A stretch of DNA of 64,000 bases from a bacterium (lineage in GTDB: Bacteria; Bacteroidota; Ignavibacteria; UBA10030): positions 64,001 through 128,000 of the forward strand of contig JAZDJN010000016.1 of assembly GCA_043803945.1 (NCBI GenBank). The letters are read 5' to 3'. Position 1 is the first letter of the stretch. Each line of letters starts with the position of its first letter. Both the position numbers and the translations under genes were made by a program. Below the pieces are notes generated by a model, which did no database searches, had not been told where the DNA came from, and saw nothing but the letters and a program-made list of their open reading frames with translations. This document shows positions 1-64,000 of the stretch, in pieces.

Positions 1-1197
1 ACAGTAGATTTTCTGCGGTACAACGCTCACTTCGTTTCAAAGATTTACAGCGAGCAGCCGCTTTCAACATCGCAGCAGATGAACCGGATTGAATACCGGC
101 CATTGGAAGGATTTATCTTCACCGTCTCTCCTTTTAACTTCACAGCAATCGGTTCAAACTTGAATATGGCACCCGTTCTCATGGGGAATACAACGATCTG
201 GAAACCTGCCACCACTGCTGTTCTCTCAAATTACTACCTGATGAAGATTTTTCAGGAAGCCGGTTTGCCGGATGGTGTGATCAACTTTCTTCCGGGTCCA
301 GGTGCTCCGGTCAGTAATGTTATTTTAAAATCGCGTGATATGGCTGGAATCCACTTCACCGGATCAAACGGCACGTTCAACTGGCTCTGGCGAAAGGTGT
401 GCGAGAATTTAGAGAACTACAAATCGTACCCAAAGCTTATTGGCGAGACCGGCGGCAAGGACTTCATCTTCGTCCATCCATCGGCCGACGCACAGCAGGC
501 AGCCACAGCGATTGTCCGCGGTTCATTCGAATATCAGGGCCAGAAATGTTCGGCATGTTCGAGAATCTACGTTCCCCGTTCTCTCTGGCTGGAGATCAAG
601 GAGATCATGCTTTCGATGATCGCCCGTATTAAAATGGGCGATGTTCGTGACTTCAATAATTTCCTGAACGCCGTCATCGACGAGCGGGCATTCGAATCGA
701 TTATGAATTACATCAAACGTGCAAAGACGAGTTCTACTGCCACGATTGTTGCCGGAGGCAAAGGATACAAATCGATCGGTTACTTTGTTGAACCGACCAT
801 CATCGAGACAATCGATCCGCATTTCGTGACGATGGAGGAGGAAATCTTCGGGCCGGTTGTTACAGCGTATGTCTATGACGATGACAAGTTTGAAGAGACA
901 CTGAAGCTCTGTGATGAAACATCTCCCTATGCATTGACCGGATCTATTTTTGCACGTGATCGGTATGCTCTGGTCAAAGCATGTCAAGAGCTACGGTATG
1001 CGGCGGGCAATTTCTACTACAACGACAAATGTACGGGAGCTATGGTTGGTATGCAGCCCTTTGGCGGTGCGCGAGCTTCCGGAACGAATGATAAAGCAGG
1101 CGGTGTGCTGAATTTGTTACGCTGGACATCGGCACGAACGGTGAAGGAAAATTATCTGCCTCCGACAGATTTTCCGTATCCGTATATGAGTGAATGA
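1..1197 (+). CDS. pruA: 1-pyrroline-5-carboxylate dehydrogenase (5'-truncated by window edge)
   Basis: Frame open from base 1 (TVDFLRYNAHF...). ALDH motifs SPFNFTAIG, HFTGS, GETGGK, FEYQGQKCSACS, EEIFGP, QPFGGARASGTNDKAG. Confidence 0.93.
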   Translation, partial: TVDFLRYNAHFVSKIYSEQPLSTSQQMNRIEYRPLEGFIFTVSPFNFTAIGSNLNMAPVLMGNTTIWKPATTAVLSNYYLMKIFQEAGLPDGVINFLPGPGAPVSNVILKSRDMAGIHFTGSNGTFNWLWRKVCENLENYKSYPKLIGETGGKDFIFVHPSADAQQAATAIVRGSFEYQGQKCSACSRIYVPRSLWLEIKEIMLSMIARIKMGDVRDFNNFLNAVIDERAFESIMNYIKRAKTSSTATIVAGGKGYKSIGYFVEPTIIETIDPHFVTMEEEIFGPVVTAYVYDDDKFEETLKLCDETSPYALTGSIFARDRYALVKACQELRYAAGNFYYNDKCTGAMVGMQPFGGARASGTNDKAGGVLNLLRWTSARTVKENYLPPTDFPYPYMSE

Positions 1198-1207
1198 CCT
1201 TTATAAA

Positions 1208-1279
1208 GAGTTCTGTCTTCTCTGAGATCAGAAGTCTGTCTTCCATCAGGGATTACTCTTTGTAAGAAGACAGACTTCT
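1208..1279. repeat. ~72-bp palindrome-containing repeat, copy 1 (copy 2 at 11489-11561)
   Basis: gtcttctc..agatcagaagtctgtcttc.atcag.gattactcttt.gtaagaa.acaga is shared with 11489-11561; internal inverted repeat agaagtctgtcttc...gaagacagacttct. Confidence 0.8.
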
Positions 1280-1368
1280 CTTCCAGGAGCTGTGAGGGAG
1301 CTCTGCTTCCGAACTTGTTTTTCAATTCTCTTCTGATTCTAATGATACAAAGCAGAACAGTGTATTCG

Positions 1369-4300
1369 TTACCCCAGCGCCTCACTACACACTATTCTTG
1401 GGATATCTTTAGAACGATTTTCCAATTCATCCGCAGAATCTATTCGTTCTTGAATATTGTGTTGATGGTACAAACGAGACAAAGATTTGAGAAGTGATTT
1501 TCCGGTTACTCCGTTTCGACGAAGAAGATTCAACTCCCGGTTTACAGCAGAAGTCTGTGATGAGCGGAATGCTTTTTCCAAAATATTTATTTGTGCCTTT
1601 TCATCTTCATCCTCTGCAATCTTGAAAAGCATTCGGAGTTCACGAATAATGTATCGCTGTGATTGAGTTAATGAGACCGATTGGTCACGTTCAACAGCCC
1701 TTTGCTTTACCTCCTCATCAAATGCTTTTTTCACACTTATAACAATTGTATTGTGACCTATCGGTAATTTTCCACCCGGTTCCCGTTCGCCCACCTTTAC
1801 AGATCCAAGTATTCTGGGTAAATCTCTCGAAATTATTTTTCCATCTGAATCAGTAAGGAACAGTTGCTTATATGTCCCCGACTTTCAGAAGACAAATGTT
1901 CCTTTCGTACTCATAGTCTTTTTTGCCGTCCTAATACCATCACGGAGATTACTGATCCGCTCATATTCAGAGGGATTTTCCTTTCTCAATTGACGCATAA
2001 TTTCTTCTGCTTCATTGAGGTCGAGCATTTCACCTTCTTCATCCTCGAATAAACTTAATTGATCACCCCTCTTCTCATAGATAGCATACATTGCCTCTTC
2101 ATTTAACTGCTCTGTTTTATCAAGTATCTGTGCATCTTCACCGATTGTATCATGGATTTCCTGGATGCGATTGTGTAAGGTCTGTTTCAGTCCCAGGTTC
2201 TTATCGATACCTGTCTCCGGCAAGAAATTGTAGCCCCACACTACAAGATTCTCCGAACCTATACGATCAATTCGACCAAATCGTTGAATGAGGCGCACTG
2301 GATTCCAATGGAGATCATAATTAATCATCTTGTCACAATCCTGAAGATTGAGTCCCTCTGAGAGAATATCCGTGGCAATGAGCAAATTGATTTCAGTTTC
2401 TCCACGAGAGAATATGTAATCTGGATTTGACTTGGGGGAGAACCTGCCAACAACTTTTGTTTTACTTTTATCTCCACTGTAGATCACCTCAATCTCTGAT
2501 TGCTTTTGCCCTGGATTCAGATTATCAAAGAGATATTGTGCTGTATCGGAGTACTGAGTGAAGATAAGTAGTTTCCCATTTTTCAACGCATCCTGCTTTA
2601 ACCATGCAAATAATGTTTGCAGCTTTGCATCTTTTTCCGGAGTTATCTTTTCAACGATTGCCAACATTTCTTCGAGCAATCCCAGATCGTGCTTCACATC
2701 CTGTTTCAACTCTTCTGCTTCAAAATCATCAATCCGATATTTCTCACTTGCTTCAGTTAATGCGGTATAGAGGTCCGCCTCTCCATATTTGTCGGACTCA
2801 TAAAGGATGGCCTGCGCATCATCTCCTGCAGGGACAATTCCATTCTGCAGTGATTTCAAGAACGCTTTATGAATTCTGATCATTCTTTTCAATGTCTCAC
2901 AGAATGCGTAGACACTCGATTCGAACCGTTTGAACAGGAGTGTACGGATCAATCCATGCAAATTAGCACCGGCACGATGAAGATCTAAATATGGATATTT
3001 CTTCTGTTTTTCTTTCACAACATAATGCCATAGGCCATAGCGAGCGTAGAGTAATTCTTTTTGATTACTGCTTTTGCCTTCACGCTTCGGCTTTCCAAGA
3101 TAGCTGCGGAGTTTTTGATATAAACCGCTGTACGTATCTTCAATGCTATATTCTATGGTTTCTAATTCTCGTTTAGGGAAGAATTGATGCCTCCCGCTGA
3201 CAATGACATAGGCTCGTCTCTTACCAGATTTATATTCATCGAAGCGGTTCGGATCAATTGGCTGTTGCGTTTCACTGTTGAATCCGTACCATTTAAGAAT
3301 ATGATTGCGCGTACGGCGAATGAGGATATGAACCAGTAAATCCTGCAGGCGCCTCTCACCTTTTTCAATAAGATCGAAATACTTTTTTAAATCCTGTGGA
3401 TCGATAGGAAGATCGGTTTTATCCTCGGTATGAAATAGCTTGATCTGGTTATAGACATCGGTGACCGCTTTATTGCGTGGTGTTGCCGTGAGAAAGACAC
3501 TTCTTTTTCTTCCTGCACTCAGATATGCTTGCAGCATTTCGTAGCGCTGGGTTGTGTGATGCCGGAAATTGTGGCTTTCATCCACAAGAACAAAATCTCT
3601 GTCGCGATATTTCACATCATCGAGAAGAATATTCTTACCTGCTTCCTCTTGTTCTCTCAAATATCCCATTGAGAGGACGCGCGCATTCAGTTGATAGAGC
3701 TCGTTATATCGCTCCCACATATCGACAAGAGTCGCAGGACAAATAACAAGAGGGCGCGCATGATCTGTCCGTTCAAAGTGTTTGGCAATCGCGGCACCGA
3801 TATAACTCTTTCCCATACCGACAACATCGGCAACGAAAACGCCAGAATATTCTCGAATGATTTGCACCGCTTGCTTTACTGCAACACGCTGAAAATCCGC
3901 CAGCCTGGATGTAATTTCATCATCCCAAAGAATATCTGTTCCTTCACTTTCCTCAAGACGATCGCGGACAAGCTCGTAGAGAGTTTTCATATAAATATCA
4001 TATGGGCGCACCGGAGCCATAGCCCACGATTGCTTCAATTCAGTCATTAACGATTCATCAAAATCTTTTGCTTCATTCCAGAGATCATCGAACCATCGGG
4101 TAAGCTCGGCATGGTTATCCTCACCGTGTACTACGACATTCAGTTCTGTATTATGAGAAATACCGGAGAGTGTAAAGTTAGATGAACCGACAATAGCGAT
4201 ACCCTTTTCATACCTGCCGTCCTGCTTGTAATCAAAAATGTATGCCTTTGCATGAAGACGGCCTTTCGTATAGACTTTTACCTTTAGTTTCTTCTGCTCA

Positions 4301-4686
4301 ATAAGCGAGGCGACAGTAATGATCAGTTCCTCGCTTGCATCTGTTTGATCCATAAGCGAGACAGCTTCTTTGACATTTTCAGTGGTGGTTTTGACATTTC
4401 GTGTTTCATCCGAGCGTTTGATGAATTTGACTTGATTCGTTGCTTCTTCAACCAGCTCAAGACGCTTATAGCCCTCGGAGATTTGTTCAAGCGTCTGATA
4501 TTTTGTGGTATTCCCAATAAGCAAACGGATTTCTCCAACCTCATTAAGCTGTTTCCTCAATGGTTCAAAACCAGAGAGGAAGAAGTAACCAACAGCAAAC
4601 TTGGCACGTTCACTGGATGGCAAAATGCGGAGTATATGATCTATAAGTTTTTCGTTTCGGTTATCGATGATGTCATGTTGTGGCAT
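1369..4686 (-). CDS. PLD-nuclease + SNF2/superfamily-2 helicase, interrupted by one in-frame TGA at 1885-1887 (possible pseudogene)
   Basis: N-terminal PLD motif RLHAKAY...GSSN; helicase motifs ADVVGMGKS, DESH, TATP, SEGLNLQ, QRFGRIDR. ORFs 1885..4686 and 1369..1794 share a frame, which reads ...GTFVF*KSGTYKQLFLTDSDG... without another stop. Confidence 0.85.
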
Positions 4687-4792
4687 TTCGCGGCTACTCT
4701 TTATGTTTAATTATTTGCTTTTTTAACGGAAACTGCTTACTTTAGTGCCGGAGTTTTTACTCCAGCCCCCATACAATGAGAAATTTGTATGA

Positions 4793-4817
4793 TAAGCCCT
4801 CAATTGAAGAGGGCTTG
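4793..4817. promoter_or_regulatory. Inverted repeat in the divergent helicase/antitoxin intergenic region (possible operator)
   Basis: aagccctc-aattgaa-gagggctt; function inferred from position only. Confidence 0.35.
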
Positions 4818-4910
4818 TTCATTACATGACAGATAAAATGTTCGAATTATTAATAATCGCTAAGAGCCGGTTGATTCTCATCTCGATATCCGCTAATTTC
4901 AAATAGGCAG

Positions 4911-5516
4911 ATGACAAACATAACAATGCAATTGAATAACATTCATAGAGAAAAACTCCTCAACGCAATTCTCCTCTTTTCCAGAAAGACCAAATGTCCT
5001 TCCTTAGTGAAGATGTTCAAGCTGCTCTTCTTCCTTGATTTTTATCACTTCAAGCTCACGGGAAGAACTGTCACCGATCTCGATTATTATGCTTTGCCGT
5101 TTGGTCCGGTTCCAACCGATTTCTACAATGAGATCAAGGATGGCACTGTTCCCCCCGATATGGATCATTCATTTGCACTTGTACCATTGCAGACCGAACG
5201 CGGCACTCCAGCTTTTGAATTCAAATCAAAGAAACCTGCTGATCTCTCTGTGTTCTCACCTCGTGAGCAAAAGCTGCTCGATGATCTTGCTTTTGCTTTC
5301 AAGGATATTACTCCTTCCCAGATGACTGAGATTTCCCATCTGAAAAACCAGCCATGGGATAAAACTATAAAGGGCAAAGGCGCGAATACACTGATCGATT
5401 ACATGCTTGCCATTGACAACGAGGCAACGATTTCGATGGATGATGCTCGTGCCATGCTAATTGAGCATCGAGAGATGGCAAAGAATTTTTCGGTGAAACA
5501 CCATCTCTCAAAATAG
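4911..5516 (+). CDS. Panacea-domain (DUF4065/SocA/GepA) antitoxin
   Basis: KLLFFLDF...TGRTVTDLDYYALPFGPVP motif and C-terminal SH..PW, typical of DUF4065. Confidence 0.85.
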   Translation: MTNITMQLNNIHREKLLNAILLFSRKTKCPSLVKMFKLLFFLDFYHFKLTGRTVTDLDYYALPFGPVPTDFYNEIKDGTVPPDMDHSFALVPLQTERGTPAFEFKSKKPADLSVFSPREQKLLDDLAFAFKDITPSQMTEISHLKNQPWDKTIKGKGANTLIDYMLAIDNEATISMDDARAMLIEHREMAKNFSVKHHLSK

Positions 5517-5518
5517 AA

Positions 5519-5932
5519 ATGATCGCCGGTGATATTCTCTTTCATACTGACTTCACCTTCAACGACAAAACCAAAGGTGTAAAACTTCTTATTATTTTAA
5601 ACAATCCCGACTTATCCAAGAATGAGCCATTTCTTGTCATTCGAACCACCTCCCTCCTTAAGGGAAAGCAGATGCAACCTGGTTGTATCGCCGCGTGGAG
5701 ACTCTTTTTCATTCCACCAAGCGAAGGCGAGTTCTTCAAAGAGCCAACGCTCTTGCAGCTTGACGCCATCTACGAAATGGATGCGATAACTGCTGTGAGG
5801 AATGGAATTCATCATACTCTCAAGCAGATCGGACAACTTTCAGCGCTTACGCTCGCACAACTCAAAAACTGCCTGAAACAAATCAAAGATGACATCTCCG
5901 AGAAACACTACAAGCTCATTTTTAAAAAGTAG
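5519..5932 (+). CDS. Putative toxin, divergent PemK/MazF-like
   Basis: Starts 2 nt after the Panacea gene; GDILF..F.F.D....K.LIILN...FLVIRTTS pattern resembles PemK/MazF. Confidence 0.55.
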   Translation: MIAGDILFHTDFTFNDKTKGVKLLIILNNPDLSKNEPFLVIRTTSLLKGKQMQPGCIAAWRLFFIPPSEGEFFKEPTLLQLDAIYEMDAITAVRNGIHHTLKQIGQLSALTLAQLKNCLKQIKDDISEKHYKLIFKK

Positions 5933-6029
5933 TGGCATCCGTTCATCATTATTATTCTAGTAATCAATTCCCTCAATCATTGTCCAGATATTTTTTCATC
6001 GCGATTATTGAAAACGTCATCTTAAGGCG

Positions 6030-9000
6030 TCATAATTGTCCCTCAACGATTTCAATCTCTTCTTCGGTCAACCCATATAGCTTGTACACTTGTTGATCGA
6101 TCTGTGCCTCAAAGTCTTTTGTATCATATGTTGGCATTCCCCTCTTTTTCGCCAAAATTTTCTCAACGATTGTAACAAATCGAGACTGGGACTTTTTATC
6201 AAGCAAGTAACAAGGAATAGCATTAAGTCCTTTAACACCTATATGTGGTGTAGCTTTGTTGCCTTTGCGGAGAATCTCTTTTTCAATTGCATAGAATGAA
6301 ATTAACTTTGAGTTTATCAATGCGCATATGTATAGCAGATCATATTTATCATTTTTTTGTGTACCCACCATGATTCCGTATGCACCATATATTCTTTCCT
6401 CTGAATAAGCACACATCAAATATTGACCAGATTCAGGAATAAATAGGCGTGGAACCAGATATCTCTTAGGATCACCAAGGACAAGGGTTTTACCGAAATC
6501 TCTAAGTTCTTTCTCTTTCCCCTGGTCGAAGCAGAAGTAGCCATCGCGATGATCCCATGCGTATGAATACCGGTTGATGGCATGTGTTCCTCCAAGATAT
6601 CTATAATAATTACTGTTCTTCTTTTCTGAGCAGAGAAAACTATCGAAACATCCTCCAATATTCACACCTCTATTGATAGTAATCAGATTGCCCAATACGC
6701 CATCAGCTCTTTCAATTTTTGCGGTTATCTGTCCATATAAAGAGAAATGAAACTCCAGATTTCTATTCGACCGAATTTCTTTAACATTTACTGTTACCGG
6801 TTCTTCTATTTGTCCCTTGTACCATTTAATCGGATACTCCTCTAGAAGTGGCTCGTTTTGAATGGAAAAGATTATGCAATCAACAATTGCTTCAAAAGGA
6901 TGAAGGTCTGTAATTAAGTACTCAATCCTCCCGTTTTCTAAAAGGAATCTACGGACGTATACATAAGAAGGTAACACCGATAACGTCTTATTAACGATGA
7001 AAACAGTTCTTCCTCTCCCAGTAGATATTATCATTGCCCGTTCAGCAAATAAATTCATGCTGTTGGTACGATCACTTTCGTTGAGTAATGAGTTGTAGTA
7101 TCGAATAAAGTAACGTTTCTCCTCGAGGGTTAAATCGTGACCAGTGTTACTATAGAATGAGATATAAGGTGGATTTCCAATTACGATATCAAATCCATCC
7201 TTTTCCCTAAAAACTTCCGCAAAATCCAACTTCCATACAAATGTGTCTATGAGCCTCCGAGTGTGCTCTGTTTCTTTTAGCTTTCCTTGTTGGACAGCAA
7301 TAAGTTTTTCTTTCGTATTTTTTGCCGGAAGCAAAAGCCGGTCGAGTTCTTTAATCTCCACCTTCATGGCATCGCGTTCTTCCTCCTCTGCTTTTTTAAG
7401 CCTACGTTCCCCAAATAATCCGCTTCCATATTTTGATTCGTACGCCTCAACTACTTGATCCTGCCGCAGTTTCAGGTAGAATGAAGCAAGATCGCATTGC
7501 TTGGAAAGTATTTTTAGTTCTGCCTCATGCTTCTTTTTCATATCCGATTCATAGAAGTAGGCGTGTTTGTCATTCTGAATACTGTCGATAAGCTGTTTGA
7601 GCTTCTCTCCTTTTTCTGTTACCTGCGGCAAGTTTAAATTTACATTGTATCCAAATAACTGGTCGATAAGACTGTTTCCCTGTCGTATCCGATAGCTTAA
7701 ATTAGGCAGCGGGGGAATATCTTTCCCTTCATAATCCACCACTAATGAGAGCCAGAGCCGCAGTTCACAAATTCGCACCGCTTGTTCCTGAATATCCACT
7801 CCGTACAGGCAATTTTCAATTAGCTTACGTTTGAGTTGGTAATCATAGTTTTCATGTCTTATTTCCTTTGTCCCTTTCAACACGATATCAAAGAGCTTAA
7901 TCACGGCAATCATCTCGTGGAGCATTCCAACAACGAATGCACCGGAGCCAACTGCAGGATCACACACACGGCATTGTAAGACCAATTGTTTCATCCTCTC
8001 AGCTTCCTGCGTAGTAAAGGAAGATCGAAGCCAGGTAAGTTCTTCCTCCGAAATCTGCGTAGCAGGATTGAGTGTGAACAGCTTTTCTATCTTCTCACGA
8101 TTCAAGCTTAGGCTTGTCTTCTCAGTTGCTCCTTCAATCAAATACTCCTTAAGCGATTGCTGGCACATGAAATGAACAATCACTCGCGGGGTATAATAGC
8201 TTCCGGTAGCTTTACGTAAATCGGTTTTGGGATTTTTTTCCAACGTCAAAATTAAGTTTTCAAAGACTTTTCCAAGCATTTCCGGATCGATTGCTACCTC
8301 CATATCCAGTGCTGTATCTTCACGAACGGTGAAGTTATAATGCTCGAAGAGTTCTTTGAACATTTTGCCAAAGGCTTTATTGCGAATCTTCAGTGGAAAT
8401 TCCCAATTTTCTATTTCGAACAGTCCACCGTTGAGGAAGGGAATTTCTCCGAGATGTTTGAATATCACTTCTGAGCTTGCGAGACGTTGGAAGACAGGAA
8501 GGGCTATTTCTGTGTAGTAGGAAATCTTCTCCGGTTGATTTTGGTATCCCTTCTTGAAGTGAGCATAAAGAAAATTCTTGTTCCCGTTCAGCCAGCCCTT
8601 CTTTTGAATGAAGTAGAGGAACATCAATCTGTTCAGGAGAATTTGCGATATCTCTGCCGATCGTTCAGCATATCTTGGATTAATTTCATCAATTTGATCT
8701 TTCAAGTAATCAAATATAATCCCGAATGATTTAAAGAAATCCTTTGTTACTGCTTCAACATCAAATGCTACATCATGCCGTTGCTGGAGTTCGAGGGGCG
8801 ATAGTTTTTTAGCATCCGGCACTTCGAGCATGGAAATGCGCTGAGCCGCTGTGTGCAACCGTTCATCCGGTCCGATGACAATTCGGCGGAAAATCTTGCG
8901 GCGACTCTCCTCTTCATCATACTTCACATTGATGAAGTGCCACTGCTGTTTGAGAGAATCAAAGAAGAGAAAGAGAGAATAGGGATGATCACGGAGAAGG

Positions 9001-9248
9001 TTATTGATAACGGGACGTTCGACACCAAGCAGGAGCTGGTCAACTTCACAATAAAGGACTTTAAAATCATCATGACCAGCAAGGATTTGAAGCTGTTTCA
9101 CCCTGCCATCAAGAGACGATGGGAACCTCTTTAAAGAAAGAGTCTTTGCAGCGTAATCATAATTGAGTAATGTAGAGAAGAGTTTTGCAGCATCATCGTG
9201 ACTTTTCAGGGATGATAAGCGAGCATAAACAGATTCATGCAATTCCAT
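6030..9248 (-). CDS. Eco57I-like/Type IIG N6-adenine DNA methyltransferase with C-terminal target-recognition region
   Basis: GSYYTP, DPAVGSGAF (motif I), GFDIVIGNPPY (motif IV), C-terminal IDQQVYKLYGLTEEEI. Start placed at ATG 9248 after ggag; the longer ORF start runs through a palindromic repeat. Confidence 0.9.
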   Translation of the reverse strand: MELHESVYARLSSLKSHDDAAKLFSTLLNYDYAAKTLSLKRFPSSLDGRVKQLQILAGHDDFKVLYCEVDQLLLGVERPVINNLLRDHPYSLFLFFDSLKQQWHFINVKYDEEESRRKIFRRIVIGPDERLHTAAQRISMLEVPDAKKLSPLELQQRHDVAFDVEAVTKDFFKSFGIIFDYLKDQIDEINPRYAERSAEISQILLNRLMFLYFIQKKGWLNGNKNFLYAHFKKGYQNQPEKISYYTEIALPVFQRLASSEVIFKHLGEIPFLNGGLFEIENWEFPLKIRNKAFGKMFKELFEHYNFTVREDTALDMEVAIDPEMLGKVFENLILTLEKNPKTDLRKATGSYYTPRVIVHFMCQQSLKEYLIEGATEKTSLSLNREKIEKLFTLNPATQISEEELTWLRSSFTTQEAERMKQLVLQCRVCDPAVGSGAFVVGMLHEMIAVIKLFDIVLKGTKEIRHENYDYQLKRKLIENCLYGVDIQEQAVRICELRLWLSLVVDYEGKDIPPLPNLSYRIRQGNSLIDQLFGYNVNLNLPQVTEKGEKLKQLIDSIQNDKHAYFYESDMKKKHEAELKILSKQCDLASFYLKLRQDQVVEAYESKYGSGLFGERRLKKAEEEERDAMKVEIKELDRLLLPAKNTKEKLIAVQQGKLKETEHTRRLIDTFVWKLDFAEVFREKDGFDIVIGNPPYISFYSNTGHDLTLEEKRYFIRYYNSLLNESDRTNSMNLFAERAMIISTGRGRTVFIVNKTLSVLPSYVYVRRFLLENGRIEYLITDLHPFEAIVDCIIFSIQNEPLLEEYPIKWYKGQIEEPVTVNVKEIRSNRNLEFHFSLYGQITAKIERADGVLGNLITINRGVNIGGCFDSFLCSEKKNSNYYRYLGGTHAINRYSYAWDHRDGYFCFDQGKEKELRDFGKTLVLGDPKRYLVPRLFIPESGQYLMCAYSEERIYGAYGIMVGTQKNDKYDLLYICALINSKLISFYAIEKEILRKGNKATPHIGVKGLNAIPCYLLDKKSQSRFVTIVEKILAKKRGMPTYDTKDFEAQIDQQVYKLYGLTEEEIEIVEGQL

Positions 9249-9307
9249 AAAGCTCCATTTGGTATTCTGCTGGTGTAGAGAATGGAGCTTCGGTTGGTGT
9301 CGTTCAT

Positions 9308-9384
9308 CTGTCATTCCCGCGTAAGCGGGAATCCAGCGCCTTACGGAGTGAGGCACTGGGTGCCCGCGTTCGCGAGCACGACAG
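9308..9384. repeat. REP/REPIN-like palindromic element (GTCATTCCCGC...GCGGGAATCC family)
   Basis: ctgtcattcccgcgtaagcgggaatccag...ctgggtgcccgcgttcgcgagcacgacag; relatives at 13742 and 16978. Confidence 0.8.
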
Positions 9385-9484
9385 AAAATCTTTTTCGGCT
9401 TCTTTGGTTCAGGGAGTATTTGGAGTTGACCGGCACTTACAATTCTTATGCCTTACAAAGTGACGGTCAACTATCGAGTCCAAT

Positions 9485-9640
9485 AAAAAAGGGTGCATCT
9501 TGCGATCACCCTCTCTGCGGGACACGACTCCCGGACCAAAAGATGAACGAAGTGCACCCCTTTCGGGGCGCATCCTCGATCTGTGTCTTTGGTCTTGAAT
9601 TATCGTGTTTTCAGAGAGACAGCAGCCGAAGCTGAGCCAA
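9485..9640 (-). ncRNA. Putative structured leader RNA/attenuator upstream of the methyltransferase
   Basis: Minus strand: CAGC-UUCG-GCUG hairpin; long stem (CUCUCUG/CAGAGAG, ACACGA/UCGUGU, GACCAAA/UUUGGUC) capped by a GAAA hairpin; then a GCAA hairpin followed by U6. Confidence 0.6.
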
Positions 9641-9866
9641 ATATGTTTTATCGTTTGGCGAAGTCCCGCACCCTGAGTTTATCGAAGGGTGGCGGGACTA
9701 CGCATTAGTTCATAAGTTTTAAGTCTATGAGTAAAAGATTCCTCTAATTGTAAATTATCATTGAATTTTGTTGCTCACCTCTTCTATAGGTTGCCTCTCT
9801 TGTCTGGCTACCTGAAGATCTAATATTAACGCATCAGGATGATCGACTGACTCTAGAATACTGATG

Positions 9867-10076
9867 TCACGCAAACATCAATCTCCCCTTTGGTATCGGG
9901 ATTTCTTTGCCTTCCTCTTTCGCAATTTCAATCCATTCCTGAATAACAATTTCAACATTTTTCATAGCATCGATGTAGGTTTCTCCATCTGCCATACAGC
10001 CCGGAAGCTCGGGGACCTCAGCGATAAACGCCTTATCTTCTTCACTCCAATAAATGATGACTTCATATTTACTCAT
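9867..10076 (-). CDS. hicB: HicB-family antitoxin
   Basis: MSKYEVIIYWSEEDKAFIAEVPELPGCMADGETY...IPIPKGRLMFA. Confidence 0.9.
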   Translation of the reverse strand: MSKYEVIIYWSEEDKAFIAEVPELPGCMADGETYIDAMKNVEIVIQEWIEIAKEEGKEIPIPKGRLMFA

Positions 10077-10131
10077 TGGCATCCGATTGTGCGAGCAAAA
10101 TAATCTCGAGCATTTTTTCGTATCTATCCAT
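10069..10131 (-). pseudogene. N-terminal remnant of a HicA-family toxin
   Basis: MDRYEKMLEIILLAQSDANE* resembles the KYEKLL.ILRG.SDANI start of HicA toxins; its stop overlaps the hicB start. Confidence 0.6.
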
Positions 10132-10338
10132 AACAATCCCTGTTGCAATATACAAAAACTAGAAGAAAATCCATCTTCTGTTTTCTATGAATATCAACTT
10201 CTGCAGTGAGAAAATGGGATGCAGTCCGGTGCAATTATTAATATGCTATATTGGTAAGAAAGAGATGTAGAGAAAAAAAAGTCTGACTTTATTTAAAGGA
10301 TCTCCCTACATAAAAGTCGGACTTTTTGCCCGTAGTCA

Positions 10339-10393
10339 TTATCCCTTCCAACTTGCCATAATCTCGCCGAAACACTCCAGGCCGCTTGGGATA
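10339..10393 (-). repeat. Displaced duplicate of the 3' end of the FAD oxidoreductase gene
   Basis: 10357-10393 is identical over 37 bp to 11728-11764; it encodes IPSGLECFGEIMASWKG* versus IPSGLECFGEIMNQWK*. Confidence 0.9.
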
Positions 10394-10422
10394 GCACATT
10401 AATAAACTTGCTTGGCAGTAAC

Positions 10423-10635
10423 CTATTGTATCACCACATACTCAGCAATGGATGTCGATTCAGGAACCGGCAGATTGTCTTGCTTCATTCCCTGTATATG
10501 CAACTCGATTGCTTGATGCATATTTCGTTCCGTCTCTTCTTTCGTCGCTCCTGTCGCTACGCAACCCGGTAGATCGGGTGAATAGGCGGAGAAGTTGTTG
10601 TTCACTTTTTCTACGACAATAAGAAATCGATACAT
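10423..10635 (-). CDS. hicB: HicB-family antitoxin (no hicA seen)
   Basis: FSAYSPDLPGCVATGATKEE...AIELHI.GM..D.LPVPE. Confidence 0.88.
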   Translation of the reverse strand: MYRFLIVVEKVNNNFSAYSPDLPGCVATGATKEETERNMHQAIELHIQGMKQDNLPVPESTSIAEYVVIQ

Positions 10636-10713
10636 CTAATTTTCCCTCGATTAAAAAGTTACCTTTAATATACAATCGTTTTTCACCTCGCACCCGATGT
10701 TTGTAAAATACTA

Positions 10714-11085
10714 TCAAAAACCACTTTGCTGATCATCGTGTTTCAAGTTATGTAGCACTTCTTCAAGCTGTTGAATCAATACCGGCAAGTCCACATGCAC
10801 AATCTGCCAAAGAATATCATAGTCTACATTTTCATAAGCATGGATAATGCGATTTCGTGTTCCTACAATATTCTTCCAAGGAATTATGGGAAACTGCACT
10901 TTTATTTCTTCCGTGACCTTTGAGGCAGCTTCACCGATAATTTCTATAAGTCGTACAAGTGCCAACGCCAATTGTTCGTCTGTATCAAGGTCAATGCGAC
11001 TCTTTGTTTGAGTAAATAGGACTGCTTTTCTTGCAGCATCAGCCATATGGCGAATACGAATCGTGTCTGATTTACGATTTGCCAT
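10714..11085 (-). CDS. HepT-like HEPN ribonuclease toxin (DUF86)
   Basis: IEIIGEAA, IPWK, RNRIIHAY (Rx4HxY); directly downstream of the MNT gene. Confidence 0.9.
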   Translation of the reverse strand: MANRKSDTIRIRHMADAARKAVLFTQTKSRIDLDTDEQLALALVRLIEIIGEAASKVTEEIKVQFPIIPWKNIVGTRNRIIHAYENVDYDILWQIVHVDLPVLIQQLEEVLHNLKHDDQQSGF

Positions 11086-11383
11086 AAACACTTGTCGCTT
11101 CTTTTACGATAGCATCTCGAAAATATTTGCTTAAACTGTTTTCAGTGTGCAGGTCAACAGTGCGGCCGAAGAGTGTCGTAAGTTCTTCCTGAATCTGAGC
11201 AAATGAGAAACCAGGAACGTGCCCCGATTCGAACTTGACGAGCAGATCGAGATCGCTGTCCGAACTACTATCTCCATGAAGTACAGATCCAAAGAGTGAT
11301 AATGTCTGGATATGGTATTCCCGGCATATATCTTCAAGTGTATTTGCACGGATGGCAGGGAAATATGTCAATAGTTGTTCCAT
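11072..11383 (-). CDS. MntA-like minimal nucleotidyltransferase antitoxin
   Basis: LFGSVLHGDSSSDSDLDLLV (GSx10DxD), LFGRTVDL; overlaps the HEPN gene. Confidence 0.9.
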   Translation of the reverse strand: MEQLLTYFPAIRANTLEDICREYHIQTLSLFGSVLHGDSSSDSDLDLLVKFESGHVPGFSFAQIQEELTTLFGRTVDLHTENSLSKYFRDAIVKEATSVYGKS

Positions 11384-11488
11384 TCACTTCTCTCTCAAGA
11401 CGTATATTGCTCACCTAAAACTACAGAAAAGGCCAAAGAGAAACAAACGCTATACTCAGAAGTAAAAACTCCGCCTTTTCTGAACTCA

Positions 11489-11561
11489 GAAGTCCGTCTT
11501 CTCCAAGATCAGAAGTCTGTCTTCTATCAGAGATTACTCTTTAGTAAGAATACAGAGTTAT
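11489..11561. repeat. ~72-bp repeat, copy 2 (direct repeat of 1208-1279)
   Basis: Manual alignment with 1208-1279. Confidence 0.8.
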
Positions 11562-11586
11562 AGGAACCTCATCGAGGAGAAAAGAT

Positions 11587-11683
11587 GCCACTGAGTCACT
11601 GAGAACACTGAGAGGAATTCTTATAAAATATTGACATTAGAATCAGCATTTATCAATCTCAGTGACCTCTGCGTCTCTGTGGC
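11587..11683. repeat. Imperfect palindromic MITE-like element (CCAC.GAG.CAC.GAG...CTC.GTG.CTC.GTGG family)
   Basis: gccactgagtcactgagaacactgag...ctcagtgacctctgcgtctctgtggc; relatives near 18654, 38350, 42522, 47735 and 61748. Confidence 0.7.
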
Positions 11684-11712
11684 AGAAGTTTAACCGATCC
11701 CATAGATTTTTT

Positions 11713-13338
11713 TTATTTCCATTGATTCATAATCTCGCCGAAACACTCCAGGCCGCTTGGGATAACAGCTCCATAACCGTGTCCAGGCCGCGACCAGGCA
11801 CCCGCAAGGAAAAGATTCTTGATCGGTGTCGAGTGGCCAACTCTTGAATTGCCTGAGTTACCCAGCGTTTGATCCCATCCATAAATCGCACCACGGTAGT
11901 TGCCGGTATAACGGAGATTCGTCAGAGGTGTCCCAATCTCTTTCACTTCAATGGCTGAGGAGAGTCCGGGCAGCAATCTCTTCTCAACACTCTCAATGAG
12001 TTTCCCTGCCATCTCCTCTTTTGCTTTTCGGTAGGCAGTCTTATTTCCATTGAAGTAGTCCCCTTCATACTTCTCCCAATAATCGTATCCCTGTAACACC
12101 ATGATGTTCAGGGTATTCTTTCCCTTCGGGGAGTATCCCTCATAAATATTATCATAGATCGTGACACCGCAGCCTCCATCCGTCACATCAGCTCTTAATG
12201 ATTGTTCATACCCCTTCTCGTGGTCATAGCCCGATGCAATGAAGATCTCCGAATCCTTAACGCCGGCCTCCTTCACGAGCTCTTTGTTCAATCCAAGAAA
12301 GATTTGAAAACTGGAGAGGCTCACCTTGTATTTCTCTAATTGCTTGAGATAGGCAGCTCGTCCATCGCATTCATCAATCATCGATTGAAATGTCATGAGG
12401 GAAGATGCGTTGGAGACAACCACTTTTGATTTATATTCGGTTCTATCCTTCGTAACTACTCCTACCGCAGCACCTTTTTCGACAAGAACTTTTTCGACCT
12501 TCGTCCCTAACAACATTTTACCGCCATGTGCTTCGATGAAACGAACGAAGGCATTGCTCAGATCCTGCGATCTCCCTCGTGGATACGCTCCTCCGTTGAC
12601 AAGATAATCATAGGTCGGCAGCGCATAATAGAAGCTTGAGAGTTTCGACGGCGGCAGGCCATAGTATCCCCATTGAGCAGAGACAATTGCTTTGAGTGTG
12701 TTATTCTTCAGATGCGCATCAACCATCTGTCCCCAGGTCTTCATATAATTTGCGAACAGGGTTGGAAACTCCTGAGGAAATTTACTCATATCGACTTTAC
12801 CGCGTGCGGCTGAGAGCTTCTGTATATCTGCTCCGAGCCCCTGCATCGTTGCGAAGAGAGCTTCAATCCCAATTTTCTCTTCAGGGAAGCTGTGGACGAG
12901 TTGAGCGATATATGCAGGAAGATTTTTCTGAGCAACAATGATGTCGTGTTCGGGAAAGATTGCCCGATAGAGTGATGGATGTTGAATGAATTCAGGTCCA
13001 TCGAGTTCGGGAAAACCGGGAATAAGTTTATGGGCTGGATCTCCGCTACCAATCGTTGTGGAATGGAGAGAGACATCGAAGAGAAATCCGCCAGGTCGGG
13101 AGAAGGCTGTGGCATATCCTCCCGGGATGGAATGTTGTTCGATAACCAGCGCTTTGAATCCCTGACGCGCAAATGCCGTTGCGCAACTTAAGCCGCCAAG
13201 ACCCGAGCCAATAACGATAACATCATAGGAATCGGAAGATGAGTGTGCATGATGAGCGATTGGGAATGAGTCCCAATCGAGGGAAAGCACAGGGATACTT
13301 GCAAGGAAAGATTTTAGAAAATCTCTACGGTCGATCAT
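11713..13338 (-). CDS. FAD-dependent oxidoreductase, phytoene desaturase/retinol saturase family, with Tat signal
   Basis: MIDRRDFLKS twin-arginine motif; VIVIGSGLGGL FAD motif; TPLTNLRYTG..RGAIYG; NLFLAGAWSRPGHG. Confidence 0.85.
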   Translation of the reverse strand: MIDRRDFLKSFLASIPVLSLDWDSFPIAHHAHSSSDSYDVIVIGSGLGGLSCATAFARQGFKALVIEQHSIPGGYATAFSRPGGFLFDVSLHSTTIGSGDPAHKLIPGFPELDGPEFIQHPSLYRAIFPEHDIIVAQKNLPAYIAQLVHSFPEEKIGIEALFATMQGLGADIQKLSAARGKVDMSKFPQEFPTLFANYMKTWGQMVDAHLKNNTLKAIVSAQWGYYGLPPSKLSSFYYALPTYDYLVNGGAYPRGRSQDLSNAFVRFIEAHGGKMLLGTKVEKVLVEKGAAVGVVTKDRTEYKSKVVVSNASSLMTFQSMIDECDGRAAYLKQLEKYKVSLSSFQIFLGLNKELVKEAGVKDSEIFIASGYDHEKGYEQSLRADVTDGGCGVTIYDNIYEGYSPKGKNTLNIMVLQGYDYWEKYEGDYFNGNKTAYRKAKEEMAGKLIESVEKRLLPGLSSAIEVKEIGTPLTNLRYTGNYRGAIYGWDQTLGNSGNSRVGHSTPIKNLFLAGAWSRPGHGYGAVIPSGLECFGEIMNQWK

Positions 13339-13741
13339 GGTATGCATGATGAGCCTCCGAAGAAAGATGAGACATTGTGAGATGCACTCAGCCGCGAATT
13401 GAGGACAGGAAGAATGCGGTCGATGATTCTTTTATTTCATTATAGAGAAACAATAAGCAAGAGCATGTTTTAAGTTTGCCTCACTCCGAGGTCACTGCTG
13501 AGTAGGACCCTCTTTTGAACAGTTCACGAATCTGATTTCGTGTACGGTCTGCAAGATGAAAAGATTCAGCATAAGCTGGTTCATGATTGCTGTTTGTATG
13601 AAGAGAATTTCCCCCGTTCGTAAAGGGGTAAGGAGGATTTGGTTTTATTCGAGTAGGAGATTATTATTAAAATCCCCCTCCAGCCTCGCTCCCGCTTCGT
13701 CGGAGCGGGCCGGGGGGCTGACTAAAAAGAGAACTCACGGA

Positions 13742-13905
13742 CTGTCATTCCGGCAATCTTCTAGCCGGAATCCAGAAAAATGTTAAATCAATGCACTGGA
13801 CGCCGGATTGAAGTCCCGCTGTACGGTTCCGCTTCTCAGGAATCCCGCATCTGCGGAATCCCAAAGAACGGGAGGTGCCGAAAATCGGCACATTCCGGTG
13901 TGACA
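13742..13905. repeat. REPIN-like palindromic element with internal hairpins
   Basis: ctgtcattccggc...gccggaatccag...ctggacgccgg...ccggtgtgaca. Confidence 0.7.
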
Positions 13906-14013
13906 CATCGTTTCTTCTTGGACGGTCCCGAGAAGGTAAAGAAACAATAAATTTGTTACTCAGCATGTTAAGTAATTACAAGAAAACACATGATGAAAAA
14001 TAGTACATTTTGC

Positions 14014-16905
14014 TTACCGGATCAGCGCCCCCGCGATCACATCGTGCACTTCGGGCCGAACCCGTGAAATTTTGGAATTCTCTCTTGTGGGATAAACCCG
14101 ATTCGTGAGAAAAACAATAATCAAATTCTTTTCAGGATCTACTGCCACAGAAGTACCGGTAAATCCTGTATGAAGAAATGTCGAATCGGAGAGAAGATTT
14201 CCAGCCCAGGAGCGTTCGTGATTTTTCGTATCCCAGCCTATTCCGCGTGTACTTTGGAGAGACTGGCGCTTTGTGAACGAATCGATGATTGTCCTCTCGA
14301 GGTACCGCTCGCCTCCATAGATTCCGCCATTGAGTATCATTTGAAGAAATGTCGTCAGATCAGAGGCTGTTGAGAACAGCCCAGCATGACCGGACACACC
14401 ACCCAGGACGGAACAATTTTCATCATGAACGGTCCCCTGCACTGCCTTTCCCGTTTTTCGCCAGAATGTATCGACTTCGGTCGGCGCGATTCTATTCCAG
14501 AGACGTTGGGGCGGATTATACATCGTGTTCATCATTCCAAGCGGTTTGAAGAACACCGAATCAACATACCGATCAAGCGGTACATTTGTAACACGCTCAA
14601 TAATCTTTCCCATCGTAATCAATCCGAGGTCGCTGTAAATGGATGAATCTCCGGTCCGATAAATCAGCGGTGTGGCATAGATGGAGTCGAGCACGCACGC
14701 CGGCGTATCACAGAAATCGTAGAATCGCCTCCAAGCCGGCAAGCCACTGTTGTGCACCATCAGATTGTAGAGTGTGATGTGCTGCTTGCCTTGCTGGCCA
14801 AATTGAGGAATATACTTGACCACAGGATCACCAAGCCGGATCTTCCCTTCACCAACGAGTTTCATCACCGCACTTGTGGTCGTAATAACTTTTGTGACCG
14901 AAGCGAGATCGTAGATCGTTGATTGCTGAATCTTCTTCGCACCGGTTTCATAAGTCTGTTTACCGTACGCTTTATGATAGACAAGCATGCCGTTTCGTGC
15001 AACAGCAAGAACCGCGCCGGGAAATGCAGAATCCCGAATCGCACGCTGAATCACCTGATCAACATTTCTGAGCGCCTGACTGCTGAAGCCGGCTTCTTCC
15101 GGAAATCCGGTGCGCAACACCGAGCGCTGCAGTTCGACTCCATCACCGTATTTGAACATCCCAGGGATCGTTATTGGAAGCTTCCCATGAGACTCCGATT
15201 CTCCGAATACAATTTCTGCCGTTGCCTGCTCGATGGCATCATCATCGGAGTAGGCGCAAACATAAGCGTTCATCGTCGGAAGATCCATGGCGATGTAAGG
15301 ATTTCCAAACGAAATCCCGATCATGGATTTCTTCAGTTGAGCAATCTTTGCGACAAGTTCGCGCTGGTCCTTTCTCACAAAACCGGTCATCTCTCCCGAT
15401 CGGATGTGAAGATGAAATTGGAGAATGATAAGTTCCGCTCTCGCTGCACTGGCAAGTGCGTTTTCGAAATGAAGTTTATTACTTGACGAGTTTATCTGCA
15501 TGAACTCGGTGTTCTTTGTGCGATCGTTCAAAAGTGTATGAAAGCTTTTTCCATCAGTCAGGTCTTCAGATTCTGTAATAACGAGATCGAGAATTTTCTT
15601 TGAACTGGATTTTTGCAGCGGGAGAATACTGGTTTGATTGCCAAGGACCGTCACAGCATCGCGAGCGATCTTCAGAGCAAGCCGCCTGTGTTCTTCAATA
15701 TTGACATGCGCAGCGATCGATGCAGGGTCAATATATCTTTGCTGATGGAGCTTGAAACGTTCTTTGATTCTCAGGAGCTTCCGTACGGAATAATTCAGCC
15801 GCTCCTCCGAGAGTTCTCCTTTCCTCACCGCATCGACGATGGCATCGATCGCAACATCAGCATCGACAGGCATAAGTATCAGATCGACCCCTGCCTTGAG
15901 AGCCAGAACCGCAGACTCGCCTGCACCATACTTCATGGCAACGCCTTTCATCTCCATTGCATCGGTTACTATCAAACCAGAGAAGCATAATTCCTTTTGC
16001 AAGAGATCTGTAGTAATTCTCGGAGACAATGTGGCAGGGATTCCAGGGGCCGAGTCGAGCTTCGGCACAGCGATATGGCCGACCATTACAGACGCAAGCC
16101 CCGCTTCGAACGCCGCACGATAGGGTGCCAGTTCCACACTCATCAATCTGGCTTTATCACTATTCAAGGTTACGAGATTAAGATGAGTATCGACATCGGT
16201 ATCTCCATGACCCGGAAAGTGTTTCGCCGTGGCTAGCATGCCGCCCTCCTGTGTTCCTCTGACATACGCTGCTGCCATGGTTGACACAAGCTGAACATCA
16301 TCACCATACGAGCGGGTATTGATCACAGGATTTCGCGGATTAAGATTGATGTCAACCGTGGGCGCATAGTTTTGGTGGATGCCAAGGGCTCGGCCTTCGC
16401 GCGCGGTTGCTTTCGCCATGGCATAGGCATAGTCCGTATTTCGAGTTGCCCCGATCGCCATGGCGGACGGAAAGCTGGTTGCTCTGCGAACGCGCATTCC
16501 TGCTCCGTACTCATAGTCGGCACCGATAAGGAGCGGGACATCGGTAACAGCCTGAAGTTTATTAATCTGGATTGCTGTCTCATAGACATCGCCGACAGAA
16601 AAAATAAATCCGCCAATCTTTCTTTGTGATGCGAGGCGAATCATCTCCTGCCAGTGTTGGTCGTCATCGGCGTAGTACGGTGCTGTCGTCCAGACATGGA
16701 CAAGTTGTGCAGCCTTCTCCTCGAGTGTGAGATGTTGAAGCGTTGTTTCAACCCAGTCGAAAGCCGGCGTGATGATTTTCTCTGCTTCTTTCGGTGGAGG
16801 GGGTACGGGAAGTTGTTGTTCCCGTATTTGCGGCGGGCTGCAACTATTAATAAAAATGAGGCATATGCCCCCAAGCGCAACTTGAATATTCTTCAATCGC
16901 TTCAT
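14014..16905 (-). CDS. GH3 beta-N-acetylglucosaminidase fused to a beta-lactamase-like serine hydrolase (lipoprotein)
   Basis: Lipobox FINSC; KHFPGHGDTDVDTH and VTDAMEM (NagZ-type GH3); LASVTK (SxxK), YSD and HTGFTG in the C-terminal domain. Start moved out of the upstream repeat. Confidence 0.9.
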   Translation of the reverse strand: MKRLKNIQVALGGICLIFINSCSPPQIREQQLPVPPPPKEAEKIITPAFDWVETTLQHLTLEEKAAQLVHVWTTAPYYADDDQHWQEMIRLASQRKIGGFIFSVGDVYETAIQINKLQAVTDVPLLIGADYEYGAGMRVRRATSFPSAMAIGATRNTDYAYAMAKATAREGRALGIHQNYAPTVDINLNPRNPVINTRSYGDDVQLVSTMAAAYVRGTQEGGMLATAKHFPGHGDTDVDTHLNLVTLNSDKARLMSVELAPYRAAFEAGLASVMVGHIAVPKLDSAPGIPATLSPRITTDLLQKELCFSGLIVTDAMEMKGVAMKYGAGESAVLALKAGVDLILMPVDADVAIDAIVDAVRKGELSEERLNYSVRKLLRIKERFKLHQQRYIDPASIAAHVNIEEHRRLALKIARDAVTVLGNQTSILPLQKSSSKKILDLVITESEDLTDGKSFHTLLNDRTKNTEFMQINSSSNKLHFENALASAARAELIILQFHLHIRSGEMTGFVRKDQRELVAKIAQLKKSMIGISFGNPYIAMDLPTMNAYVCAYSDDDAIEQATAEIVFGESESHGKLPITIPGMFKYGDGVELQRSVLRTGFPEEAGFSSQALRNVDQVIQRAIRDSAFPGAVLAVARNGMLVYHKAYGKQTYETGAKKIQQSTIYDLASVTKVITTTSAVMKLVGEGKIRLGDPVVKYIPQFGQQGKQHITLYNLMVHNSGLPAWRRFYDFCDTPACVLDSIYATPLIYRTGDSSIYSDLGLITMGKIIERVTNVPLDRYVDSVFFKPLGMMNTMYNPPQRLWNRIAPTEVDTFWRKTGKAVQGTVHDENCSVLGGVSGHAGLFSTASDLTTFLQMILNGGIYGGERYLERTIIDSFTKRQSLQSTRGIGWDTKNHERSWAGNLLSDSTFLHTGFTGTSVAVDPEKNLIIVFLTNRVYPTRENSKISRVRPEVHDVIAGALIR

Positions 16906-16977
16906 CCGGAAATCCCACAGAGACATGTTCAGTGAATGACCCCACCAAAGACGGTGGCTTCTGAAAAATAAAGAGAA

Positions 16978-17096
16978 TGTCATCCCGTGCTTGACACAGG
17001 ATCCAGATCACAGTCAAAGAACTGGATTCTGGTTCTTCCCCGCCTGCGAATAAGATTCTCTCGAGGTGGGCAGGGCTTCGCTCGACCGGAATGACT
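16978..17096. repeat. REPIN-like palindromic element
   Basis: tgtcatcccgtg...caggatccag...ctggattctgg...ccggaatgac. Confidence 0.7.
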
Positions 17097-17327
17097 GGTA
17101 TCGCCTTAGGTACATTAACACCGTCAAAGACGGTAGATTTCTACGTCTGACTACTTCATGTTACACAAAAACAAAAAATGAGACTCTTTGAAAGATAATC
17201 CGGTTGCGAAGTGCGCCTCAGCCCGCCATGCGGCCCGCCTGTGCGCCGCTTGCGGCGGGCAGGGCGGTAAATCTTTCTCATTTTCTGGTCTTACTCAGTT
17301 CCATGCGTAACATAAGTGACTAATATT

Positions 17328-18620
17328 TTACTGTTTTGGTTCTTCACCTTTTTTTGCAAATGATGGATCGATCTTCACCAGGGCAGCAACAATGAAACCT
17401 GGTATTGTGGACAACATCACCCAGAAGAAGAAATATTTATATCCCACCATTTCCTGCAGCCAACCGCTGAACATGCCGGGGAGCATCATCCCTAGCGCCA
17501 TGAATCCGGTACAAATAGCATAGTGAGCGGTCTTATGTTCACCTTCAGCAACCATAATCATGTACATCATATAGGCGGTGAATCCAAAACCATAGCCAAA
17601 CTGCTCGATGCCGACTGCTGCACAGATGGTTAGGAAATGAACCGGTTGAACTTGGGAGAGAAAAACAAACATCAAGTCCGGAGTATGCATAATGATAACC
17701 ATCGGCCAGAGCCACCATCGCAAACCTTTTCTGGAGATTGCAATGCCGCCCAGAATGCCGCCGGCTAATAAGCAAATGACACCGACAGTACCATACGCAA
17801 TACCTACTTCACTCGTGGAAAGTCCCAGGCCTCCCTTATCTCGTGCATCGAGGAGGAATGGCGCAACAAGTTTCACAAGCTGCGCTTCAGCAAACCGATA
17901 GAAGAGAAGGAAAAGTAGAATTATCCCAATATCCTTCTTCTTAAAATACAGGACGAACGTTTTGAAGAATTCGCTCATTACACCTTGGGATCCTTTCTGA
18001 TAGGTTCCCTTATCGCTCACCGGATGGGGCAGCATGAACCGGTGGTAGATAAAGAGTGCGATGAAAATCCCTGCAGAGATGTAGAAGGTGATCGACCATG
18101 CCGTTTTGATATCATACTGCTGTTCAAACTGGCCGGCAATGACCACCAGAACCCCCTGGCAAAAAATAGTTGCCACCCGATAGAATGTGCTTCGTACGCC
18201 GACATAAGCAGCTTGTTGATCAGGTTTGAGTGCAAGCATGTAGAAACCATCAGCGGCGATATCGTGGGTTGCGGAGCTGAAGGCCATCAGCCAGAAGATT
18301 GCGATGGTATATTGAAAAAAGCTTGATGCAGGAATCGTCAAAGCAACACAAGCCAATGCGGCACCAATCAGGAATTGCATAATGATGACCCAGAACCGCT
18401 TCGTCTTGAACATATCAATGAAGGGGCTCCAGAGAGGCTTCAACACCCAGGGTAAATAGAGCCAGCTCGTATACAGCGCGATATCCGCATTGGAGATACC
18501 GAGACGTTTATACATCACTACCGAGACAGTCATCGCCATCACATACGGAATACCTTGAGCAAAATAAAGTGATGGGATCCATGCCCAGGGATTTCGGGAA
18601 GCAGGTTGTGTTGATTCCAT
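17328..18620 (-). CDS. ampG: AmpG-family muropeptide MFS transporter
   Basis: PWAWIPSLYFAQGIP, LPWVLKPLWSPFID, SATHDIAADG; about 12 hydrophobic segments. Confidence 0.85.
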   Translation of the reverse strand: MESTQPASRNPWAWIPSLYFAQGIPYVMAMTVSVVMYKRLGISNADIALYTSWLYLPWVLKPLWSPFIDMFKTKRFWVIIMQFLIGAALACVALTIPASSFFQYTIAIFWLMAFSSATHDIAADGFYMLALKPDQQAAYVGVRSTFYRVATIFCQGVLVVIAGQFEQQYDIKTAWSITFYISAGIFIALFIYHRFMLPHPVSDKGTYQKGSQGVMSEFFKTFVLYFKKKDIGIILLFLLFYRFAEAQLVKLVAPFLLDARDKGGLGLSTSEVGIAYGTVGVICLLAGGILGGIAISRKGLRWWLWPMVIIMHTPDLMFVFLSQVQPVHFLTICAAVGIEQFGYGFGFTAYMMYMIMVAEGEHKTAHYAICTGFMALGMMLPGMFSGWLQEMVGYKYFFFWVMLSTIPGFIVAALVKIDPSFAKKGEEPKQ

Positions 18621-18770
18621 AGAGAGATACCAGAGTTAACTTTTTACAGCATCGAACACAGATTACACTGATCAAGCACAAGATTCACACAACAAGATAA
18701 TCTGTGAGAGTCTCGTTCCATCAGTGTCGTCAGTGTTCCGTTTATTGAGATACTCCTCCCCCCTGCGATG

Positions 18771-20294
18771 CTAGTACGATTGTCTTTGGTAAATCACGAC
18801 CTTCGCAGGCACATCAGCAGTTCGGTATTGATGCCAGGAGGGATCCTCCCGGTTTTCAAACGGAATATCGGGATAGGCTAGTTCTACCGGCTCATATTCC
18901 TGTTCGTTTAAAAAAGTAAGGAAATATTCTCTCACATCCTTCACCCTCGATGTAATATCATGCTTTCTGAGGATGATCCATCGCGCTGCTCTGCTTTCAG
19001 GCAGACTCTCACCGGTCAGTCCCCCTACGACTCTCATTCCTGTATAAAATTTTATTGGCATATCCTCATAGGTCACCGCAACAGTATCCTTGCTCGATCC
19101 ATGCGAATTCAGGTAAGTCACTATTCCCTCGATCGGACCGTCGTAGTCATGCGTAATCTCATACAGGTACTCCTGGATTGGATAGATTGAAAATGAAATA
19201 AGAGCAGCTATGACTCCGAGGACTATGTTCACTCTGATTGCATAATCAATACCAAGTGCGACGAAAAGAAGTATTACTGGAATCAACGGCCCAAGGTACC
19301 TGAAGAAAACAGCAACATTAAAGAATGAGAGAAGCAGTATTCCAAGGAGAATATAGAGAAGGAGGAGAATCACGCCATTTCTATAGACGCTTTGTGCTTC
19401 TGGTACCCGCTTTTTCCTTATGACCTGCACCATAAAAAGAATCAGCAGGAACAGGAGAAATGCATATGGTACGATATGCTTCAAGAGCAGGAGAACATAC
19501 TGAGGTAAGGAATCAGTCATCCCGATAAGTGTCATCATTTCGGGATAGACTGCGCGATAACTGATATCGCTCGTGTACAAAAGCCAGGGAACAACGAACA
19601 GGGTTGAGAGAATCAGGACGAGGAATGACCGGCGGAATGTTTTCCGATCGATGAAGAGTGAGTACAATGCCATTGTCGATGCAAGAATCAGATAGTTAAC
19701 ACTCTGAATATGAAAGTCGACTCCAAGGCAGAGCACCAACGCACTCATGGTTTCCCACTTCCCTCGTTTTACCACTGAGAGAAAGAGAGTCAATGTGAGG
19801 ACGGCAAAAAAGATCGATGGACTGTAATACCTGCATTGCTTTGAGAGCAGAATGAACGGCACACAGAGCATTAGTAAGAATGCGGTGAGAAAAGCAGTTC
19901 GAGTATTCACAATCTGCTTAGCGAGCAGATAGGTCATCAGGATCGTTCCGATACCGAACAATGCAAAGGGCAATCTCGCAGTCAAAGTACTGACACCGAA
20001 GAGTTTAAAGAATCCGGCTAAAATATAGAACGTGAGCCAGGGATGCCATTTGTAAATACGGTCACTGCCAAACTCTGCCCCCTCTTCCTGCGACAAAGAA
20101 TTACGCCCATCATGGCCGAGGGGAATTCCATGATCAAGCACAGTCTGAGCAATTAACGCAGTCTGAGCCTCATCTTGCCAGAGATAGTGGTTGCCGAGAT
20201 TGAGAAGGAAGAGAAAGGAGGAGATGATGAGTAGAAGTGCGATCGCTGCGATTTCAAGCCACTTCGTATTTACCCACTTCTGTGCGATCATCAT
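18771..20294 (-). CDS. ArnT/PMT-like GT-C membrane glycosyltransferase
   Basis: LWQDEAQTA acidic motif after TM1, HPWL, ARLPFALFG, RYY; multi-pass membrane protein. Confidence 0.8.
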   Translation of the reverse strand: MMIAQKWVNTKWLEIAAIALLLIISSFLFLLNLGNHYLWQDEAQTALIAQTVLDHGIPLGHDGRNSLSQEEGAEFGSDRIYKWHPWLTFYILAGFFKLFGVSTLTARLPFALFGIGTILMTYLLAKQIVNTRTAFLTAFLLMLCVPFILLSKQCRYYSPSIFFAVLTLTLFLSVVKRGKWETMSALVLCLGVDFHIQSVNYLILASTMALYSLFIDRKTFRRSFLVLILSTLFVVPWLLYTSDISYRAVYPEMMTLIGMTDSLPQYVLLLLKHIVPYAFLLFLLILFMVQVIRKKRVPEAQSVYRNGVILLLLYILLGILLLSFFNVAVFFRYLGPLIPVILLFVALGIDYAIRVNIVLGVIAALISFSIYPIQEYLYEITHDYDGPIEGIVTYLNSHGSSKDTVAVTYEDMPIKFYTGMRVVGGLTGESLPESRAARWIILRKHDITSRVKDVREYFLTFLNEQEYEPVELAYPDIPFENREDPSWHQYRTADVPAKVVIYQRQSY

Positions 20295-20336
20295 AGAAAG
20301 AGTATGTGTTCATTTTCCGGATTCTGTGGAATCGGA

Positions 20337-21674
20337 TCAATCATACAACTTCATCAATTCTGCATTATGGAAATAGTGCTTAACGATTTTCTCGGCTTCG
20401 TACCCGCGTGCTGCCATCACCGCAGCACCAATCTGGCAAAGACCGACTCCATGGCCCCATCCGGCACCGTGAAGAATAAATTTCAGAGGAGTACCGGTTG
20501 AATTCTTTTCCATGGTCACCACAAACGCCGAGCTATAGAGGTGGCTTTGTGAGAGCCACCGGCGGATTTCCAGTTCCTTTCCGACCACCAGCGTTCGGTT
20601 GGTACCCTCGATGCGTAGAGCATAAATTCTTCCGGAAGGCCCGCGTCGGACAGGAACAAGATTCAGGATGGTACCAAAATCGATTCCCGATTTCTTCCGA
20701 AGCATTTCTCGCAGCTCTTCCTGGGAATATTCGACCCTCCAGCGAAAGAAGTCTGATGTCTCCTGGTCAAATGAGGGAAGAACCTGCCGGAGGATCTCGC
20801 CGTCCGTCGTATTACAGAATGCCTCCGGAGAAGTACGAATCCAACGATCAGCTTCCTCTTCGGAGGCTATTGGTTTGTGAGGATTGACTGAATCCGAAAT
20901 AGAATGAAGATACGAAACAGGAGTATCTTCCCAGACATGTTCAAACTGTTCTGTCATCCCGCCGCACGCTTTATAGAATCGTGCATCGCATACCTTCCCC
21001 TCGTGCACAAGAAACAGTCCCCGCGTCGCCTCAACTGCATTTTCTGCCGCGCTCGAAATGATCTTCGTCACTCCCTGATACCGCTGACAATGGTCGTCGG
21101 CACAGACATCGAAGAGTGAGTGATCTTCGCGGTCATACCATCGGACAAGCTCAGAGTCCGTTTGAAATGAACGCTGCGGGAGTGCTCCGCCATGCTTCGC
21201 CAACCGTTCCTTCTCCAGCATCGCAACGAGCCAGCTTCGTGATGTGATGGCGTGAGCCTTGAGCAGTTCCAGGGGTGCTTCCGCGCTCATTTCGGAAGAA
21301 ATCACACTTTTGAGATATTGTTCAAGTCTAACGGTATTGATTGCTGTGAGTAAGTCATCATCACGGAGGAGGAGCTCGAGATCACCTTCGAAAATCTGAT
21401 CTTCTTTACGTTCCCAATGAAAATGGACACCGATCGTGACACTCTGCAGCAGAAATTTTGATCCCCTCGCAGCGATGCAGAGAATGGACTGACCTCGCAT
21501 CACTTCAACCTCTTCATCATCAAGAAGTATCAAGTTTCCCTGTTCCACGATTGCCCGAAAGGAGCCCTGAAGTGTCACAGAATTCGGCAATGTGTATCTG
21601 CCATCGAATCGGCCAGTGACATACGGTTCATGTTCAAAGATTCCGATACGAATGATTGGTTCCTGGTTCAGCAT
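20337..21674 (-). CDS. SpoIID/LytB domain protein
   Basis: LEQYLKSVISSEM...LKAHAITSRS, DVCADDHCQRYQG, GAGWGHGVGLCQIGA. Confidence 0.9.
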   Translation of the reverse strand: MLNQEPIIRIGIFEHEPYVTGRFDGRYTLPNSVTLQGSFRAIVEQGNLILLDDEEVEVMRGQSILCIAARGSKFLLQSVTIGVHFHWERKEDQIFEGDLELLLRDDDLLTAINTVRLEQYLKSVISSEMSAEAPLELLKAHAITSRSWLVAMLEKERLAKHGGALPQRSFQTDSELVRWYDREDHSLFDVCADDHCQRYQGVTKIISSAAENAVEATRGLFLVHEGKVCDARFYKACGGMTEQFEHVWEDTPVSYLHSISDSVNPHKPIASEEEADRWIRTSPEAFCNTTDGEILRQVLPSFDQETSDFFRWRVEYSQEELREMLRKKSGIDFGTILNLVPVRRGPSGRIYALRIEGTNRTLVVGKELEIRRWLSQSHLYSSAFVVTMEKNSTGTPLKFILHGAGWGHGVGLCQIGAAVMAARGYEAEKIVKHYFHNAELMKLYD

Positions 21675-21681
21675 TGGTCTC

Positions 21682-22704
21682 TCATCTACGAATTCGTTGG
21701 ACAACCTGATCAAGTGTTTCCCGCCTGATGCTTACCTCCTCAAAGATGGAAAGAAGCATTGCTTTATCGACACTCTCAAAATCTTTTTCGCGGGGTGTGA
21801 CCACCAGCCCGCCGATATCAACTGCTGCAGGACTGATGAGAATATTTTCCTGCTCTCCTTTAAAATAAATATCGGGACGATGCTTTGTCCGGGGAATGAT
21901 GATGACACGCCAGCGTTGATCTGCGTAGGAGCAGATAAGATTCATCAAGGGTTCTTCCGTCACACCTGTCACGAAGCGAAGCGCGTCAACAATTCTTTTT
22001 AGCATGGCTTCGAGAAGGACAGGGTCTGACGATTCGACGGCAAGAATTTGTCGGTGATATTTTTTCAATGTCACAACCGTGATGGTGTCGGAAGCAAATA
22101 AGAGTTCACGTCCCTCGGCTGCGAGGATATCCCGTTCGAGCGGGATTGATCCCGACGGATTTGCCTGGAAGTGCATGTGATCTGGCGCGGAAGCTCCGCA
22201 CTTAGGTCCATTATAGAATAGGGAACAGAGCGGGCTCAATTCTTTTGCAAGCTGCAGGAATGAAGTGAAATGCGATTTAATAGTCTGCGGAGTATGGTTG
22301 ATATGCGAAATGGTGTAATGCCTCTGAAAAATTGGCGCCGGATTACATAACAGGAGGAAGGTCCCGTTGTAAAGAATCCCCTTCTGTTCAGGAGGCAGAT
22401 GGGGAACACAGAGAAAGCATCGTCGCTGGCTGATGGTTTTGGCATCGACCTTCGCACTCGTGCTGACAATTCTTCCAGGATTGAACTGGAGGAAGACCGA
22501 ATAGTATCCGCATGGAAACTCTCTGAGTTTTATTGAAGAGAGCGATGCATAACCCGAGATGAGCTGCGGCCACGTCTGTTGCTGCTGGGCGAGCAAGAGC
22601 AACGCCAGCTCTGTCAGCGATGGTCCAGGTGAATACGAAGTATATTGTGCAAATACCTTCTCTGCGCTTACGGGCAAGATGCCGGGCTGATTCTCTTGTG
22701 TCAT
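21682..22704 (-). CDS. DUF4922 protein (HIT-like nucleotidyltransferase/phosphorylase)
   Basis: QFNPGRIVS, RRCFLC, FYNGPKCGASAPDHMHFQ. Confidence 0.8.
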   Translation of the reverse strand: MTQENQPGILPVSAEKVFAQYTSYSPGPSLTELALLLLAQQQQTWPQLISGYASLSSIKLREFPCGYYSVFLQFNPGRIVSTSAKVDAKTISQRRCFLCVPHLPPEQKGILYNGTFLLLCNPAPIFQRHYTISHINHTPQTIKSHFTSFLQLAKELSPLCSLFYNGPKCGASAPDHMHFQANPSGSIPLERDILAAEGRELLFASDTITVVTLKKYHRQILAVESSDPVLLEAMLKRIVDALRFVTGVTEEPLMNLICSYADQRWRVIIIPRTKHRPDIYFKGEQENILISPAAVDIGGLVVTPREKDFESVDKAMLLSIFEEVSIRRETLDQVVQRIRR

Positions 22705-22709
22705 CCGTA

Positions 22710-23228
22710 TTACTTCGATTCGAGCAGCTTCTCCACCGGCACATATCCGATATGATGCCCGACGGTGGAATTGCCCATGGTGAACGGTTCAATCCGGGTG
22801 GAGACATAGCCCATCTTTTTGTACCAATCGAGCGCCTGGGTATTCTGCACCATAACACCTACCCAAATTTTATTGAGATTGAATTTCTTTGCCTCTCCGG
22901 CAGCCACTTTCATAAATTCAATTCCCAATCCCATCGATTGGTAATCCGGCAGGACATAGAGAGAGGAAACGTAGTAGCGATTCTCTTCGGAGTCATGGAT
23001 AGTCCGCATAAATCCGACTACCTTCCCCTCCACCTCTGCCACAAAACCATCCACGGTAGGATTGTTGAATAACTTCTTCACCGAATCCAGATCGTAGTGC
23101 TCGGAAAAATATGACTTGAGATCCGTTTCGGGGATAAACGACGAATAGGATTTTACCCAGGTCATCCAGAGTACATCCTGAATGGTTGTAAGATCGTTTA
23201 GCGTCCATCGACGAACACGTTGTGCCAT
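22710..23228 (-). CDS. GNAT N-acetyltransferase
   Basis: LYVLPDYQSMGLG motif A; NTQALDWYKKMGY. Confidence 0.85.
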   Translation of the reverse strand: MAQRVRRWTLNDLTTIQDVLWMTWVKSYSSFIPETDLKSYFSEHYDLDSVKKLFNNPTVDGFVAEVEGKVVGFMRTIHDSEENRYYVSSLYVLPDYQSMGLGIEFMKVAAGEAKKFNLNKIWVGVMVQNTQALDWYKKMGYVSTRIEPFTMGNSTVGHHIGYVPVEKLLESK

Positions 23229-23229
23229 G

Positions 23230-24702
23230 CTAGACTCCTTGTCGATTCAATTGTTGACGTGCGTACATCTCGATTGTTCGAATTTTATCCTTATAAAAAT
23301 CATTTCGATTAATTTTCTCTATTGGAAGTGCAGCGTCGGTATTCCCCTCCCAACGGCGGCAGAGATAGACCGGTTCGTAGATTCGGCCGATTTGATATTC
23401 ACGGGAGAGCCGGAGAGCAACGGCATAATCTTCTCCATAGCTGACATTTGGCAGGAGAATGGTCCTGAGCAGAGCGGTATTGAATGCCCGTGGTGCACCC
23501 AGGCCGTTGATACGGAGTGCATTGTTCCGGCCATTGTCCGGCGTCCATTCTTTATGATCGATGATACCCGGCGGAATCTCTTCGAGCTTGATATTCACAA
23601 GCCTGTAAGAACCAATCACCATCGCATATTCTCCACTCCGGAAAGCGTTGAGAATTTTCTGGAGTGTATCGGGGCCGCTGTAAATATCATCGGAGTCCAA
23701 CTGGACCGCAAATTTTCCACAATGGCCGGAGAGTACAGCCTCATTCCAGCATCCGCCGATACCAAGATCCTGTCGAGAAGGAATGAGATGCTTGACGATT
23801 GGATTCTTCGCCGCAAGCTCCCGGAGAATTCCGGGTGTACCATCTGTCGAATGGTTGTCGACAACCAGAATATTAAAGGACGCATCCAATTGTTGGGTGA
23901 GAATGCTCTGAACGGCATCCGCTACAGTCTTCTCCCGATTCCGAACCGGGATGATGACGCTGACCTCAATAGGAAACGATGTTGTGCTGACAGGTACGTT
24001 TTTAAACTCCGGTTTCAGGTAGACACTGCAATTCTTCAGGTGTTGTGTGGCAACAACTTCCATCTCTTTCTGCAGGGCCTGATTGCGAGGATCGACATAA
24101 TCAAATAATTTCTCACCCGAGATTCGCAGGTCGGATTCAACCTTGGTGTAAAGATATTCCTGGATGTGGAAGAGAGAATGATCAAGCGTAACTTTGAGGC
24201 GAAGATCATAGAGACCGGCAAACTGAACCTTAGTGATGGCACCGTACCGTTCAAGCGAACGCCGGATGGCAGGCATTGAATAACAGAGCATCGATCCAAA
24301 ATCGAAGTTATCCCGGATACTGCCAAACTGGTAGTCATTCACCGGGTGTTCTGAGCGGACTCCATTCTTGATCTCATAGTAATCTGCATAGCACATACCT
24401 GCCCCGGTCTGCGCAAGGACATCGCTGATGCGTTCCAGAGCCGCCTGTCCGAGTTGAATTTCATGAGGCTGTGTCACAAGCAACAGATACTCTGTCTTGC
24501 ATCGTGCAATAATTTCATTGACAACTGCTTCGGAGCTTATCGATGTCGAATGCACGCCTTCGCATTTTGGATGTTGACCTGTCTCTTGACCCGAGTGTAG
24601 GATTAAAACCTTTTCCACGAGCTCCGATTGTGTAAACTGTTTGACGGTCTCTGCAAAGTGAGGATGTGTTGAAAATGGCAGTGAGACGGTAATGTTGTTC
24701 AT
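23230..24702 (-). CDS. Family 2 glycosyltransferase
   Basis: [31 protein letters not shown]. Start 24702 overlaps the upstream stop (ATGA). Confidence 0.88.
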
Positions 24703-25643
24703 GATCTCTTTCCAAGATTTTGCATTGCAAGCAACACTGCCCCGTACACCGGTGGAGTCTGTGGTTTGATTATTGAAACCTGAGGAAAACTGGTTGTGAT
24801 ACAATTGAAGAGAATAGTCGAAAGCAAATTATCGGTACTGGCAACACTGCCGATGAAAGCGAGCGAAACGGGAGAAGCACTCCCTGCTTTTCCCTGAACC
24901 GTGGTCAGTAATGCACGCACATGTTCTGTAAGGTCAGAGACAGCGTTATTCAGGATACGTGCTGCGATGACATCGTGTTGTTCAGCCGCTTTAATAACGA
25001 GAGGGGCGATGGAGGCGATATCGAAGAAATCACGATAGACCGCATGAATAATCGATACCTGATCCGAGAGTTTGAATTTTCTGGACACCATACCGGTTAA
25101 TATTGTTGATGCGCCGCGCCCATCGAGATGTTTTGTCACTGCATTCAAAGCTTCGCGGCCAAGGGTGTATCCACTTCCCTCGTCACCAAGGATTCTCCCC
25201 CACCCTCCTGTACGATGGATGGTTCCTTTTCCATCTTTCCCAAAAGCAATTGAGCCGGTTCCGGCAATTAATATGATCCCCGGATTACCCTTGAAGGCTC
25301 CTTCGAGAGCGATACGAGCGTCACTTTCGATAGCAACGTTTTTCAGTGAGATCCCGGATTTTCGAAGTTCCTTAAGAAATCCTTTTCTCATCCGTTCCTC
25401 ATCCACATCGCGGCCGGCACCGGTCAATCCGGCCACCACACTGCGAATGTCTTTGATTTCACAGCGCTCTTGCTTCGCACAGCGCAGTATAAGGTTGACA
25501 AGAACCTGGGCTGCTTTTTCGACTCCAATGATCTGGAAGTTTGATGGACCCAGAGTCTCTGCCGCCAAAACAGTCCCATGCTCGTCGGACAGTGCGGCAA
25601 TCGTTTTAGTACCGCCGCCATCCATCCCTATGACGTACTTCAT
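24699..25643 (-). CDS. BadF/BadG/BcrA/BcrD-family GlcNAc/MurNAc kinase (MurK-like)
   Basis: [33 protein letters not shown]. Confidence 0.88.
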
Positions 25644-25818
25644 GTTTTCTCCAAATTTAACCCCGATGAAAGTAGGCAGATTTGGAGGGAAAAGCAAGAA
25701 TATCACCAGGAACATTGGGAGAGAATTTGGCAATAAATCATTTTGTGCTTAGGGATTTTTTATTTACTTTGCGTCGCAAAAAAATATCAAGTCATCCCAA
25801 TTATTCACCGGAGTTAGA

Positions 25819-26304
25819 ATGAATCCCTATCGTTTGCTTGCTGCATTTGTCCTAGCGTTTCTCATCATCACAACCGTTTTTTCCCAATCAAATCCAAAAG
25901 CAAAAGACTTCGCCTTAAAAGATCAGGATGGAAAAGTCATTAAGCTATCAGATTACAAAAGCAAAGTAGTTATCGTAAATTTTTGGGCAACATGGTGCGG
26001 GCCCTGCATCAAGGAAATCCCCGACTTCGTCAATGCCTATCAAAAATATAAAGCAAAAGGAGTAGAAATAATCGGTGTCGCCACGGACAAAGAGGGTTGG
26101 ACGGTGGTAAAATCCTTCGTCAAGAAAAATAAAATCATCTACCCTATCGTACTCACAACTGCTCAATATGCTGCTGAATACGATAATATCACAGGTATAC
26201 CCACAACCTATTTTATCGATAAACAGGGGAATGTTGCCAATAAAAAAGTAGGCTCACTGTCGATGGAAGAGCTGGAGAAATTGATTTATCCTTTGCTGAA
26301 GTAA
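25819..26304 (+). CDS. TlpA/ResA-like thiol-disulfide oxidoreductase
   Basis: Signal peptide; NFWATWCGPC; GIPTTYFIDK. Confidence 0.92.
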   Translation: MNPYRLLAAFVLAFLIITTVFSQSNPKAKDFALKDQDGKVIKLSDYKSKVVIVNFWATWCGPCIKEIPDFVNAYQKYKAKGVEIIGVATDKEGWTVVKSFVKKNKIIYPIVLTTAQYAAEYDNITGIPTTYFIDKQGNVANKKVGSLSMEELEKLIYPLLK

Positions 26305-26320
26305 TCATCCAGTCTAATTC

Positions 26321-28132
26321 TTGATCAAGACATTCAAAAATCGTATAAAGCTCTTACCACTGGCAGTGCTTTTATCTTTGCCCTTGGTACCAGGTATGCT
26401 TCTGGCTCAAGGAACCACTGAGTCAGTACTTGCTGTCGATTCCAAGCTTTCGGTTGAGAATATACCGGTGGGAGCGGAATTCAATGTGGTTATCATACTC
26501 AAGGTTGCCAAGGAATTCCACATCAACTCGCATACTCCCACCTATGATTACCTGATTCCGACCGGACTGGAGCTTGAGCAGAAAAAAAATATCATTCTCG
26601 TCGATCTTACCTATCCGAAGGGTAACACCGTCCAATTCGAATTTGCCGAAAAACCTCTCGATGTGTATGAAGAAACAGTGACGATATTTCTCACCTTGAA
26701 ATTATCGGCTAATGCGAAACCTGGAATGGATACCCTCAGGGCAACCGTATTAGCTCAGGCTTGCAACGATCAGACTTGCCTTCCTCCCGGCACCATAAAC
26801 GCAGCAATTCCTCTTACGATCGTCGATAAAAAAGAAAAGCCTGCACTCATTAATAAGGAGCTGTTTCGGAATTATGAATCGATGGGAAGCGCCTCCGGTG
26901 GAGCATCACCAAGAGGCCCCTCCAATGAGATAGCGAAACTTTTCGATGAGCAGGGCAGCTTCGCCGCTTTTATCGCGATCTTCCTTATCGGCCTTGCATT
27001 GAATTTGACACCATGTGTTTATCCCATGCTCTCCGTTACTGTCTCGTTGTTTGGCAGTCAAACCGAAACGAACTACGCCAGGGTTTTTCTCAAAGCAGTG
27101 GCGTACGTTCTCGGTATTATTTCGATGTACACCACATTGGGAGTCACAGCGGCGCTGAGCGGTTCACTGTTTGGAAGCTGGCTGCAAAGTCCATGGGTAC
27201 TCGGTGGAATTGGAATACTTCTCATCGGATTATCATTGAGCAGCCTTGGTGTATATCGAATCCAATTGCCGTACTGGCTCACGAGCAGATTGGGTGGAAC
27301 CACTGGAACCGGATCGCTCAGCCTGTTCATCTCAGGCCTTGTCGTTGGAGTCTTTGCCGCACCTTGCATCGGGCCTCCAGTCATCGCCCTTCTTACATTT
27401 GTCGGATCGAGAGCGGATATCGTCCTGGGCTTCTGGATTTTTCTCACACTCTCTCTGGGACTTAGCCTACCCTATCTCATCCTTGGTACATTCTCCAACC
27501 TGATAAAAAAAATCCCCCGCTCCGGTGGATGGCTGATCTGGGTTGAGCGGTTATTTGGTGTAATTCTCAGTGCTGCCGGCATTTTTTATTTTGCACTCGC
27601 ATTCGCTCCTTCAATCTCTTCCACTATTATTCCGTTGGTCTTCATCATCGGTGGAATTTACCTGGGATTTTTTGAGAAATCGGGCCAGGAGAAGAAACGG
27701 TTGACGTTCTTCAAGTGGGCTTTTGGAATTATTGCGATCCTCTTTGGCTTATACCTCGGTGCAGGACTTTTGCGTCCGGGAATGCAGTGGGAAGCCTTCA
27801 GTGATGAGAAGATTGCAGAAGCTCGATCGAGCAAACAACCTGTGATGATGGACTTCTATGCGGATTGGTGCCTGCCCTGCAAGGAATTGGAGCTTAACAC
27901 ATTCAAGGATTCATCCGTCATTGCAATGACACAGGGCATCAAACGATTGAAGGTTAATCTCACGCTCTTCGACTCGCCCGAGGCAGAGGCACTTCGGAAG
28001 AAATATTCGATCGCCGGTGTACCGACAATCCTTTTCCTGGGGCCTGAGGGATTGGAAGTACCAGGATCGAGGGTCGTTGGATTCCTGCCACCGAATAAAT
28101 TTAACGAGAAAATTAAGCTCGTAACAAAGTAA
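26321..28132 (+). CDS. dsbD: DsbD-like thiol:disulfide interchange protein
   Basis: QACNDQTCLPP (N domain), LTPCVYPM and APCIGP (membrane domain), FYADWCLPC (thioredoxin domain). Confidence 0.9.
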   Translation: MIKTFKNRIKLLPLAVLLSLPLVPGMLLAQGTTESVLAVDSKLSVENIPVGAEFNVVIILKVAKEFHINSHTPTYDYLIPTGLELEQKKNIILVDLTYPKGNTVQFEFAEKPLDVYEETVTIFLTLKLSANAKPGMDTLRATVLAQACNDQTCLPPGTINAAIPLTIVDKKEKPALINKELFRNYESMGSASGGASPRGPSNEIAKLFDEQGSFAAFIAIFLIGLALNLTPCVYPMLSVTVSLFGSQTETNYARVFLKAVAYVLGIISMYTTLGVTAALSGSLFGSWLQSPWVLGGIGILLIGLSLSSLGVYRIQLPYWLTSRLGGTTGTGSLSLFISGLVVGVFAAPCIGPPVIALLTFVGSRADIVLGFWIFLTLSLGLSLPYLILGTFSNLIKKIPRSGGWLIWVERLFGVILSAAGIFYFALAFAPSISSTIIPLVFIIGGIYLGFFEKSGQEKKRLTFFKWAFGIIAILFGLYLGAGLLRPGMQWEAFSDEKIAEARSSKQPVMMDFYADWCLPCKELELNTFKDSSVIAMTQGIKRLKVNLTLFDSPEAEALRKKYSIAGVPTILFLGPEGLEVPGSRVVGFLPPNKFNEKIKLVTK

Positions 28133-28159
28133 CAAAAGTCATTTCCGAGATTTTTTCTT

Positions 28160-28384
28160 TCATTCAAATCGTTTTTTGATGAAGTACATCAACGTTATAT
28201 CCCATCGAAATCGATCATCCTTATCAATGGGTCCGAAGCGACAGAGTATTGGAAGAGAGTCCATCCATTTTTTGTCAACCTGCAGCCTATCGATGGTAAG
28301 CCTACGGCCTTTGTCTGTGAAAATTACACCTGTCACTTGCCTGCGAATGATCACAAGGTTTTCTCTCGATTGCTCGATTCCTGA
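28160..28384 (+). pseudogene. Orphan C-terminal fragment of a YyaL/SSP411-like protein
   Basis: Start-less frame ...FDEVHQRYIPSKSIILIN...LQPIDGKPTAFVCENYTCHLPA...*; not in the ORF track. Confidence 0.7.
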
Positions 28385-28443
28385 AATTCCATTCTATTCA
28401 TTTGATATTCGGGAGCGGAGCTCCCTTAAAACATTTATTTAGT

Positions 28444-28469
28444 TGCGAGTGAGTTCTACTCACGAGCAT
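28444..28469. repeat. REP-like hairpin (second copy at 31722-31747)
   Basis: tgcgagtgagttctactcacgagcat versus tgcgagtgagttccactcacgagcat (one mismatch). Confidence 0.8.
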
Positions 28470-28686
28470 TCGAGGGTGTTATAGCAATTCAAACTGATGG
28501 CTCTCCAGGCATTACCGATCTGATGGTTTTAGAAGACCGGTCCGCTTAGTTGTTAAGTGGAATTCCCACATCGTGAATCCCGTCCATTTATTTTTCACTT
28601 TATCACACAACACTTGAATTACCATTGAGAGAGTCGTACTTTGGATACAGGAAATTCATGTCCTACCTTGAACGAAAGGTACTCCT

Positions 28687-29910
28687 ATGAAAATATTTTA
28701 TGCTCTTCTCTGCATAGTGCTTTTTTCCCTCGGTGGTTGTTTGGTGCTCACCTCACCGGATAACGGGGAACCTTCTCCCTTACGCCCTCTCACTGCATCA
28801 GAGCGAGCCATCGTGTATGCGGACAATTCGTTCTGCTTTAAATTCATGGTAAAATTGAATGCGACAGAGAAGAATAAAAATGTCTTTATCTCGCCTCTCA
28901 GTATTTCCATGGCACTCGGAATGACGCTGAACGGTGCAGCCGGTTCAACAAGAGATTCAATGCAACGGGCACTCGAATTTACCGGGCTCACGCAGCAGGA
29001 GATCAATGAATCCTATAAAAGTCTCATAGCACTGCTCACCACCATGGATGCAACGGTACAACTCCAAATTGCCAATTCCATCTGGCACCGCCCGGAGCTC
29101 TCCGTACTCGAGGATTTTAAAAGCGTGAATAGAATGTATTTCAACGCCGAGGTGAACGCTTTGAATTTCAGCGATCCTTCTGCCTCCAAGACAATCAATG
29201 GATGGGTGGCAAAAAATACGAAAGACCGGATCACCTCCATCGTACCCGATCAACTCCCGAGAGACGCCGTGATGTATCTCATCAATGCGATCTATTTCAA
29301 AGGCACCTGGACATATCAATTCGACCCCGCAAAAACAACCGACGCTCTTTTCACTCGATCGGATGGATCAAAAAAAGACTGCAAACTGATGGTTCAGCAT
29401 GAATCATTCCCCCTTTTATCGAGTGAAACGGTCGATGTCATCGATCTCCCCTACGGAAAATCGGGTTTCAGTATGATGATTGTCCTTCCCAAGCAAGGAA
29501 TACAGATTGATGAGTTCATATCTCAGATGACTCAACAGGATTGGATTGGTTGGTCTAACTCACTGAACAAAACGGAGGTCGATGTCTATTTACCAAAATT
29601 CAAACTCGAGTACGAAAAGGTGCTGAACGACCAACTGAGTCAGATGGGTATGGGAATTGCATTTACACCCTGGGCTAACTTTACGAATATCGACAAGCAG
29701 GGGAATCTGGCAATCAGCGAAGTCAAACATAAATCCTTTATTGAAGTCAACGAGGAAGGAACTGAAGCCGCAGCAGCAACATCTGTTGGAATAATACGAA
29801 CGAGTCTGCGGCCGGTGTTCCGTGTCGACAGGCCATTTATCTTCGCGATTCGGGAGAATAATTCGGGAACAATTCTCTTCTTTGGCAAAATCGTTGACCC
29901 AACGCTATAA
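28687..29910 (+). CDS. Serpin (probable lipoprotein, inhibitory-type hinge)
   Basis: NVFISPLSI, LINAIYFKGTW, hinge EEGTEAAAATS, FRVDRPFIF. Confidence 0.95.
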   Translation: MKIFYALLCIVLFSLGGCLVLTSPDNGEPSPLRPLTASERAIVYADNSFCFKFMVKLNATEKNKNVFISPLSISMALGMTLNGAAGSTRDSMQRALEFTGLTQQEINESYKSLIALLTTMDATVQLQIANSIWHRPELSVLEDFKSVNRMYFNAEVNALNFSDPSASKTINGWVAKNTKDRITSIVPDQLPRDAVMYLINAIYFKGTWTYQFDPAKTTDALFTRSDGSKKDCKLMVQHESFPLLSSETVDVIDLPYGKSGFSMMIVLPKQGIQIDEFISQMTQQDWIGWSNSLNKTEVDVYLPKFKLEYEKVLNDQLSQMGMGIAFTPWANFTNIDKQGNLAISEVKHKSFIEVNEEGTEAAAATSVGIIRTSLRPVFRVDRPFIFAIRENNSGTILFFGKIVDPTL

Positions 29911-30096
29911 GCGCTATCAATGATACCAAGAAGGAAGCTATTTCTAAAACGTTGTCGATAATCCGCGGGCACAGTAAAATCATCGGTGCATGTGAGTGTA
30001 TGAGAATTCTTCTTTTATGTTATCCCTTCGCTTGGTATATTCAGTGTGGAGTTTTTGTACCTCGTGTTCACTCATTGGTAGCTTAGGAGCCAGATC

Positions 30097-30324
30097 ATGC
30101 CAGATAATATTTTAATTGCCGTCTTTGGCGTTATTTCGCTCATCGGATTCGCTATCGGAGGTATCTGTTTTTACTTTGCCATTCAAAATGCAAAGAAGAA
30201 CGGGAATGAAATTACAATGGCCCTCTGGTCATTCGGCGGTCTTGCCGGCATCGTCGTCGCAGGTATGTGTTGGGCCTATTTCCTCATCCCTATCTTGTAC
30301 AATCATATTACTTCAGTAAAATAA
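30097..30324 (+). CDS. Small two-helix membrane protein
   Basis: aggag RBS; two hydrophobic segments. Confidence 0.6.
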   Translation: MPDNILIAVFGVISLIGFAIGGICFYFAIQNAKKNGNEITMALWSFGGLAGIVVAGMCWAYFLIPILYNHITSVK

Positions 30325-30341
30325 CTCTCGGAGTACATTCG

Positions 30342-31694
30342 ATGAAAGCAATCGCAGCCTTCATGTTCATGCTTCTTCCCCTAAGCCTGTACAGCCAATC
30401 ATCACCGATGACCGCTCAAGAAAAAGACCGGCTCGCAGAGGAGGTGAAACAAGAATTTCTACTTTGCTGGAATTCTTACAAGCAGTATGCATGGAGCCAT
30501 GACGGATTGAAGCCTGTCAGTAAATCGCCTTATGATTGGTACAGCGTTCCTCTCTACATGACTCCGGTAGATGCCCTCGACACAATGTTTCTGATGGGAT
30601 TGACTGAGGAGGCAAATGCAACTCGAGAATTCATCGCGACAAAACTATCATTCGACCAGGATATTTATGTAAAGAATTTTGAAATTACCATTCGCCTTCT
30701 TGGCGGATTACTGTCGAATTATCAGATGAGCGGTGACAAGCGGCTGTTGGCGCTCGCCGATGATTTGGGAACACGGCTACTTAAAGTTTTTGATACTCCG
30801 ACAGGGATGCCCTATGTGGACGTGAATCTAAGAACAGGTGCGGTTCGAAGAACTAATAGCAATCCGGCAGAGATCGGTACACTCTTGATTGAATTCGGAA
30901 CCCTCAGCAAACTCACCGGCAAGCCCGTGTATTATGAGAAAGCAAAGAATGCTCTGGTTCAGCTCTTCAATCGTCGTTCGGAGATTGGACTCGTAGGAGA
31001 ATGGATTGACGTTACCACTGGAAAATGGACGAACCCAAACAGCCATATCAGCGCATGCATCGATTCTTATTATGAGTATTTACTCAAGGCAGCTATCCTC
31101 TTCGATGATGCCGACTGCCGGAAGATGTGGGAGGCAAGCATTCAAGCATTGAACAAACACGTTGCCGATCAAACAACGACAGGATTATGGTACGGCCATG
31201 TCGATATGAAGACTGGAAAGCGGGTGAAGACACAGTACGGTGCACTGGACGCTTTTTTTCCCGCAGTGCTTGCACTCTCAGGCGATCTGGATCGCGCAAA
31301 ACAATTGCAGGAGTCATGCTATAAGATGTGGAAGAAAGAAGGAATTGAACCGGAAACTTTTAACTACTCTACAATGGAAGTTGCCTCTCCCCGATTCTTC
31401 CTTAATCCCGAGATTATCGAATCGGCATATTATCTCTATCACTACACAAACGATCCCCGATATCTTGAGATGGGAAAAGTCTTTTTTGAGGGTTTGAAGC
31501 AGTATTGCCGCACTGATGCGGGATACACTGAATTGAAAAGTGTGATTACCAAAGAAAAGGGAGATCGGATGGAGAGTTATTTTCTGGCAGAGACGTTGAA
31601 ATATCTTTATCTCCTGTTCGCACCTCCTGAAACACTTGATTTCAAGAATACGGTTTTTAACACAGAGGCTCATCCAATTCGAAGAAGCTGGTAA
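30342..31694 (+). CDS. GH47 alpha-1,2-mannosidase
   Basis: FEITIRLLGGLLS, AEIGTLLIEF, DSYYEYLLK, PEIIES, MESYFLAETLKYLYLLF, FNTEAHP. Confidence 0.93.
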   Translation: MKAIAAFMFMLLPLSLYSQSSPMTAQEKDRLAEEVKQEFLLCWNSYKQYAWSHDGLKPVSKSPYDWYSVPLYMTPVDALDTMFLMGLTEEANATREFIATKLSFDQDIYVKNFEITIRLLGGLLSNYQMSGDKRLLALADDLGTRLLKVFDTPTGMPYVDVNLRTGAVRRTNSNPAEIGTLLIEFGTLSKLTGKPVYYEKAKNALVQLFNRRSEIGLVGEWIDVTTGKWTNPNSHISACIDSYYEYLLKAAILFDDADCRKMWEASIQALNKHVADQTTTGLWYGHVDMKTGKRVKTQYGALDAFFPAVLALSGDLDRAKQLQESCYKMWKKEGIEPETFNYSTMEVASPRFFLNPEIIESAYYLYHYTNDPRYLEMGKVFFEGLKQYCRTDAGYTELKSVITKEKGDRMESYFLAETLKYLYLLFAPPETLDFKNTVFNTEAHPIRRSW

Positions 31695-31758
31695 GGTTGG
31701 AGATCCATCTTTCTTTTATGCTGCGAGTGAGTTCCACTCACGAGCATCTGCGGTAAAA

Positions 31759-32031
31759 GTCACTATATTTTTTTGAGATTCGGTTTTCTCCTCGCTATAG
31801 TATTTCAACATCATCATAGAAAGTCTGCGGTATTGCCTCTCTCATAAGGGGCTTTCCATTCATGGGTATGTGATAATGTTGAATCACGCTCATTACATCT
31901 TCTCGATGAAAGGAGATCTCTTCCTTTCATACGTGATGAGAGATTTTAATACACATACTTCAAGAGAAATCACGCATTTATTACAACTGGATCATAAGGA
32001 ATCACTCTTGAAGGAAGAAACGCTTCCATAA
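31759..32031 (+). pseudogene. REP-associated tyrosine transposase (RAYT/Y1) remnant
   Basis: YFNIIIESLRYC..KGLSIHGYVIMLNHAHYIFS...LSYVMRDFNTHTSREI, with HUH motif; in-frame stops at 31774 and 31798; adjacent REP-like hairpin. Confidence 0.75.
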
Positions 32032-32175
32032 CCTAAAATCACCGCGTTGTTCCGGTTTAGTGCGCTTAGATCGGTGGAGCCGCTCAACATTGAGGATAGC
32101 CCTCATGGTCTCTTCCATGGTGCAGTGATACCTCGGTGACACTCACATCGAATCTGTCAGGAATACCACACTTCG

Positions 32176-33435
32176 CTATCGGCGCTTGCGCTCCCGGTAG
32201 TCCCGGACGAGATCCATGAACATCTCCACGTCCTGACTCCAATCCTTCGCTTTCCCATCGAAGTACAACACCTTGATCGGGATGTTGTCGTGATCACGAC
32301 TGATTTTTAAATAGATGGCTTCGCATACAATCGCGTTCATGCACGTGAAAGGACTGATATCGATGATGCCATCTACGCCCTTCTCTTGAAGGTACACTGC
32401 TCTTCCTGTGTTGATCACCATCTCGCCCATGGTTGCATAAGAGGGAAGGTATTGGAGGGATCGGCGGAAGATTTCGTTAATGTCCGCTGGCTCTTCATAC
32501 CCTCGAAAATCTTCTCTGAACTGGGCCATCAGCGCGCGCTCGTTCCAGCGCTGTATCAACCGGCGCAACTCGAATGCTCCTCTGGCCAATGAGAATGACC
32601 GACCGCTTGCACGGAGATTCAGCGCGACTTCCTCGTTTGTGTACTCTACCCACTCGATGACTCCTGAAAGCCAGACTTCTCCTCCGTAATCTTCTATGTG
32701 ACGAATGATCTCGTTGTTCGATCCCTCGTCGAGCCGGCAGTAGATTTCCCCCACGCCTCCGATGAGTGGCTTGCTCCCTGGGTCATGGATCGAAATGTTA
32801 TGGAATGCGTTACGCACCTCTCTAAGCGACAAGATCAGTCCATGCAGTCGGTCCCGGTGAGTAACGCCGGAACGAGCCAGAGCTCCGGAGGCTCTGTCGA
32901 GAGCATCAGCGTAGACGGCATCGGTTTCTCCGCGGGTGCACTCATATGGACGGGTCTTCAACAGGAGCTTGAGGAGTATATCCCCGACAACAGTTGCACG
33001 CCACGCGGTGCGGAGGAATTCGCTGCCGTACATCCCGAACGCACTGTACCCGTCGCTCGACGATGGCGAAAGGATCATGATGTCGCCATAGCCTAGCTTC
33101 CCGAAAACTTTTCGGAAGAATGGCGCATACTGTCCGAAGCGACATGGTCCGTGCGTGGTGGGCATCAAGAATGCCGTTCTGCGGGTATCAAATCCAGGCT
33201 GACTCACAACCTTTAGCATTCCGGCAAGAGTGACACGCTGCGGCAGGCATTCATCACCTGAGGTATAGGCGCTTGCCATCCTCAGTGCATCCGGCGTGCA
33301 TTCGGGCAGCACCTCGGCTTCAATGTTCATGGAACGGAATGCGGCTGCCATCATCCGCGCACACCCGTGGTTCATGCGCGGAATGTACACAGTCCGTTCT
33401 GCCAACGGCCGAGTGATCACCGACAATCCAGTCAC
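32176..33435 (-). CDS. Partner subunit of the acyl-CoA dehydratase activase (2-hydroxyacyl-CoA dehydratase-related)
   Basis: SGDECLP, GPCRFGQY, VGEIYCR, ISPFTCM; overlaps the activase gene. Confidence 0.8.
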   Translation of the reverse strand: MTGLSVITRPLAERTVYIPRMNHGCARMMAAAFRSMNIEAEVLPECTPDALRMASAYTSGDECLPQRVTLAGMLKVVSQPGFDTRRTAFLMPTTHGPCRFGQYAPFFRKVFGKLGYGDIMILSPSSSDGYSAFGMYGSEFLRTAWRATVVGDILLKLLLKTRPYECTRGETDAVYADALDRASGALARSGVTHRDRLHGLILSLREVRNAFHNISIHDPGSKPLIGGVGEIYCRLDEGSNNEIIRHIEDYGGEVWLSGVIEWVEYTNEEVALNLRASGRSFSLARGAFELRRLIQRWNERALMAQFREDFRGYEEPADINEIFRRSLQYLPSYATMGEMVINTGRAVYLQEKGVDGIIDISPFTCMNAIVCEAIYLKISRDHDNIPIKVLYFDGKAKDWSQDVEMFMDLVRDYRERKRR

Positions 33436-36400
33436 GTAAGGAATCCTTTCGAATGCAAATACGCCTCACAGCGGGTGATCATTCCAGCATCGTTGCTGTG
33501 TCCGTCGAACTGAAGCGTCAAGAACGGTCTCCCGGACGCCTCTGCCACGTAGTGCTTCACGTAGGAATCGGGCCCGCACTTGAAATTCGTGGTATAGATG
33601 ATATGAGCGCGGGGAAACTGCTTGAGCGCGAGAGCTGCCTGCAGGATCTGTTTGCCACAATGCCAGTACATATTCTCGTGGACCGTGCGGACATCAAATT
33701 GTTCCAGATCGAAGAAGTCAAACGGTACAACGTTAATCCCATAGTAGTCGCGCAACTTCCCCGCAAGGTTGAGGTTCACGGCTCGATCGTAGATATTATA
33801 CGCCCGGCCAACAATCACGATGGCGCGCTCATTCATTCCTCGCAGAGCATCCAGCACCTCGGCACCTTTCGAACCGAGTGTTGCCCAGAAACGTCGTTGG
33901 GCCTCGAAAGCACACTCTGTTGCGCGATTGCTTTCAGCCCTCGATACTTCGAGCGTGCGAGCAAACGAAGCAAGCTCTTTTTTCACTCCCTTTGTACCCC
34001 GACTAAAATGGAGCGTCGGTATGAGAAACCGGTCGCGCGCTCCTTCGAAGGATGCCTGACAGCGGGTTACAAACGGAAGCGTCATGGTCCAGGGGCATGC
34101 GTACGGCGTGAGCGACGAATTGTCCATTTCCGCATCGATGATGTTCGGCAGCAGTACGTGCTCCACATTTTTGCGAAGAAGATTCAGAATGTGTCCGTTC
34201 GCAAGCTTAATCGGGAAACAGGGTTCAACAACTGTGGCTTCCACACCTGCATCCACGACCTCACGATTTGAAGGATCAGAAAGAACAACCTCAAAACCAA
34301 GCTCAGTCAGATATGCATTGAAGAATGGGAATTGGGTGTAAAACATGAGAGCACGGGGGATTCCAATCCGTGGCTTTAGTCCGTTACGCTTTGGACTATA
34401 AGTCTCAAAAAGAAGCTTCTCGCGGAATGCCAAGAGGTCAGGAATGGCAGCTTTTCGCACCACCTTCGTACTCTTGCGAAACTTGTCCGAACACTTGTCC
34501 CCCCAGTAAGTCTTCTCGTTTCCGACTCGCACCTGCTGGATCTCACAGTAGTTAGAGCACGCTTTGCATGTGAATTGATGGGTTGAGGAGCTTGTGAGGT
34601 CGAGGCGGAAACCCCGGAAGGAGGTTGAGGAGTGCATTGGAGAGCGCGGCTGTTTCTCGGCTTTCACTTTTTCGCGGGCCAGGATAGCCATGCCAATGGC
34701 CCCCAATACACCGTTGTGAGGCGGAACGATGATGCGCTTCTTTAGAAGCATGGCGAACGCGGCTGCAACCGCATCATTGTATGCTGTGCCCCCCTGGAAG
34801 TAGGTCACGCCACCGATTTTCCGGCCACCGACAACACGGTTGAGATAGTTCAGAGCAATCGAATACGCCAGGCCCGCAACAATATCTATCTTCTCGGTCC
34901 CTTGGTGAATGTGTGTATTGATGTCACTCTCGATGAAGACCGTGCATCGTTCACCGAACTGAACAGGTGCAGTTGATGCAAACGCCAGTGCAGAGAATTC
35001 CTTCACGATGTTGATGCCAAGTCGCTCGGCCTGTTCTTCGAGAAATGAGCCTGTCCCAGCCGCACAAACCTCGTTCATGGCGAAGTCCACCACTACACCA
35101 TCCTCGATGCTGATGAATTTCGAGTCTTGCCCGCCAATCTCGAAGATTGTATCGACCTTCTGCTCCTGCAAGCGCCTGCTGATGTAGAGCGCTCCGGTCT
35201 TATGTGCTGTAATCTCATCGTTGATCGTGTCCGCCCCAACGAGTGCTCCGATCAACTCACGTCCAGATCCTGTTGTTCCAACCGCACAAACTCGTATGCG
35301 GGATCCAAGTTCCTCTTCAATGTCTCGAAGTCCTCGGTTCACAACTTCAATCGGTCTTCCCTCTGTCCGAACGTAGATCTCTTTAATGAGGTTGTCGTCA
35401 TCATCGATAAGGACGAGGTTTGTGCTCACTGACCCTACGTCGATTCCAAGGTACACATCAACGGGTAAGATCTTACCTTCAAAGGAATAGGGGACGACGC
35501 GATCTCGCAGAAACAAGACATTATCGGTCGAGAGAGTGGGCAGTCGGCCAGCGTTCACAGACTTCGCTCTGTTCAAAGTGTATGGTCTGCCTCGGCCAGC
35601 GATGACATGCTTTTCTGGACCGTGTTCGGAACTGTGAGTCGCCTGCCGATTTCGTTCGATGAGCGCGCAACCGATTGCACCCATAGCTGCCGGGAACGGA
35701 GGAATGATGAGCGATTCACCATCAAGCTCGAAGACCTTCCTGAGAGCTCCAACGACACCCTTGTTCAAGGCCAAACCGCCAGCGAAGAGAACCTTTGGCA
35801 GGATCTGCTTGCCTCTGCAAACACTGCTCTTGAAATTGCGCACGACAGCTTCACAGAGGCCCCGCAGAATCGCCGGTGGGCTGTACCCCTTCTGCTGCGC
35901 GTGGACCATATCGGTCTTGGCAAAGACTGAACATCGGCCCGCAATCAGTGCTGCCTTTTCGGCCTGGAGCGCCACCTCGCCCACCTGTTCAAGCGAGTAT
36001 TTCAATCTCGTCGCCTGTTGCTCGATGAATGCACCCGTTCCAGCAGCACAGTCGCCGTTCTTCTCATAGTCAAGAATCCGAACAATCTGTTGGCTCTTGG
36101 CTTCGATTCTCGCATATCGCGCCGTCTCCCCGCCAAGCTCAAGGACAGTCTGCACTTCGGGGTAGAGTGTACCGGCTGCTTGGGCAATTGCTCTGAAGCT
36201 GTTCTCAAATGGGGCGCCTAGGAGTGTGCTCAGTGCGTTTCCTCCGCTTCCTGTGACGCACAGGCCGACGATTTCTAGATGCTCAAACGTGGTACGGAAA
36301 TCGTCAAGGAGCGTGCGCGCAGTCTCTATAGGCTCACCTCGTGTGCAGAAGCTGCGCGAAAGCAACAGCGGATGACCACCAGCCTGGGCGAAGAAGAAAG

Positions 36401-36518
36401 TGCTCGCGGCCTTGCCGGATATTGAACCGGCAACCAATGGATCGTCCATCGTTCCGCAGGCAGCAAGTTTCACTGCCACCGATCCGACATCAATACCAAT
36501 ACATATCTTCACGATCAC
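33432..36518 (-). CDS. Acyl-CoA dehydratase activase (two BcrAD-type ATPase/Fe-S domains + DUF2229-like)
   Basis: GIDVGSV twice, CAAGTG twice, GRCSVF/ERCTVF, CKACSNYC, EPCFP, FKCGPD. Confidence 0.88.
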   Translation of the reverse strand: MIVKICIGIDVGSVAVKLAACGTMDDPLVAGSISGKAASTFFFAQAGGHPLLLSRSFCTRGEPIETARTLLDDFRTTFEHLEIVGLCVTGSGGNALSTLLGAPFENSFRAIAQAAGTLYPEVQTVLELGGETARYARIEAKSQQIVRILDYEKNGDCAAGTGAFIEQQATRLKYSLEQVGEVALQAEKAALIAGRCSVFAKTDMVHAQQKGYSPPAILRGLCEAVVRNFKSSVCRGKQILPKVLFAGGLALNKGVVGALRKVFELDGESLIIPPFPAAMGAIGCALIERNRQATHSSEHGPEKHVIAGRGRPYTLNRAKSVNAGRLPTLSTDNVLFLRDRVVPYSFEGKILPVDVYLGIDVGSVSTNLVLIDDDDNLIKEIYVRTEGRPIEVVNRGLRDIEEELGSRIRVCAVGTTGSGRELIGALVGADTINDEITAHKTGALYISRRLQEQKVDTIFEIGGQDSKFISIEDGVVVDFAMNEVCAAGTGSFLEEQAERLGINIVKEFSALAFASTAPVQFGERCTVFIESDINTHIHQGTEKIDIVAGLAYSIALNYLNRVVGGRKIGGVTYFQGGTAYNDAVAAAFAMLLKKRIIVPPHNGVLGAIGMAILAREKVKAEKQPRSPMHSSTSFRGFRLDLTSSSTHQFTCKACSNYCEIQQVRVGNEKTYWGDKCSDKFRKSTKVVRKAAIPDLLAFREKLLFETYSPKRNGLKPRIGIPRALMFYTQFPFFNAYLTELGFEVVLSDPSNREVVDAGVEATVVEPCFPIKLANGHILNLLRKNVEHVLLPNIIDAEMDNSSLTPYACPWTMTLPFVTRCQASFEGARDRFLIPTLHFSRGTKGVKKELASFARTLEVSRAESNRATECAFEAQRRFWATLGSKGAEVLDALRGMNERAIVIVGRAYNIYDRAVNLNLAGKLRDYYGINVVPFDFFDLEQFDVRTVHENMYWHCGKQILQAALALKQFPRAHIIYTTNFKCGPDSYVKHYVAEASGRPFLTLQFDGHSNDAGMITRCEAYLHSKGFLT

Positions 36519-36656
36519 TCCTGCTCGAATTACAGCGACTCGATGATTCTATAGTGGGATATCGTCTGCACTATCATACTTCACGCCTCCGCTAGGAAGA
36601 TGTTGGATCCTCAAATTCCAACTGCTCATAAAAAGCGTTCGCAGGGAATTTTGGGA

Positions 36657-36716
36657 CATCTCGCCACTCCCAAGCTTTTCAAGGATTTCATAATAAGAGA
36701 TTATCTGACCAATCAT
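36657..36716 (-). pseudogene. N-terminal remnant of a Ser/Thr protein kinase
   Basis: ggaggg RBS then MIGQIISYYEILEKLGSGEM, like MIG.TISHY.ILEKLG.GGMG; similarity then stops. Confidence 0.65.
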
Positions 36717-36795
36717 ATCATTCCCTCCGCTTTTCCCTTTCCCATCGATTTGACTTGAGCCGATAGATCAGAATTCTTCCATTGTCACTTCTCCA

Positions 36796-38241
36796 TCAGA
36801 AGTTCGGCCCAATTTCTTTTTCGAAGGCCTCTGTCAAGGTCGCTCCCCAATTCTCCAGGGCTTCGAGCTTGCCGAAGAAAAATCTTAGAACGGGCGGTTC
36901 TTCGATAAATTTCAATCCCTTTACTTTCTCTCGATGACCATACAACCATTTCAACCGATCAACGGCATACTCGATTTGCGACATCGTATACACCCTTCGG
37001 GGAATGGCAAGCCGTGCCAACTCGAGGTCTGCATAGACTTCGTTTCCATATTTATCGCGATCAGTAGAAATTGTGCCTCGTTCCATACTTCTTACCCCCG
37101 AAGCGATGTAAATGGCAGCCGCTAATGCACCTGCCGGGTACTGTGCTTGCGGAATGTGAGGCAGAAAGAGCTTCGCATCGAGGTGACATGCCAATCCCCC
37201 GGGGGGCGTAACAACAGGGATTCCATTTTCGATCAATCGCTCAGCAAAATATTTGACGAATTCTGCTGCGCTTCCCGCCACATTGAGATCGGTCATCTCC
37301 CGGAGGCCCACAGCCATCGCTTCGATTTCTTTTATGGACATTCCGCCGTACGTTAAAAATCCCTCATAGAGGGGAAGCCAAGGCTTAATATCCTCAAAAA
37401 CTTTCTTGTTGTTCGTGGCAATAAAGCCGCCGCGCACGCAAGTGCTCTTTCTCCCAGAGAGGTAGAATATATCTACACAATTCATTAATTCAGTGATGAT
37501 CTCCTGAATGCTTTTATGTTCATACCCTTCTTCCCGTTGCTTGATGAAATACGCGTTTTCTGAAATCAGGCTTCCATCAAAGACTAGCGGAATACAATAG
37601 TCAGATGCGATCTTCTTTACATCCTTCAAATTCTGTAACGAGAATGGCTGACCACCTAAAAGATTTGTCGTTGCCTCCATTCTGATGAAGGGAATTTTCT
37701 CTTTCCCATACTTCGCGATGACATCTTTGAATTTCTGGAGATCGAGATTCCCTTTGAATGGATTGGTGCTCTGCGTATTCAGAGCTTCATCGGTGAAAAT
37801 TTCCAATACCGTACCGCCTGCCATCTCAAAATGCGCTCGTGTCGTGGTGAAATGATAATTCATCGGGATCACATCACCCGGTTTCACAAACACTTTTGCC
37901 AGAAGATGTTCCGCTGCCCTGCCCTGATGGACCGGTAGAACGTACTGGAAGCCGAGCACATCCTTGATTGCATCGGCAAGCTTATAGAAACTCTCGCAGC
38001 CAGCATAGGCATCATCAGCGACCATCATGGCAGCGAGTTGATTATCACTCATCGCGTTGGTGCCACTATCAGTCAACATATCAAGAAAGATGTATTTTGT
38101 TCGTAGTGAGAAGGTATTATACCCTCCTTCTTCGATGACACGCAATCGTTCGCGTACGGGAACGAGGTACGTTTTCTGCACAATCCGCACTTTGTGATTC
38201 TCAACCGGGATTGTCTTTCCGTTTGATAAGAGTACGTTCAT
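36796..38241 (-). CDS. Tryptophanase/tyrosine phenol-lyase family beta-eliminating lyase
   Basis: DMLTDSGTNAMS, HQGRAAE, GGQPFS, EGFLTYGGM, ELARLAIPRRVYT, LRFF; the PLP-lysine motif reads SGRKS. Confidence 0.9.
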   Translation of the reverse strand: MNVLLSNGKTIPVENHKVRIVQKTYLVPVRERLRVIEEGGYNTFSLRTKYIFLDMLTDSGTNAMSDNQLAAMMVADDAYAGCESFYKLADAIKDVLGFQYVLPVHQGRAAEHLLAKVFVKPGDVIPMNYHFTTTRAHFEMAGGTVLEIFTDEALNTQSTNPFKGNLDLQKFKDVIAKYGKEKIPFIRMEATTNLLGGQPFSLQNLKDVKKIASDYCIPLVFDGSLISENAYFIKQREEGYEHKSIQEIITELMNCVDIFYLSGRKSTCVRGGFIATNNKKVFEDIKPWLPLYEGFLTYGGMSIKEIEAMAVGLREMTDLNVAGSAAEFVKYFAERLIENGIPVVTPPGGLACHLDAKLFLPHIPQAQYPAGALAAAIYIASGVRSMERGTISTDRDKYGNEVYADLELARLAIPRRVYTMSQIEYAVDRLKWLYGHREKVKGLKFIEEPPVLRFFFGKLEALENWGATLTEAFEKEIGPNF

Positions 38242-38487
38242 AGATCGATCCTTCTCAAGATGAATTGTGTATAGATTCCTTTTAAGAAAATGATACGAAG
38301 GGGATCAAAGATCCCATCGGGAGTACTCTAGAAACTTAAACGAAAGCCTCACCACAAAGGGCACAGAGGACGCAAAGGACAGAGAGAGAATAGACTAACA
38401 AAAAATCAAAAAAATCCACCGTTCTTCCTTTGCTTGCCCGCTGCTTGCCTGCGGACTGCCATGACAGGCGGGTGGCCTTTGCGAACT

Positions 38488-38622
38488 TTAATAATCGATC
38501 CATTTGACTTTCGGACATTCGGCCTTTACTTCATTGAACCATTTTCTCCCAATGGTTTCGTGCTTGTGAAGATTTCCAAGTCCATTGGATGAAAGTTTCG
38601 TAAGTATGATATACGTCGGCAT
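38488..38622 (-). pseudogene. Truncated GYD-domain-like protein
   Basis: gaggagg RBS; MPTYIILTKLS...VKAECPKVKWIDY* ends where a palindromic repeat begins. Confidence 0.55.
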
Positions 38623-38669
38623 CGCGCTCCTCCTCTTGATTGTAAATGATGACCATGATCCTTGAAACC

Positions 38670-39959
38670 TCAGACTCCTAACACACTTTCATAGCCGTGT
38701 AAATCGAGAAAACCATGTCCACTGATGTTGAACGCGATCACCTTCTGCTGGCCGCTCTCCCTGCACTTGAGAGCCTCATCGATGGCACAACAGACAGCGT
38801 ATGCCGACTCAGGTGCCGGGAGCCATCCTTCAGCCTCGATAAAGAGTTTTGCGTTTTCGAACACATGCTTTTCATCCGCCGGAAAAGCTACGGTATCAAT
38901 GATCGCTTTATGACGGAGAAAGCTTATGATGGGTGAACAGCCATGATAACGCAGTCCATCACCTTTGATAGGTGACATCGCAGTACGATGTCCCAACGTA
39001 TACATCTTCAGCATGGGTGTAATCTCAGCGTAATCGGCAAAGTCGTACTCATACGTACCCTGCAGATTAGGAGCTACCTGGCTTTGGGCTGCGATGAACT
39101 GGATCTTCTTTCCCTTTGTTAGTACATCGCCAACGAACGGTAAAGCAAATCCACCGAAATTCGATCCCCCTCCAAGACAGGCGATAACCACGTCAGGATA
39201 ATCATCGAAGATTTCAAACTGCTTCTGTGTTTCCAGACCAATAATGGTTTGATGCATCAAGACATGATTCAGAACTGAGCCGAGAGCATAGGTCGCCTTT
39301 GGATCTTTTTGCGAGTCTTCAAGACCCTCAGAGATTGCGATGCCCAGTGAGCCGACATGGTTCGGATCGAGCTGGTAGAGCGATCTGCCAAATTCTGTTG
39401 CGGGACTTGGAGAAGCATGAACGTCTGCTCCGAGGAGTTTCATGAAGTACAATCGATCTTTTTTCCAATTGTAGACACTGCGCACCCAAAAGACTGTGCA
39501 CTTTAATCCGGTAACTGCAGACGCGTAGGCAAGTGCAGTACCCCATTGACCCGCACCCGTTTCAGTAGTGACTCTCTCGAATCCCTGTTCTTTCGCGTAC
39601 CAGCATTGAGCAAGTGCGGTATTCACCTTATGGCTGCCGGTAGGACTAAAGAACTCTCCTTTGTAATACAGGCGAGCTGGTGTATCGAGTCGTTTTTCGA
39701 GATTGGTGGCACGGAAGAGCGGCCGCGGCCGGCCTGCCTTAAAATAGAGATCGAGAATACCCCCTGGGATATCGATCCAATGCTCGTTCGAGAATTCTTG
39801 CTTCAGGCATTCACCAATCATCAGGTTGGGCAGATTCTGTATGCGTGAAGGACCCTCTGCAGGATCTTTCGGTGGGGGCAATGGTTCTGGTAAATCGGGA
39901 ATGATATTATACCATTGAGTAGGTAATTGATCTTCTGTTAGGATCGAAATGTTCTTCAT
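38670..39959 (-). CDS. TrpB2-type (TrpB-like) PLP enzyme
   Basis: LPTQWYNI, SPTGSHKVNTA, TETGAGQWG, GSLGIAISE, GSVLNHV, GGGSNFGG, PAPES, FNISGHG. Confidence 0.92.
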   Translation of the reverse strand: MKNISILTEDQLPTQWYNIIPDLPEPLPPPKDPAEGPSRIQNLPNLMIGECLKQEFSNEHWIDIPGGILDLYFKAGRPRPLFRATNLEKRLDTPARLYYKGEFFSPTGSHKVNTALAQCWYAKEQGFERVTTETGAGQWGTALAYASAVTGLKCTVFWVRSVYNWKKDRLYFMKLLGADVHASPSPATEFGRSLYQLDPNHVGSLGIAISEGLEDSQKDPKATYALGSVLNHVLMHQTIIGLETQKQFEIFDDYPDVVIACLGGGSNFGGFALPFVGDVLTKGKKIQFIAAQSQVAPNLQGTYEYDFADYAEITPMLKMYTLGHRTAMSPIKGDGLRYHGCSPIISFLRHKAIIDTVAFPADEKHVFENAKLFIEAEGWLPAPESAYAVCCAIDEALKCRESGQQKVIAFNISGHGFLDLHGYESVLGV

Positions 39960-40102
39960 AGTATGATCCCTTCTGAATGCTTGGATAAAGTTGATCATGG
40001 GTCACTCTAGTTCGACTACCCAATTTGAAAGGGCAGAGTACACCCTCGTGTTCTTCTCATCACTCGCTGTCCGTCAGGTTCCGATCGCCTGGATACTTGC
40101 GT

Positions 40103-40507
40103 TTACTTCGCTCGGAGGACCTGAGCGGTTTTATCAATATCTGCCTGAGCAACCCAAAGAAATGTTCCGAAACGCCCACCAACTGCGACAGCTTCAATGG
40201 CAGCGATGTTGACACCAGCTTTGGCGATGGCATCCAGGCTTGCGACGAGCGCTCCAGTTTTATCTTTACCGCTGAAGAAAAATACAGTGCCTTCTTCAGC
40301 AAGTGTGCCGGAGGCTTTCCAGATGTTTCTCAGTTTATCAGGATTTTTCGGAACGACTAAGACCCCTCCTTCTCCCGCCTGGCTGAAACCCCTAAGCCCA
40401 ACGAGGCTTTGTTTTTTTTCCATCAAGTCTTTTACGAGAGCGAGCAAGGCCCCGGGCTTGTCCTCAATTTTCGCTTTGAAGTACGTAACGCGTTTTGCTT
40501 TTGGCAT
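40103..40507 (-). CDS. Tandem ACT-domain protein
   Basis: EDKPGALL and KDKTGAL...AGVNI; aaggag RBS. Confidence 0.75.
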   Translation of the reverse strand: MPKAKRVTYFKAKIEDKPGALLALVKDLMEKKQSLVGLRGFSQAGEGGVLVVPKNPDKLRNIWKASGTLAEEGTVFFFSGKDKTGALVASLDAIAKAGVNIAAIEAVAVGGRFGTFLWVAQADIDKTAQVLRAK

Positions 40508-40718
40508 GGCATTCTCCTTTTGTATTGTCGGTTACCTAATTACTATTTTGTTACGAATAAATGAACTGTATCATCTCGCCCACCATAGATTTTCCCTCTC
40601 CACTTATTGCTCATCAACCTCCAACTCTCATTGTTCTTTCTTCGCCTTTTTTCTTCTCCTTTCTCCTATTCACCATTCTCTCTCCCACACTCAGGCACTC
40701 TCACACTCCCGCTTCACC

Positions 40719-40871
40719 TCACACCTCAAACTCCTCCCACTCTTTCTTCACGTGCTCCATCAGCTTCTTGAACCGCATCTCGGTGCGGAGATTGGCAATG
40801 AAGGGATCTTTCTCATAAAGGACCTGGTAGTTGATGAAGTCGCGATGAACTGCATTTTCAATCCAATCTAT
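40719..40871 (-). pseudogene. Orphan C-terminus of a kinase-TPR-type protein
   Basis: Start-less frame IDWIENAVHRDFINYQVLYEKDPFIANLRTEMRFKKLMEHVKKEWEEFEV*. Confidence 0.65.
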
Positions 40872-40904
40872 ACGTACTCTATGGAGTACTTCAACCTCTC
40901 GTCG

Positions 40905-41774
40905 TTATTTTTTCCAACGTTCCATCATCTCCCAACGATTCACCGCCTCTAAAAAGATGTCGGCAATAGAGTCCGCTTTCTTCTGAGTATAACTCTTCGC
41001 TTTGTTCACATCGAAGTCCATATACCCAAAATCTTTTTCGGGTAATCGCGATGTCGCCCAGGAGGGGAGCATAAAGAATCCATCCTCAACACCTGCTCGT
41101 CCAACATTATCCTTTCCAAGCTTCTCGTACATTTCTTTATCAATAAGCTCCGGACGAAAGGACAGCACAAGAGCTGCTTCTTCCAAATCTCCATGTCCCG
41201 ATTGTTGAGGCTTGCCTCCATACACCTCGTTCACTGTATTGAATCCAATTTTCCACCAATCAACAGTCAACATGTGTGCACCTGTCTCAAGATGCAGTCT
41301 ACTCATTGCTTTCTTTAATGGATCCGTATTCCCACCATGACCATTGATGATTAAAATATTTTTAAAGCCAGTCCTAATGAGATGTTTAATCACATCGTAG
41401 AGATATTCCTCCATGATCTCCGGCCTCACCGTGATGGAGCCGGGGAATTGAGAAATACTCGTTCCCGTGGTACCATGGTTGATGGCGGGGGCAATCAACG
41501 CGTTACATTTATCCCAGAGCATATTGGCAAAATTCTCCGGGATATAATTATCGGTGCCAATTGCACAAACACCATGGGATTCGACCGTACCAATCGGTAA
41601 GATCACTCTATCGGTCACTTCGGGTACGACCTCGGCAAGTCTCATCCATGAATATTCCTGTAGAGCATGGAATTTCAGATCCCTCACCTTCTTCTGTGAG
41701 AGAAGTGTTGATAGACAACAACCACAGACCAGAAACAACAACGCGATGTGACGCATGCACATTTTCATCTGCAA
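40905..41774 (-). CDS. Creatininase-family amidohydrolase with signal peptide
   Basis: LPIGTVESHG...TD, INGHGGN, GHGDLEE. Confidence 0.88.
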   Translation of the reverse strand: MQMKMCMRHIALLFLVCGCCLSTLLSQKKVRDLKFHALQEYSWMRLAEVVPEVTDRVILPIGTVESHGVCAIGTDNYIPENFANMLWDKCNALIAPAINHGTTGTSISQFPGSITVRPEIMEEYLYDVIKHLIRTGFKNILIINGHGGNTDPLKKAMSRLHLETGAHMLTVDWWKIGFNTVNEVYGGKPQQSGHGDLEEAALVLSFRPELIDKEMYEKLGKDNVGRAGVEDGFFMLPSWATSRLPEKDFGYMDFDVNKAKSYTQKKADSIADIFLEAVNRWEMMERWKK

Positions 41775-42016
41775 TCCTCCAATGAAATTAGTGATTGGTA
41801 TTCTTGTCTCATTTGCTCTATTCCCTCAATCACACTTTCATACCGTCTCAGACGCTCACACGTGGCATCTGCTCCCAACAGAAAGTATGCATTGGGGCAG
41901 GAAAGCAGCTTCAGAGCAAACGGATTCCTGAATCAATCATTTCTATAAAGCAACCTGGCTGGGTCGCATCCTCACTCTCAACTGAACATACCGACTCGGG
42001 TTTATGAGAAACATCA

Positions 42017-42427
42017 TTAAACTTCGATTGCATTGAAAATATCTGTATTGCTAAGGATTCCGACGACTTCTTTGCCGTCAAAGACAGGGGCTCTTCTGAT
42101 GCCAGCATGATGGAATATTCTGGCGCAATATTTTAATGCAAGACCCGGGGAAACCATAATGAGCGGCTTGGTCATGATTTCGAAGACTTTAACCTCCTTC
42201 GGATTCTTTCCAGGATCGACGATCTTATTCACCACATCCTTTCGAGTAATAATCCCCCATGCGTCCTCTACTCCCCGCCGATTCACAAGCAGACTTGAGG
42301 TTTTTTTCTCTCTCATCAGCTTAATGGCATCTGCCACAGTCTCCTTCCCATCGATGAAGACGACATTCTTCTTCATGACAGTACCCGCAGTAGCGAACCG
42401 TACAACCTTAAGTGCTTTCTTTGCCAT
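42017..42427 (-). CDS. CBS-domain protein
   Basis: Tandem CBS motifs (GIITRKD, IMTKP, GILSNTD); aaggag RBS before 42427. Confidence 0.88.
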   Translation of the reverse strand: MAKKALKVVRFATAGTVMKKNVVFIDGKETVADAIKLMREKKTSSLLVNRRGVEDAWGIITRKDVVNKIVDPGKNPKEVKVFEIMTKPLIMVSPGLALKYCARIFHHAGIRRAPVFDGKEVVGILSNTDIFNAIEV

Positions 42428-42622
42428 AAAATCTACTCCTTTCTTTGAGTCTGGTACTGCTTCCCTCGTGACCCAGCCGAAGTCACTTTTTTGCCAATTA
42501 ATTTGTGAGTGCTCAGTGTTTTTGCCACCAAGGCTTAAAGCCACTAAGTAATATTTTGTGCCATTGTGTCTTCGCGGCAATATGTCTTATGATACTGTTC
42601 ATCGTCGAGAGTGAACACCTCT

Positions 42623-44857
42623 TTATCGTTCTTCCAGCGCCCGCAACTCGGCATCAGTCTGGCGAAGCCGCAACGCAATGGCATGGGCCAGGCGTGCGAA
42701 GACCTGAACACCAATTGTGGGATTGGATTTGGATAGCACGTTAAATCGTGTGCGAGAGAGGACATAGAGGTCTGTAGGCACTTTTGCCACGACTTCCGCA
42801 GAGCGGGCGCCCCTGTCGAGAAAAGAGAGTTCCCCGAAGAAATCGCCGCGTCCGATCGTAGCAAGGTGATGATATTTTCCTCCTTCCAGTGGTAGCATGA
42901 TCCGGACACTCCCGCGCCGGACCAGAAAAATCTCGTCTCCCACTTCTCTTTGTGAAAAAGCTTTCTCTCCTTCATCGAGTGAGACTTCGAGCATGCATAA
43001 CAATAGCTCGCTCAAGGTATGATTATCAAACTCCCGGAAGAGGTCAAAGTTTTTTATCTCAAGTAATTGCTCTTCACCCTTCTTCTGGACTCCCGTGATT
43101 TCCAGGATTCGTTCTTCTATCCATTCCAGTCCACCGTCCAGGGTTTCCGAGATTATCACACCTGCGCCCTCTTTGACGACACCGAGTTGAGCAAGATAGT
43201 GCGCAAAGTCCCGTTCATCCAAAAGACCAGAAGGCATTCCACTGAAAAGTAATTGTCCTCCGCGTTCTGCAAGCTGAGCATGCATCTGTTCAAAGAGATG
43301 AGCTGCAGTGTAATCCATCGAATGGACTCGCCGCATATCGAGGAGAATATAGCGCTTGGTTCGGAGATCAGGTCCGAGCTGAGAAAAGAGTTGATCGGTG
43401 GTACCAAAGAACAGGTTGCCCTGAAGTTCACAGAAGACACCCTGGTCTCCTTGCTGGTTGAGTATCTCCCGTTCCGATCTCCGACGTCGGGTCTTCGAAG
43501 ATATCTGATTCAGGTAAAGTTTTCGACGAATCACTGAGCCCCGGATCTGATCACGAATGAAGAGCAGAATCGCGAGGGCTACTCCAACAAGCGAAGCTGC
43601 TATCAAATCGACTGTGATCGATACAATGACCACTCCCGCGATTACGGCAAAATCGAGCCGACCCGCTGGAGAGCGCAACAAGCGGAACATCCCCTTGTCA
43701 AACATCCGCCAGGCTATGACAAGCAGTATACCTGCAAGTGCGCCGATGGGAACCCAAGCGATTAACTGACTCAAGAGGAGCAGGGCTAAGATGACAAAAC
43801 CTCCCTCAATGATTCCCGAACGGAAAGTACGCCCGCCGCTGGTGATGTTAACGAGTGTGGGGCCCATGGTTCCAGCACCCGGCATTCCACCGACCATGAA
43901 CGAGGCGAGGTTCCCAATACCCTGCCCGATGAGCTCACGATCTGAATTGTGCCGGCTGCGGGTAAGGGCATCGAGACCGACGCACGTCTTCAGTGTGTCG
44001 ATTGAGAGAAGCACTGAGAGCGTCAGAGCAGGTATAATGATAAGCTGAATCGACCCAAGGTTGATTGACTGTAGAGAAGTGAATCGGCCAGCGACAGCAT
44101 CGAAGAAAGAACCTGAAGTTTGGATTGGCCCGATGACAAGCGGATTGCTGCTGAGGTTCAGCAACGCCGGCGAAAATAGTGCAAGCACGAAATAGGAAAC
44201 AATTCCTCCCCCAAGACCGATTATGGCGGCTGGTACTTTCTTTGTGATACGCGGTGCTGTTCCCATAAGCACTATCGTGACGATACCGACCACAAGCCCT
44301 TCCCATCTCCAGATATCCGGAGAAAAGAATCCTTGAGAGAGTGGAATTCCTTTTGGCAGTCCGAACAGCTTCGGCAGTTGTCCCAGTGCGATAAGAAGGC
44401 CCACGCCTGAGAGGTACCCGGTAACCACAGGGTACGGTATGAACTTGATCAAGCGGCCGCCACCGATGGCACCATAAAGAATTTGAAACGCTGCTGAGAG
44501 CAGAGCGGTCAACGCCAGGAGAGGAAGAATATCTGCCTGTGTCAATCCGGCTCCTGCCTTGCCACCAAGAAGTCCGGCAATCAGAGCAGAGAGAACTGCA
44601 GCGGCCGGGGCACACGGGGCGGAGATCAATCCGCCTGTTCGGCCAAAGAACGGTGCGACGAGTCCGAGGGCAGCTGCACCAAGAATTCCAGCCATTGCAC
44701 CTGCACCTGCAAGCTCAGATCCTATCACCGTGTAGGTGAGGACTCCAAAGGCAATCGATGATGGGAGCGCTACGAGCATCGATGCCAATCCTCCCCAGAG
44801 ATCACCAGTGAATGTCGTTGTCTTCCCTGCAACTTTTTCGGATTGAATGTTCATCAC
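42623..44857 (-). CDS. SulP/SLC26 anion transporter with STAS and cNMP-binding domains
   Basis: GDLWGG...ALPSSIAFG, ELIGQGIGN, GNLFFG, DMRRVHSMD, GDFFGELS...RSA. Confidence 0.9.
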   Translation of the reverse strand: MMNIQSEKVAGKTTTFTGDLWGGLASMLVALPSSIAFGVLTYTVIGSELAGAGAMAGILGAAALGLVAPFFGRTGGLISAPCAPAAAVLSALIAGLLGGKAGAGLTQADILPLLALTALLSAAFQILYGAIGGGRLIKFIPYPVVTGYLSGVGLLIALGQLPKLFGLPKGIPLSQGFFSPDIWRWEGLVVGIVTIVLMGTAPRITKKVPAAIIGLGGGIVSYFVLALFSPALLNLSSNPLVIGPIQTSGSFFDAVAGRFTSLQSINLGSIQLIIIPALTLSVLLSIDTLKTCVGLDALTRSRHNSDRELIGQGIGNLASFMVGGMPGAGTMGPTLVNITSGGRTFRSGIIEGGFVILALLLLSQLIAWVPIGALAGILLVIAWRMFDKGMFRLLRSPAGRLDFAVIAGVVIVSITVDLIAASLVGVALAILLFIRDQIRGSVIRRKLYLNQISSKTRRRRSEREILNQQGDQGVFCELQGNLFFGTTDQLFSQLGPDLRTKRYILLDMRRVHSMDYTAAHLFEQMHAQLAERGGQLLFSGMPSGLLDERDFAHYLAQLGVVKEGAGVIISETLDGGLEWIEERILEITGVQKKGEEQLLEIKNFDLFREFDNHTLSELLLCMLEVSLDEGEKAFSQREVGDEIFLVRRGSVRIMLPLEGGKYHHLATIGRGDFFGELSFLDRGARSAEVVAKVPTDLYVLSRTRFNVLSKSNPTIGVQVFARLAHAIALRLRQTDAELRALEER

Positions 44858-45380
44858 TTCTCCGGAATGATCTGTTGAGTGTTAATCGACAACAGTAAAA
44901 ACGTTATAGAGTTTATGGTTCACAATTATCAGGAAACAATTTACAGGTTCAGTTTGGTTTTCCAGATTTCTTTTTCTGGACGTTCCTCCCTCACCCTCGA
45001 TGGGGCTGTCCAAAAAGTATTTTCTAGGGCGAAGGCGTCCTCGCCGAGCATAATAATTTCACTATTTCCCTCGGCGACCAGCCCGCCATGCGTTCTGGCG
45101 GGGACGCCTTCGGGTTAGTATTATATTCTCTTTTTAGTCACCCCCTGAGCCCGCCCGCCTGACCGCGTGCGGTCGGGGGTGAGGGTTGAGCTATTCTCCT
45201 CCTGCACTCACAAAGCTATTCACGAGTTTGATAAGGAGATATGATTTGTCTAACCATCAGCACAATCCCTCCTTCGGAAGTGTGCCCGATTATTGCTGCG
45301 TCTCAATTCTTTTCGGTTGGAAGGATCAGGAAAAAGAATGATGAGAAGAATCGAGACTAAGTAACCTACTTGTTGATATC

Positions 45381-46682
45381 TCAGGAAATCCGCTTAATGA
45401 CGATCATGGTGATATCGTCTAACTGAAAATTTTTCTCAGCAAATTGTTTGACGTCAGAAACAACCCGGTCGATGATCATGCTTGCGCTGAGGTGAAGATT
45501 TTCCTTCACAATCTGAACCGCGCGTTCCGCACCGAATTGATCTTCATCAACATTCGCCGCTTCTGTGATACCATCAGAAACAATAACAAGGGTGCCGCCG
45601 GGTGGAAAGGTAATACTTTCTTCTTCAAAGGGAAAATCCACTAACAGACCAAGGGGGATACCCCCAACTTCTAAGGAGTATGGATCAAGGTTTGTGGTGA
45701 GCAGGACAGGCCGTTCATGGCCTGCATTTGTGTAGATTAACGTGTGATTTTGAGTATCGAGGATCGCATAAACAATTGTTGCGAATTTATCAGAACCGGT
45801 GCTGTGAAAGAGCAGTTTGTTCGATTTAATCATACACTCTTTTGGTGCATCGGTCAACATCGATTGTCCTCGGAGTGTCGCCTGGAGGTTTGCCATAAGC
45901 AGGGCAGCCGGGAGACCTTTGCCGGATACATCTCCAAGACATATCCCAAGGCGTTGATCTTCAAACTCGATGAAATCGTAATAATCTCCCCCAACCTGCT
46001 TTGCCGGAATCGTCAGAGCTGCGATGTCATATCCCTCTATCTGTGGCAGCGTTTTAGGCAAGAGATCGGTCTGAATTTTTACGGCGAGTTGAACCTCTTT
46101 CATCATCTTCGCAAGAGTTTTTTCCTCTTCATAGAGTCTTGCATTTTCTACCACCTGGGCCGACTGCCCCGTGATGATGGCAAGCAATCGTTGATCGTCT
46201 TCGGTGAATCCGTTTGGCTCTTTCTTGTTGTACACTGTCAACACTCCGATCAATTCCGATTTGATCATCATCGGAACACATAACAGGGAACGGATTGTGG
46301 GTTCAATATGAATCCCTTCAAATCGTGCATCATGATGCGGGTCGTTAAGAACGAGCGGCTTCTTGTTAAGATGCATCCAGCCTAGCATGGCCTGGCAGAG
46401 ATGAAATGCGGGAAGTTCATTCGAGCCCACTTGAGTGCGGATGAGCGTCTTCCCTTCGGCATTTGGCTCCTTCTCAACCAGAGTGATCACACCCTGTTCG
46501 GCATGAACAGCCCGGAGAGAGCGTTTGATAATCGTGTGGATAATTTCTTCGGTACTGGAAAGGGCACCGATGGAACGGGCAAGATCATTCAGGACGGTGA
46601 GTTCTTCAATTGCTCTTTTGAGGCGGTGGTTTTCTTCTTCAAGTGTGTGAACCTGTAGTGAGTCGTCTTTGTGTTCAACCAT
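45381..46682 (-). CDS. GAF + SpoIIE/PP2C phosphatase (RsbU-like)
   Basis: GAF (LCVPM..IGVL...FTEDD); VGGDYYD, GDVSGKGLPAAL, SDGITEA, DDIT. Confidence 0.9.
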   Translation of the reverse strand: MVEHKDDSLQVHTLEEENHRLKRAIEELTVLNDLARSIGALSSTEEIIHTIIKRSLRAVHAEQGVITLVEKEPNAEGKTLIRTQVGSNELPAFHLCQAMLGWMHLNKKPLVLNDPHHDARFEGIHIEPTIRSLLCVPMMIKSELIGVLTVYNKKEPNGFTEDDQRLLAIITGQSAQVVENARLYEEEKTLAKMMKEVQLAVKIQTDLLPKTLPQIEGYDIAALTIPAKQVGGDYYDFIEFEDQRLGICLGDVSGKGLPAALLMANLQATLRGQSMLTDAPKECMIKSNKLLFHSTGSDKFATIVYAILDTQNHTLIYTNAGHERPVLLTTNLDPYSLEVGGIPLGLLVDFPFEEESITFPPGGTLVIVSDGITEAANVDEDQFGAERAVQIVKENLHLSASMIIDRVVSDVKQFAEKNFQLDDITMIVIKRIS

Positions 46683-46818
46683 GGTGACCTTAAGGGATTA
46701 ATCTATCCTGTCCATCCATCTTACATTATCTCACATCGATCTACAGGATAATCAGGATGTTTTAGAATACATACTTTATATCCTGTCTATCCTATACATC
46801 CATGTTAAATTTTCTCTG

Positions 46819-47700
46819 CTATGAAATTGCTTTTGCTGACTTCAATGTATTCCTCACTAACATCGCAATCGTCATTGGTCCAACACCACCGGGTACGGGT
46901 GTGATCGCTTTTGCTTTCTTCTGGACTGAATCGAAATCCACATCACCAACAATTCTGTAACCTTTTTGGGCTGTTGAATCTTCTATGCGATTGATGCCGA
47001 CATCGATCACAACAACACCCTCCCTCACCATCTCACCGGTAATGATCTGTGGTTTACCGATCGCAGCAATAAGGATATCCGCCTGGAGAGTATATGGCCT
47101 GAGATCATGCACTCCGGTATGAACCATGGTGACAACAGCGTTGGCTCCCTGTTTCTTCTGGAGGAGTATGTTTGCAATCGGCTTGCCGACAATATTGCTC
47201 CGTCCGGCGACGACGACATGTTTTCCTGCAGGATCGTTTCCGCTGCGGAGGAGTAACTCCTGAATCCCTGCCGGAGTGCAGGGAAGAAATGTCTCGAGGC
47301 CAATCATGAGTTTACCGATGTTGATCGGATGAAACCCATCGACATCCTTTGCAGGATTAATGGCCTCAATAATTTTTTGCTCATTGATCTGTTTTGGCAG
47401 GGGAAGTTGAACAAGAATTCCATGGATATCGGTGCAATGATTGAACTCTTCGATCTTCGATAAGATTGTCTCTTCCTTTGTGTCCGCCGGCATTACTTCT
47501 GTGAGAGAGAAGAAACCGACCTCTTCGCAAGCCTTGCCCTTGGAGCGAACGTAGGATTGCGATGCAGGATTATCGCCAACGAGGAGAAAGGCAAGCCCCG
47601 GTGTAATACCTTTTGTTTTCTTGAGAAGTTCGGTTTCGTTCTTCACTTCCCGGCGAATCGCATCCGCAATTGCTTTACCATCGATAATCTCGGCAGACAT
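46819..47700 (-). CDS. folD: Methylenetetrahydrofolate dehydrogenase/cyclohydrolase
   Basis: IIDGK, KDVDGFHP, PCTP, GRSNIVGKP, TPVPGGVGPMT. Confidence 0.97.
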   Translation of the reverse strand: MSAEIIDGKAIADAIRREVKNETELLKKTKGITPGLAFLLVGDNPASQSYVRSKGKACEEVGFFSLTEVMPADTKEETILSKIEEFNHCTDIHGILVQLPLPKQINEQKIIEAINPAKDVDGFHPINIGKLMIGLETFLPCTPAGIQELLLRSGNDPAGKHVVVAGRSNIVGKPIANILLQKKQGANAVVTMVHTGVHDLRPYTLQADILIAAIGKPQIITGEMVREGVVVIDVGINRIEDSTAQKGYRIVGDVDFDSVQKKAKAITPVPGGVGPMTIAMLVRNTLKSAKAIS

Positions 47701-47861
47701 GGATCTCCTCTAAATGCTAGAACGAAAAGTCCATCCACGAAGGACACCAAGAACACAAAGGATAAAATGAAAATATAAATAATTTGAATTTTTATCATTT
47801 TACAACTTTTTCTTCGTGTCCTTAGTGGTTAAATTATTTTCTATCCCTTTCAACCGGGTCC

Positions 47862-48659
47862 CTAGATGAATGAGGGGAAGATGATATGTTCGATTTTTTG
47901 AGCCTTGCCTGTTTCGGTATCGACCCGGATGTGAACGGCACAGAAGCGAACATCGTACTGCGCCATCTCGAATTTATGAGGTGTTTGTGTGACAAATCGT
48001 TTGATAGCAATCTCTTTTTTCATTCCAATCACCGAGTCATACGGACCTGTCATCCCAACATCGGTTATGAATGCAGTGCCGTTGGGTAAGATACGCGCAT
48101 CGGCAGTCGGAATGTGGGTATGCGTACCGACAATTGCACTCACTTTTCCATCCAGATGCCATCCGAGCGCCATCTTCTCCGCGGTGGCTTCGGCGTGCAT
48201 ATCAATAAAGATCACTTTCGTCTCGTTGCTGATTCTCGTTACCGCCCACTCCGCCGCCTTGAATGGATCATCAATGGTCTGCATGTAGGTGCGCCCCTGA
48301 ATATTGATGACGCCAACCTTTCCTTTTTCCTTCAGATCATACACAAGATATCCTCGACCCGGATTCTCGCGCGGATAATTCAATGGACGCAGAATATTTT
48401 CTTCCTTCGAGATTAATGCCCGGGCCTGCCATCGATCCCATAGGTGATTCCCTGTTGTGATAACATGCACACCAAGATCGAACAGGATTTTTGCATCATC
48501 ATCGGAAAGGCCCTTGCCATCGGCGACATTCTCTCCATTGACGATACACAGGTCAATCTGGTATTTCTGCAAATACTGTTTGAGAATTGTCGCTGTGAGG
48601 GTGAGTCCCGGTTTTCCGACAATGTCACCAACAAAAAGAATATTAATATGATGAGCCAA
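47862..48659 (-). CDS. YmdB/TIGR00282 metallophosphoesterase
   Basis: GDIVGKPG, NGEN, TGNH, DMHAEATAEK, GTHTH, TDVGMTGP. Confidence 0.93.
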   Translation of the reverse strand: MAHHINILFVGDIVGKPGLTLTATILKQYLQKYQIDLCIVNGENVADGKGLSDDDAKILFDLGVHVITTGNHLWDRWQARALISKEENILRPLNYPRENPGRGYLVYDLKEKGKVGVINIQGRTYMQTIDDPFKAAEWAVTRISNETKVIFIDMHAEATAEKMALGWHLDGKVSAIVGTHTHIPTADARILPNGTAFITDVGMTGPYDSVIGMKKEIAIKRFVTQTPHKFEMAQYDVRFCAVHIRVDTETGKAQKIEHIIFPSFI

Positions 48660-48834
48660 GAGTTACTCCACTGTTCATAAAATTACGTCTTGTGTGAATA
48701 ATCTGATAGGATGTTTCTAACTTAGCTGCTGAAACTACGGATGTCAATATAGCGGAATTTGGCTGGAAAAGAAAGAAGCAGGACAGCCCTTAAAGCAACG
48801 ACATGCTCAGCAAAATCATTATCGACAGATCATC

Positions 48835-49413
48835 CTAACGGTGGTTCATGCGATAGAATCGCTGCAGCACAAAGCGATCGACCATGATCAATGCAAGTAA
48901 TGTCCCAAAAGTGAGAAGGAGAACATTGCCTCCCGTATTGCTCGCCGGAAGTTGGATTTTTTTGCTGAAGAGTCTTGAGTATTCCTTTTTGACTGTCTCC
49001 GCTGTTGCGTTATAGAAATTAGAGAAGGAATTCATAACCTGAGAGAGCTGTGTCGGTTTCTGATCTTGCTGCGCTAGTGAGGAAGAGTGAGTGAGAACGA
49101 TACTGATGATAGTGAGAACCAGTCCCATTCCCAAAAAATATCCAAGATTATCCAGCAATTTTCTCGATAGAGAATGCTTGGTTGAGGGTGCAACGACCGC
49201 CATTATTCTGGAGGTAAAACTGGAAGGCACTTGAAGGAGAGGAGCTCGATGTGCGGCCTCATTAACTTTTCTGTACAATTCCAATTCTTGACGGCATCGG
49301 GAGCATTGGTCGAGGTGGAGCAGCACCTTCCGGCGATCACCGTTGACCGTCGTTTCATCGAGAAATTGGAGTATGTCATTTGTCGATAAATGATTCATTT
49401 CACTATCCTTCAC
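48835..49413 (-). CDS. Zinc-finger (HxxxCxxC) anti-sigma factor
   Basis: HLDQCSRC; transmembrane segments; coupled to the ECF gene. Confidence 0.8.
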   Translation of the reverse strand: MKDSEMNHLSTNDILQFLDETTVNGDRRKVLLHLDQCSRCRQELELYRKVNEAAHRAPLLQVPSSFTSRIMAVVAPSTKHSLSRKLLDNLGYFLGMGLVLTIISIVLTHSSSLAQQDQKPTQLSQVMNSFSNFYNATAETVKKEYSRLFSKKIQLPASNTGGNVLLLTFGTLLALIMVDRFVLQRFYRMNHR

Positions 49414-49997
49414 TAACCGAACACATGAGAGATGGAACCAAGGCGTTCGACAATCGCTTCCTTCAGCATCATCCGGGCTCTAAAGAGACGTGCTTTTACT
49501 GTACCTAATGGCAACCCAGTCACTTCAACGATTTGTTCGTAGCTCATATTTTGTACGATGAACAATGTAAAGAGTGAACTATAGTGAGCGGGAAGTTTCT
49601 CAATCTCTTCATACAGAATTTCTTCAAATTCTCGCGATTCGTACTCCGCATCCGGCTGAGCATCTTCTGAGGGTAATTCGATGAATCTCTCATCCTCGTT
49701 CTGCTGTTCGATTGAAACATGGATGCTTTGTTCTCTGCGAGATAACGCTGTTGCACAGACATTATAGACTATCCGATAAAACCAGGTAGAGAAGCTTGAT
49801 TTCCGTTCGAACTTCGGTAACGCATGAAATGCTCTGATAAAAGCATCCTGAAGTGCCTCTTCGGCATCCTGATGGTTCTTGAGCATACGCATCGCCAATG
49901 TCATAGCCCGGTCTTTATGCTTATCGACCAGTTCGGCATACGCTTTTTTTTCACCAGCGAGTATTCGCTGGATTATGGAATAATCCTTATCTGGCAT
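49413..49997 (-). CDS. ECF sigma factor
   Basis: DAEEALQDAF, FSTWFYRIVYN, SYEQI...GTVKARLFRAR. Confidence 0.92.
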   Translation of the reverse strand: MPDKDYSIIQRILAGEKKAYAELVDKHKDRAMTLAMRMLKNHQDAEEALQDAFIRAFHALPKFERKSSFSTWFYRIVYNVCATALSRREQSIHVSIEQQNEDERFIELPSEDAQPDAEYESREFEEILYEEIEKLPAHYSSLFTLFIVQNMSYEQIVEVTGLPLGTVKARLFRARMMLKEAIVERLGSISHVFG

Positions 49998-50028
49998 AGG
50001 TATCGTGAGCAGTCTCTGCTGCACTCTA

Positions 50029-50096
50029 TTTGACCAGAAAAAAAACTTAAGGTTTCGGAAATTTGTTGAAACCTTGATAATAAATCTCAAGTCAAA
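50029..50096. promoter_or_regulatory. Two divergent ECF-type promoters (GAAACC-N16/17-GTCAAA)
   Basis: Plus strand: gaaacc 50068-73, gtcaaa 50091-96. Minus strand: gaaacc 50056-51, gtcaaa 50034-29. Confidence 0.65.
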
Positions 50097-50146
50097 GGTA
50101 GCAAAGGAAGCAACGAACAGCAACCACATCTATCATTGGAGGACCT

Positions 50147-50503
50147 ATGGAAGAAGTCTTAGTACCTATAACAATATTCGGCGGACTTGCCGTTGTTTTA
50201 ATCGTCTATTTTAACAATCAACATCGTGAGCGCATGGCGATGATCGAAAAAGGATTGAACCTTGCAGATGCGAAGGGCACTCCCTTACGTGAAATGTTCA
50301 GGCTTAATCCACTGTCGTCGCTAAAATGGGGGCTTCTTGCCCTCTTCATTGGGGTTGGCTTCATTGTTGGAATTTATCTCCACAATTATTATTCCGTCGA
50401 TGAATCAATTTTCGCCGCCCTCATGTTCTTCTTTGGCGGTTTGGCACTCATTATCTTCTATTTCTTCGCCACGAAAAAAATGAAACAGGAAGAGAATAAA
50501 TAG
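50147..50503 (+). CDS. Membrane protein, DUF6249-like
   Basis: HRERMAMIEKG...SLKWGLLALFIGVG; typical neighbour of ECF genes. Confidence 0.75.
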   Translation: MEEVLVPITIFGGLAVVLIVYFNNQHRERMAMIEKGLNLADAKGTPLREMFRLNPLSSLKWGLLALFIGVGFIVGIYLHNYYSVDESIFAALMFFFGGLALIIFYFFATKKMKQEENK

Positions 50504-50539
50504 CCTTCTAGATTTCTTTCTCCAGTATAATTATTCACG

Positions 50540-50568
50540 AAAGGCCGGATGCAAAATCCGGCCTTTTT
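50540..50568 (+). terminator. Intrinsic terminator
   Basis: aaggccggat-gcaaa-atccggcc-ttttt. Confidence 0.8.
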
Positions 50569-50803
50569 ATTTTATTTTTGAATGGAGAAATGGGTACATT
50601 GAAACAGACTGTAGAGGAACTTATGTTGGTTATCTGCATACAACATAAAGGAAATTACCCTACGGATTCCTGAATAGAACCACTTGAGAAGGGTATTACC
50701 ACCAACCGGGAGCGCAGGTTGATCCCAGAATATTATTATTCCGATATTGTCTGGCGTCACACTTCTGGCGCAATATTGTATACGATAAAGGAGACTATTC
50801 TCT

Positions 50804-52567
50804 ATGAATATCGATCGTTCCCATAACAGAAGCACCAATATTTTGCTGCCATTGTGCCTCTCGATTCTAATTTGTTCCTCTCAGCTTTTCGGACAGACTT
50901 CACTGGATGGGTACTGGGAAGGGGCAATCAAGATTATGAATCAGGAAATAAAGATCCTCGTTCATTTCCAGAGCGAGACGAAAGCCTTGATCGATGTGCC
51001 TCAACAGGGAGCAAAAGACCTGGAGCTAAAAAATGTTGCAAGGAACGGGGATAGTATCCACTTCGAATTACCCTCGGGATTGGGGCAAGCGCGATTTGAT
51101 GGAGTCATAAAAGAAAAATCAATCACCGGTGATTTCTCTCAAGGGGGAGCCACAGGAACATTCTTCCTGAACCGCAGCACTCCTCCAAAACCCGATATTG
51201 CAGTGGAAGCACCAATTCCACTTCGTCCAATCATCGGTACATGGAATGGTGCCGTTCAGCTCGGAGAGATGGATCTCATTATGATTGTTGAATTCAGCTA
51301 TACTTCAAATGGCCTGAAGGCAGCAATCGATCTTCCGCAGCAAGGGGCAAAGAGTTTACCGCTTTCGAAAGTTTCGTTCGAAAATCCTAAAGTACATTTT
51401 GAATTGGTGGCCGGACCCGGGCTCGCAATCTTCGAGGGCGAGTTAAAAGGTGATTCTCTCCTCGGACAATTTTCTCAGAGCGGGATCATCGGCCCATTCA
51501 AACTTGGCAAGGGAGCACTCAAGGAAGCTGCGAAGGAACCACCTCCGCCCTACAAGCAGGAAGAAGTAGTTTTCCATAACGACAGTACTACCCTGGCAGG
51601 AACATTAACCCTGCCAGTAAATCAGGGGAAGCATCCGGCCGTCGTCATGATTACCGGCAGCGGGGCACAAAATCGAGATGAAGAGCTTCTTGGATTTAAG
51701 CCGTTCAAGATTATTGCAGATTATTTTACGCGGCATGGTATCGCTGTTCTCCGTTATGATGACCGCGGCATTGGTGGTTCAAGCGGAAATACCATGGCAT
51801 CCACCACGAGCGATTTCGCAAACGACGCACTCGCGGCTGTGGCGTATCTGCAATCGCGCTCCGATATCAATCCGAAACAGATCGGCATGTGCGGGCACAG
51901 CGAGGGTGGAATTGTCGCACCATTGGCCGCATCCCGCTCAAGCGATGTTTCCTTTATCATCCTGATGTCCGGTACCGGTGTCGATGGCGGGACCATCATT
52001 CTTGCCCAGACTGAGCTCATCATGAAAGCAGAGAAGGCAGGCGAATCCGAAATCAAAGAAAGTCTGGATTTATCCAGACGGATGTTTCAGGCGTTTCGCG
52101 AAGAGAAACCTCTCACGTCGTTCTCCGAAGAGCTCTCCATCCTGACGAGAAAAGGGCTTGACAAGATGAAACCGGAACAGCGCAAAGCAATTACCAAACC
52201 AGAGGAGTACGTTGCACAACAGGTAAAGACGCAATTACTTTCATTCGCTTCTCCCTGGATGAAATACTTTCTCCGATATGATCCGGCACCGGCTCTTGAG
52301 AAAGTGCACTGCCCGGTGCTGATGTTGTTCGGAGAACTCGACCTTCAAGTTCCGACAGAATTGAATAAACCGAAGATGGAGGCCGCCTTAGCACGAGGGG
52401 GTAATACAAAGGTCACAACCAAAGTTTTTCCAAAGGCTAACCATCTCTATTTAGCGGCAACGACAGGCAGCCCATCAGAATATGCAACGATGAAAAAAGA
52501 ATTTGTTCCGGGATTCCTCGAAACAATGAGCACGTGGATCCACCAGCAAGTTTCGTCGCGACAATAA
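50804..52567 (+). CDS. Secreted alpha/beta hydrolase with two N-terminal repeats
   Basis: ITGSGAQNRDEE, LRYDDRG, GHSEGG, GELDLQV, ANHLY. Confidence 0.88.
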   Translation: MNIDRSHNRSTNILLPLCLSILICSSQLFGQTSLDGYWEGAIKIMNQEIKILVHFQSETKALIDVPQQGAKDLELKNVARNGDSIHFELPSGLGQARFDGVIKEKSITGDFSQGGATGTFFLNRSTPPKPDIAVEAPIPLRPIIGTWNGAVQLGEMDLIMIVEFSYTSNGLKAAIDLPQQGAKSLPLSKVSFENPKVHFELVAGPGLAIFEGELKGDSLLGQFSQSGIIGPFKLGKGALKEAAKEPPPPYKQEEVVFHNDSTTLAGTLTLPVNQGKHPAVVMITGSGAQNRDEELLGFKPFKIIADYFTRHGIAVLRYDDRGIGGSSGNTMASTTSDFANDALAAVAYLQSRSDINPKQIGMCGHSEGGIVAPLAASRSSDVSFIILMSGTGVDGGTIILAQTELIMKAEKAGESEIKESLDLSRRMFQAFREEKPLTSFSEELSILTRKGLDKMKPEQRKAITKPEEYVAQQVKTQLLSFASPWMKYFLRYDPAPALEKVHCPVLMLFGELDLQVPTELNKPKMEAALARGGNTKVTTKVFPKANHLYLAATTGSPSEYATMKKEFVPGFLETMSTWIHQQVSSRQ

Positions 52568-52614
52568 CGTTCAATTCCTATTCAACGATTCTTCACTAAC
52601 AAGAAAGACTCTCT

Positions 52615-53469
52615 ATGAAGTACAAACAAGCTGTTGCGATCCTCATCGTCATCATCATCGGATTCTCGATTGTACCCGGTGCCGACCAAAAACTCCGCTA
52701 TCAATACCAGAAAGGTAAATCGTACCAATATATCATTACCTCGGATATGGCATCGGAGAGTGAAGCGATGGGTCAACCGATTAATGTCACAGCAAAGAAT
52801 TATTTGAAGTATACATTGATTGTTGATGACATCAATTCAGCCGGCAATTTCGTCTGCACAGCACGTATCGACAGCTTTGACATGAAAATGGATTCTCCGA
52901 TGATGCCTGGTAACTTGCCGGACCCGAAGGAGTTTGTTGGCAAGCGGGTGTCGGTGACCATAAATAATACAGGAAAAGTGATCGAGGCTGCCGCTCTCGA
53001 CAAATTTTCTCCCCCTGCCGGTGCAATGATGGGCAGAACTCCGGAAGGAATGTTGAAAGAAGCTTACTTTACACCTCCGGAACAGGAGGTCGAAACCAAT
53101 GTTCCCTGGAAGAGCACGAAAACCGACACGATTAATCAACCGATGATGGGATTTCCAATTCTCAGCAACACCGAGAGTGAATATACGATCATCGGAAATG
53201 AAACTGTCGGTAAATACGATTGCCTCAAAATCGCCATCAATTCAAAATCAAAACGAAGTGGTTCCGGAACAACTTCACAAGGGATGGACCTGGGAATCGA
53301 TGCAAAAGGAACGACCACAGGATTTATATATTTTGCTATGAAGGAAGGCATCGTGGTGAAAATGGATACGACAACCGATATGGAAAGTGTGACGTCAGTG
53401 ACCGCGCCGCAGGCATTCACCTCGACAACCATCAGCAAGGTAAAAGCCACGATGGAACTTGCACAGTAG
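52615..53469 (+). CDS. Secreted beta-rich hypothetical protein (DUF6263-like)
   Basis: Signal peptide; LRYQYQKGKSYQY start. Confidence 0.6.
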   Translation: MKYKQAVAILIVIIIGFSIVPGADQKLRYQYQKGKSYQYIITSDMASESEAMGQPINVTAKNYLKYTLIVDDINSAGNFVCTARIDSFDMKMDSPMMPGNLPDPKEFVGKRVSVTINNTGKVIEAAALDKFSPPAGAMMGRTPEGMLKEAYFTPPEQEVETNVPWKSTKTDTINQPMMGFPILSNTESEYTIIGNETVGKYDCLKIAINSKSKRSGSGTTSQGMDLGIDAKGTTTGFIYFAMKEGIVVKMDTTTDMESVTSVTAPQAFTSTTISKVKATMELAQ

Positions 53470-53496
53470 AATCTAGTAACGGAGTGAGTTATCCAA

Positions 53497-53525
53497 AAAA
53501 AACCGGGTGTATCGACCGGTTTTTT
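53497..53525. terminator. Intrinsic terminator, possibly bidirectional
   Basis: aaaaaaccgg-N9-ccggtttttt. Confidence 0.65.
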
Positions 53526-53590
53526 ATTAGGATGAAAACCTACACATCACTCTCCCCTTGACTGGTTCCCACTGAACATCTATCTTAAGA

Positions 53591-54877
53591 TTGGAGATCA
53601 GAATGAATTATCCGGAACCGGCCAGGCACATTGAGAATATCAAAAAAGTGAAAACAACATTAGGGCTCCTTCTCTTCACCTTCCTTCTCCAGTGTATTTC
53701 TTCTTCTATGGTACATCCACAGAGCACGATAACTCCGACGGAGTTGATTATCCGTCGTACTCTTGCTTCCTTGGAAAGCCAGCGCATTCGTTCAACGATT
53801 CAATCTCTCCAGAATTTCCAAACACGCTACCTTCATGCCTCAAATCGAGATTCAGTCGTACAGTGGATTCGGCAGCAATTTCTTTCCATGGGCTACACAA
53901 CTACTTCTGTTGATTCTTTCATCTATACTTCGGGGAGCACCATAAGTTGGCAAAAGAATATCCTTGCCACGCTTCCTGGAACCGAGACGGCAGCCGGCAG
54001 GATCGTCGTCGGTGGCCATTACGACAGTCGGGCAAATCCCGATCCTATGACCTACTCTCCGGGGGCTGATGATAACGCCAGTGGAATTGCGGCCATTCTG
54101 GAAATCGCAAGAGTGTTCAAGGAGAAAAAAATACGGCCGCAGATCCCGATTACCTTCATCGCCTTTGGCGCCGAAGAGGTTGGCTTATACGGAAGTGCGC
54201 ATCATGCACGGACTTCAAAAGAACAGAATGACAGTATACGATTCATGGTGAACCTCGATGTTATTTCCTGGTGTCAGCTACCGCCAAATCAATTCCTGGT
54301 GAAGATCAGTAAGAGCAAATCCATGCAAACGTCCACACTGAGCCAAGAGGCCGTTGATGCGACCCATCGGTTCACCTCTTTGCAAGCCAGCATTTCCGCT
54401 GGGATCAGCTCCGATGAGTTATCTTATCAAGCAGTTCAGATTCCGGCTTTGAGTTTTTATGAGAGTGTCTTCAATCCTTTGATGCACACCAAGAGCGATG
54501 TCCTTGAGAATTGCAATATCGAGTATTGCACTGAAATCGCCCGTGCAACTGCAGCATTCATCCTCAGTTCCGCACCTCCAATGACAGACGATCCTGCACT
54601 TACCGTGAGACCAGATGAGATTCAACTTTACCAGAATTATCCGAATCCATTCAACTCATCAACCACTATTGAGTTCGACATTGCAGCGCCTTCTCATGCC
54701 AGGATAAAAATTTTCAACCTACTGGGAAAAGAAGTTGCCACACTCGTAGACAAAGAAATACCGCAAGGGCGTTATGTCGTATCCTGGAAAGCACAGGATC
54801 AATCAACAGGAGTGTACTACTGTGTCCTCAATTCCGGAGGGGCAACGATGACGAAGAGAATTCTCCTCCTTCGTTAA
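53591..54877 (+). CDS. M28 peptidase with T9SS-type C-terminal domain (start uncertain)
   Basis: GGHYDS, PGADDNASG, AEEVGLYGS, NLD; C-terminal LYQNYPNPFN...IFNLLGKEV. Confidence 0.88.
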   Translation: MEIRMNYPEPARHIENIKKVKTTLGLLLFTFLLQCISSSMVHPQSTITPTELIIRRTLASLESQRIRSTIQSLQNFQTRYLHASNRDSVVQWIRQQFLSMGYTTTSVDSFIYTSGSTISWQKNILATLPGTETAAGRIVVGGHYDSRANPDPMTYSPGADDNASGIAAILEIARVFKEKKIRPQIPITFIAFGAEEVGLYGSAHHARTSKEQNDSIRFMVNLDVISWCQLPPNQFLVKISKSKSMQTSTLSQEAVDATHRFTSLQASISAGISSDELSYQAVQIPALSFYESVFNPLMHTKSDVLENCNIEYCTEIARATAAFILSSAPPMTDDPALTVRPDEIQLYQNYPNPFNSSTTIEFDIAAPSHARIKIFNLLGKEVATLVDKEIPQGRYVVSWKAQDQSTGVYYCVLNSGGATMTKRILLLR

Positions 54878-55058
54878 TCACTCTACCCTTTCCCTCCAAT
54901 TTATAGTAGAAGTTTTCCCAATTCTGGGAGTACCATCATCTCCCTTTCTCTAATATCCAATAGAAAAGCTGGCATAACACTTGATAAATCATCCTTCACC
55001 TTCAAGGATGAGAGGTCTGTTTTCATAACAATACACTACTCCTACCAACGAGTGCAGT

Positions 55059-56441
55059 ATGGATAAAAAGCAAATACAAGCATGCGAACAGATTATTAAG
55101 AAACACAAGATTGAGATGATCGATCTAAAGTGCATCGATCTTATAGGGACACTGCACCATATATCACTCCCTGTCAACCCCGGAATTCTCACACGACTGA
55201 TGAACGAGGGTGTTGGGTTTGATGGATCGAGTTACGGATTTCGGAAAGTGGAGAACAGCGACATGATTCTGGTTCCAGACCTGAACACCGCTGTGATTGA
55301 TCCGTTTCGGATTGAAAAAACGTTGAGCTTCTATACCCATATTCTCGTGACCGACGAGAAACGATCAGCGTTCTCCCAGGACGGCAGAATGATTGCGAAA
55401 CGGGCCGAGCAGATGCTGAAGAAATTAACCGGAGCCGATCATTCGCTTTGGGGGCCTGAATTCGAGTTTTACATTTTCTCAAAAGTGAAGTTCGACACAA
55501 GGACATCTTCATCATACTATCAAGTAGAACAGGTCGAGGAGTTCTTTAAGAATGCGTACCATGCGGCCAACCCGTTTGATGTCTACGATGACTTCCGGGA
55601 TGAGGCATGCAAAGTATTGAAGCAATTTGGCATCAAGGTGAAGTATCACCATCATGAGGTTGGCGAACGCGGGCAGCAGGAAATTGAAACGTACTTCAGC
55701 GATCTTCTGACGACGGCAGATAATATTATTACCGCAAAGTATGCTCTCTTCAACTTAGCCCGTCAAAAAGACCTTCACGTCACCTTTATGCCGAAACCAA
55801 TGTACCAGCAGCCCGGGAACGGGATGCACCTTCATCTCTTCCTGACGAAGAATGGCAAGAACCTCTTCTATGAGAAAGGTGCCTATGGCAATATCGGCAA
55901 GATGGGTCATTCCTTCATCGGCGGATTATTGAAACATGGGCCGGCACTCTCAGCATTTACAAATCCCAGTACGAATTCTTATAAGCGCCTTGTTCCGGGA
56001 TTTGAAGCCCCTGTCGCCTTGACTTATGGAATGGGGAATCGATCCTCCGCGATCCGGATCCCAAAGTATGTGAACAATCCTGACGAGAGCCGCTTTGAAT
56101 ACCGTCCGCCCGATGCGACCGTGAATCCTTACCTCTGTCTCTCGGCTATGCTGCTTGCCGGCATCGATGGAATTGTGAATAAGATTGATCCCGTGCAGGA
56201 AGGTTTTGGCCCGTACGATCAGAATATTTTTGACGATTCCATAAAAGAAAAAATCCGGTTTCTGCCGCGCAATCTCGCTGAAGCTTTGGATGCTCTCGCT
56301 GTCGATCATGAATTTTTAAAACGAGACAATCTCTTTACCGATGATTTACTGGAACAATGGACAAAAGTAAAGCAGCAGGAAATCCGGTCTATTGCTACTA
56401 TGCCGCATCCCTACGAATATAAACTCTATTTCAACCTGTAG
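55059..56441 (+). CDS. glnA: Glutamine synthetase type I
   Basis: FDGSS, GPEFEF, HHHEV..QQEI, TFMPKP...NGMHLH, NSYKRLVPGFEAP, NRSSAIRIP, RFEYR. Confidence 0.95.
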   Translation: MDKKQIQACEQIIKKHKIEMIDLKCIDLIGTLHHISLPVNPGILTRLMNEGVGFDGSSYGFRKVENSDMILVPDLNTAVIDPFRIEKTLSFYTHILVTDEKRSAFSQDGRMIAKRAEQMLKKLTGADHSLWGPEFEFYIFSKVKFDTRTSSSYYQVEQVEEFFKNAYHAANPFDVYDDFRDEACKVLKQFGIKVKYHHHEVGERGQQEIETYFSDLLTTADNIITAKYALFNLARQKDLHVTFMPKPMYQQPGNGMHLHLFLTKNGKNLFYEKGAYGNIGKMGHSFIGGLLKHGPALSAFTNPSTNSYKRLVPGFEAPVALTYGMGNRSSAIRIPKYVNNPDESRFEYRPPDATVNPYLCLSAMLLAGIDGIVNKIDPVQEGFGPYDQNIFDDSIKEKIRFLPRNLAEALDALAVDHEFLKRDNLFTDDLLEQWTKVKQQEIRSIATMPHPYEYKLYFNL

Positions 56442-56726
56442 TGCTGCTACTCAACGAGTGTCCTGCTCACCTGTCGAGCGGCTTCAGAACCAGGACAGTT
56501 GACACTCCACGAGTTCCATCACAGGTGGTCCAAACAGAAATTGAGATGTGCACTGCATCGATTGTTTCTTTTTTTCCACCGGTTGTATGAGTGTCACCAT
56601 CACTATTCGTGTAATCACTGCAATCAGTAGAATCAGTGGAATCAGCGGTCCTTCTTGATTTCATCATCTTCCCTTTCTATTATGCAGTGAAGTCTTTTGT
56701 GATTTGTCAATTATTCTGGATGACCA

Positions 56727-57308
56727 ATGGAACCTGAGAATCTGAAAGATACAATTGCCCGATTAATCTCGGAAGAAATTCTTATCGTCCCCTACGACGA
56801 TCGGTGGCGACTCTTCTTTCAGCAAGAAGCCGAATATCTGAGAAGCACCCTCCCCTCCAATATCATCAAACGCATCGAGCACTTCGGCAGCACGGCAATT
56901 CCCGGACTCCCTTCGAAACCAATAATCGATATCCTGGTTGAGGTCAGCAGCCTCGAAGAAGTCAAACATTCCATTGCACCTCTGCTTGAATCTACCGGGT
57001 ACGAATATCTTTGGCGGCCGGAATTCGATGATATATCCTCCAGGTTCTATGCCTGGTTTATCAAGCGGAACAGTCAAGGGAAACGTACACATCACATCCA
57101 TATGGTCGAAGCTAATTCCACATTATGGGAGCGATTGTTATTCCGGGATTATCTGAGGACCCATCCTGAAGATACAAACCAATACGCGGAATTAAAGCGA
57201 CAACTTGCCTCAGAATTTCAAAACGACCGCATCGGATATACTGCGGCAAAAACTACATTTATTCAGAGCATTATGGATAAGGCCCGGCATCACTATGCGA
57301 AAACCTAA
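56727..57308 (+). CDS. GrpB/UPF0157 family protein
   Basis: IEHFGSTAIPGLPSKPIIDI, THHIH, FRDYLR, YTAAKT. Confidence 0.9.
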   Translation: MEPENLKDTIARLISEEILIVPYDDRWRLFFQQEAEYLRSTLPSNIIKRIEHFGSTAIPGLPSKPIIDILVEVSSLEEVKHSIAPLLESTGYEYLWRPEFDDISSRFYAWFIKRNSQGKRTHHIHMVEANSTLWERLLFRDYLRTHPEDTNQYAELKRQLASEFQNDRIGYTAAKTTFIQSIMDKARHHYAKT

Positions 57309-57599
57309 GCAATGTTTTTCAGGAGAAGCATCCGTTCGTTACTTCAGAAAAGATCCCCCACTCAAAATGAATGCTTTTCATGATTGACTTCTTCTTCGAA
57401 CAATCGTAGTTTTAGACAAATAACTCAAGATGATGCCTGGCACGAATAAAAGATCTTGTCCATTCGAGAGACTTTTAGGACTGATATTCGTTTATTATGG
57501 AGTTCGCAGGTATCACGTATCGAATATTCCTAAGCAGACCGTGGTTTTAACTTACTTGCATCACTTTTGATTTACATCATACATCAATTGATTGAAACT

Positions 57600-58655
57600 A
57601 TGCTAAATACTCGAAAAATTGCATTTTCGCTTTTAATTTCAGGGTGTCTTTATATGCTGCCATCCTGCGGCACGAAAAGTAATGATTCCGCCCAGCCAAG
57701 GTCTGGTTCGCGCCCCTCAATGATGACAGTAAAGGGCGTTGTCATTACGCCACAACCGCTTGATAATCTTGTTATCTCTTCAGGTACTGTCCTTGCATCT
57801 GAATCTGTGGAATTAGCTGCAGAAGCTTCCGGTCGCATTGAGAGCATATTCTTCACAGAGGGTGCACACGTGAAGAAGGATGTTCTCCTTGTGAAGATTA
57901 ATGATGATGATCTGAAGGCACAGTTGAAAAAAACCGAGTTACAGATTCAACTTGCTTCGGATATTGCAGACCGGCAGAAACGACTTTTTGAAACGAACAA
58001 TTCAAGTAAAGAGCAATATGACACAGCGGCAAACCAGTTAGGTACATTAAAGGCTGATCGCGAAAATCTTCTCGCTTCAATCCGAAGACGGGAAATCCGC
58101 GCTCCGTTTGACGGAATCCTCGGCTTGCGGTATGTGAGTGAGGGTGCGTATGTCACACCAACAACGCGCATTGCTTCGCTTCAGAAAATCAATCCGCTCA
58201 AAGTGGATTTTGCGATACCAGAGAAGTATGCGGGGAAAGTGCGTGTCGGCGATCATGTGAAATTCTTGAGCAATGAGACGAATCAACAATTCACTGGAAA
58301 AGTATACGCCATCGAGCCGGAAATCGAATTAACAACGCGCACTGTGCAACTGCGCGCCCTCTGCGATAACAAATCAGAAAAAATATTCCCCGGCGGATAC
58401 GTTCATGTTGAATTGCGCTTGAAGCAGTCTGGCGGCGCACTCATGGTTCCCACCCAGGCTATCATCCCCGTGCTCAAAGGCCAAACGGTTCTCGTGAGAA
58501 AGAATGGAGTAGTCGCGAGCGTACCGGTGAAGACGGGAATCCGTACAGCGTCCGAAGTACAAATTACCGATGGACTGTTTGCAGGCGATACCGTCCTGAC
58601 AACAGGCATTCTGCAATTACGTCCGGGAATGCCCGTAAACGTAACGGTCAGGTAA
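57600..58655 (+). CDS. RND efflux periplasmic adaptor (lipoprotein)
   Basis: Lipobox LPSC; EGAHVKK, IRAPFDG, VDFAIPE, TRTV. Confidence 0.92.
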   Translation: MLNTRKIAFSLLISGCLYMLPSCGTKSNDSAQPRSGSRPSMMTVKGVVITPQPLDNLVISSGTVLASESVELAAEASGRIESIFFTEGAHVKKDVLLVKINDDDLKAQLKKTELQIQLASDIADRQKRLFETNNSSKEQYDTAANQLGTLKADRENLLASIRRREIRAPFDGILGLRYVSEGAYVTPTTRIASLQKINPLKVDFAIPEKYAGKVRVGDHVKFLSNETNQQFTGKVYAIEPEIELTTRTVQLRALCDNKSEKIFPGGYVHVELRLKQSGGALMVPTQAIIPVLKGQTVLVRKNGVVASVPVKTGIRTASEVQITDGLFAGDTVLTTGILQLRPGMPVNVTVR

Positions 58656-58692
58656 TTCAACGTTCATCGGCACAATCTGAGAATATCCCATT

Positions 58693-61600
58693 ATGAGCCT
58701 CGCTTCGACTAGTATTAAACGTCCCGTGCTTGCCATTGTCATGTCGCTGGCAATATTATTGTTCGGCATCATCAGCTTTACGTTTCTTGGTGTTCGAGAG
58801 TATCCTGCAATCGATCCCCCCATCATCAGCGTGCGCACAAGTTATACGGGTGCCAATGCCAGTGTTGTGGAATCTCAGATCACGGAACCGTTGGAGAAAG
58901 CAATCAATGGTATTGCCGGTGTTCGCAACATCTCTTCGAGCAGCAGCCAGGGAAGCAGCAACATTACGGTGGAATTCAATCTCGATTCAGATCTCGAAGC
59001 AGCAGCAAATGACGTCCGGGACAAAGTCTCCGCAGCCGCGCGTTCGCTCCCCCAGGATATTGACAACCCACCGGTTGTTACCAAAGCTGATGCGAATGCC
59101 GATGACATCATTTCCATTACACTGCAGAGTGATACCAAGAACCAGCTTCAAGTGAGTGACTATGCAGAGAATGTGATCGCACAAAATCTGCAGACGATTC
59201 CCGGGGTTAGTTCCACACAGATCCGGGGACAGAAACGGTATGCAATGCGCATGTGGTTAGATCCGAACAAGCTGGCTGCGTACGGTCTCACGCCGCTCGA
59301 TGTCAGAACCGCTCTCTCACGGGAGAATGTGGATCTCCCGTCCGGAAAGCTCTCCGGCAACCAGACTGAGCTGATCGTGAATACGAAAGGCCGGATGCAA
59401 ACGGAACAGGAGTTTAACGACCTTATTCTGAAGACCGATGGAAACCGATCTGTTCGTTTCAGCGACGTAGGGCAGGCAATGCTCGGACCAGAAAATGAAG
59501 AATTCATCTTGAGGCAATCCGGAGTTCCGATGGTATCAGTTGGGATCATTCCGCAGCCGGGAAGCAACTATATTGAAATTGCGAAGGAGTTCTATAAACG
59601 TTTTAATCAGATAAAGAAAGAGCTGCCGGCAGATTACCAAGTTGATATTTCGATCGACAACACACGATTCATCCAGAAATCGGTCAAGGAAGTCCAGGAG
59701 ACCATCCTGATCGCTGTACTGCTTGTCATTCTCATCATCTACATCTTCTTCCGTGATTGGATTATCGCGTTCCGCCCGCTTATCGATATCCCTGTCTCAT
59801 TGATCGGCGCGTTCTTCATTATGTATGTGATGGGATATTCGATCAATATTCTCACGCTCCTTGCCATCGTCCTTGCTACAGGCCTTGTTGTCGATGATGG
59901 CATCGTGGTGACCGAGAATATTTTCAAAAAGGTTGAGCAGGGGATGTCTCCTATGGAAGCGGCTTTTGCCGGTTCGAAAGAAATTTTCTTTGCTGTGATC
60001 TCGACCTCCATTACCCTCGCTGCAGTATTCCTCCCGATCATCTTCCTGCAAGGATTCGTTGGTCGATTGTTTCGTGAGTTCGGAGTCATCATCGCCGGTG
60101 CAGTACTCATTTCAGCATTCGTCTCTCTTTCATTGACACCGATGCTGAATGCCCGCATGATCCGAAAGAAACGTGCTCACACCCGCTTTTATGAGGTGAC
60201 AGAACGATATTTTGAATCGATGAATAAATTCTATGAAAATTTACTTACGCGATTCATGCAGCATCGATGGATTGCAGCGGCAGTCATCACCGCTTCGCTC
60301 TTCCTCATTGTGCTTATCGGAACCACACTCCAATCCGAACTTGCACCGCTCGATGACAGGAGTTACCTAAGGATGTCGGCGACAGCCCCTGAAGGTGCGT
60401 CGTTCGAATACACTGATGCTGTTGTCGACCGACTCGTGGCGATGATTAACGACTCGATTCCGGAGAAGCGCATCTGCTTGAGTTTCATCGGCGGATTTAT
60501 GTCGGTGAATACCGGCAATATCCGAGTGATGCTTTCAGAGCCCTCAGAACGAAAACGCTCACAGCAGGATATTGCAGATTATCTCACGGCAAACACACGC
60601 CGCATCACGGAGGCTCGTGTCTTTGTGACCCAGGAACAGACGATTTCAGCAAGCGGCGGCGGTATGCGCGGCGGTTTTCCTGTTCAGTATGTCATCCAGA
60701 ATCAGAATTTTGAAAAAATCCGCGGTGTTCTTCCAAAATTCATCGATGAAGTAAACCGCAGCAATGTATTCCAGAATTCCGATGTCAACCTAAAATTCAA
60801 CAAACCGCAAATCGACATTTCGATAGACCGCGATCGCGCACGAAGCCTGGGAGTCTCTATCGTCGACATCGCACAGACGCTCCAGCTCGCATTCAGCGGC
60901 CAGCGATTCTCGTATTTCGAGATGAATGGATTTCAATATTCGGTCATCGGTCAAGTGGAACGCGCGAACCGCGACGAGCCGCTCAATCTCCGATCACTCT
61001 ATGTCCGGAACAATCAGGGTAAGCTCATCCAGCTCGATAATCTGGTGATGATGAAAGAAGAGAGTGCACCGCCGCAATTGTATCACTTCAATCGGTTCAA
61101 AGCCGCGACGGTTTCGGCCGGACTTGCGCCCGGTAAAACAATTGGCGATGGTATTGCAGAGATGAATCGTATCACAAAAAATATTCTGGATGATTCATTT
61201 CGAACTGCACTTGCAGGAGCTTCCCGAGACTATTCAGAGAGTTCCTCCAACATCCTTTTTGCCTTTCTTATGGCATTGGTGTTAATTTATTTAGTCCTCG
61301 CTGCTCAATTCGAGAGCTTCATCGATCCATTCACGATCATGTTGACGGTCCCCCTTGCCCTTGCCGGAGCGCTCCTCTCCCTGTGGATCACGGGTAAAAC
61401 CCTGAATATCTTCAGCGAGATTGGCATCATCATGCTCATCGGCCTTGTAACGAAGAACGGAATTCTGATTGTTGAATTTGCCAACCAGCAGAAGGAAAAA
61501 GGAAAGAAGCTGCTTGAAGCAGCACAATATGCGGCGGCTGCACGGTTCCGTCCCATCCTTATGACATCGCTCGCTACGATGCTTGGCGCTTTGCCAATTG

Positions 61601-61740
61601 CGCTGGCACTTGGCGGCAGCGCGAAGAGCCGCGTCTCGATGGGTATTGTCGTTATCGGTGGATTGTTCTTTTCCCTTATTCTCACACTCTTCGTTATTCC
61701 AGCGATGTATACCTTCTTTTCAAAGGAGAGAAAAGAATAA
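58693..61740 (+). CDS. RND efflux permease (AcrB family)
   Basis: IKRPVLA, GLVVDDGIVV.EN, GLVTKNGILIVEF, RFRPILMT. Confidence 0.95.
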   Translation: MSLASTSIKRPVLAIVMSLAILLFGIISFTFLGVREYPAIDPPIISVRTSYTGANASVVESQITEPLEKAINGIAGVRNISSSSSQGSSNITVEFNLDSDLEAAANDVRDKVSAAARSLPQDIDNPPVVTKADANADDIISITLQSDTKNQLQVSDYAENVIAQNLQTIPGVSSTQIRGQKRYAMRMWLDPNKLAAYGLTPLDVRTALSRENVDLPSGKLSGNQTELIVNTKGRMQTEQEFNDLILKTDGNRSVRFSDVGQAMLGPENEEFILRQSGVPMVSVGIIPQPGSNYIEIAKEFYKRFNQIKKELPADYQVDISIDNTRFIQKSVKEVQETILIAVLLVILIIYIFFRDWIIAFRPLIDIPVSLIGAFFIMYVMGYSINILTLLAIVLATGLVVDDGIVVTENIFKKVEQGMSPMEAAFAGSKEIFFAVISTSITLAAVFLPIIFLQGFVGRLFREFGVIIAGAVLISAFVSLSLTPMLNARMIRKKRAHTRFYEVTERYFESMNKFYENLLTRFMQHRWIAAAVITASLFLIVLIGTTLQSELAPLDDRSYLRMSATAPEGASFEYTDAVVDRLVAMINDSIPEKRICLSFIGGFMSVNTGNIRVMLSEPSERKRSQQDIADYLTANTRRITEARVFVTQEQTISASGGGMRGGFPVQYVIQNQNFEKIRGVLPKFIDEVNRSNVFQNSDVNLKFNKPQIDISIDRDRARSLGVSIVDIAQTLQLAFSGQRFSYFEMNGFQYSVIGQVERANRDEPLNLRSLYVRNNQGKLIQLDNLVMMKEESAPPQLYHFNRFKAATVSAGLAPGKTIGDGIAEMNRITKNILDDSFRTALAGASRDYSESSSNILFAFLMALVLIYLVLAAQFESFIDPFTIMLTVPLALAGALLSLWITGKTLNIFSEIGIIMLIGLVTKNGILIVEFANQQKEKGKKLLEAAQYAAAARFRPILMTSLATMLGALPIALALGGSAKSRVSMGIVVIGGLFFSLILTLFVIPAMYTFFSKERKE

Positions 61741-62070
61741 CTATCGCACCCACTAAGAACCCAGAATAGAACACCCGCCTGCCCGCCACCGCGGGCATGC
61801 ATCGGGCAGGCAGATTACACAAGAATAGCACTGATAGCCACAGATAAGGCCTTATAAATAATTCTGTTGACCATTTTTGCTTTCAAGAACCATAGTATCA
61901 GTGACAATCTTGTGTTTTTCTGCGTCCTCAGTGTTCCATCTTTTTCTCACTGAGCAATCGCAAACGACAACAAAAAGATCCTCCAGCTATCTTTTCAAGA
62001 GACAACAAGTTGCCCAAACCCCGGCAGTTTGTTACATTGTGTTTAAGAGTCTCGAGGGATCAGCATTTCT

Positions 62071-62754
62071 ATGGCGACACAGTTCACACTATTTGGAGTG
62101 TACCATTGTTTCTTCATCGCACTGATCCTGTTTGTTCCGGCCCTTCTCACCAAATTATCTCTTGGATATACTTCACGTGTTAAGCATTTTCGATATTCTC
62201 TTGGTGGTGTCATCCTCGTCAATGAGCTTGCATGGTATTTCTATGTGTTTATTCAGGGATGGTTCAATTTTCCATACATGCTCCCAATTCATCTCTGCGA
62301 CATCGTCCTTTGGCTTACCGTTTATACATGCTTCACCAATAAATCCTGGTCGTTCGACATTATTTATTATTGGGGACTCGCGGGAACGAGCATGGCGGTG
62401 CTCACACCGGATATAACCTCTTCGGCATTTTCTTATCTCACACTGCGTTTCTTTCTTGCTCACGGTGGAATTCTGATCGCAATTCTCTTTCTTCTCTGGA
62501 GTAAGCAATCGCGTCCCCGGAAAGGGTCGCAGTGGAGAGCCTTCGGTTATCTTAATCTCTATGCACTTTTCATCGCCCTGTTTAATTATCTCTTTAGCGC
62601 AAACTATTTTTATCTCTGTGAAAAGCCTGCGGAATCATCTCTACTCGATTATTTAGGGCCATGGCCGATTTACATCTTTGCGGGCGAAGTTCTGGCGCTT
62701 GGATTCTTCTGGTTACTTGCGCTACCGTTTCGAAATCACAATAAACATTCATAG
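62071..62754 (+). CDS. YwaF/TIGR02206 membrane protein
   Basis: LPIHLCD, LTPD, FFLAH, NYFYL..KP...SLLDYLGPWP.Y. Confidence 0.85.
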   Translation: MATQFTLFGVYHCFFIALILFVPALLTKLSLGYTSRVKHFRYSLGGVILVNELAWYFYVFIQGWFNFPYMLPIHLCDIVLWLTVYTCFTNKSWSFDIIYYWGLAGTSMAVLTPDITSSAFSYLTLRFFLAHGGILIAILFLLWSKQSRPRKGSQWRAFGYLNLYALFIALFNYLFSANYFYLCEKPAESSLLDYLGPWPIYIFAGEVLALGFFWLLALPFRNHNKHS

Positions 62755-62849
62755 ACGATTCCACCCCCTTTCATCTACTAACAGGAAAAAAATAATAGAA
62801 GTGGCAGGAACGGAATTATCGTTGAATGATACTTCGTCCTTGTCTCGCC

Positions 62850-63036
62850 TGACTCATCCCCTAGCCCCTTCTCTTAATCAAGAGAAGGGGGATAGGGATC
62901 TCACTTTTTAAAAAGGCTTCACTCCCCCTTCTCTAATTTTTTTTAGAGAATGGGGTAAGGCCCGCTCCGCCGACCTGTACGCCGAAGTTCGAACAACAAA
63001 GGTGGAAGCAGTGGCGAGGCGGAGGGGGATGAGTCA
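62850..63036. repeat. Palindromic element with nested hairpins (CTCATCCCC...CCCTTCTCT...AGAGAAGGGG...GGGGATGAG)
   Basis: Terminal ctgactcatcccct / aggggatgagtcag with internal hairpins. Confidence 0.65.
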
Positions 63037-63066
63037 GAACAAAAATGCGGAACACAATCAAATCAC

Positions 63067-63355
63067 TATGTAGATTCCCGAAATCAGAAAGATTTCGGGA
63101 ATCTAACGAAAGATTTATTTTAAGTCCTGAACAAGACGAAAACCGAGGCCGAGGAGCGGGCTGTCTGGATAGTTCCTATTACGGTTAGCGGTTCGGAAGG
63201 GCATTATTTGGATTCCCCTGTATGTAGATTCCCGAAATCAGAAAGATTTCGGGAATCTAGCAAAAGATTTATTTTAAGTCCTGAACAAGACGAAAACCGA
63301 GGCAGTCGTTCTGGTCGACTGGAAAGCACTTATTACGGAGAGCCGAGCGGCAGTC
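63067..63355 (-). repeat. Two tandem 154-bp units, each an orphan DGR-type variable region + conserved 3' end + 15-bp hairpin
   Basis: Units encode FRTANRNRNYPDSPLLGLGFRLVQDLK* (stop 63115-17) and CRSALRNKCFPVDQNDCLGFRLVQDLK* (stop 63269-71); the 81-nt 3' part differs at 2 positions. Confidence 0.85.
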
Positions 63356-63424
63356 CCGCCAAAAAGCGTGGCGAGACTGCCGGACAATAAAAAAAAGTGT
63401 AAAGGATAAAAGGAAAAAGGGTAA

Positions 63425-64000
63425 CTAAAGAGTTCTCGAAAGACGAAAACCGTTATTGTTGGTCCTGTTGGGCGCGTAGTCTTTAATGCGAAACGCAACA
63501 CGACAACCGTCGGCGTCGCCGCCCCACGACCCGCCGCGAACAACCCGGGCCGAGCCACTGCTTGGTCCGGATGGATTTATCTGAGAACCGGAAGAGTACG
63601 CTCCATACCAATCCTGACACCATTCCCATACATGACCACTCATATCATAGATACCAAGCTCATTTGCAGTTTTTGCTCCGACTGTGTGTGTTGTGTTACC
63701 CGAATTTGAAGAAGACCACGCTACTGTATTTACTGTACGACCGCCGCTATAGGTAAACCCCTGACCTTTATTTCCACCCCGCGCTGCGAACTCCCACTCA
63801 GCTTCAGTTGGCAATCGGTATTTATTTGTGTTCTCCTTTTGATTGAGCTTCTGAATGAACTCCTGCACATCATTCCAGCTCACTTGTTCCACAGGCCGAT
63901 TATCTCCTTTGAAGTTGCTTGGGTTGTTACCCATTATGGTCTGCCATTGTGCTTGCGTCACCTCATACTTGCCAATGTAGAACGGCTTATTTATCGTTAC
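63425..64000 (-). CDS. FGE-sulfatase/SUMF1 (C-type lectin fold) protein, 5'-truncated by window; probable DGR target
   Basis: FYIGKYEVTQ, PVEQVSW, RLPTEAEWEFAARGG, YDMSGHVWEWC, VRGGSW...CRVAFR...NNNGFRL; frame open to the window end. Confidence 0.9.
   Translation of the reverse strand, partial: VTINKPFYIGKYEVTQAQWQTIMGNNPSNFKGDNRPVEQVSWNDVQEFIQKLNQKENTNKYRLPTEAEWEFAARGGNKGQGFTYSGGRTVNTVAWSSSNSGNTTHTVGAKTANELGIYDMSGHVWEWCQDWYGAYSSGSQINPSGPSSGSARVVRGGSWGGDADGCRVAFRIKDYAPNRTNNNGFRLSRTL

Follow-up and report, generated by a model that had tools for sequence, protein, structure and literature searches.

Organization of the locus

The window analysed here is a stretch of bacterial DNA of 64,000 nucleotides (GCA_043803945.1 JAZDJN010000016.1:64001-128000), and all positions are counted from its first letter. 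A gene for a type IIG-like RM enzyme (Eco57I/MmeI-type methyltransferase, TaqI_C) is located on the minus strand at 6030-9248, with its ATG at 9248-9246. The Pfam families recognized in this gene are Eco57I (2.3e-26), TaqI_C (4.8e-08), N6_Mtase and MmeI_Mtase, and its start codon was picked by Shine-Dalgarno spacing and by the N-terminus common to loci L076 and L010. A structured RNA element lies upstream of the gene on the same strand (9480-9639). The end of its U-run is separated from the ATG by 237 nt, in agreement with an earlier note on this DNA that had put the distance at about 240 nt. Upstream of the element, again on the same strand, a HicB-like gene and a HepT/MNT pair were identified (Pfam). 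A plus-strand ORF at 9282-9635 matched no Pfam family.

Structure and sense strand of the element

The element at 9480-9639 covers covariance-model positions 1-165 and scores 167.7 bits with model R1 and 138.5 bits with model R2 (E 4.3e-31; G000:C16:73480-73639). RNAfold gave the minus strand a minimum free energy of -70.5 kcal/mol, compared with -47.0 +/- 4.5 kcal/mol for 200 dinucleotide shuffles (z -5.20; 0/200 as good), whereas the plus strand folds more weakly (-59.3 kcal/mol, z -3.67). The structure recovered for the minus strand is the one that the earlier note had drawn, and its hairpins, long interrupted stem and terminator were all found on that strand where it had placed them.

The 5' end is formed by P1, a hairpin with the sequence CAGC-UUCG-GCUG (9623-9634; helix 1, 96.5% paired in 33 sequences). 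P1 and the linker CUGUCU that follows it (9617-9622) make up the 17-mer AGCUUCGGCUGCUGUCU, which is invariant within the RM sub-family. The long interrupted stem comprises P2 (5' arm CUCUCUG at 9612-9618, 3' arm CAGAGAG at 9511-9517), P3 (5' arm ACACGA at 9603-9608, 3' arm UCGUGU at 9522-9527) and P4 (5' arm GACCAAA at 9588-9594, 3' arm UUUGGUC at 9534-9540), for which sequence, fold and covariation agree. Compensatory changes were detected in 6/6 modelled pairs of P2 (5/9 in the RM sub-family), and 7/7 pairs of P3 (98.7% paired) and 8/8 pairs of P4 covary. The stem is capped by the apical hairpin P5, GCGCCCC-GAAA-GGGGUGC (9554-9571; helix 7, 95.1% paired). A 54-aa ORF (9409-9573) was considered as a leader peptide and rejected: its AUG lies inside P5 and is GUG, CUG or UUG in relatives, a variation that is compensatory and not synonymous.

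The element ends in a terminator-like hairpin, AGGGUG-AUC-GCAA-GAU-G-CACCCU followed by U6 (9485-9512), identified by sequence, fold and covariation. Its stem of 6+3 bp with one bulged G, followed by the run of six U, has the sequence features of an intrinsic (Rho-independent) terminator; owing to the bulged G it was missed by a simple promoter/terminator scan. In the 33-sequence set this helix (helix 8) is 91.7% paired, 8/9 of its pairs covary, and the U-run is kept in the aligned relatives. Bases 9512-9511 are at once the last two of the 3' arm of the long stem, so that the overlap between terminator and stem reported earlier is real.

Pairs of the G-U or U-G type are frequent among homologues at several positions, for example UG in 17/33 sequences at pair 105-155. 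The minus strand is taken as the sense strand because these pairs would become A-C mismatches on the opposite strand, and the earlier remark on G-U tolerance is borne out. The three tetraloops differ in their conservation: the UUCG of P1 is kept within the RM sub-family only, the GAAA of P5 occurs widely without being universal, and the GCAA of the terminator is not conserved.

Covariation and additional pairings

Thirty-three diverse relatives were aligned to the covariance model, an alignment that is fitted to the structure and hence favours it; in this set the nested structure (P1, the long stem P2-P5 and the terminator) is 92.8% paired. Compensatory double changes occur in 44/51 of its pairs, and the covariation score is 0.694, compared with 0.238 for shuffled alignments (0/500 reach the observed score) and at most 0.126 with slid partners. 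When 22 RM-type sequences were aligned by MAFFT without recourse to the model, 85.5% of all cells were paired and 19/56 pairs were compensatory, and none of 500 shuffles reached this score. The covariation among homologues called for by the earlier note is therefore found both in the model-fitted alignment and with MAFFT alone. The model itself was seeded with six close sequences and extended through model-guided alignments, and a two-subgroup alignment by MAFFT and RNAalifold had mis-paired the outer stems; kinship of the sequences inflates all of the shuffle statistics to some degree.

Two further pairings were recognized outside the nested structure. Helix H_a, which is absent from the model, connects the junction strands on either side of the P3 3' arm, with the 5' strand GGGA at 9529-9532 (GGGCA or GGGUA in relatives) and the 3' strand UCCC at 9519-9522. 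GGGA/UCCC in the window is replaced by GGGCA/UGCCU or GGUA/UACC elsewhere; the helix is 87.7% paired, 4/5 of its pairs are compensatory (0/500 shuffles), and its key pair is CG in 12, UA in 10 and GC in 3 sequences. The second pairing is a proposed pseudoknot (PK1) between the post-P1 linker (9617-9622) and a segment of the internal loop 5' of P5, AGACACAG (9581-9588), which was located through the duplex for locus L008 and the alignment columns. The PK1 partners co-vary across subfamilies as UGUCU/AGACA, UGUUCU/AGAACA, GUUUUC/GAAAAC and AGUUCUU/AAGAACU. Duplexes between a sequence's own partners scored -8.44 kcal/mol, compared with -6.80 kcal/mol for crossed partners (0/2000 permutations as low), and two negative controls were flat.

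The fold is real and conserved, in an RNA of about 160 bases. The nested fold, H_a and PK1 together constitute the conserved structured domain with covariation that is characteristic of riboswitches. The description of a chain of hairpins given earlier holds for the hairpins themselves and understates the fold, which also includes a junction helix and a pseudoknot.

Copies and distribution

Three copies of the element were found in the source genome (5.5 Mb) by BLAST and by two covariance models, and the 17-mer AGCUUCGGCUGCUGUCU occurs there exactly three times. No two of them head the same RM gene: one precedes the Eco57I-type gene in the window, one an N6_N4_Mtase gene on contig C80, and one a gene with TypeIII_RM_meth and N6_N4_Mtase on contig C51. 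The window and C80 copies are 84% identical over the core, and the C51 copy is far more diverged (106.8 bits, compared with 163.3 and 138.5 bits for the other two).

Relatives were detected by BLAST in 11 of 61 related genomes, the source genome included. A search with R2 of genomes drawn evenly from the class of the source genome yielded 31 matches in 17/151 genomes, with one to four per genome, and the corresponding search of the phylum found matches in 20/151 genomes, nine of them outside the class. The exact 17-mer is present at no fewer than 117 loci among 185,579 species genomes. Among the 17-mer loci listed, 37 account for the 38 full-length matches that exceed 60 bits; of the 117, about 80 are chance matches, and approximately 70 would be expected by chance in 596 Gb (estimate). 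The full-length members, among the matches listed, belong to records named Ignavibacteria, Ignavibacteriota, Ignavibacteriales and Bacteroidota, and also to records named Verrucomicrobiae, Limisphaerales, Verrucomicrobiota, Planctomycetota and Ca. Aquilonibacter. Five genomes from other phyla were searched whole and contain 10, 1, 1, 2 and 5 copies, the one with 10 being a Verrucomicrobiae genome. This patchy, multi-copy occurrence points to an accessory regulatory element and not to a housekeeping RNA. A family of structured leader RNAs that spans multiple phyla, and that is apparently undescribed, is thus indicated.

Plasmid and phage collections gave no match. Eight 17-mer loci on viral contigs were rejected as chance matches, since they are partial and score 14-26.5 bits, compared with more than 60 bits for true members.

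These counts bear on the proposal that the stretch is a mobile repeat or a site acting at the DNA level (a REP/MITE, a recombination site or operator palindromes) and not an RNA. Its inverted repeats are present on both strands, the plus strand also folds better than shuffled sequence (z -3.67), a REP-like palindrome (9313-9332) is located in the same leader, and the genome contains several copies. However, a mobile repeat is hardly compatible with only three copies in 5.5 Mb that are at most 84% identical and always stand at the head of a gene. The numerous G-U pairs could not be accommodated as matched pairs in DNA or by the opposite strand, the compensatory changes keep pairing and not sequence, and neither the plasmid and phage collections nor the eight viral-contig matches to the 17-mer include a full-length member. 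This explanation is very improbable.

Comparison with known RNA families

A search of Rfam 15 with positions 8800-10400 of the window (E <= 10) returned three weak hits to miRNA and snoRNA models, none of which overlaps 9480-9639. Thirteen homologue loci gave no hits at E <= 1, and 11 loci from other classes gave six weak hits at the same threshold, none on the RNA positions. The Rfam comparison proposed earlier therefore matches no family to the element or to the 24 homologue loci. No such RNA is described in the literature passages covered (including PMC11109978, PMC8632094, 10.64898/2026.10.21.760802 and PMC9723704). RM genes were not found as a riboswitch target in the literature covered.

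Chlorobi-1 (RF01696, 67 positions) was rejected as the identity of the element: its best hits in the genome reach at most 15.3 bits (cut-off 50), lie elsewhere, and include none at the three RNA loci. The Chlorobi-1 motif, known from the sister lineage Chlorobi, consists of two stem-loops followed by a terminator; the element resembles it in this arrangement, whereas the covariance model does not match.

Cyclic-di-GMP riboswitch regulons contain several copies per genome and are rich in genes for secreted or surface proteins and signalling proteins. The element is similar to these riboswitches (GEMM-I, c-di-GMP-II) in being a co-oriented 5' leader with a pseudoknotted domain followed by a terminator, in occurring in several copies per genome, and in having downstream genes that are rich in secreted or surface proteins and in PAS and receiver proteins. 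It differs from them in lacking a match to their Rfam models, and the candidate leader also precedes RM genes.

The RNAs known as EAR (eps operons of Bacillales) and put (phage HK022) are structured RNAs that start long accessory operons and act in cis on RNA polymerase. Like them, the element is a structured RNA heading accessory genes. EAR and put suppress downstream terminators and are not known to have a conserved terminator directly after them, whereas the element has one, and it matches no Rfam model.

Control of RM systems is usually attributed to C proteins, to methylation of promoters or to antisense RNAs. The element shares with C-protein and antisense control a position at the head of an RM operon, where it could limit or time expression. 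Unlike those systems, it is a candidate leader RNA, structured and on the sense strand, that combines a terminator with an SD-masking hairpin, and it is also found before genes other than RM genes. The neighbouring ORFs in the window encode toxin-antitoxin proteins (HicB-like, HepT/MNT), with no HTH controller family among them by Pfam. No reverse transcriptase, as would be expected for a retron msr-msd, was found among the flanking ORFs in the window (Pfam: RM enzyme, HicB-like, HepT/MNT).

Genes downstream of the family

The gene context was examined for 30 copies from the class sample, by way of the nearest ORF of 100 aa or more on the downstream side. This ORF is on the strand of the RNA in 26/30 copies and within 240 nt in 22/30, which is the position of a co-oriented 5' leader, as in riboswitches. 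The remaining four comprise two in the opposite orientation (one of them short and in overlap with a longer ORF on the strand of the RNA, the other at a short locus) and two for which the script returned none. Upstream genes are mixed, with 12 on the same strand and nine on the opposite strand.

Many relatives have a start codon with a strong Shine-Dalgarno sequence only 10-40 nt past the U-run. In copies from other phyla, for which the script examined the same strand only, the gap is at most 75 nt in 17/19. Gaps of 10-40 nt leave no room for a separate promoter, and those genes must therefore be read through the terminator. It is mainly these short gaps that speak for a conditional terminator acting in cis, the best-supported reading of these sequences. 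The attenuator suggested in the earlier note is accordingly favoured by covariation, by the stem with its U-run, by co-orientation in 26/30 copies and by the gaps of 10-40 nt, with regulation itself predicted from sequence.

The downstream genes fall into several groups. Pfam identified 15 RM or DNA-methyltransferase genes among the 29 genes behind copies of the 17-mer type; the window's own RM gene is the 16th by a separate scan. The 15 genes carry N6_N4_Mtase, TypeIII_RM_meth, Eco57I/MmeI, N6_Mtase with HSDR_N, ResIII/HsdR or C-5 DNA_methylase. The other 17-mer-type genes are three with Sel1, Trypsin_2 or receiver domains and 11 without a family. The 20 genes behind the other class-sample copies include no RM gene, four genes with Por_Secre_tail (T9SS sorting) and three PAS sensors; others contain BNR, FG-GAP, Laminin_G_3, BACON/PKD, DUF4352 or TPR, and six have no family. 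Ten genes from other classes of the phylum comprise five SusC-like genes (CarbopepD_reg_2, three also with Plug), one receiver and four without a family. Two of 15 genes from other phyla encode N6_N4_Mtase, and the rest are of secreted type or without known role.

Since RM genes are found behind copies of the 17-mer type and none among the other class-sample genes, the link with RM is a property of a single sub-family, marked by its invariant P1 17-mer. This RM sub-family recurs in Verrucomicrobiota. The element does head an RM gene, as the earlier assignment to a defence locus implied; it is not private to methyltransferase or defence loci and also precedes genes for secreted, T9SS, SusC-like and PAS proteins.

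The leader of the RM gene

The leader of the RM gene continues beyond the terminator with several short conserved segments. Directly after it, GGAC (9478-9481) was recognized by eye as complementary to GUCC (9523-9520), and its counterpart in other RM-type leaders is GGAUAC or CUGAGGCAC. The helix between this post-terminator segment and the junction/P2 3' region is 88.8% paired in 22 sequences and almost invariant. A second post-terminator segment of RM-type leaders is complementary to the end of P4 (76.5% paired, little variation). Both helices rest on conservation and not on covariation, and are weakly suggested. A sigma-70-like match, TTGACC-17-AAGAAT (9470-9442), is located in the 237-nt spacer, where one such match was found and 0.9 would be expected by chance; the RM gene may have its own promoter there. 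The REP-like palindrome is situated further downstream in this leader.

A conserved motif, GACACCAACCGAAGCUCCAUU, is present at 9281-9301, and a similar motif is found in RM-type leaders. The anti-Shine-Dalgarno strand is supplied by the 3' part of this motif, AGCUCCAUU. Positions 9281-9289 pair with AAUGGAGCU (9251-9259), which includes the Shine-Dalgarno sequence GGAG (9256-9253). The resulting SD-masking hairpin (9289-9281 with 9259-9251) is the second conserved module of the RM sub-family, 190-240 nt further on. In the source genome, this hairpin of motif and SD occurs only behind the RNA copies.

By reading of the sequences, the P1 17-mer is complementary to the GACAC..CCGAAGCUCC motif over 15 bp with two 1-nt bulges. 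The complementarity of P1 and its linker to the 5' half of the motif might explain why both are invariant. When duplexes between the 5' end and the anti-SD region were calculated, the best energies were -19 to -29 kcal/mol, compared with means of -18 to -25 kcal/mol for shuffled 5' segments, so that this calculation gave no discrimination; only 12/31 leaders have their best site at the motif.

RNA libraries

Four metatranscriptome runs on peat, each from a different study, contain contigs that are 85-95% (about 90%) identical to the RNA; one of these contigs, 168 nt in length, spans 9481-9633. One RNA-library contig extends approximately 120 nt upstream of P1, the presumed 5' end. The methyltransferase ORF region at 8900-9271 had no cover in the four peat runs (shares 0.04-0.06). 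The contigs are sequences of relatives and may stem from DNA carry-over; they faintly hint at expression and are silent on this copy or its habitat.

Short contigs of roughly the size of the RNA, as found in RNA libraries, would also be seen if the element were a small RNA (about 155 nt) acting in trans, or a leader with a dual function, that has its own promoter, ends at the U-run and pairs with other mRNAs. One example of a target would be the GACAC..CCGAAGCUCC motif common to all three RM leaders of the genome, the translation of which would be co-ordinated. A promoter-like AT-rich region directly upstream and the conserved terminator agree with such an RNA, and the 17-mer and the anti-SD motif are both invariant and complementary, all three RM leaders carrying both. 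A precedent is the SAM-I riboswitch leader, the terminated product of which is reported to act in trans (10.1101/803072). A terminated leader with a length of about 150 nt could likewise have other transcripts as its targets, and a dual role of the element is conceivable. However, the next gene is co-oriented in 26/30 copies while upstream genes are mixed (12 to 9), a pattern that is not independent of orientation, and the promoterless gaps of 10-40 nt argue that the downstream gene depends on read-through. Most members of the family have no complementary motif downstream, and in the duplex calculation the real 5' end cannot be told apart from shuffled ones. A trans-acting RNA is quite unlikely as the main explanation.

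Likeness of P5 and the terminator

Extended by one base, the P5 3' arm (GGGGUGCA, 9560-9553) is fully complementary to the 3' arm of the terminator (UGCACCCU, 9497-9490), giving eight contiguous base pairs in the window. In all subfamilies the 3' arm of the terminator mimics the 5' arm of P5 and could pair with the P5 3' arm. Duplexes of the two 3' arms scored -12.95 for a sequence's own partners, compared with -10.08 for crossed partners (0/2000 permutations). The corresponding values are -13.97 and -11.10 for the true P5 helix and -12.12 and -8.33 for the terminator helix, and the signal of mimicry is equally strong. P5 is a tetraloop-capped apical hairpin that is expected to fold fast and stably, which is unusual for a switching element. 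Because of this unusual fold, the likeness of P5 and the terminator could stem from another cause, such as a shared protein site.

The extent of the fold also bears on the proposal that the element is a constitutive cassette of promoter and 5'-UTR that senses no signal, acting as an mRNA stabiliser, as a leaky terminator that keeps expression low, or as a recruiter of a processive antitermination factor. Such a cassette would account for the same leader before unrelated genes (at least five RM/methyltransferase Pfam families, and secreted proteins), for its patchy occurrence (17/151 class genomes), and for an RM-type 17-mer that is identical in records named Ignavibacteria, Verrucomicrobiota and Planctomycetota, which suggests transfer with the genes. 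The fold is, however, more elaborate than a stabiliser or a leaky terminator would require (44/51 pairs, H_a with 4/5, PK1, and P5/terminator mimicry at 0/2000), and the copies within the genome have diverged through compensatory changes (84% for C80, far less for C51). This compensatory divergence points to long-term selection on structure and not to recent spread. A cassette of this type is unlikely.

Proposed mechanism

The element is fairly likely, from the comparisons of sequences above, to be a member of a family of cis-acting, riboswitch-like conditional terminators (attenuators) that is apparently undescribed and whose RM branch adds an SD-masking hairpin. We infer the following course of events. 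Positions 9480-9639 (minus strand) would form the 5' domain of the RM gene transcript, a pseudoknotted RNA of about 160 nt that ends in an intrinsic terminator. When the P2-P5 stem and the terminator are formed, transcription would stop at the U-run and a short RNA would be released. If the fold is perturbed by an effector such that P5 opens, the P5 3' arm may capture the terminator 3' arm, and the polymerase would read into the gene. In the RM sub-family a second module would then come into play in the read-through leader, where the GACAC..CCGAAGCUCC motif would fold back on the Shine-Dalgarno sequence and mask it. The invariant 5' end (P1 and its linker), being complementary to this motif, may release it.

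The putative effector may be a small ligand or possibly a protein. A ligand is favoured because the fold is complex and the copy numbers are regulon-like, and the data agree equally well with a protein. No obvious metabolite is common to the downstream genes (RM, secreted, receptors and sensors), and no ligand can therefore be proposed from context.

Significance

A leader that is widespread, present in multiple copies and absent from Rfam has the profile of the orphan riboswitch candidates. The covariance model and approximately 100 examples provide a handle on the regulation of accessory genes in Ignavibacteria, Verrucomicrobiota and Planctomycetota. Judging by the downstream genes, among them those for RM enzymes, T9SS cargo, SusC-like receptors and PAS sensors, the signal would be one not yet tied to RNA sensing. 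With a conserved leader of this kind common to at least five unrelated RM/methyltransferase families, defence genes would come under a new layer of control.

A broader and more doubtful reading is that the family is a new class of riboswitch or factor-sensing leader, distributed in Bacteroidota (including Ignavibacteria), Verrucomicrobiota, Planctomycetota and others, that jointly sets the levels of RM enzymes and of secreted, surface and receptor proteins. If this is true, the members, up to 10 per genome, would form an RNA-controlled regulon linking intracellular phage defence with the cell surface. In the RM branch, one RNA domain would then control two steps, with the terminator gating transcription and the long-range SD mask gating translation.

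Genomic surroundings of the RNA

The RNA locus lies in a defence or toxin-antitoxin island, whose genes were assigned from Pfam domains at window positions 1885-4686 (minus strand), 4911-5932 (plus strand) and 9867-11383 (minus strand). This island contains a PLD-nuclease/SNF2-helicase fusion (PLDc_2, SNF2-rel_dom, Helicase_C), a gene with a SocA/Panacea antitoxin domain and its partner open reading frame, a HicB-like gene and a HepT/MNT pair. HepT-like genes, judged by eye, are also present upstream of the RNA in two homologue loci, L078 and L074. A 989-aa open reading frame at 14014-16983 (minus strand), in which glycoside hydrolase family 3 domains are fused to a Beta-lactamase-family domain, has no relation to the leader RNA finding.

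Sequences flanking the RNA

A 13-bp hairpin, AGUCCCGC(C)ACCCU...AGGGUGCGGGACU, precedes the RNA by about 25 nt (9660-9699, minus strand) and is not followed by a U-run. The hairpin is shared with L009, the locus of the closest relative, where the likeness to the window reaches 118 nt upstream of the RNA. Its segment GGGTGCGGGACT occurs twice in the genome by motif count. Five loci from other classes of the phylum (L176, L179-L181 and L183) share by eye the sequence TTTGCGAT(T/A)CTTCA...TA(T)TTGAAGC directly 5' of the RNA. This sequence resembles, also by eye, the Bacteroidetes sigma-A promoter boxes given as TAnnTTTG in PMC9723704. If the promoter-like match holds, the transcription start in these five loci would fall on the RNA's first bases.

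Just 3' of the terminator, a sigma-70-like match, TTGACC-17-AAGAAT (9442-9470, minus strand), overlaps the inverted repeat TTGACCG...CGGTCAA. The promoter scan found one such site against 0.9 expected by chance, and comparison with the RNA copy on contig C80 of the same genome showed that the site is not conserved there.

A REP-like palindrome, ATTCCCGC-N4-GCGGGAAT, with ends of the GTCATTCC type, is an insertion within the RM leaders. It is found between the RNA and the RM gene in the window (9313-9332) and also in the RM leaders of contigs C80 and C51 (L002 and L003). By motif count, the genome has the exact form ATTCCCGC-N4-GCGGGAAT at just two loci, and GTCATTCC[CG] occurs 154 times. The summed contig depth of the stretch 9303-9336 is very high in peat RNA libraries, which suggests that this stretch is frequent in many organisms.

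Tandem copies and RM-type leaders in other genomes

Two tandem RNA copies, about 590 nt apart, were identified in L009 (G016:C3, 912-1663). The first carries a complete RM-type leader, including the anti-SD motif, with no open reading frame behind it, and looks like a leader that was orphaned when its gene was lost or a cassette was exchanged. A 121-aa gene follows the second copy. In three loci, L009 (310-672, minus strand), L022 (2275-2640, plus strand) and L074 (225-647, minus strand), the first gene after the RNA encodes a conserved small protein of about 121-141 aa with the N-terminus MSQPRYDQHGRLLSDAEF... The protein matched no Pfam family, and its gene is followed by a longer gene in each locus.

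A post-terminator leader of about 60 nt, which ends in a small hairpin followed by the start codon, is common to three different methyltransferase genes (L184, L187 and L189) from two Verrucomicrobiota genomes. The leader begins with AGGCAC in L184 and L187 and with AGGUAC in L189, and here too this start is complementary to the junction strand, GUGCCU. The RM-type extension thus recurs across phyla.

Follow-up and report, generated by a model that had tools for sequence, protein, structure and literature searches.

The closest described counterparts of the locus analysed here are degenerate DGR loci. In Treponema denticola, truncated target genes of the FGE type have been reported, together with isolates that carry targets but lack the RT and the template repeat (TR) (PMC4891356), and one variable region (VR) of Pelodictyon phaeoclathratiforme lies outside any coding region (PMC3521204). 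A survey judged more than half of its candidate DGRs degenerate and discarded them (PMC5758913). In Thiohalocapsa, degenerate DGR loci have been shaped by transposons and MITE-like repeats, and caspase-type effector domains are among those found in or beside DGR target proteins (PMC10907252). The degenerate targets in Treponema denticola, Pelodictyon and Thiohalocapsa resemble the two units described below in several respects: the VR is of the FGE or C-type-lectin (CLec) type, the variation is of the A-site type, there is no intact gene, and an RT and template of their own are lacking. Mobile repeats also take part in the rearrangement of these loci, as they do here. Our units differ in being only 24-29 codons long, in forming a tandem pair, in carrying a REP hairpin each, and in having no template in the genome.

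REP-associated tyrosine transposases (RAYTs) belong to the IS200/IS605 Y1 superfamily, and their REPs usually number tens to hundreds per genome. The repeats at our locus share with such systems a palindrome of about 35 nt with a conserved TAG head, copies that flank a Y1_Tnp gene, the extragenic position of all copies, and a hairpin arm that is kept beside orthologous RAYTs in other genomes. They differ in numbering only five copies, in the association with a gene that scores below the cut-off of the NCBIfam RAYT model, and in the co-duplication of about 85 nt of foreign VR sequence.

In the target of Bordetella phage BPP-1, reportedly worked out by Guo and colleagues in 2008 and 2011, the VR is followed by the IMH and then by a hairpin or cruciform. 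Our units have a similar arrangement, with a conserved VR 3' end followed by a strong hairpin; however, the hairpin here is a transposase-linked repeat, and the VRs of the genome's own DGR on contig C98 have no comparable hairpin. An IMH/IMH* pair, moreover, can be defined only with a template, which is absent here. Silent-cassette systems such as pilE/pilS and vlsE, and orphan rhs/cdiA-CT modules, consist of 3' gene fragments that lack a promoter and are stacked downstream of a complete gene. The units are likewise promoterless 3' fragments and follow a complete member of their own gene family, but they share no conserved recombination blocks with that gene, are accompanied by no immunity genes, number only two, and have no counterpart arrangement in relatives. 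A full-text search of one literature collection found no paper in which DGRs and REP-associated tyrosine transposases appear together, and none in which the term 'orphan VR' is used with DGRs.

Two truncated variable regions behind a caspase and FGE gene

The window, which is the whole 64,000-nt stretch that was analysed, corresponds to positions 64001-128000 of contig C16 in an assembly of 5.54 Mb with 118 contigs and 100% marker completeness. Both units sit in a 670-nt gap between two convergent genes (Table 1). The upstream gene, which encodes a 605-aa protein, extends past the end of the window to C16:129242 and closes with ...NRTNNNGFRLSRTL and a stop codon; its product matches PF00656 at the N-terminus (141.8 bits) and PF03781 at the C-terminus (171.8 bits). 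Read along the minus strand, unit B comes first and is followed by a REP, the RAYT stump, unit A, and a second REP; each unit comprises the last 24-29 codons of an FGE/C-type-lectin VR, a stop codon, and a perfect 15-bp hairpin. Translation in the FGE frame gives RDCRSALRNKCFPVDQNDCLGFRLVQDLK and (MPFRT)ANRNRNYPDSPLLGLGFRLVQDLK, both ending at a stop codon and both following the pattern CRSAxR...P...GFRLVQDLK-stop.

Table 1. Features in and around the gap that holds the two units (window positions; a dot marks features given without a strand).
Feature	Position	Strand	Basis
TMEM164-family membrane protein gene, convergent neighbour	62071-62754	+	family assignment
MITE-like repeat, unrelated to the units	62849..63037	.	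perfect 13-nt inverted repeat at its ends
REP-A, hairpin and loop as REP-B	63071..63105	.	repeat search and fold
Unit A, second orphan VR 3' fragment	63115..63189	-	ANRNRNYPDSPLLGLGFRLVQDLK and stop
RAYT-gene-start remnant, 16 nt	63189..63204	-	identical to the first 16 nt (MPFRT...) of the C18 RAYT gene
REP-B, perfect 15-bp stem and 5-nt loop, flanks TTTGC (left) and ACATA (right)	63225..63259	.	repeat search and fold
Unit B, orphan FGE/CLec variable-region 3' fragment	63269..63355	-	DCRSALRNKCFPVDQNDCLGFRLVQDLK and stop
Unique 14-nt inverted repeat, 93% complementary, 7-nt loop	63348..63382	.	repeat search and folds
605-aa Peptidase_C14 (caspase) and FGE-sulfatase/CLec gene, 3' part	63425..64000	-	ORF and Pfam

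The 24-nt motif singled out in the earlier note occurs exactly twice in the genome, at a distance of 154 nt, which bears out its description of two tandem minus-strand VR tails behind the FGE gene. The repeat copies (63067-63199 and 63221-63353) are 133 nt each, share 84% identity at the same spacing of 154 nt, and differ by 21 mismatches in a blastn alignment. These mismatches are distributed unevenly, with four in the first ~14 nt, 15 in the next 48 nt, and two in the last 82 nt. Within the 48-nt core, which runs from the common GCT codon to CTC-GGT, all 15 differences fall at codon positions 1-2 in what is an unpolarised comparison of two copies only; at 13 of them one copy has an A, and the remaining two sit at the first position of NNC codons. 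Our alignment thereby reproduced the counts first reported, and it also recovered the near-invariant 3' stretch, in which the two differences are spread over 82 columns that include the perfect 15-bp stem and the 5-nt loop. By our own arithmetic, the chance that 15 of 15 differences avoid third positions is (2/3)^15 (p ~0.002), and the chance that at least 13 of 15 involve A is p ~0.004 at p = 0.5, taking the six unordered base pairs as equally likely. Neither copy has A at all of the variable sites, so that neither unit templated the other; judged from their sequences, both look like variable regions of one lost template.

The open frames that hold the units are short (51 codons for unit B and 40 codons for the other). 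Unit B has no start codon and no FGE domain upstream, and no intact CLec/FGE-fold ORF was found around either unit, nor an upstream FGE domain. A Pfam search with the ORFs across the units (47-aa and 60-aa frames on the plus strand and a 94-aa frame on the minus strand) returned no match. No sigma-70-like promoter was predicted at the locus, and Rfam gave no matches at E values up to 1 in window positions 62000-64000. Two terminator-like sites were predicted; both are weak and both lie within the VR sequences. The truncation points of the two units lie no more than about 15-35 nt apart in the VR, a near coincidence that is not predicted by independent random deletions and that hints at a site-specific process.

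Two further structures lie in the gap. The inverted repeat just upstream of unit B has no second copy in the genome, and its downstream arm consists of the first FGE-like codons of unit B (D-C-R). This strong hairpin has no T-run after it and was not called in the terminator scan; it may represent a fold-back junction, or resemble a terminator by coincidence. On the other side of the units, the MITE-like repeat is bounded by the terminal repeats CTGACTCATCCCC and GGGGATGAGTCAG and contains internal CCCCTTCTCT hairpins. Copies with 80-88% identity are found on at least five other contigs (C10, C81, C15, C5, and C21), and shorter pieces elsewhere, which shows that the intergenic region gathers mobile repeats.

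REP hairpins and a transposase stump

The 15-bp hairpin has five copies in the genome, two of them behind the units and three flanking a single Y1_Tnp/RAYT gene on contig C18; the same hairpin and loop as in REP-B are found 3' of that gene. A search with the hairpin pattern gave 17 matches, of which ten are the arms of the five hairpins and seven are isolated chance matches that are not palindromes. The C18 gene is IS200-like, with a Pfam Y1_Tnp match of 32.5 bits against a cut-off of 23, and the model nearest to it is NF047646 (REP-associated tyrosine transposase), with a score of 70.5 bits that lies below the cut-off of 80. Comparison with RAYT orthologs revealed the arm motif beside the gene in two of the nine loci inspected, out of 80 kept. 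These two are the closest orthologs (73% and 63% identity), both from Bacteroidota MAGs, and one of them (L093) also starts with MPFRT. More distant orthologs are accompanied by palindromes of a different sequence. The hairpin was also found in a genome of the same order.

The hairpin behind the units is therefore a REP of a RAYT family and not a DGR feature. The earlier note had presented it as a conserved downstream element of a DGR while cautioning that it also resembled REP-type repeats. The caution proved correct and the assignment to a DGR did not hold, since the other three copies flank the C18 RAYT gene. A role as the DGR cruciform was rejected, as both C98 VRs are without a comparable hairpin. 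Dispersal of this REP is low, with only five hairpins at two loci, short of a high copy number. TTTGC precedes three of the five copies, and REP insertion may be site-specific.

The 16-nt remnant of a RAYT gene start lies between the units. When up to one mismatch is allowed, the sequence has two matches in the genome, one between the units and one at the C18 RAYT start. The remnant is preceded by AGGGGA, a motif that resembles a ribosome-binding site, and it is fused in frame to unit A; the resulting micro-ORF of 29 codons (63115-63204) is probably meaningless. Identity to the start of the C18 gene, in a position after AGGGGA, indicates that a RAYT gene once stood here and was deleted down to 16 nt. 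The succession of unit B, REP, RAYT stump, unit A, and REP is thus the usual REP-RAYT-REP order, and about 85 nt of VR tail were copied together with the REP.

At the C18 locus itself (C18:82790-82930; L010 1461-1581), 32 nt upstream of the middle REP are repeated 89 nt downstream with 84% identity. This flank duplication hints that local duplications around these REP palindromes recur. A Y1_Tnp (IS200-like) fragment was also noted elsewhere in the window, on the plus strand at 31819-31980 (C16:95819-95980), within an open frame of 76 codons. Y1_Tnp matches number 12 in the whole genome, which means that several RAYT/IS200-like lineages are present side by side.

The DGR of the genome and the search for a template

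The single complete DGR of the genome (C98:45545-50200) consists of a caspase+FGE target, an Avd (NF033474, 103.4 bits against a cut-off of 80), an RT, a template repeat (TR98), and a second caspase+FGE target. TR98 and VR1 differ by 25 mismatches, 22 of them at template A's, while TR98 and VR2 differ by 26, with 25 at template A's. Each VR is interrupted by a stop in frame (TGA, TAA) and, compared with the template, contains a 1-nt insertion; either the VRs belong to inactivated targets, or the stops and indels are consensus artefacts of a variable population. An orphan FGE C-terminal fragment was also found at C27:48215-48313, in an intergenic 33-codon frame that ends in ...DDCRITKRFNREPAALLFRYGFRCALSK and a stop, with no REP or DGR nearby. 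Together with the stops and indels of the two C98 VRs, this orphan tail suggests that decay of the family is common in this genome.

When the units were laid codon for codon on TR98, A was found at 12 of the 15 variable sites and at 11 of the 30 invariant ones, and the variable codons of the units proved to be those that are AAY in TR98, a genuine template of the same family. The tail of the units, GFRLVQDLK-stop followed by CTTTTGCT, resembles the tails of the C98 VRs (GFRCSLDIK-stop and GFRCSLDFR-stop, followed by CTTTTTGCT). This agreement at the A sites, in the tail, and in the 3' flank suggests that the units descend from a paralog of the C98 targets. As in a relic-type DGR variable region, variation lies at the first and second positions of A-templated codons, third positions are invariant, and the flank is nearly so. 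TR98 itself was tried as the template of the units and rejected, because many of its differences from them fall outside A positions and its 3' end is not theirs.

The RT and Avd of the C98 DGR are consequently present in the genome but paired with a template that does not match the units. Three other RTs were found as RVT_1 matches: one of a group II intron, one in an RT-Cas1 fusion, and one that is Drt5-like. Contig C64, on which an RT lies near an FGE gene, was considered as a second DGR and discarded, as its RT is Drt5-like and no TR/VR pair was found. The RT-Cas1 fusion is a protein of 689 aa (C7:27343-29412) that joins a group-II-like RT domain to Cas1. We also observed a 3'-flank motif, CTTT(T)ACACTT, about 25-35 nt past the stop codon and common to four FGE-family genes: the 605-aa gene (63380-63420, minus strand), those of both C98 VRs, and a C98 FGE gene ending near C98:63152. 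This motif may be a family-specific terminator or an element of the DGR target site.

No cognate template was found in the 5.5-Mb assembly with the exact motif, with blastn at word size 7, or with degenerate patterns that allowed up to eight substitutions. The earlier note had proposed a whole-genome search for a repeat that differs only at A positions; there is no third copy of the motif, and TR98 differs at non-A sites. An exact 21-mer gave one match in public genome contigs and one in metagenome contigs, both of them chance matches inside unrelated genes, and none in viral contigs. The degenerate core pattern had no matches in genome contigs or in viral contigs, and the back-translated GFRLVQDLK-stop pattern had none in genome contigs; metagenome contigs were scanned with the exact 21-mer only. 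In 60 related genomes, none of the same genus, the VR part had no match, while hairpin-level matches were present in two and a chance-level flank match in one.

Since no template exists anywhere in the genome, a DGR origin is drawn from the differences between the two copies only, and a footprint of DGR adenine mutagenesis is, indirectly, the best reading of these differences. That footprint had been put forward as established. Its shape stands, and 12 of the 15 variable sites fall on A's of TR98; the template repeat that should accompany it was not found. With no cognate template, the reading of the units as part of an active DGR fails by the criterion that the note itself had set, and the reading as relics remains.

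The units could still be live acceptors of a remote DGR if the cognate template and RT were carried by a phage, a plasmid, or a contig left out of the assembly or the bin, and kept rewriting these non-coding stubs. The division of the assembly into 118 contigs leaves room for this, as mobile DGRs are often absent from binned genomes; in addition, both units retain at least 70 nt of VR, and their 3' 82 nt, with the putative homing end, are nearly identical. We nevertheless regard live acceptors as unlikely. A template was not found in 5.54 Mb at 100% marker completeness, no related sequence came to light in genome or viral contigs, and the exact 21-mer had no true match in metagenome contigs. 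Furthermore, the sole DGR RT of the genome serves a different template, the three others are of non-DGR types, and the stubs code for nothing that is open to selection.

There is a slim chance that the detached modules of VR 3' end and REP hairpin have been, or still are, substrates for mutagenic homing after the loss of the gene. The REP palindrome would then replace the DGR cruciform, and the RAYT/REP machinery would duplicate the modules. If true, this would amount to a functional liaison of a domesticated transposase repeat with a DGR, giving rise to diversified non-coding decoys or spare gene ends.

Origin and significance of the units

In our view both units are probably dead relics of a DGR target, left over from the 3' end of a gene paralogous to the caspase+FGE targets on C98, and presumably lack a function today. 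The lost target gene would have ended in GFRLVQDLK and a stop codon, with CTTTTGCT as the start of a 3' flank common to the C98 targets. This fits the first of two suggestions made in the earlier note, namely that the cassettes are remnants of displaced target-gene ends.

The most likely order of events begins with a target paralog that would have been located behind the 605-aa gene. A REP hairpin of the RAYT family would have inserted in its conserved 3' flank, about 15 nt past its stop codon, with the RAYT gene alongside, and a local duplication around the RAYT/REP element may then have doubled the segment made up of the VR 3' end, the stop codon, and the REP. A DGR whose template has since been lost would have rewritten the A-templated codons in at least one copy; such rewriting would result in the 15 differences confined to codon positions 1-2 and in a flank that is nearly unchanged. 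Later deletions would have taken the gene body or bodies and all of the RAYT gene but 16 nt. In an alternative order, two intact paralogs could each have gained a REP at the same target site and been truncated later. REPs may insert site-specifically, so that two paralogs could acquire them independently, which weakens the case for duplication followed by diversification.

The differences between the units might also owe nothing to a DGR. The units would then be composite copies of a REP-linked repeat, or two paralog tails, that diverged in the ordinary way or under selection while still coding. The absence of a template, the identity of the hairpin as a REP, and the RAYT remnant between the units agree with such an origin, as does the comparable duplication upstream of a REP at the C18 RAYT locus (32 nt, 84%, 89 nt apart). 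It is nonetheless very unlikely, because ordinary divergence would not yield 0 of 15 third-position changes next to a flank with two changes in 82 nt. The link of 13 of 15 differences to A is not expected either, and the variable codons correspond to AAY codons of TR98, a true template from this family.

The second suggestion, a silent library of pre-diversified C-termini that are recombined into the expressed upstream gene, has in its favour that the units follow immediately on a complete gene with this fold and share its orientation. A 13-nt motif, CGGTTTTCGTCTT, occurs in this gene and in both units, with spacings of 153 and 154 nt. Around the motif, however, the resemblance ends: upstream of it the gene and unit B agree at 25 of 60 positions, which is the level of paralogs, and downstream at 23 of 82, against a shuffle mean of 21.6 (sd 3.8), which is chance. 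A three-unit array, with the gene tail in register at 153 nt, was rejected on this chance-level downstream identity, and the equal spacing is therefore most likely a coincidence. There are no flanking blocks of homology for gene conversion, the gene and the units having only the 13 contiguous nt in common; the gene tail, GFRLSRTL-stop, is unlike that of the units; there are only two units; and the only trace of a recombinase is the 16-nt transposase stump. Nor were the cassette arrays that the note had proposed to count in related genomes encountered: the VR part is absent from all 60 genomes, and no stacked orphan tails were seen at the 77 related FGE loci or at the 80 RAYT loci. In the 77 loci with relatives of the 605-aa protein, the sole FGE-like tail in a short frame is an N-rich template repeat, and the RAYT loci yielded no such tail. 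We hence consider a silent library highly improbable.

An assembly artefact, in which two population alleles of one hypervariable VR were joined, is conceivable for a MAG-like genome of 118 contigs, given that VRs are heterogeneous in populations and that the stops and 1-nt indels of both C98 VRs could be consensus artefacts of this sort, but it is extremely unlikely because the longest exact stretch common to the units is ~40 nt and because the units are separated by a spacer of unique sequence that includes the RAYT start and each have a different unique flank, an arrangement that a collapsed bubble would not produce.

With the units read as relics of a DGR target, the locus presents a relic rather than a mechanism, of a kind that joins the degenerate DGR loci already described, and no new mechanism follows from it unless the stubs are still being diversified. 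It also advises caution in annotation, as a conserved hairpin behind a VR does not have to be the element that a DGR recognises; in this case it is a REP. For DGR targets that have lost their retroelement, the units illustrate that short orphan tails retain the A-site mutational scar. This scar is recognisable from two copies without a template, which helps to annotate DGR graveyards in MAGs. The co-duplication of a VR tail and a REP at a RAYT stump is, in turn, a small example of how mobile repeats remodel families of DGR targets.
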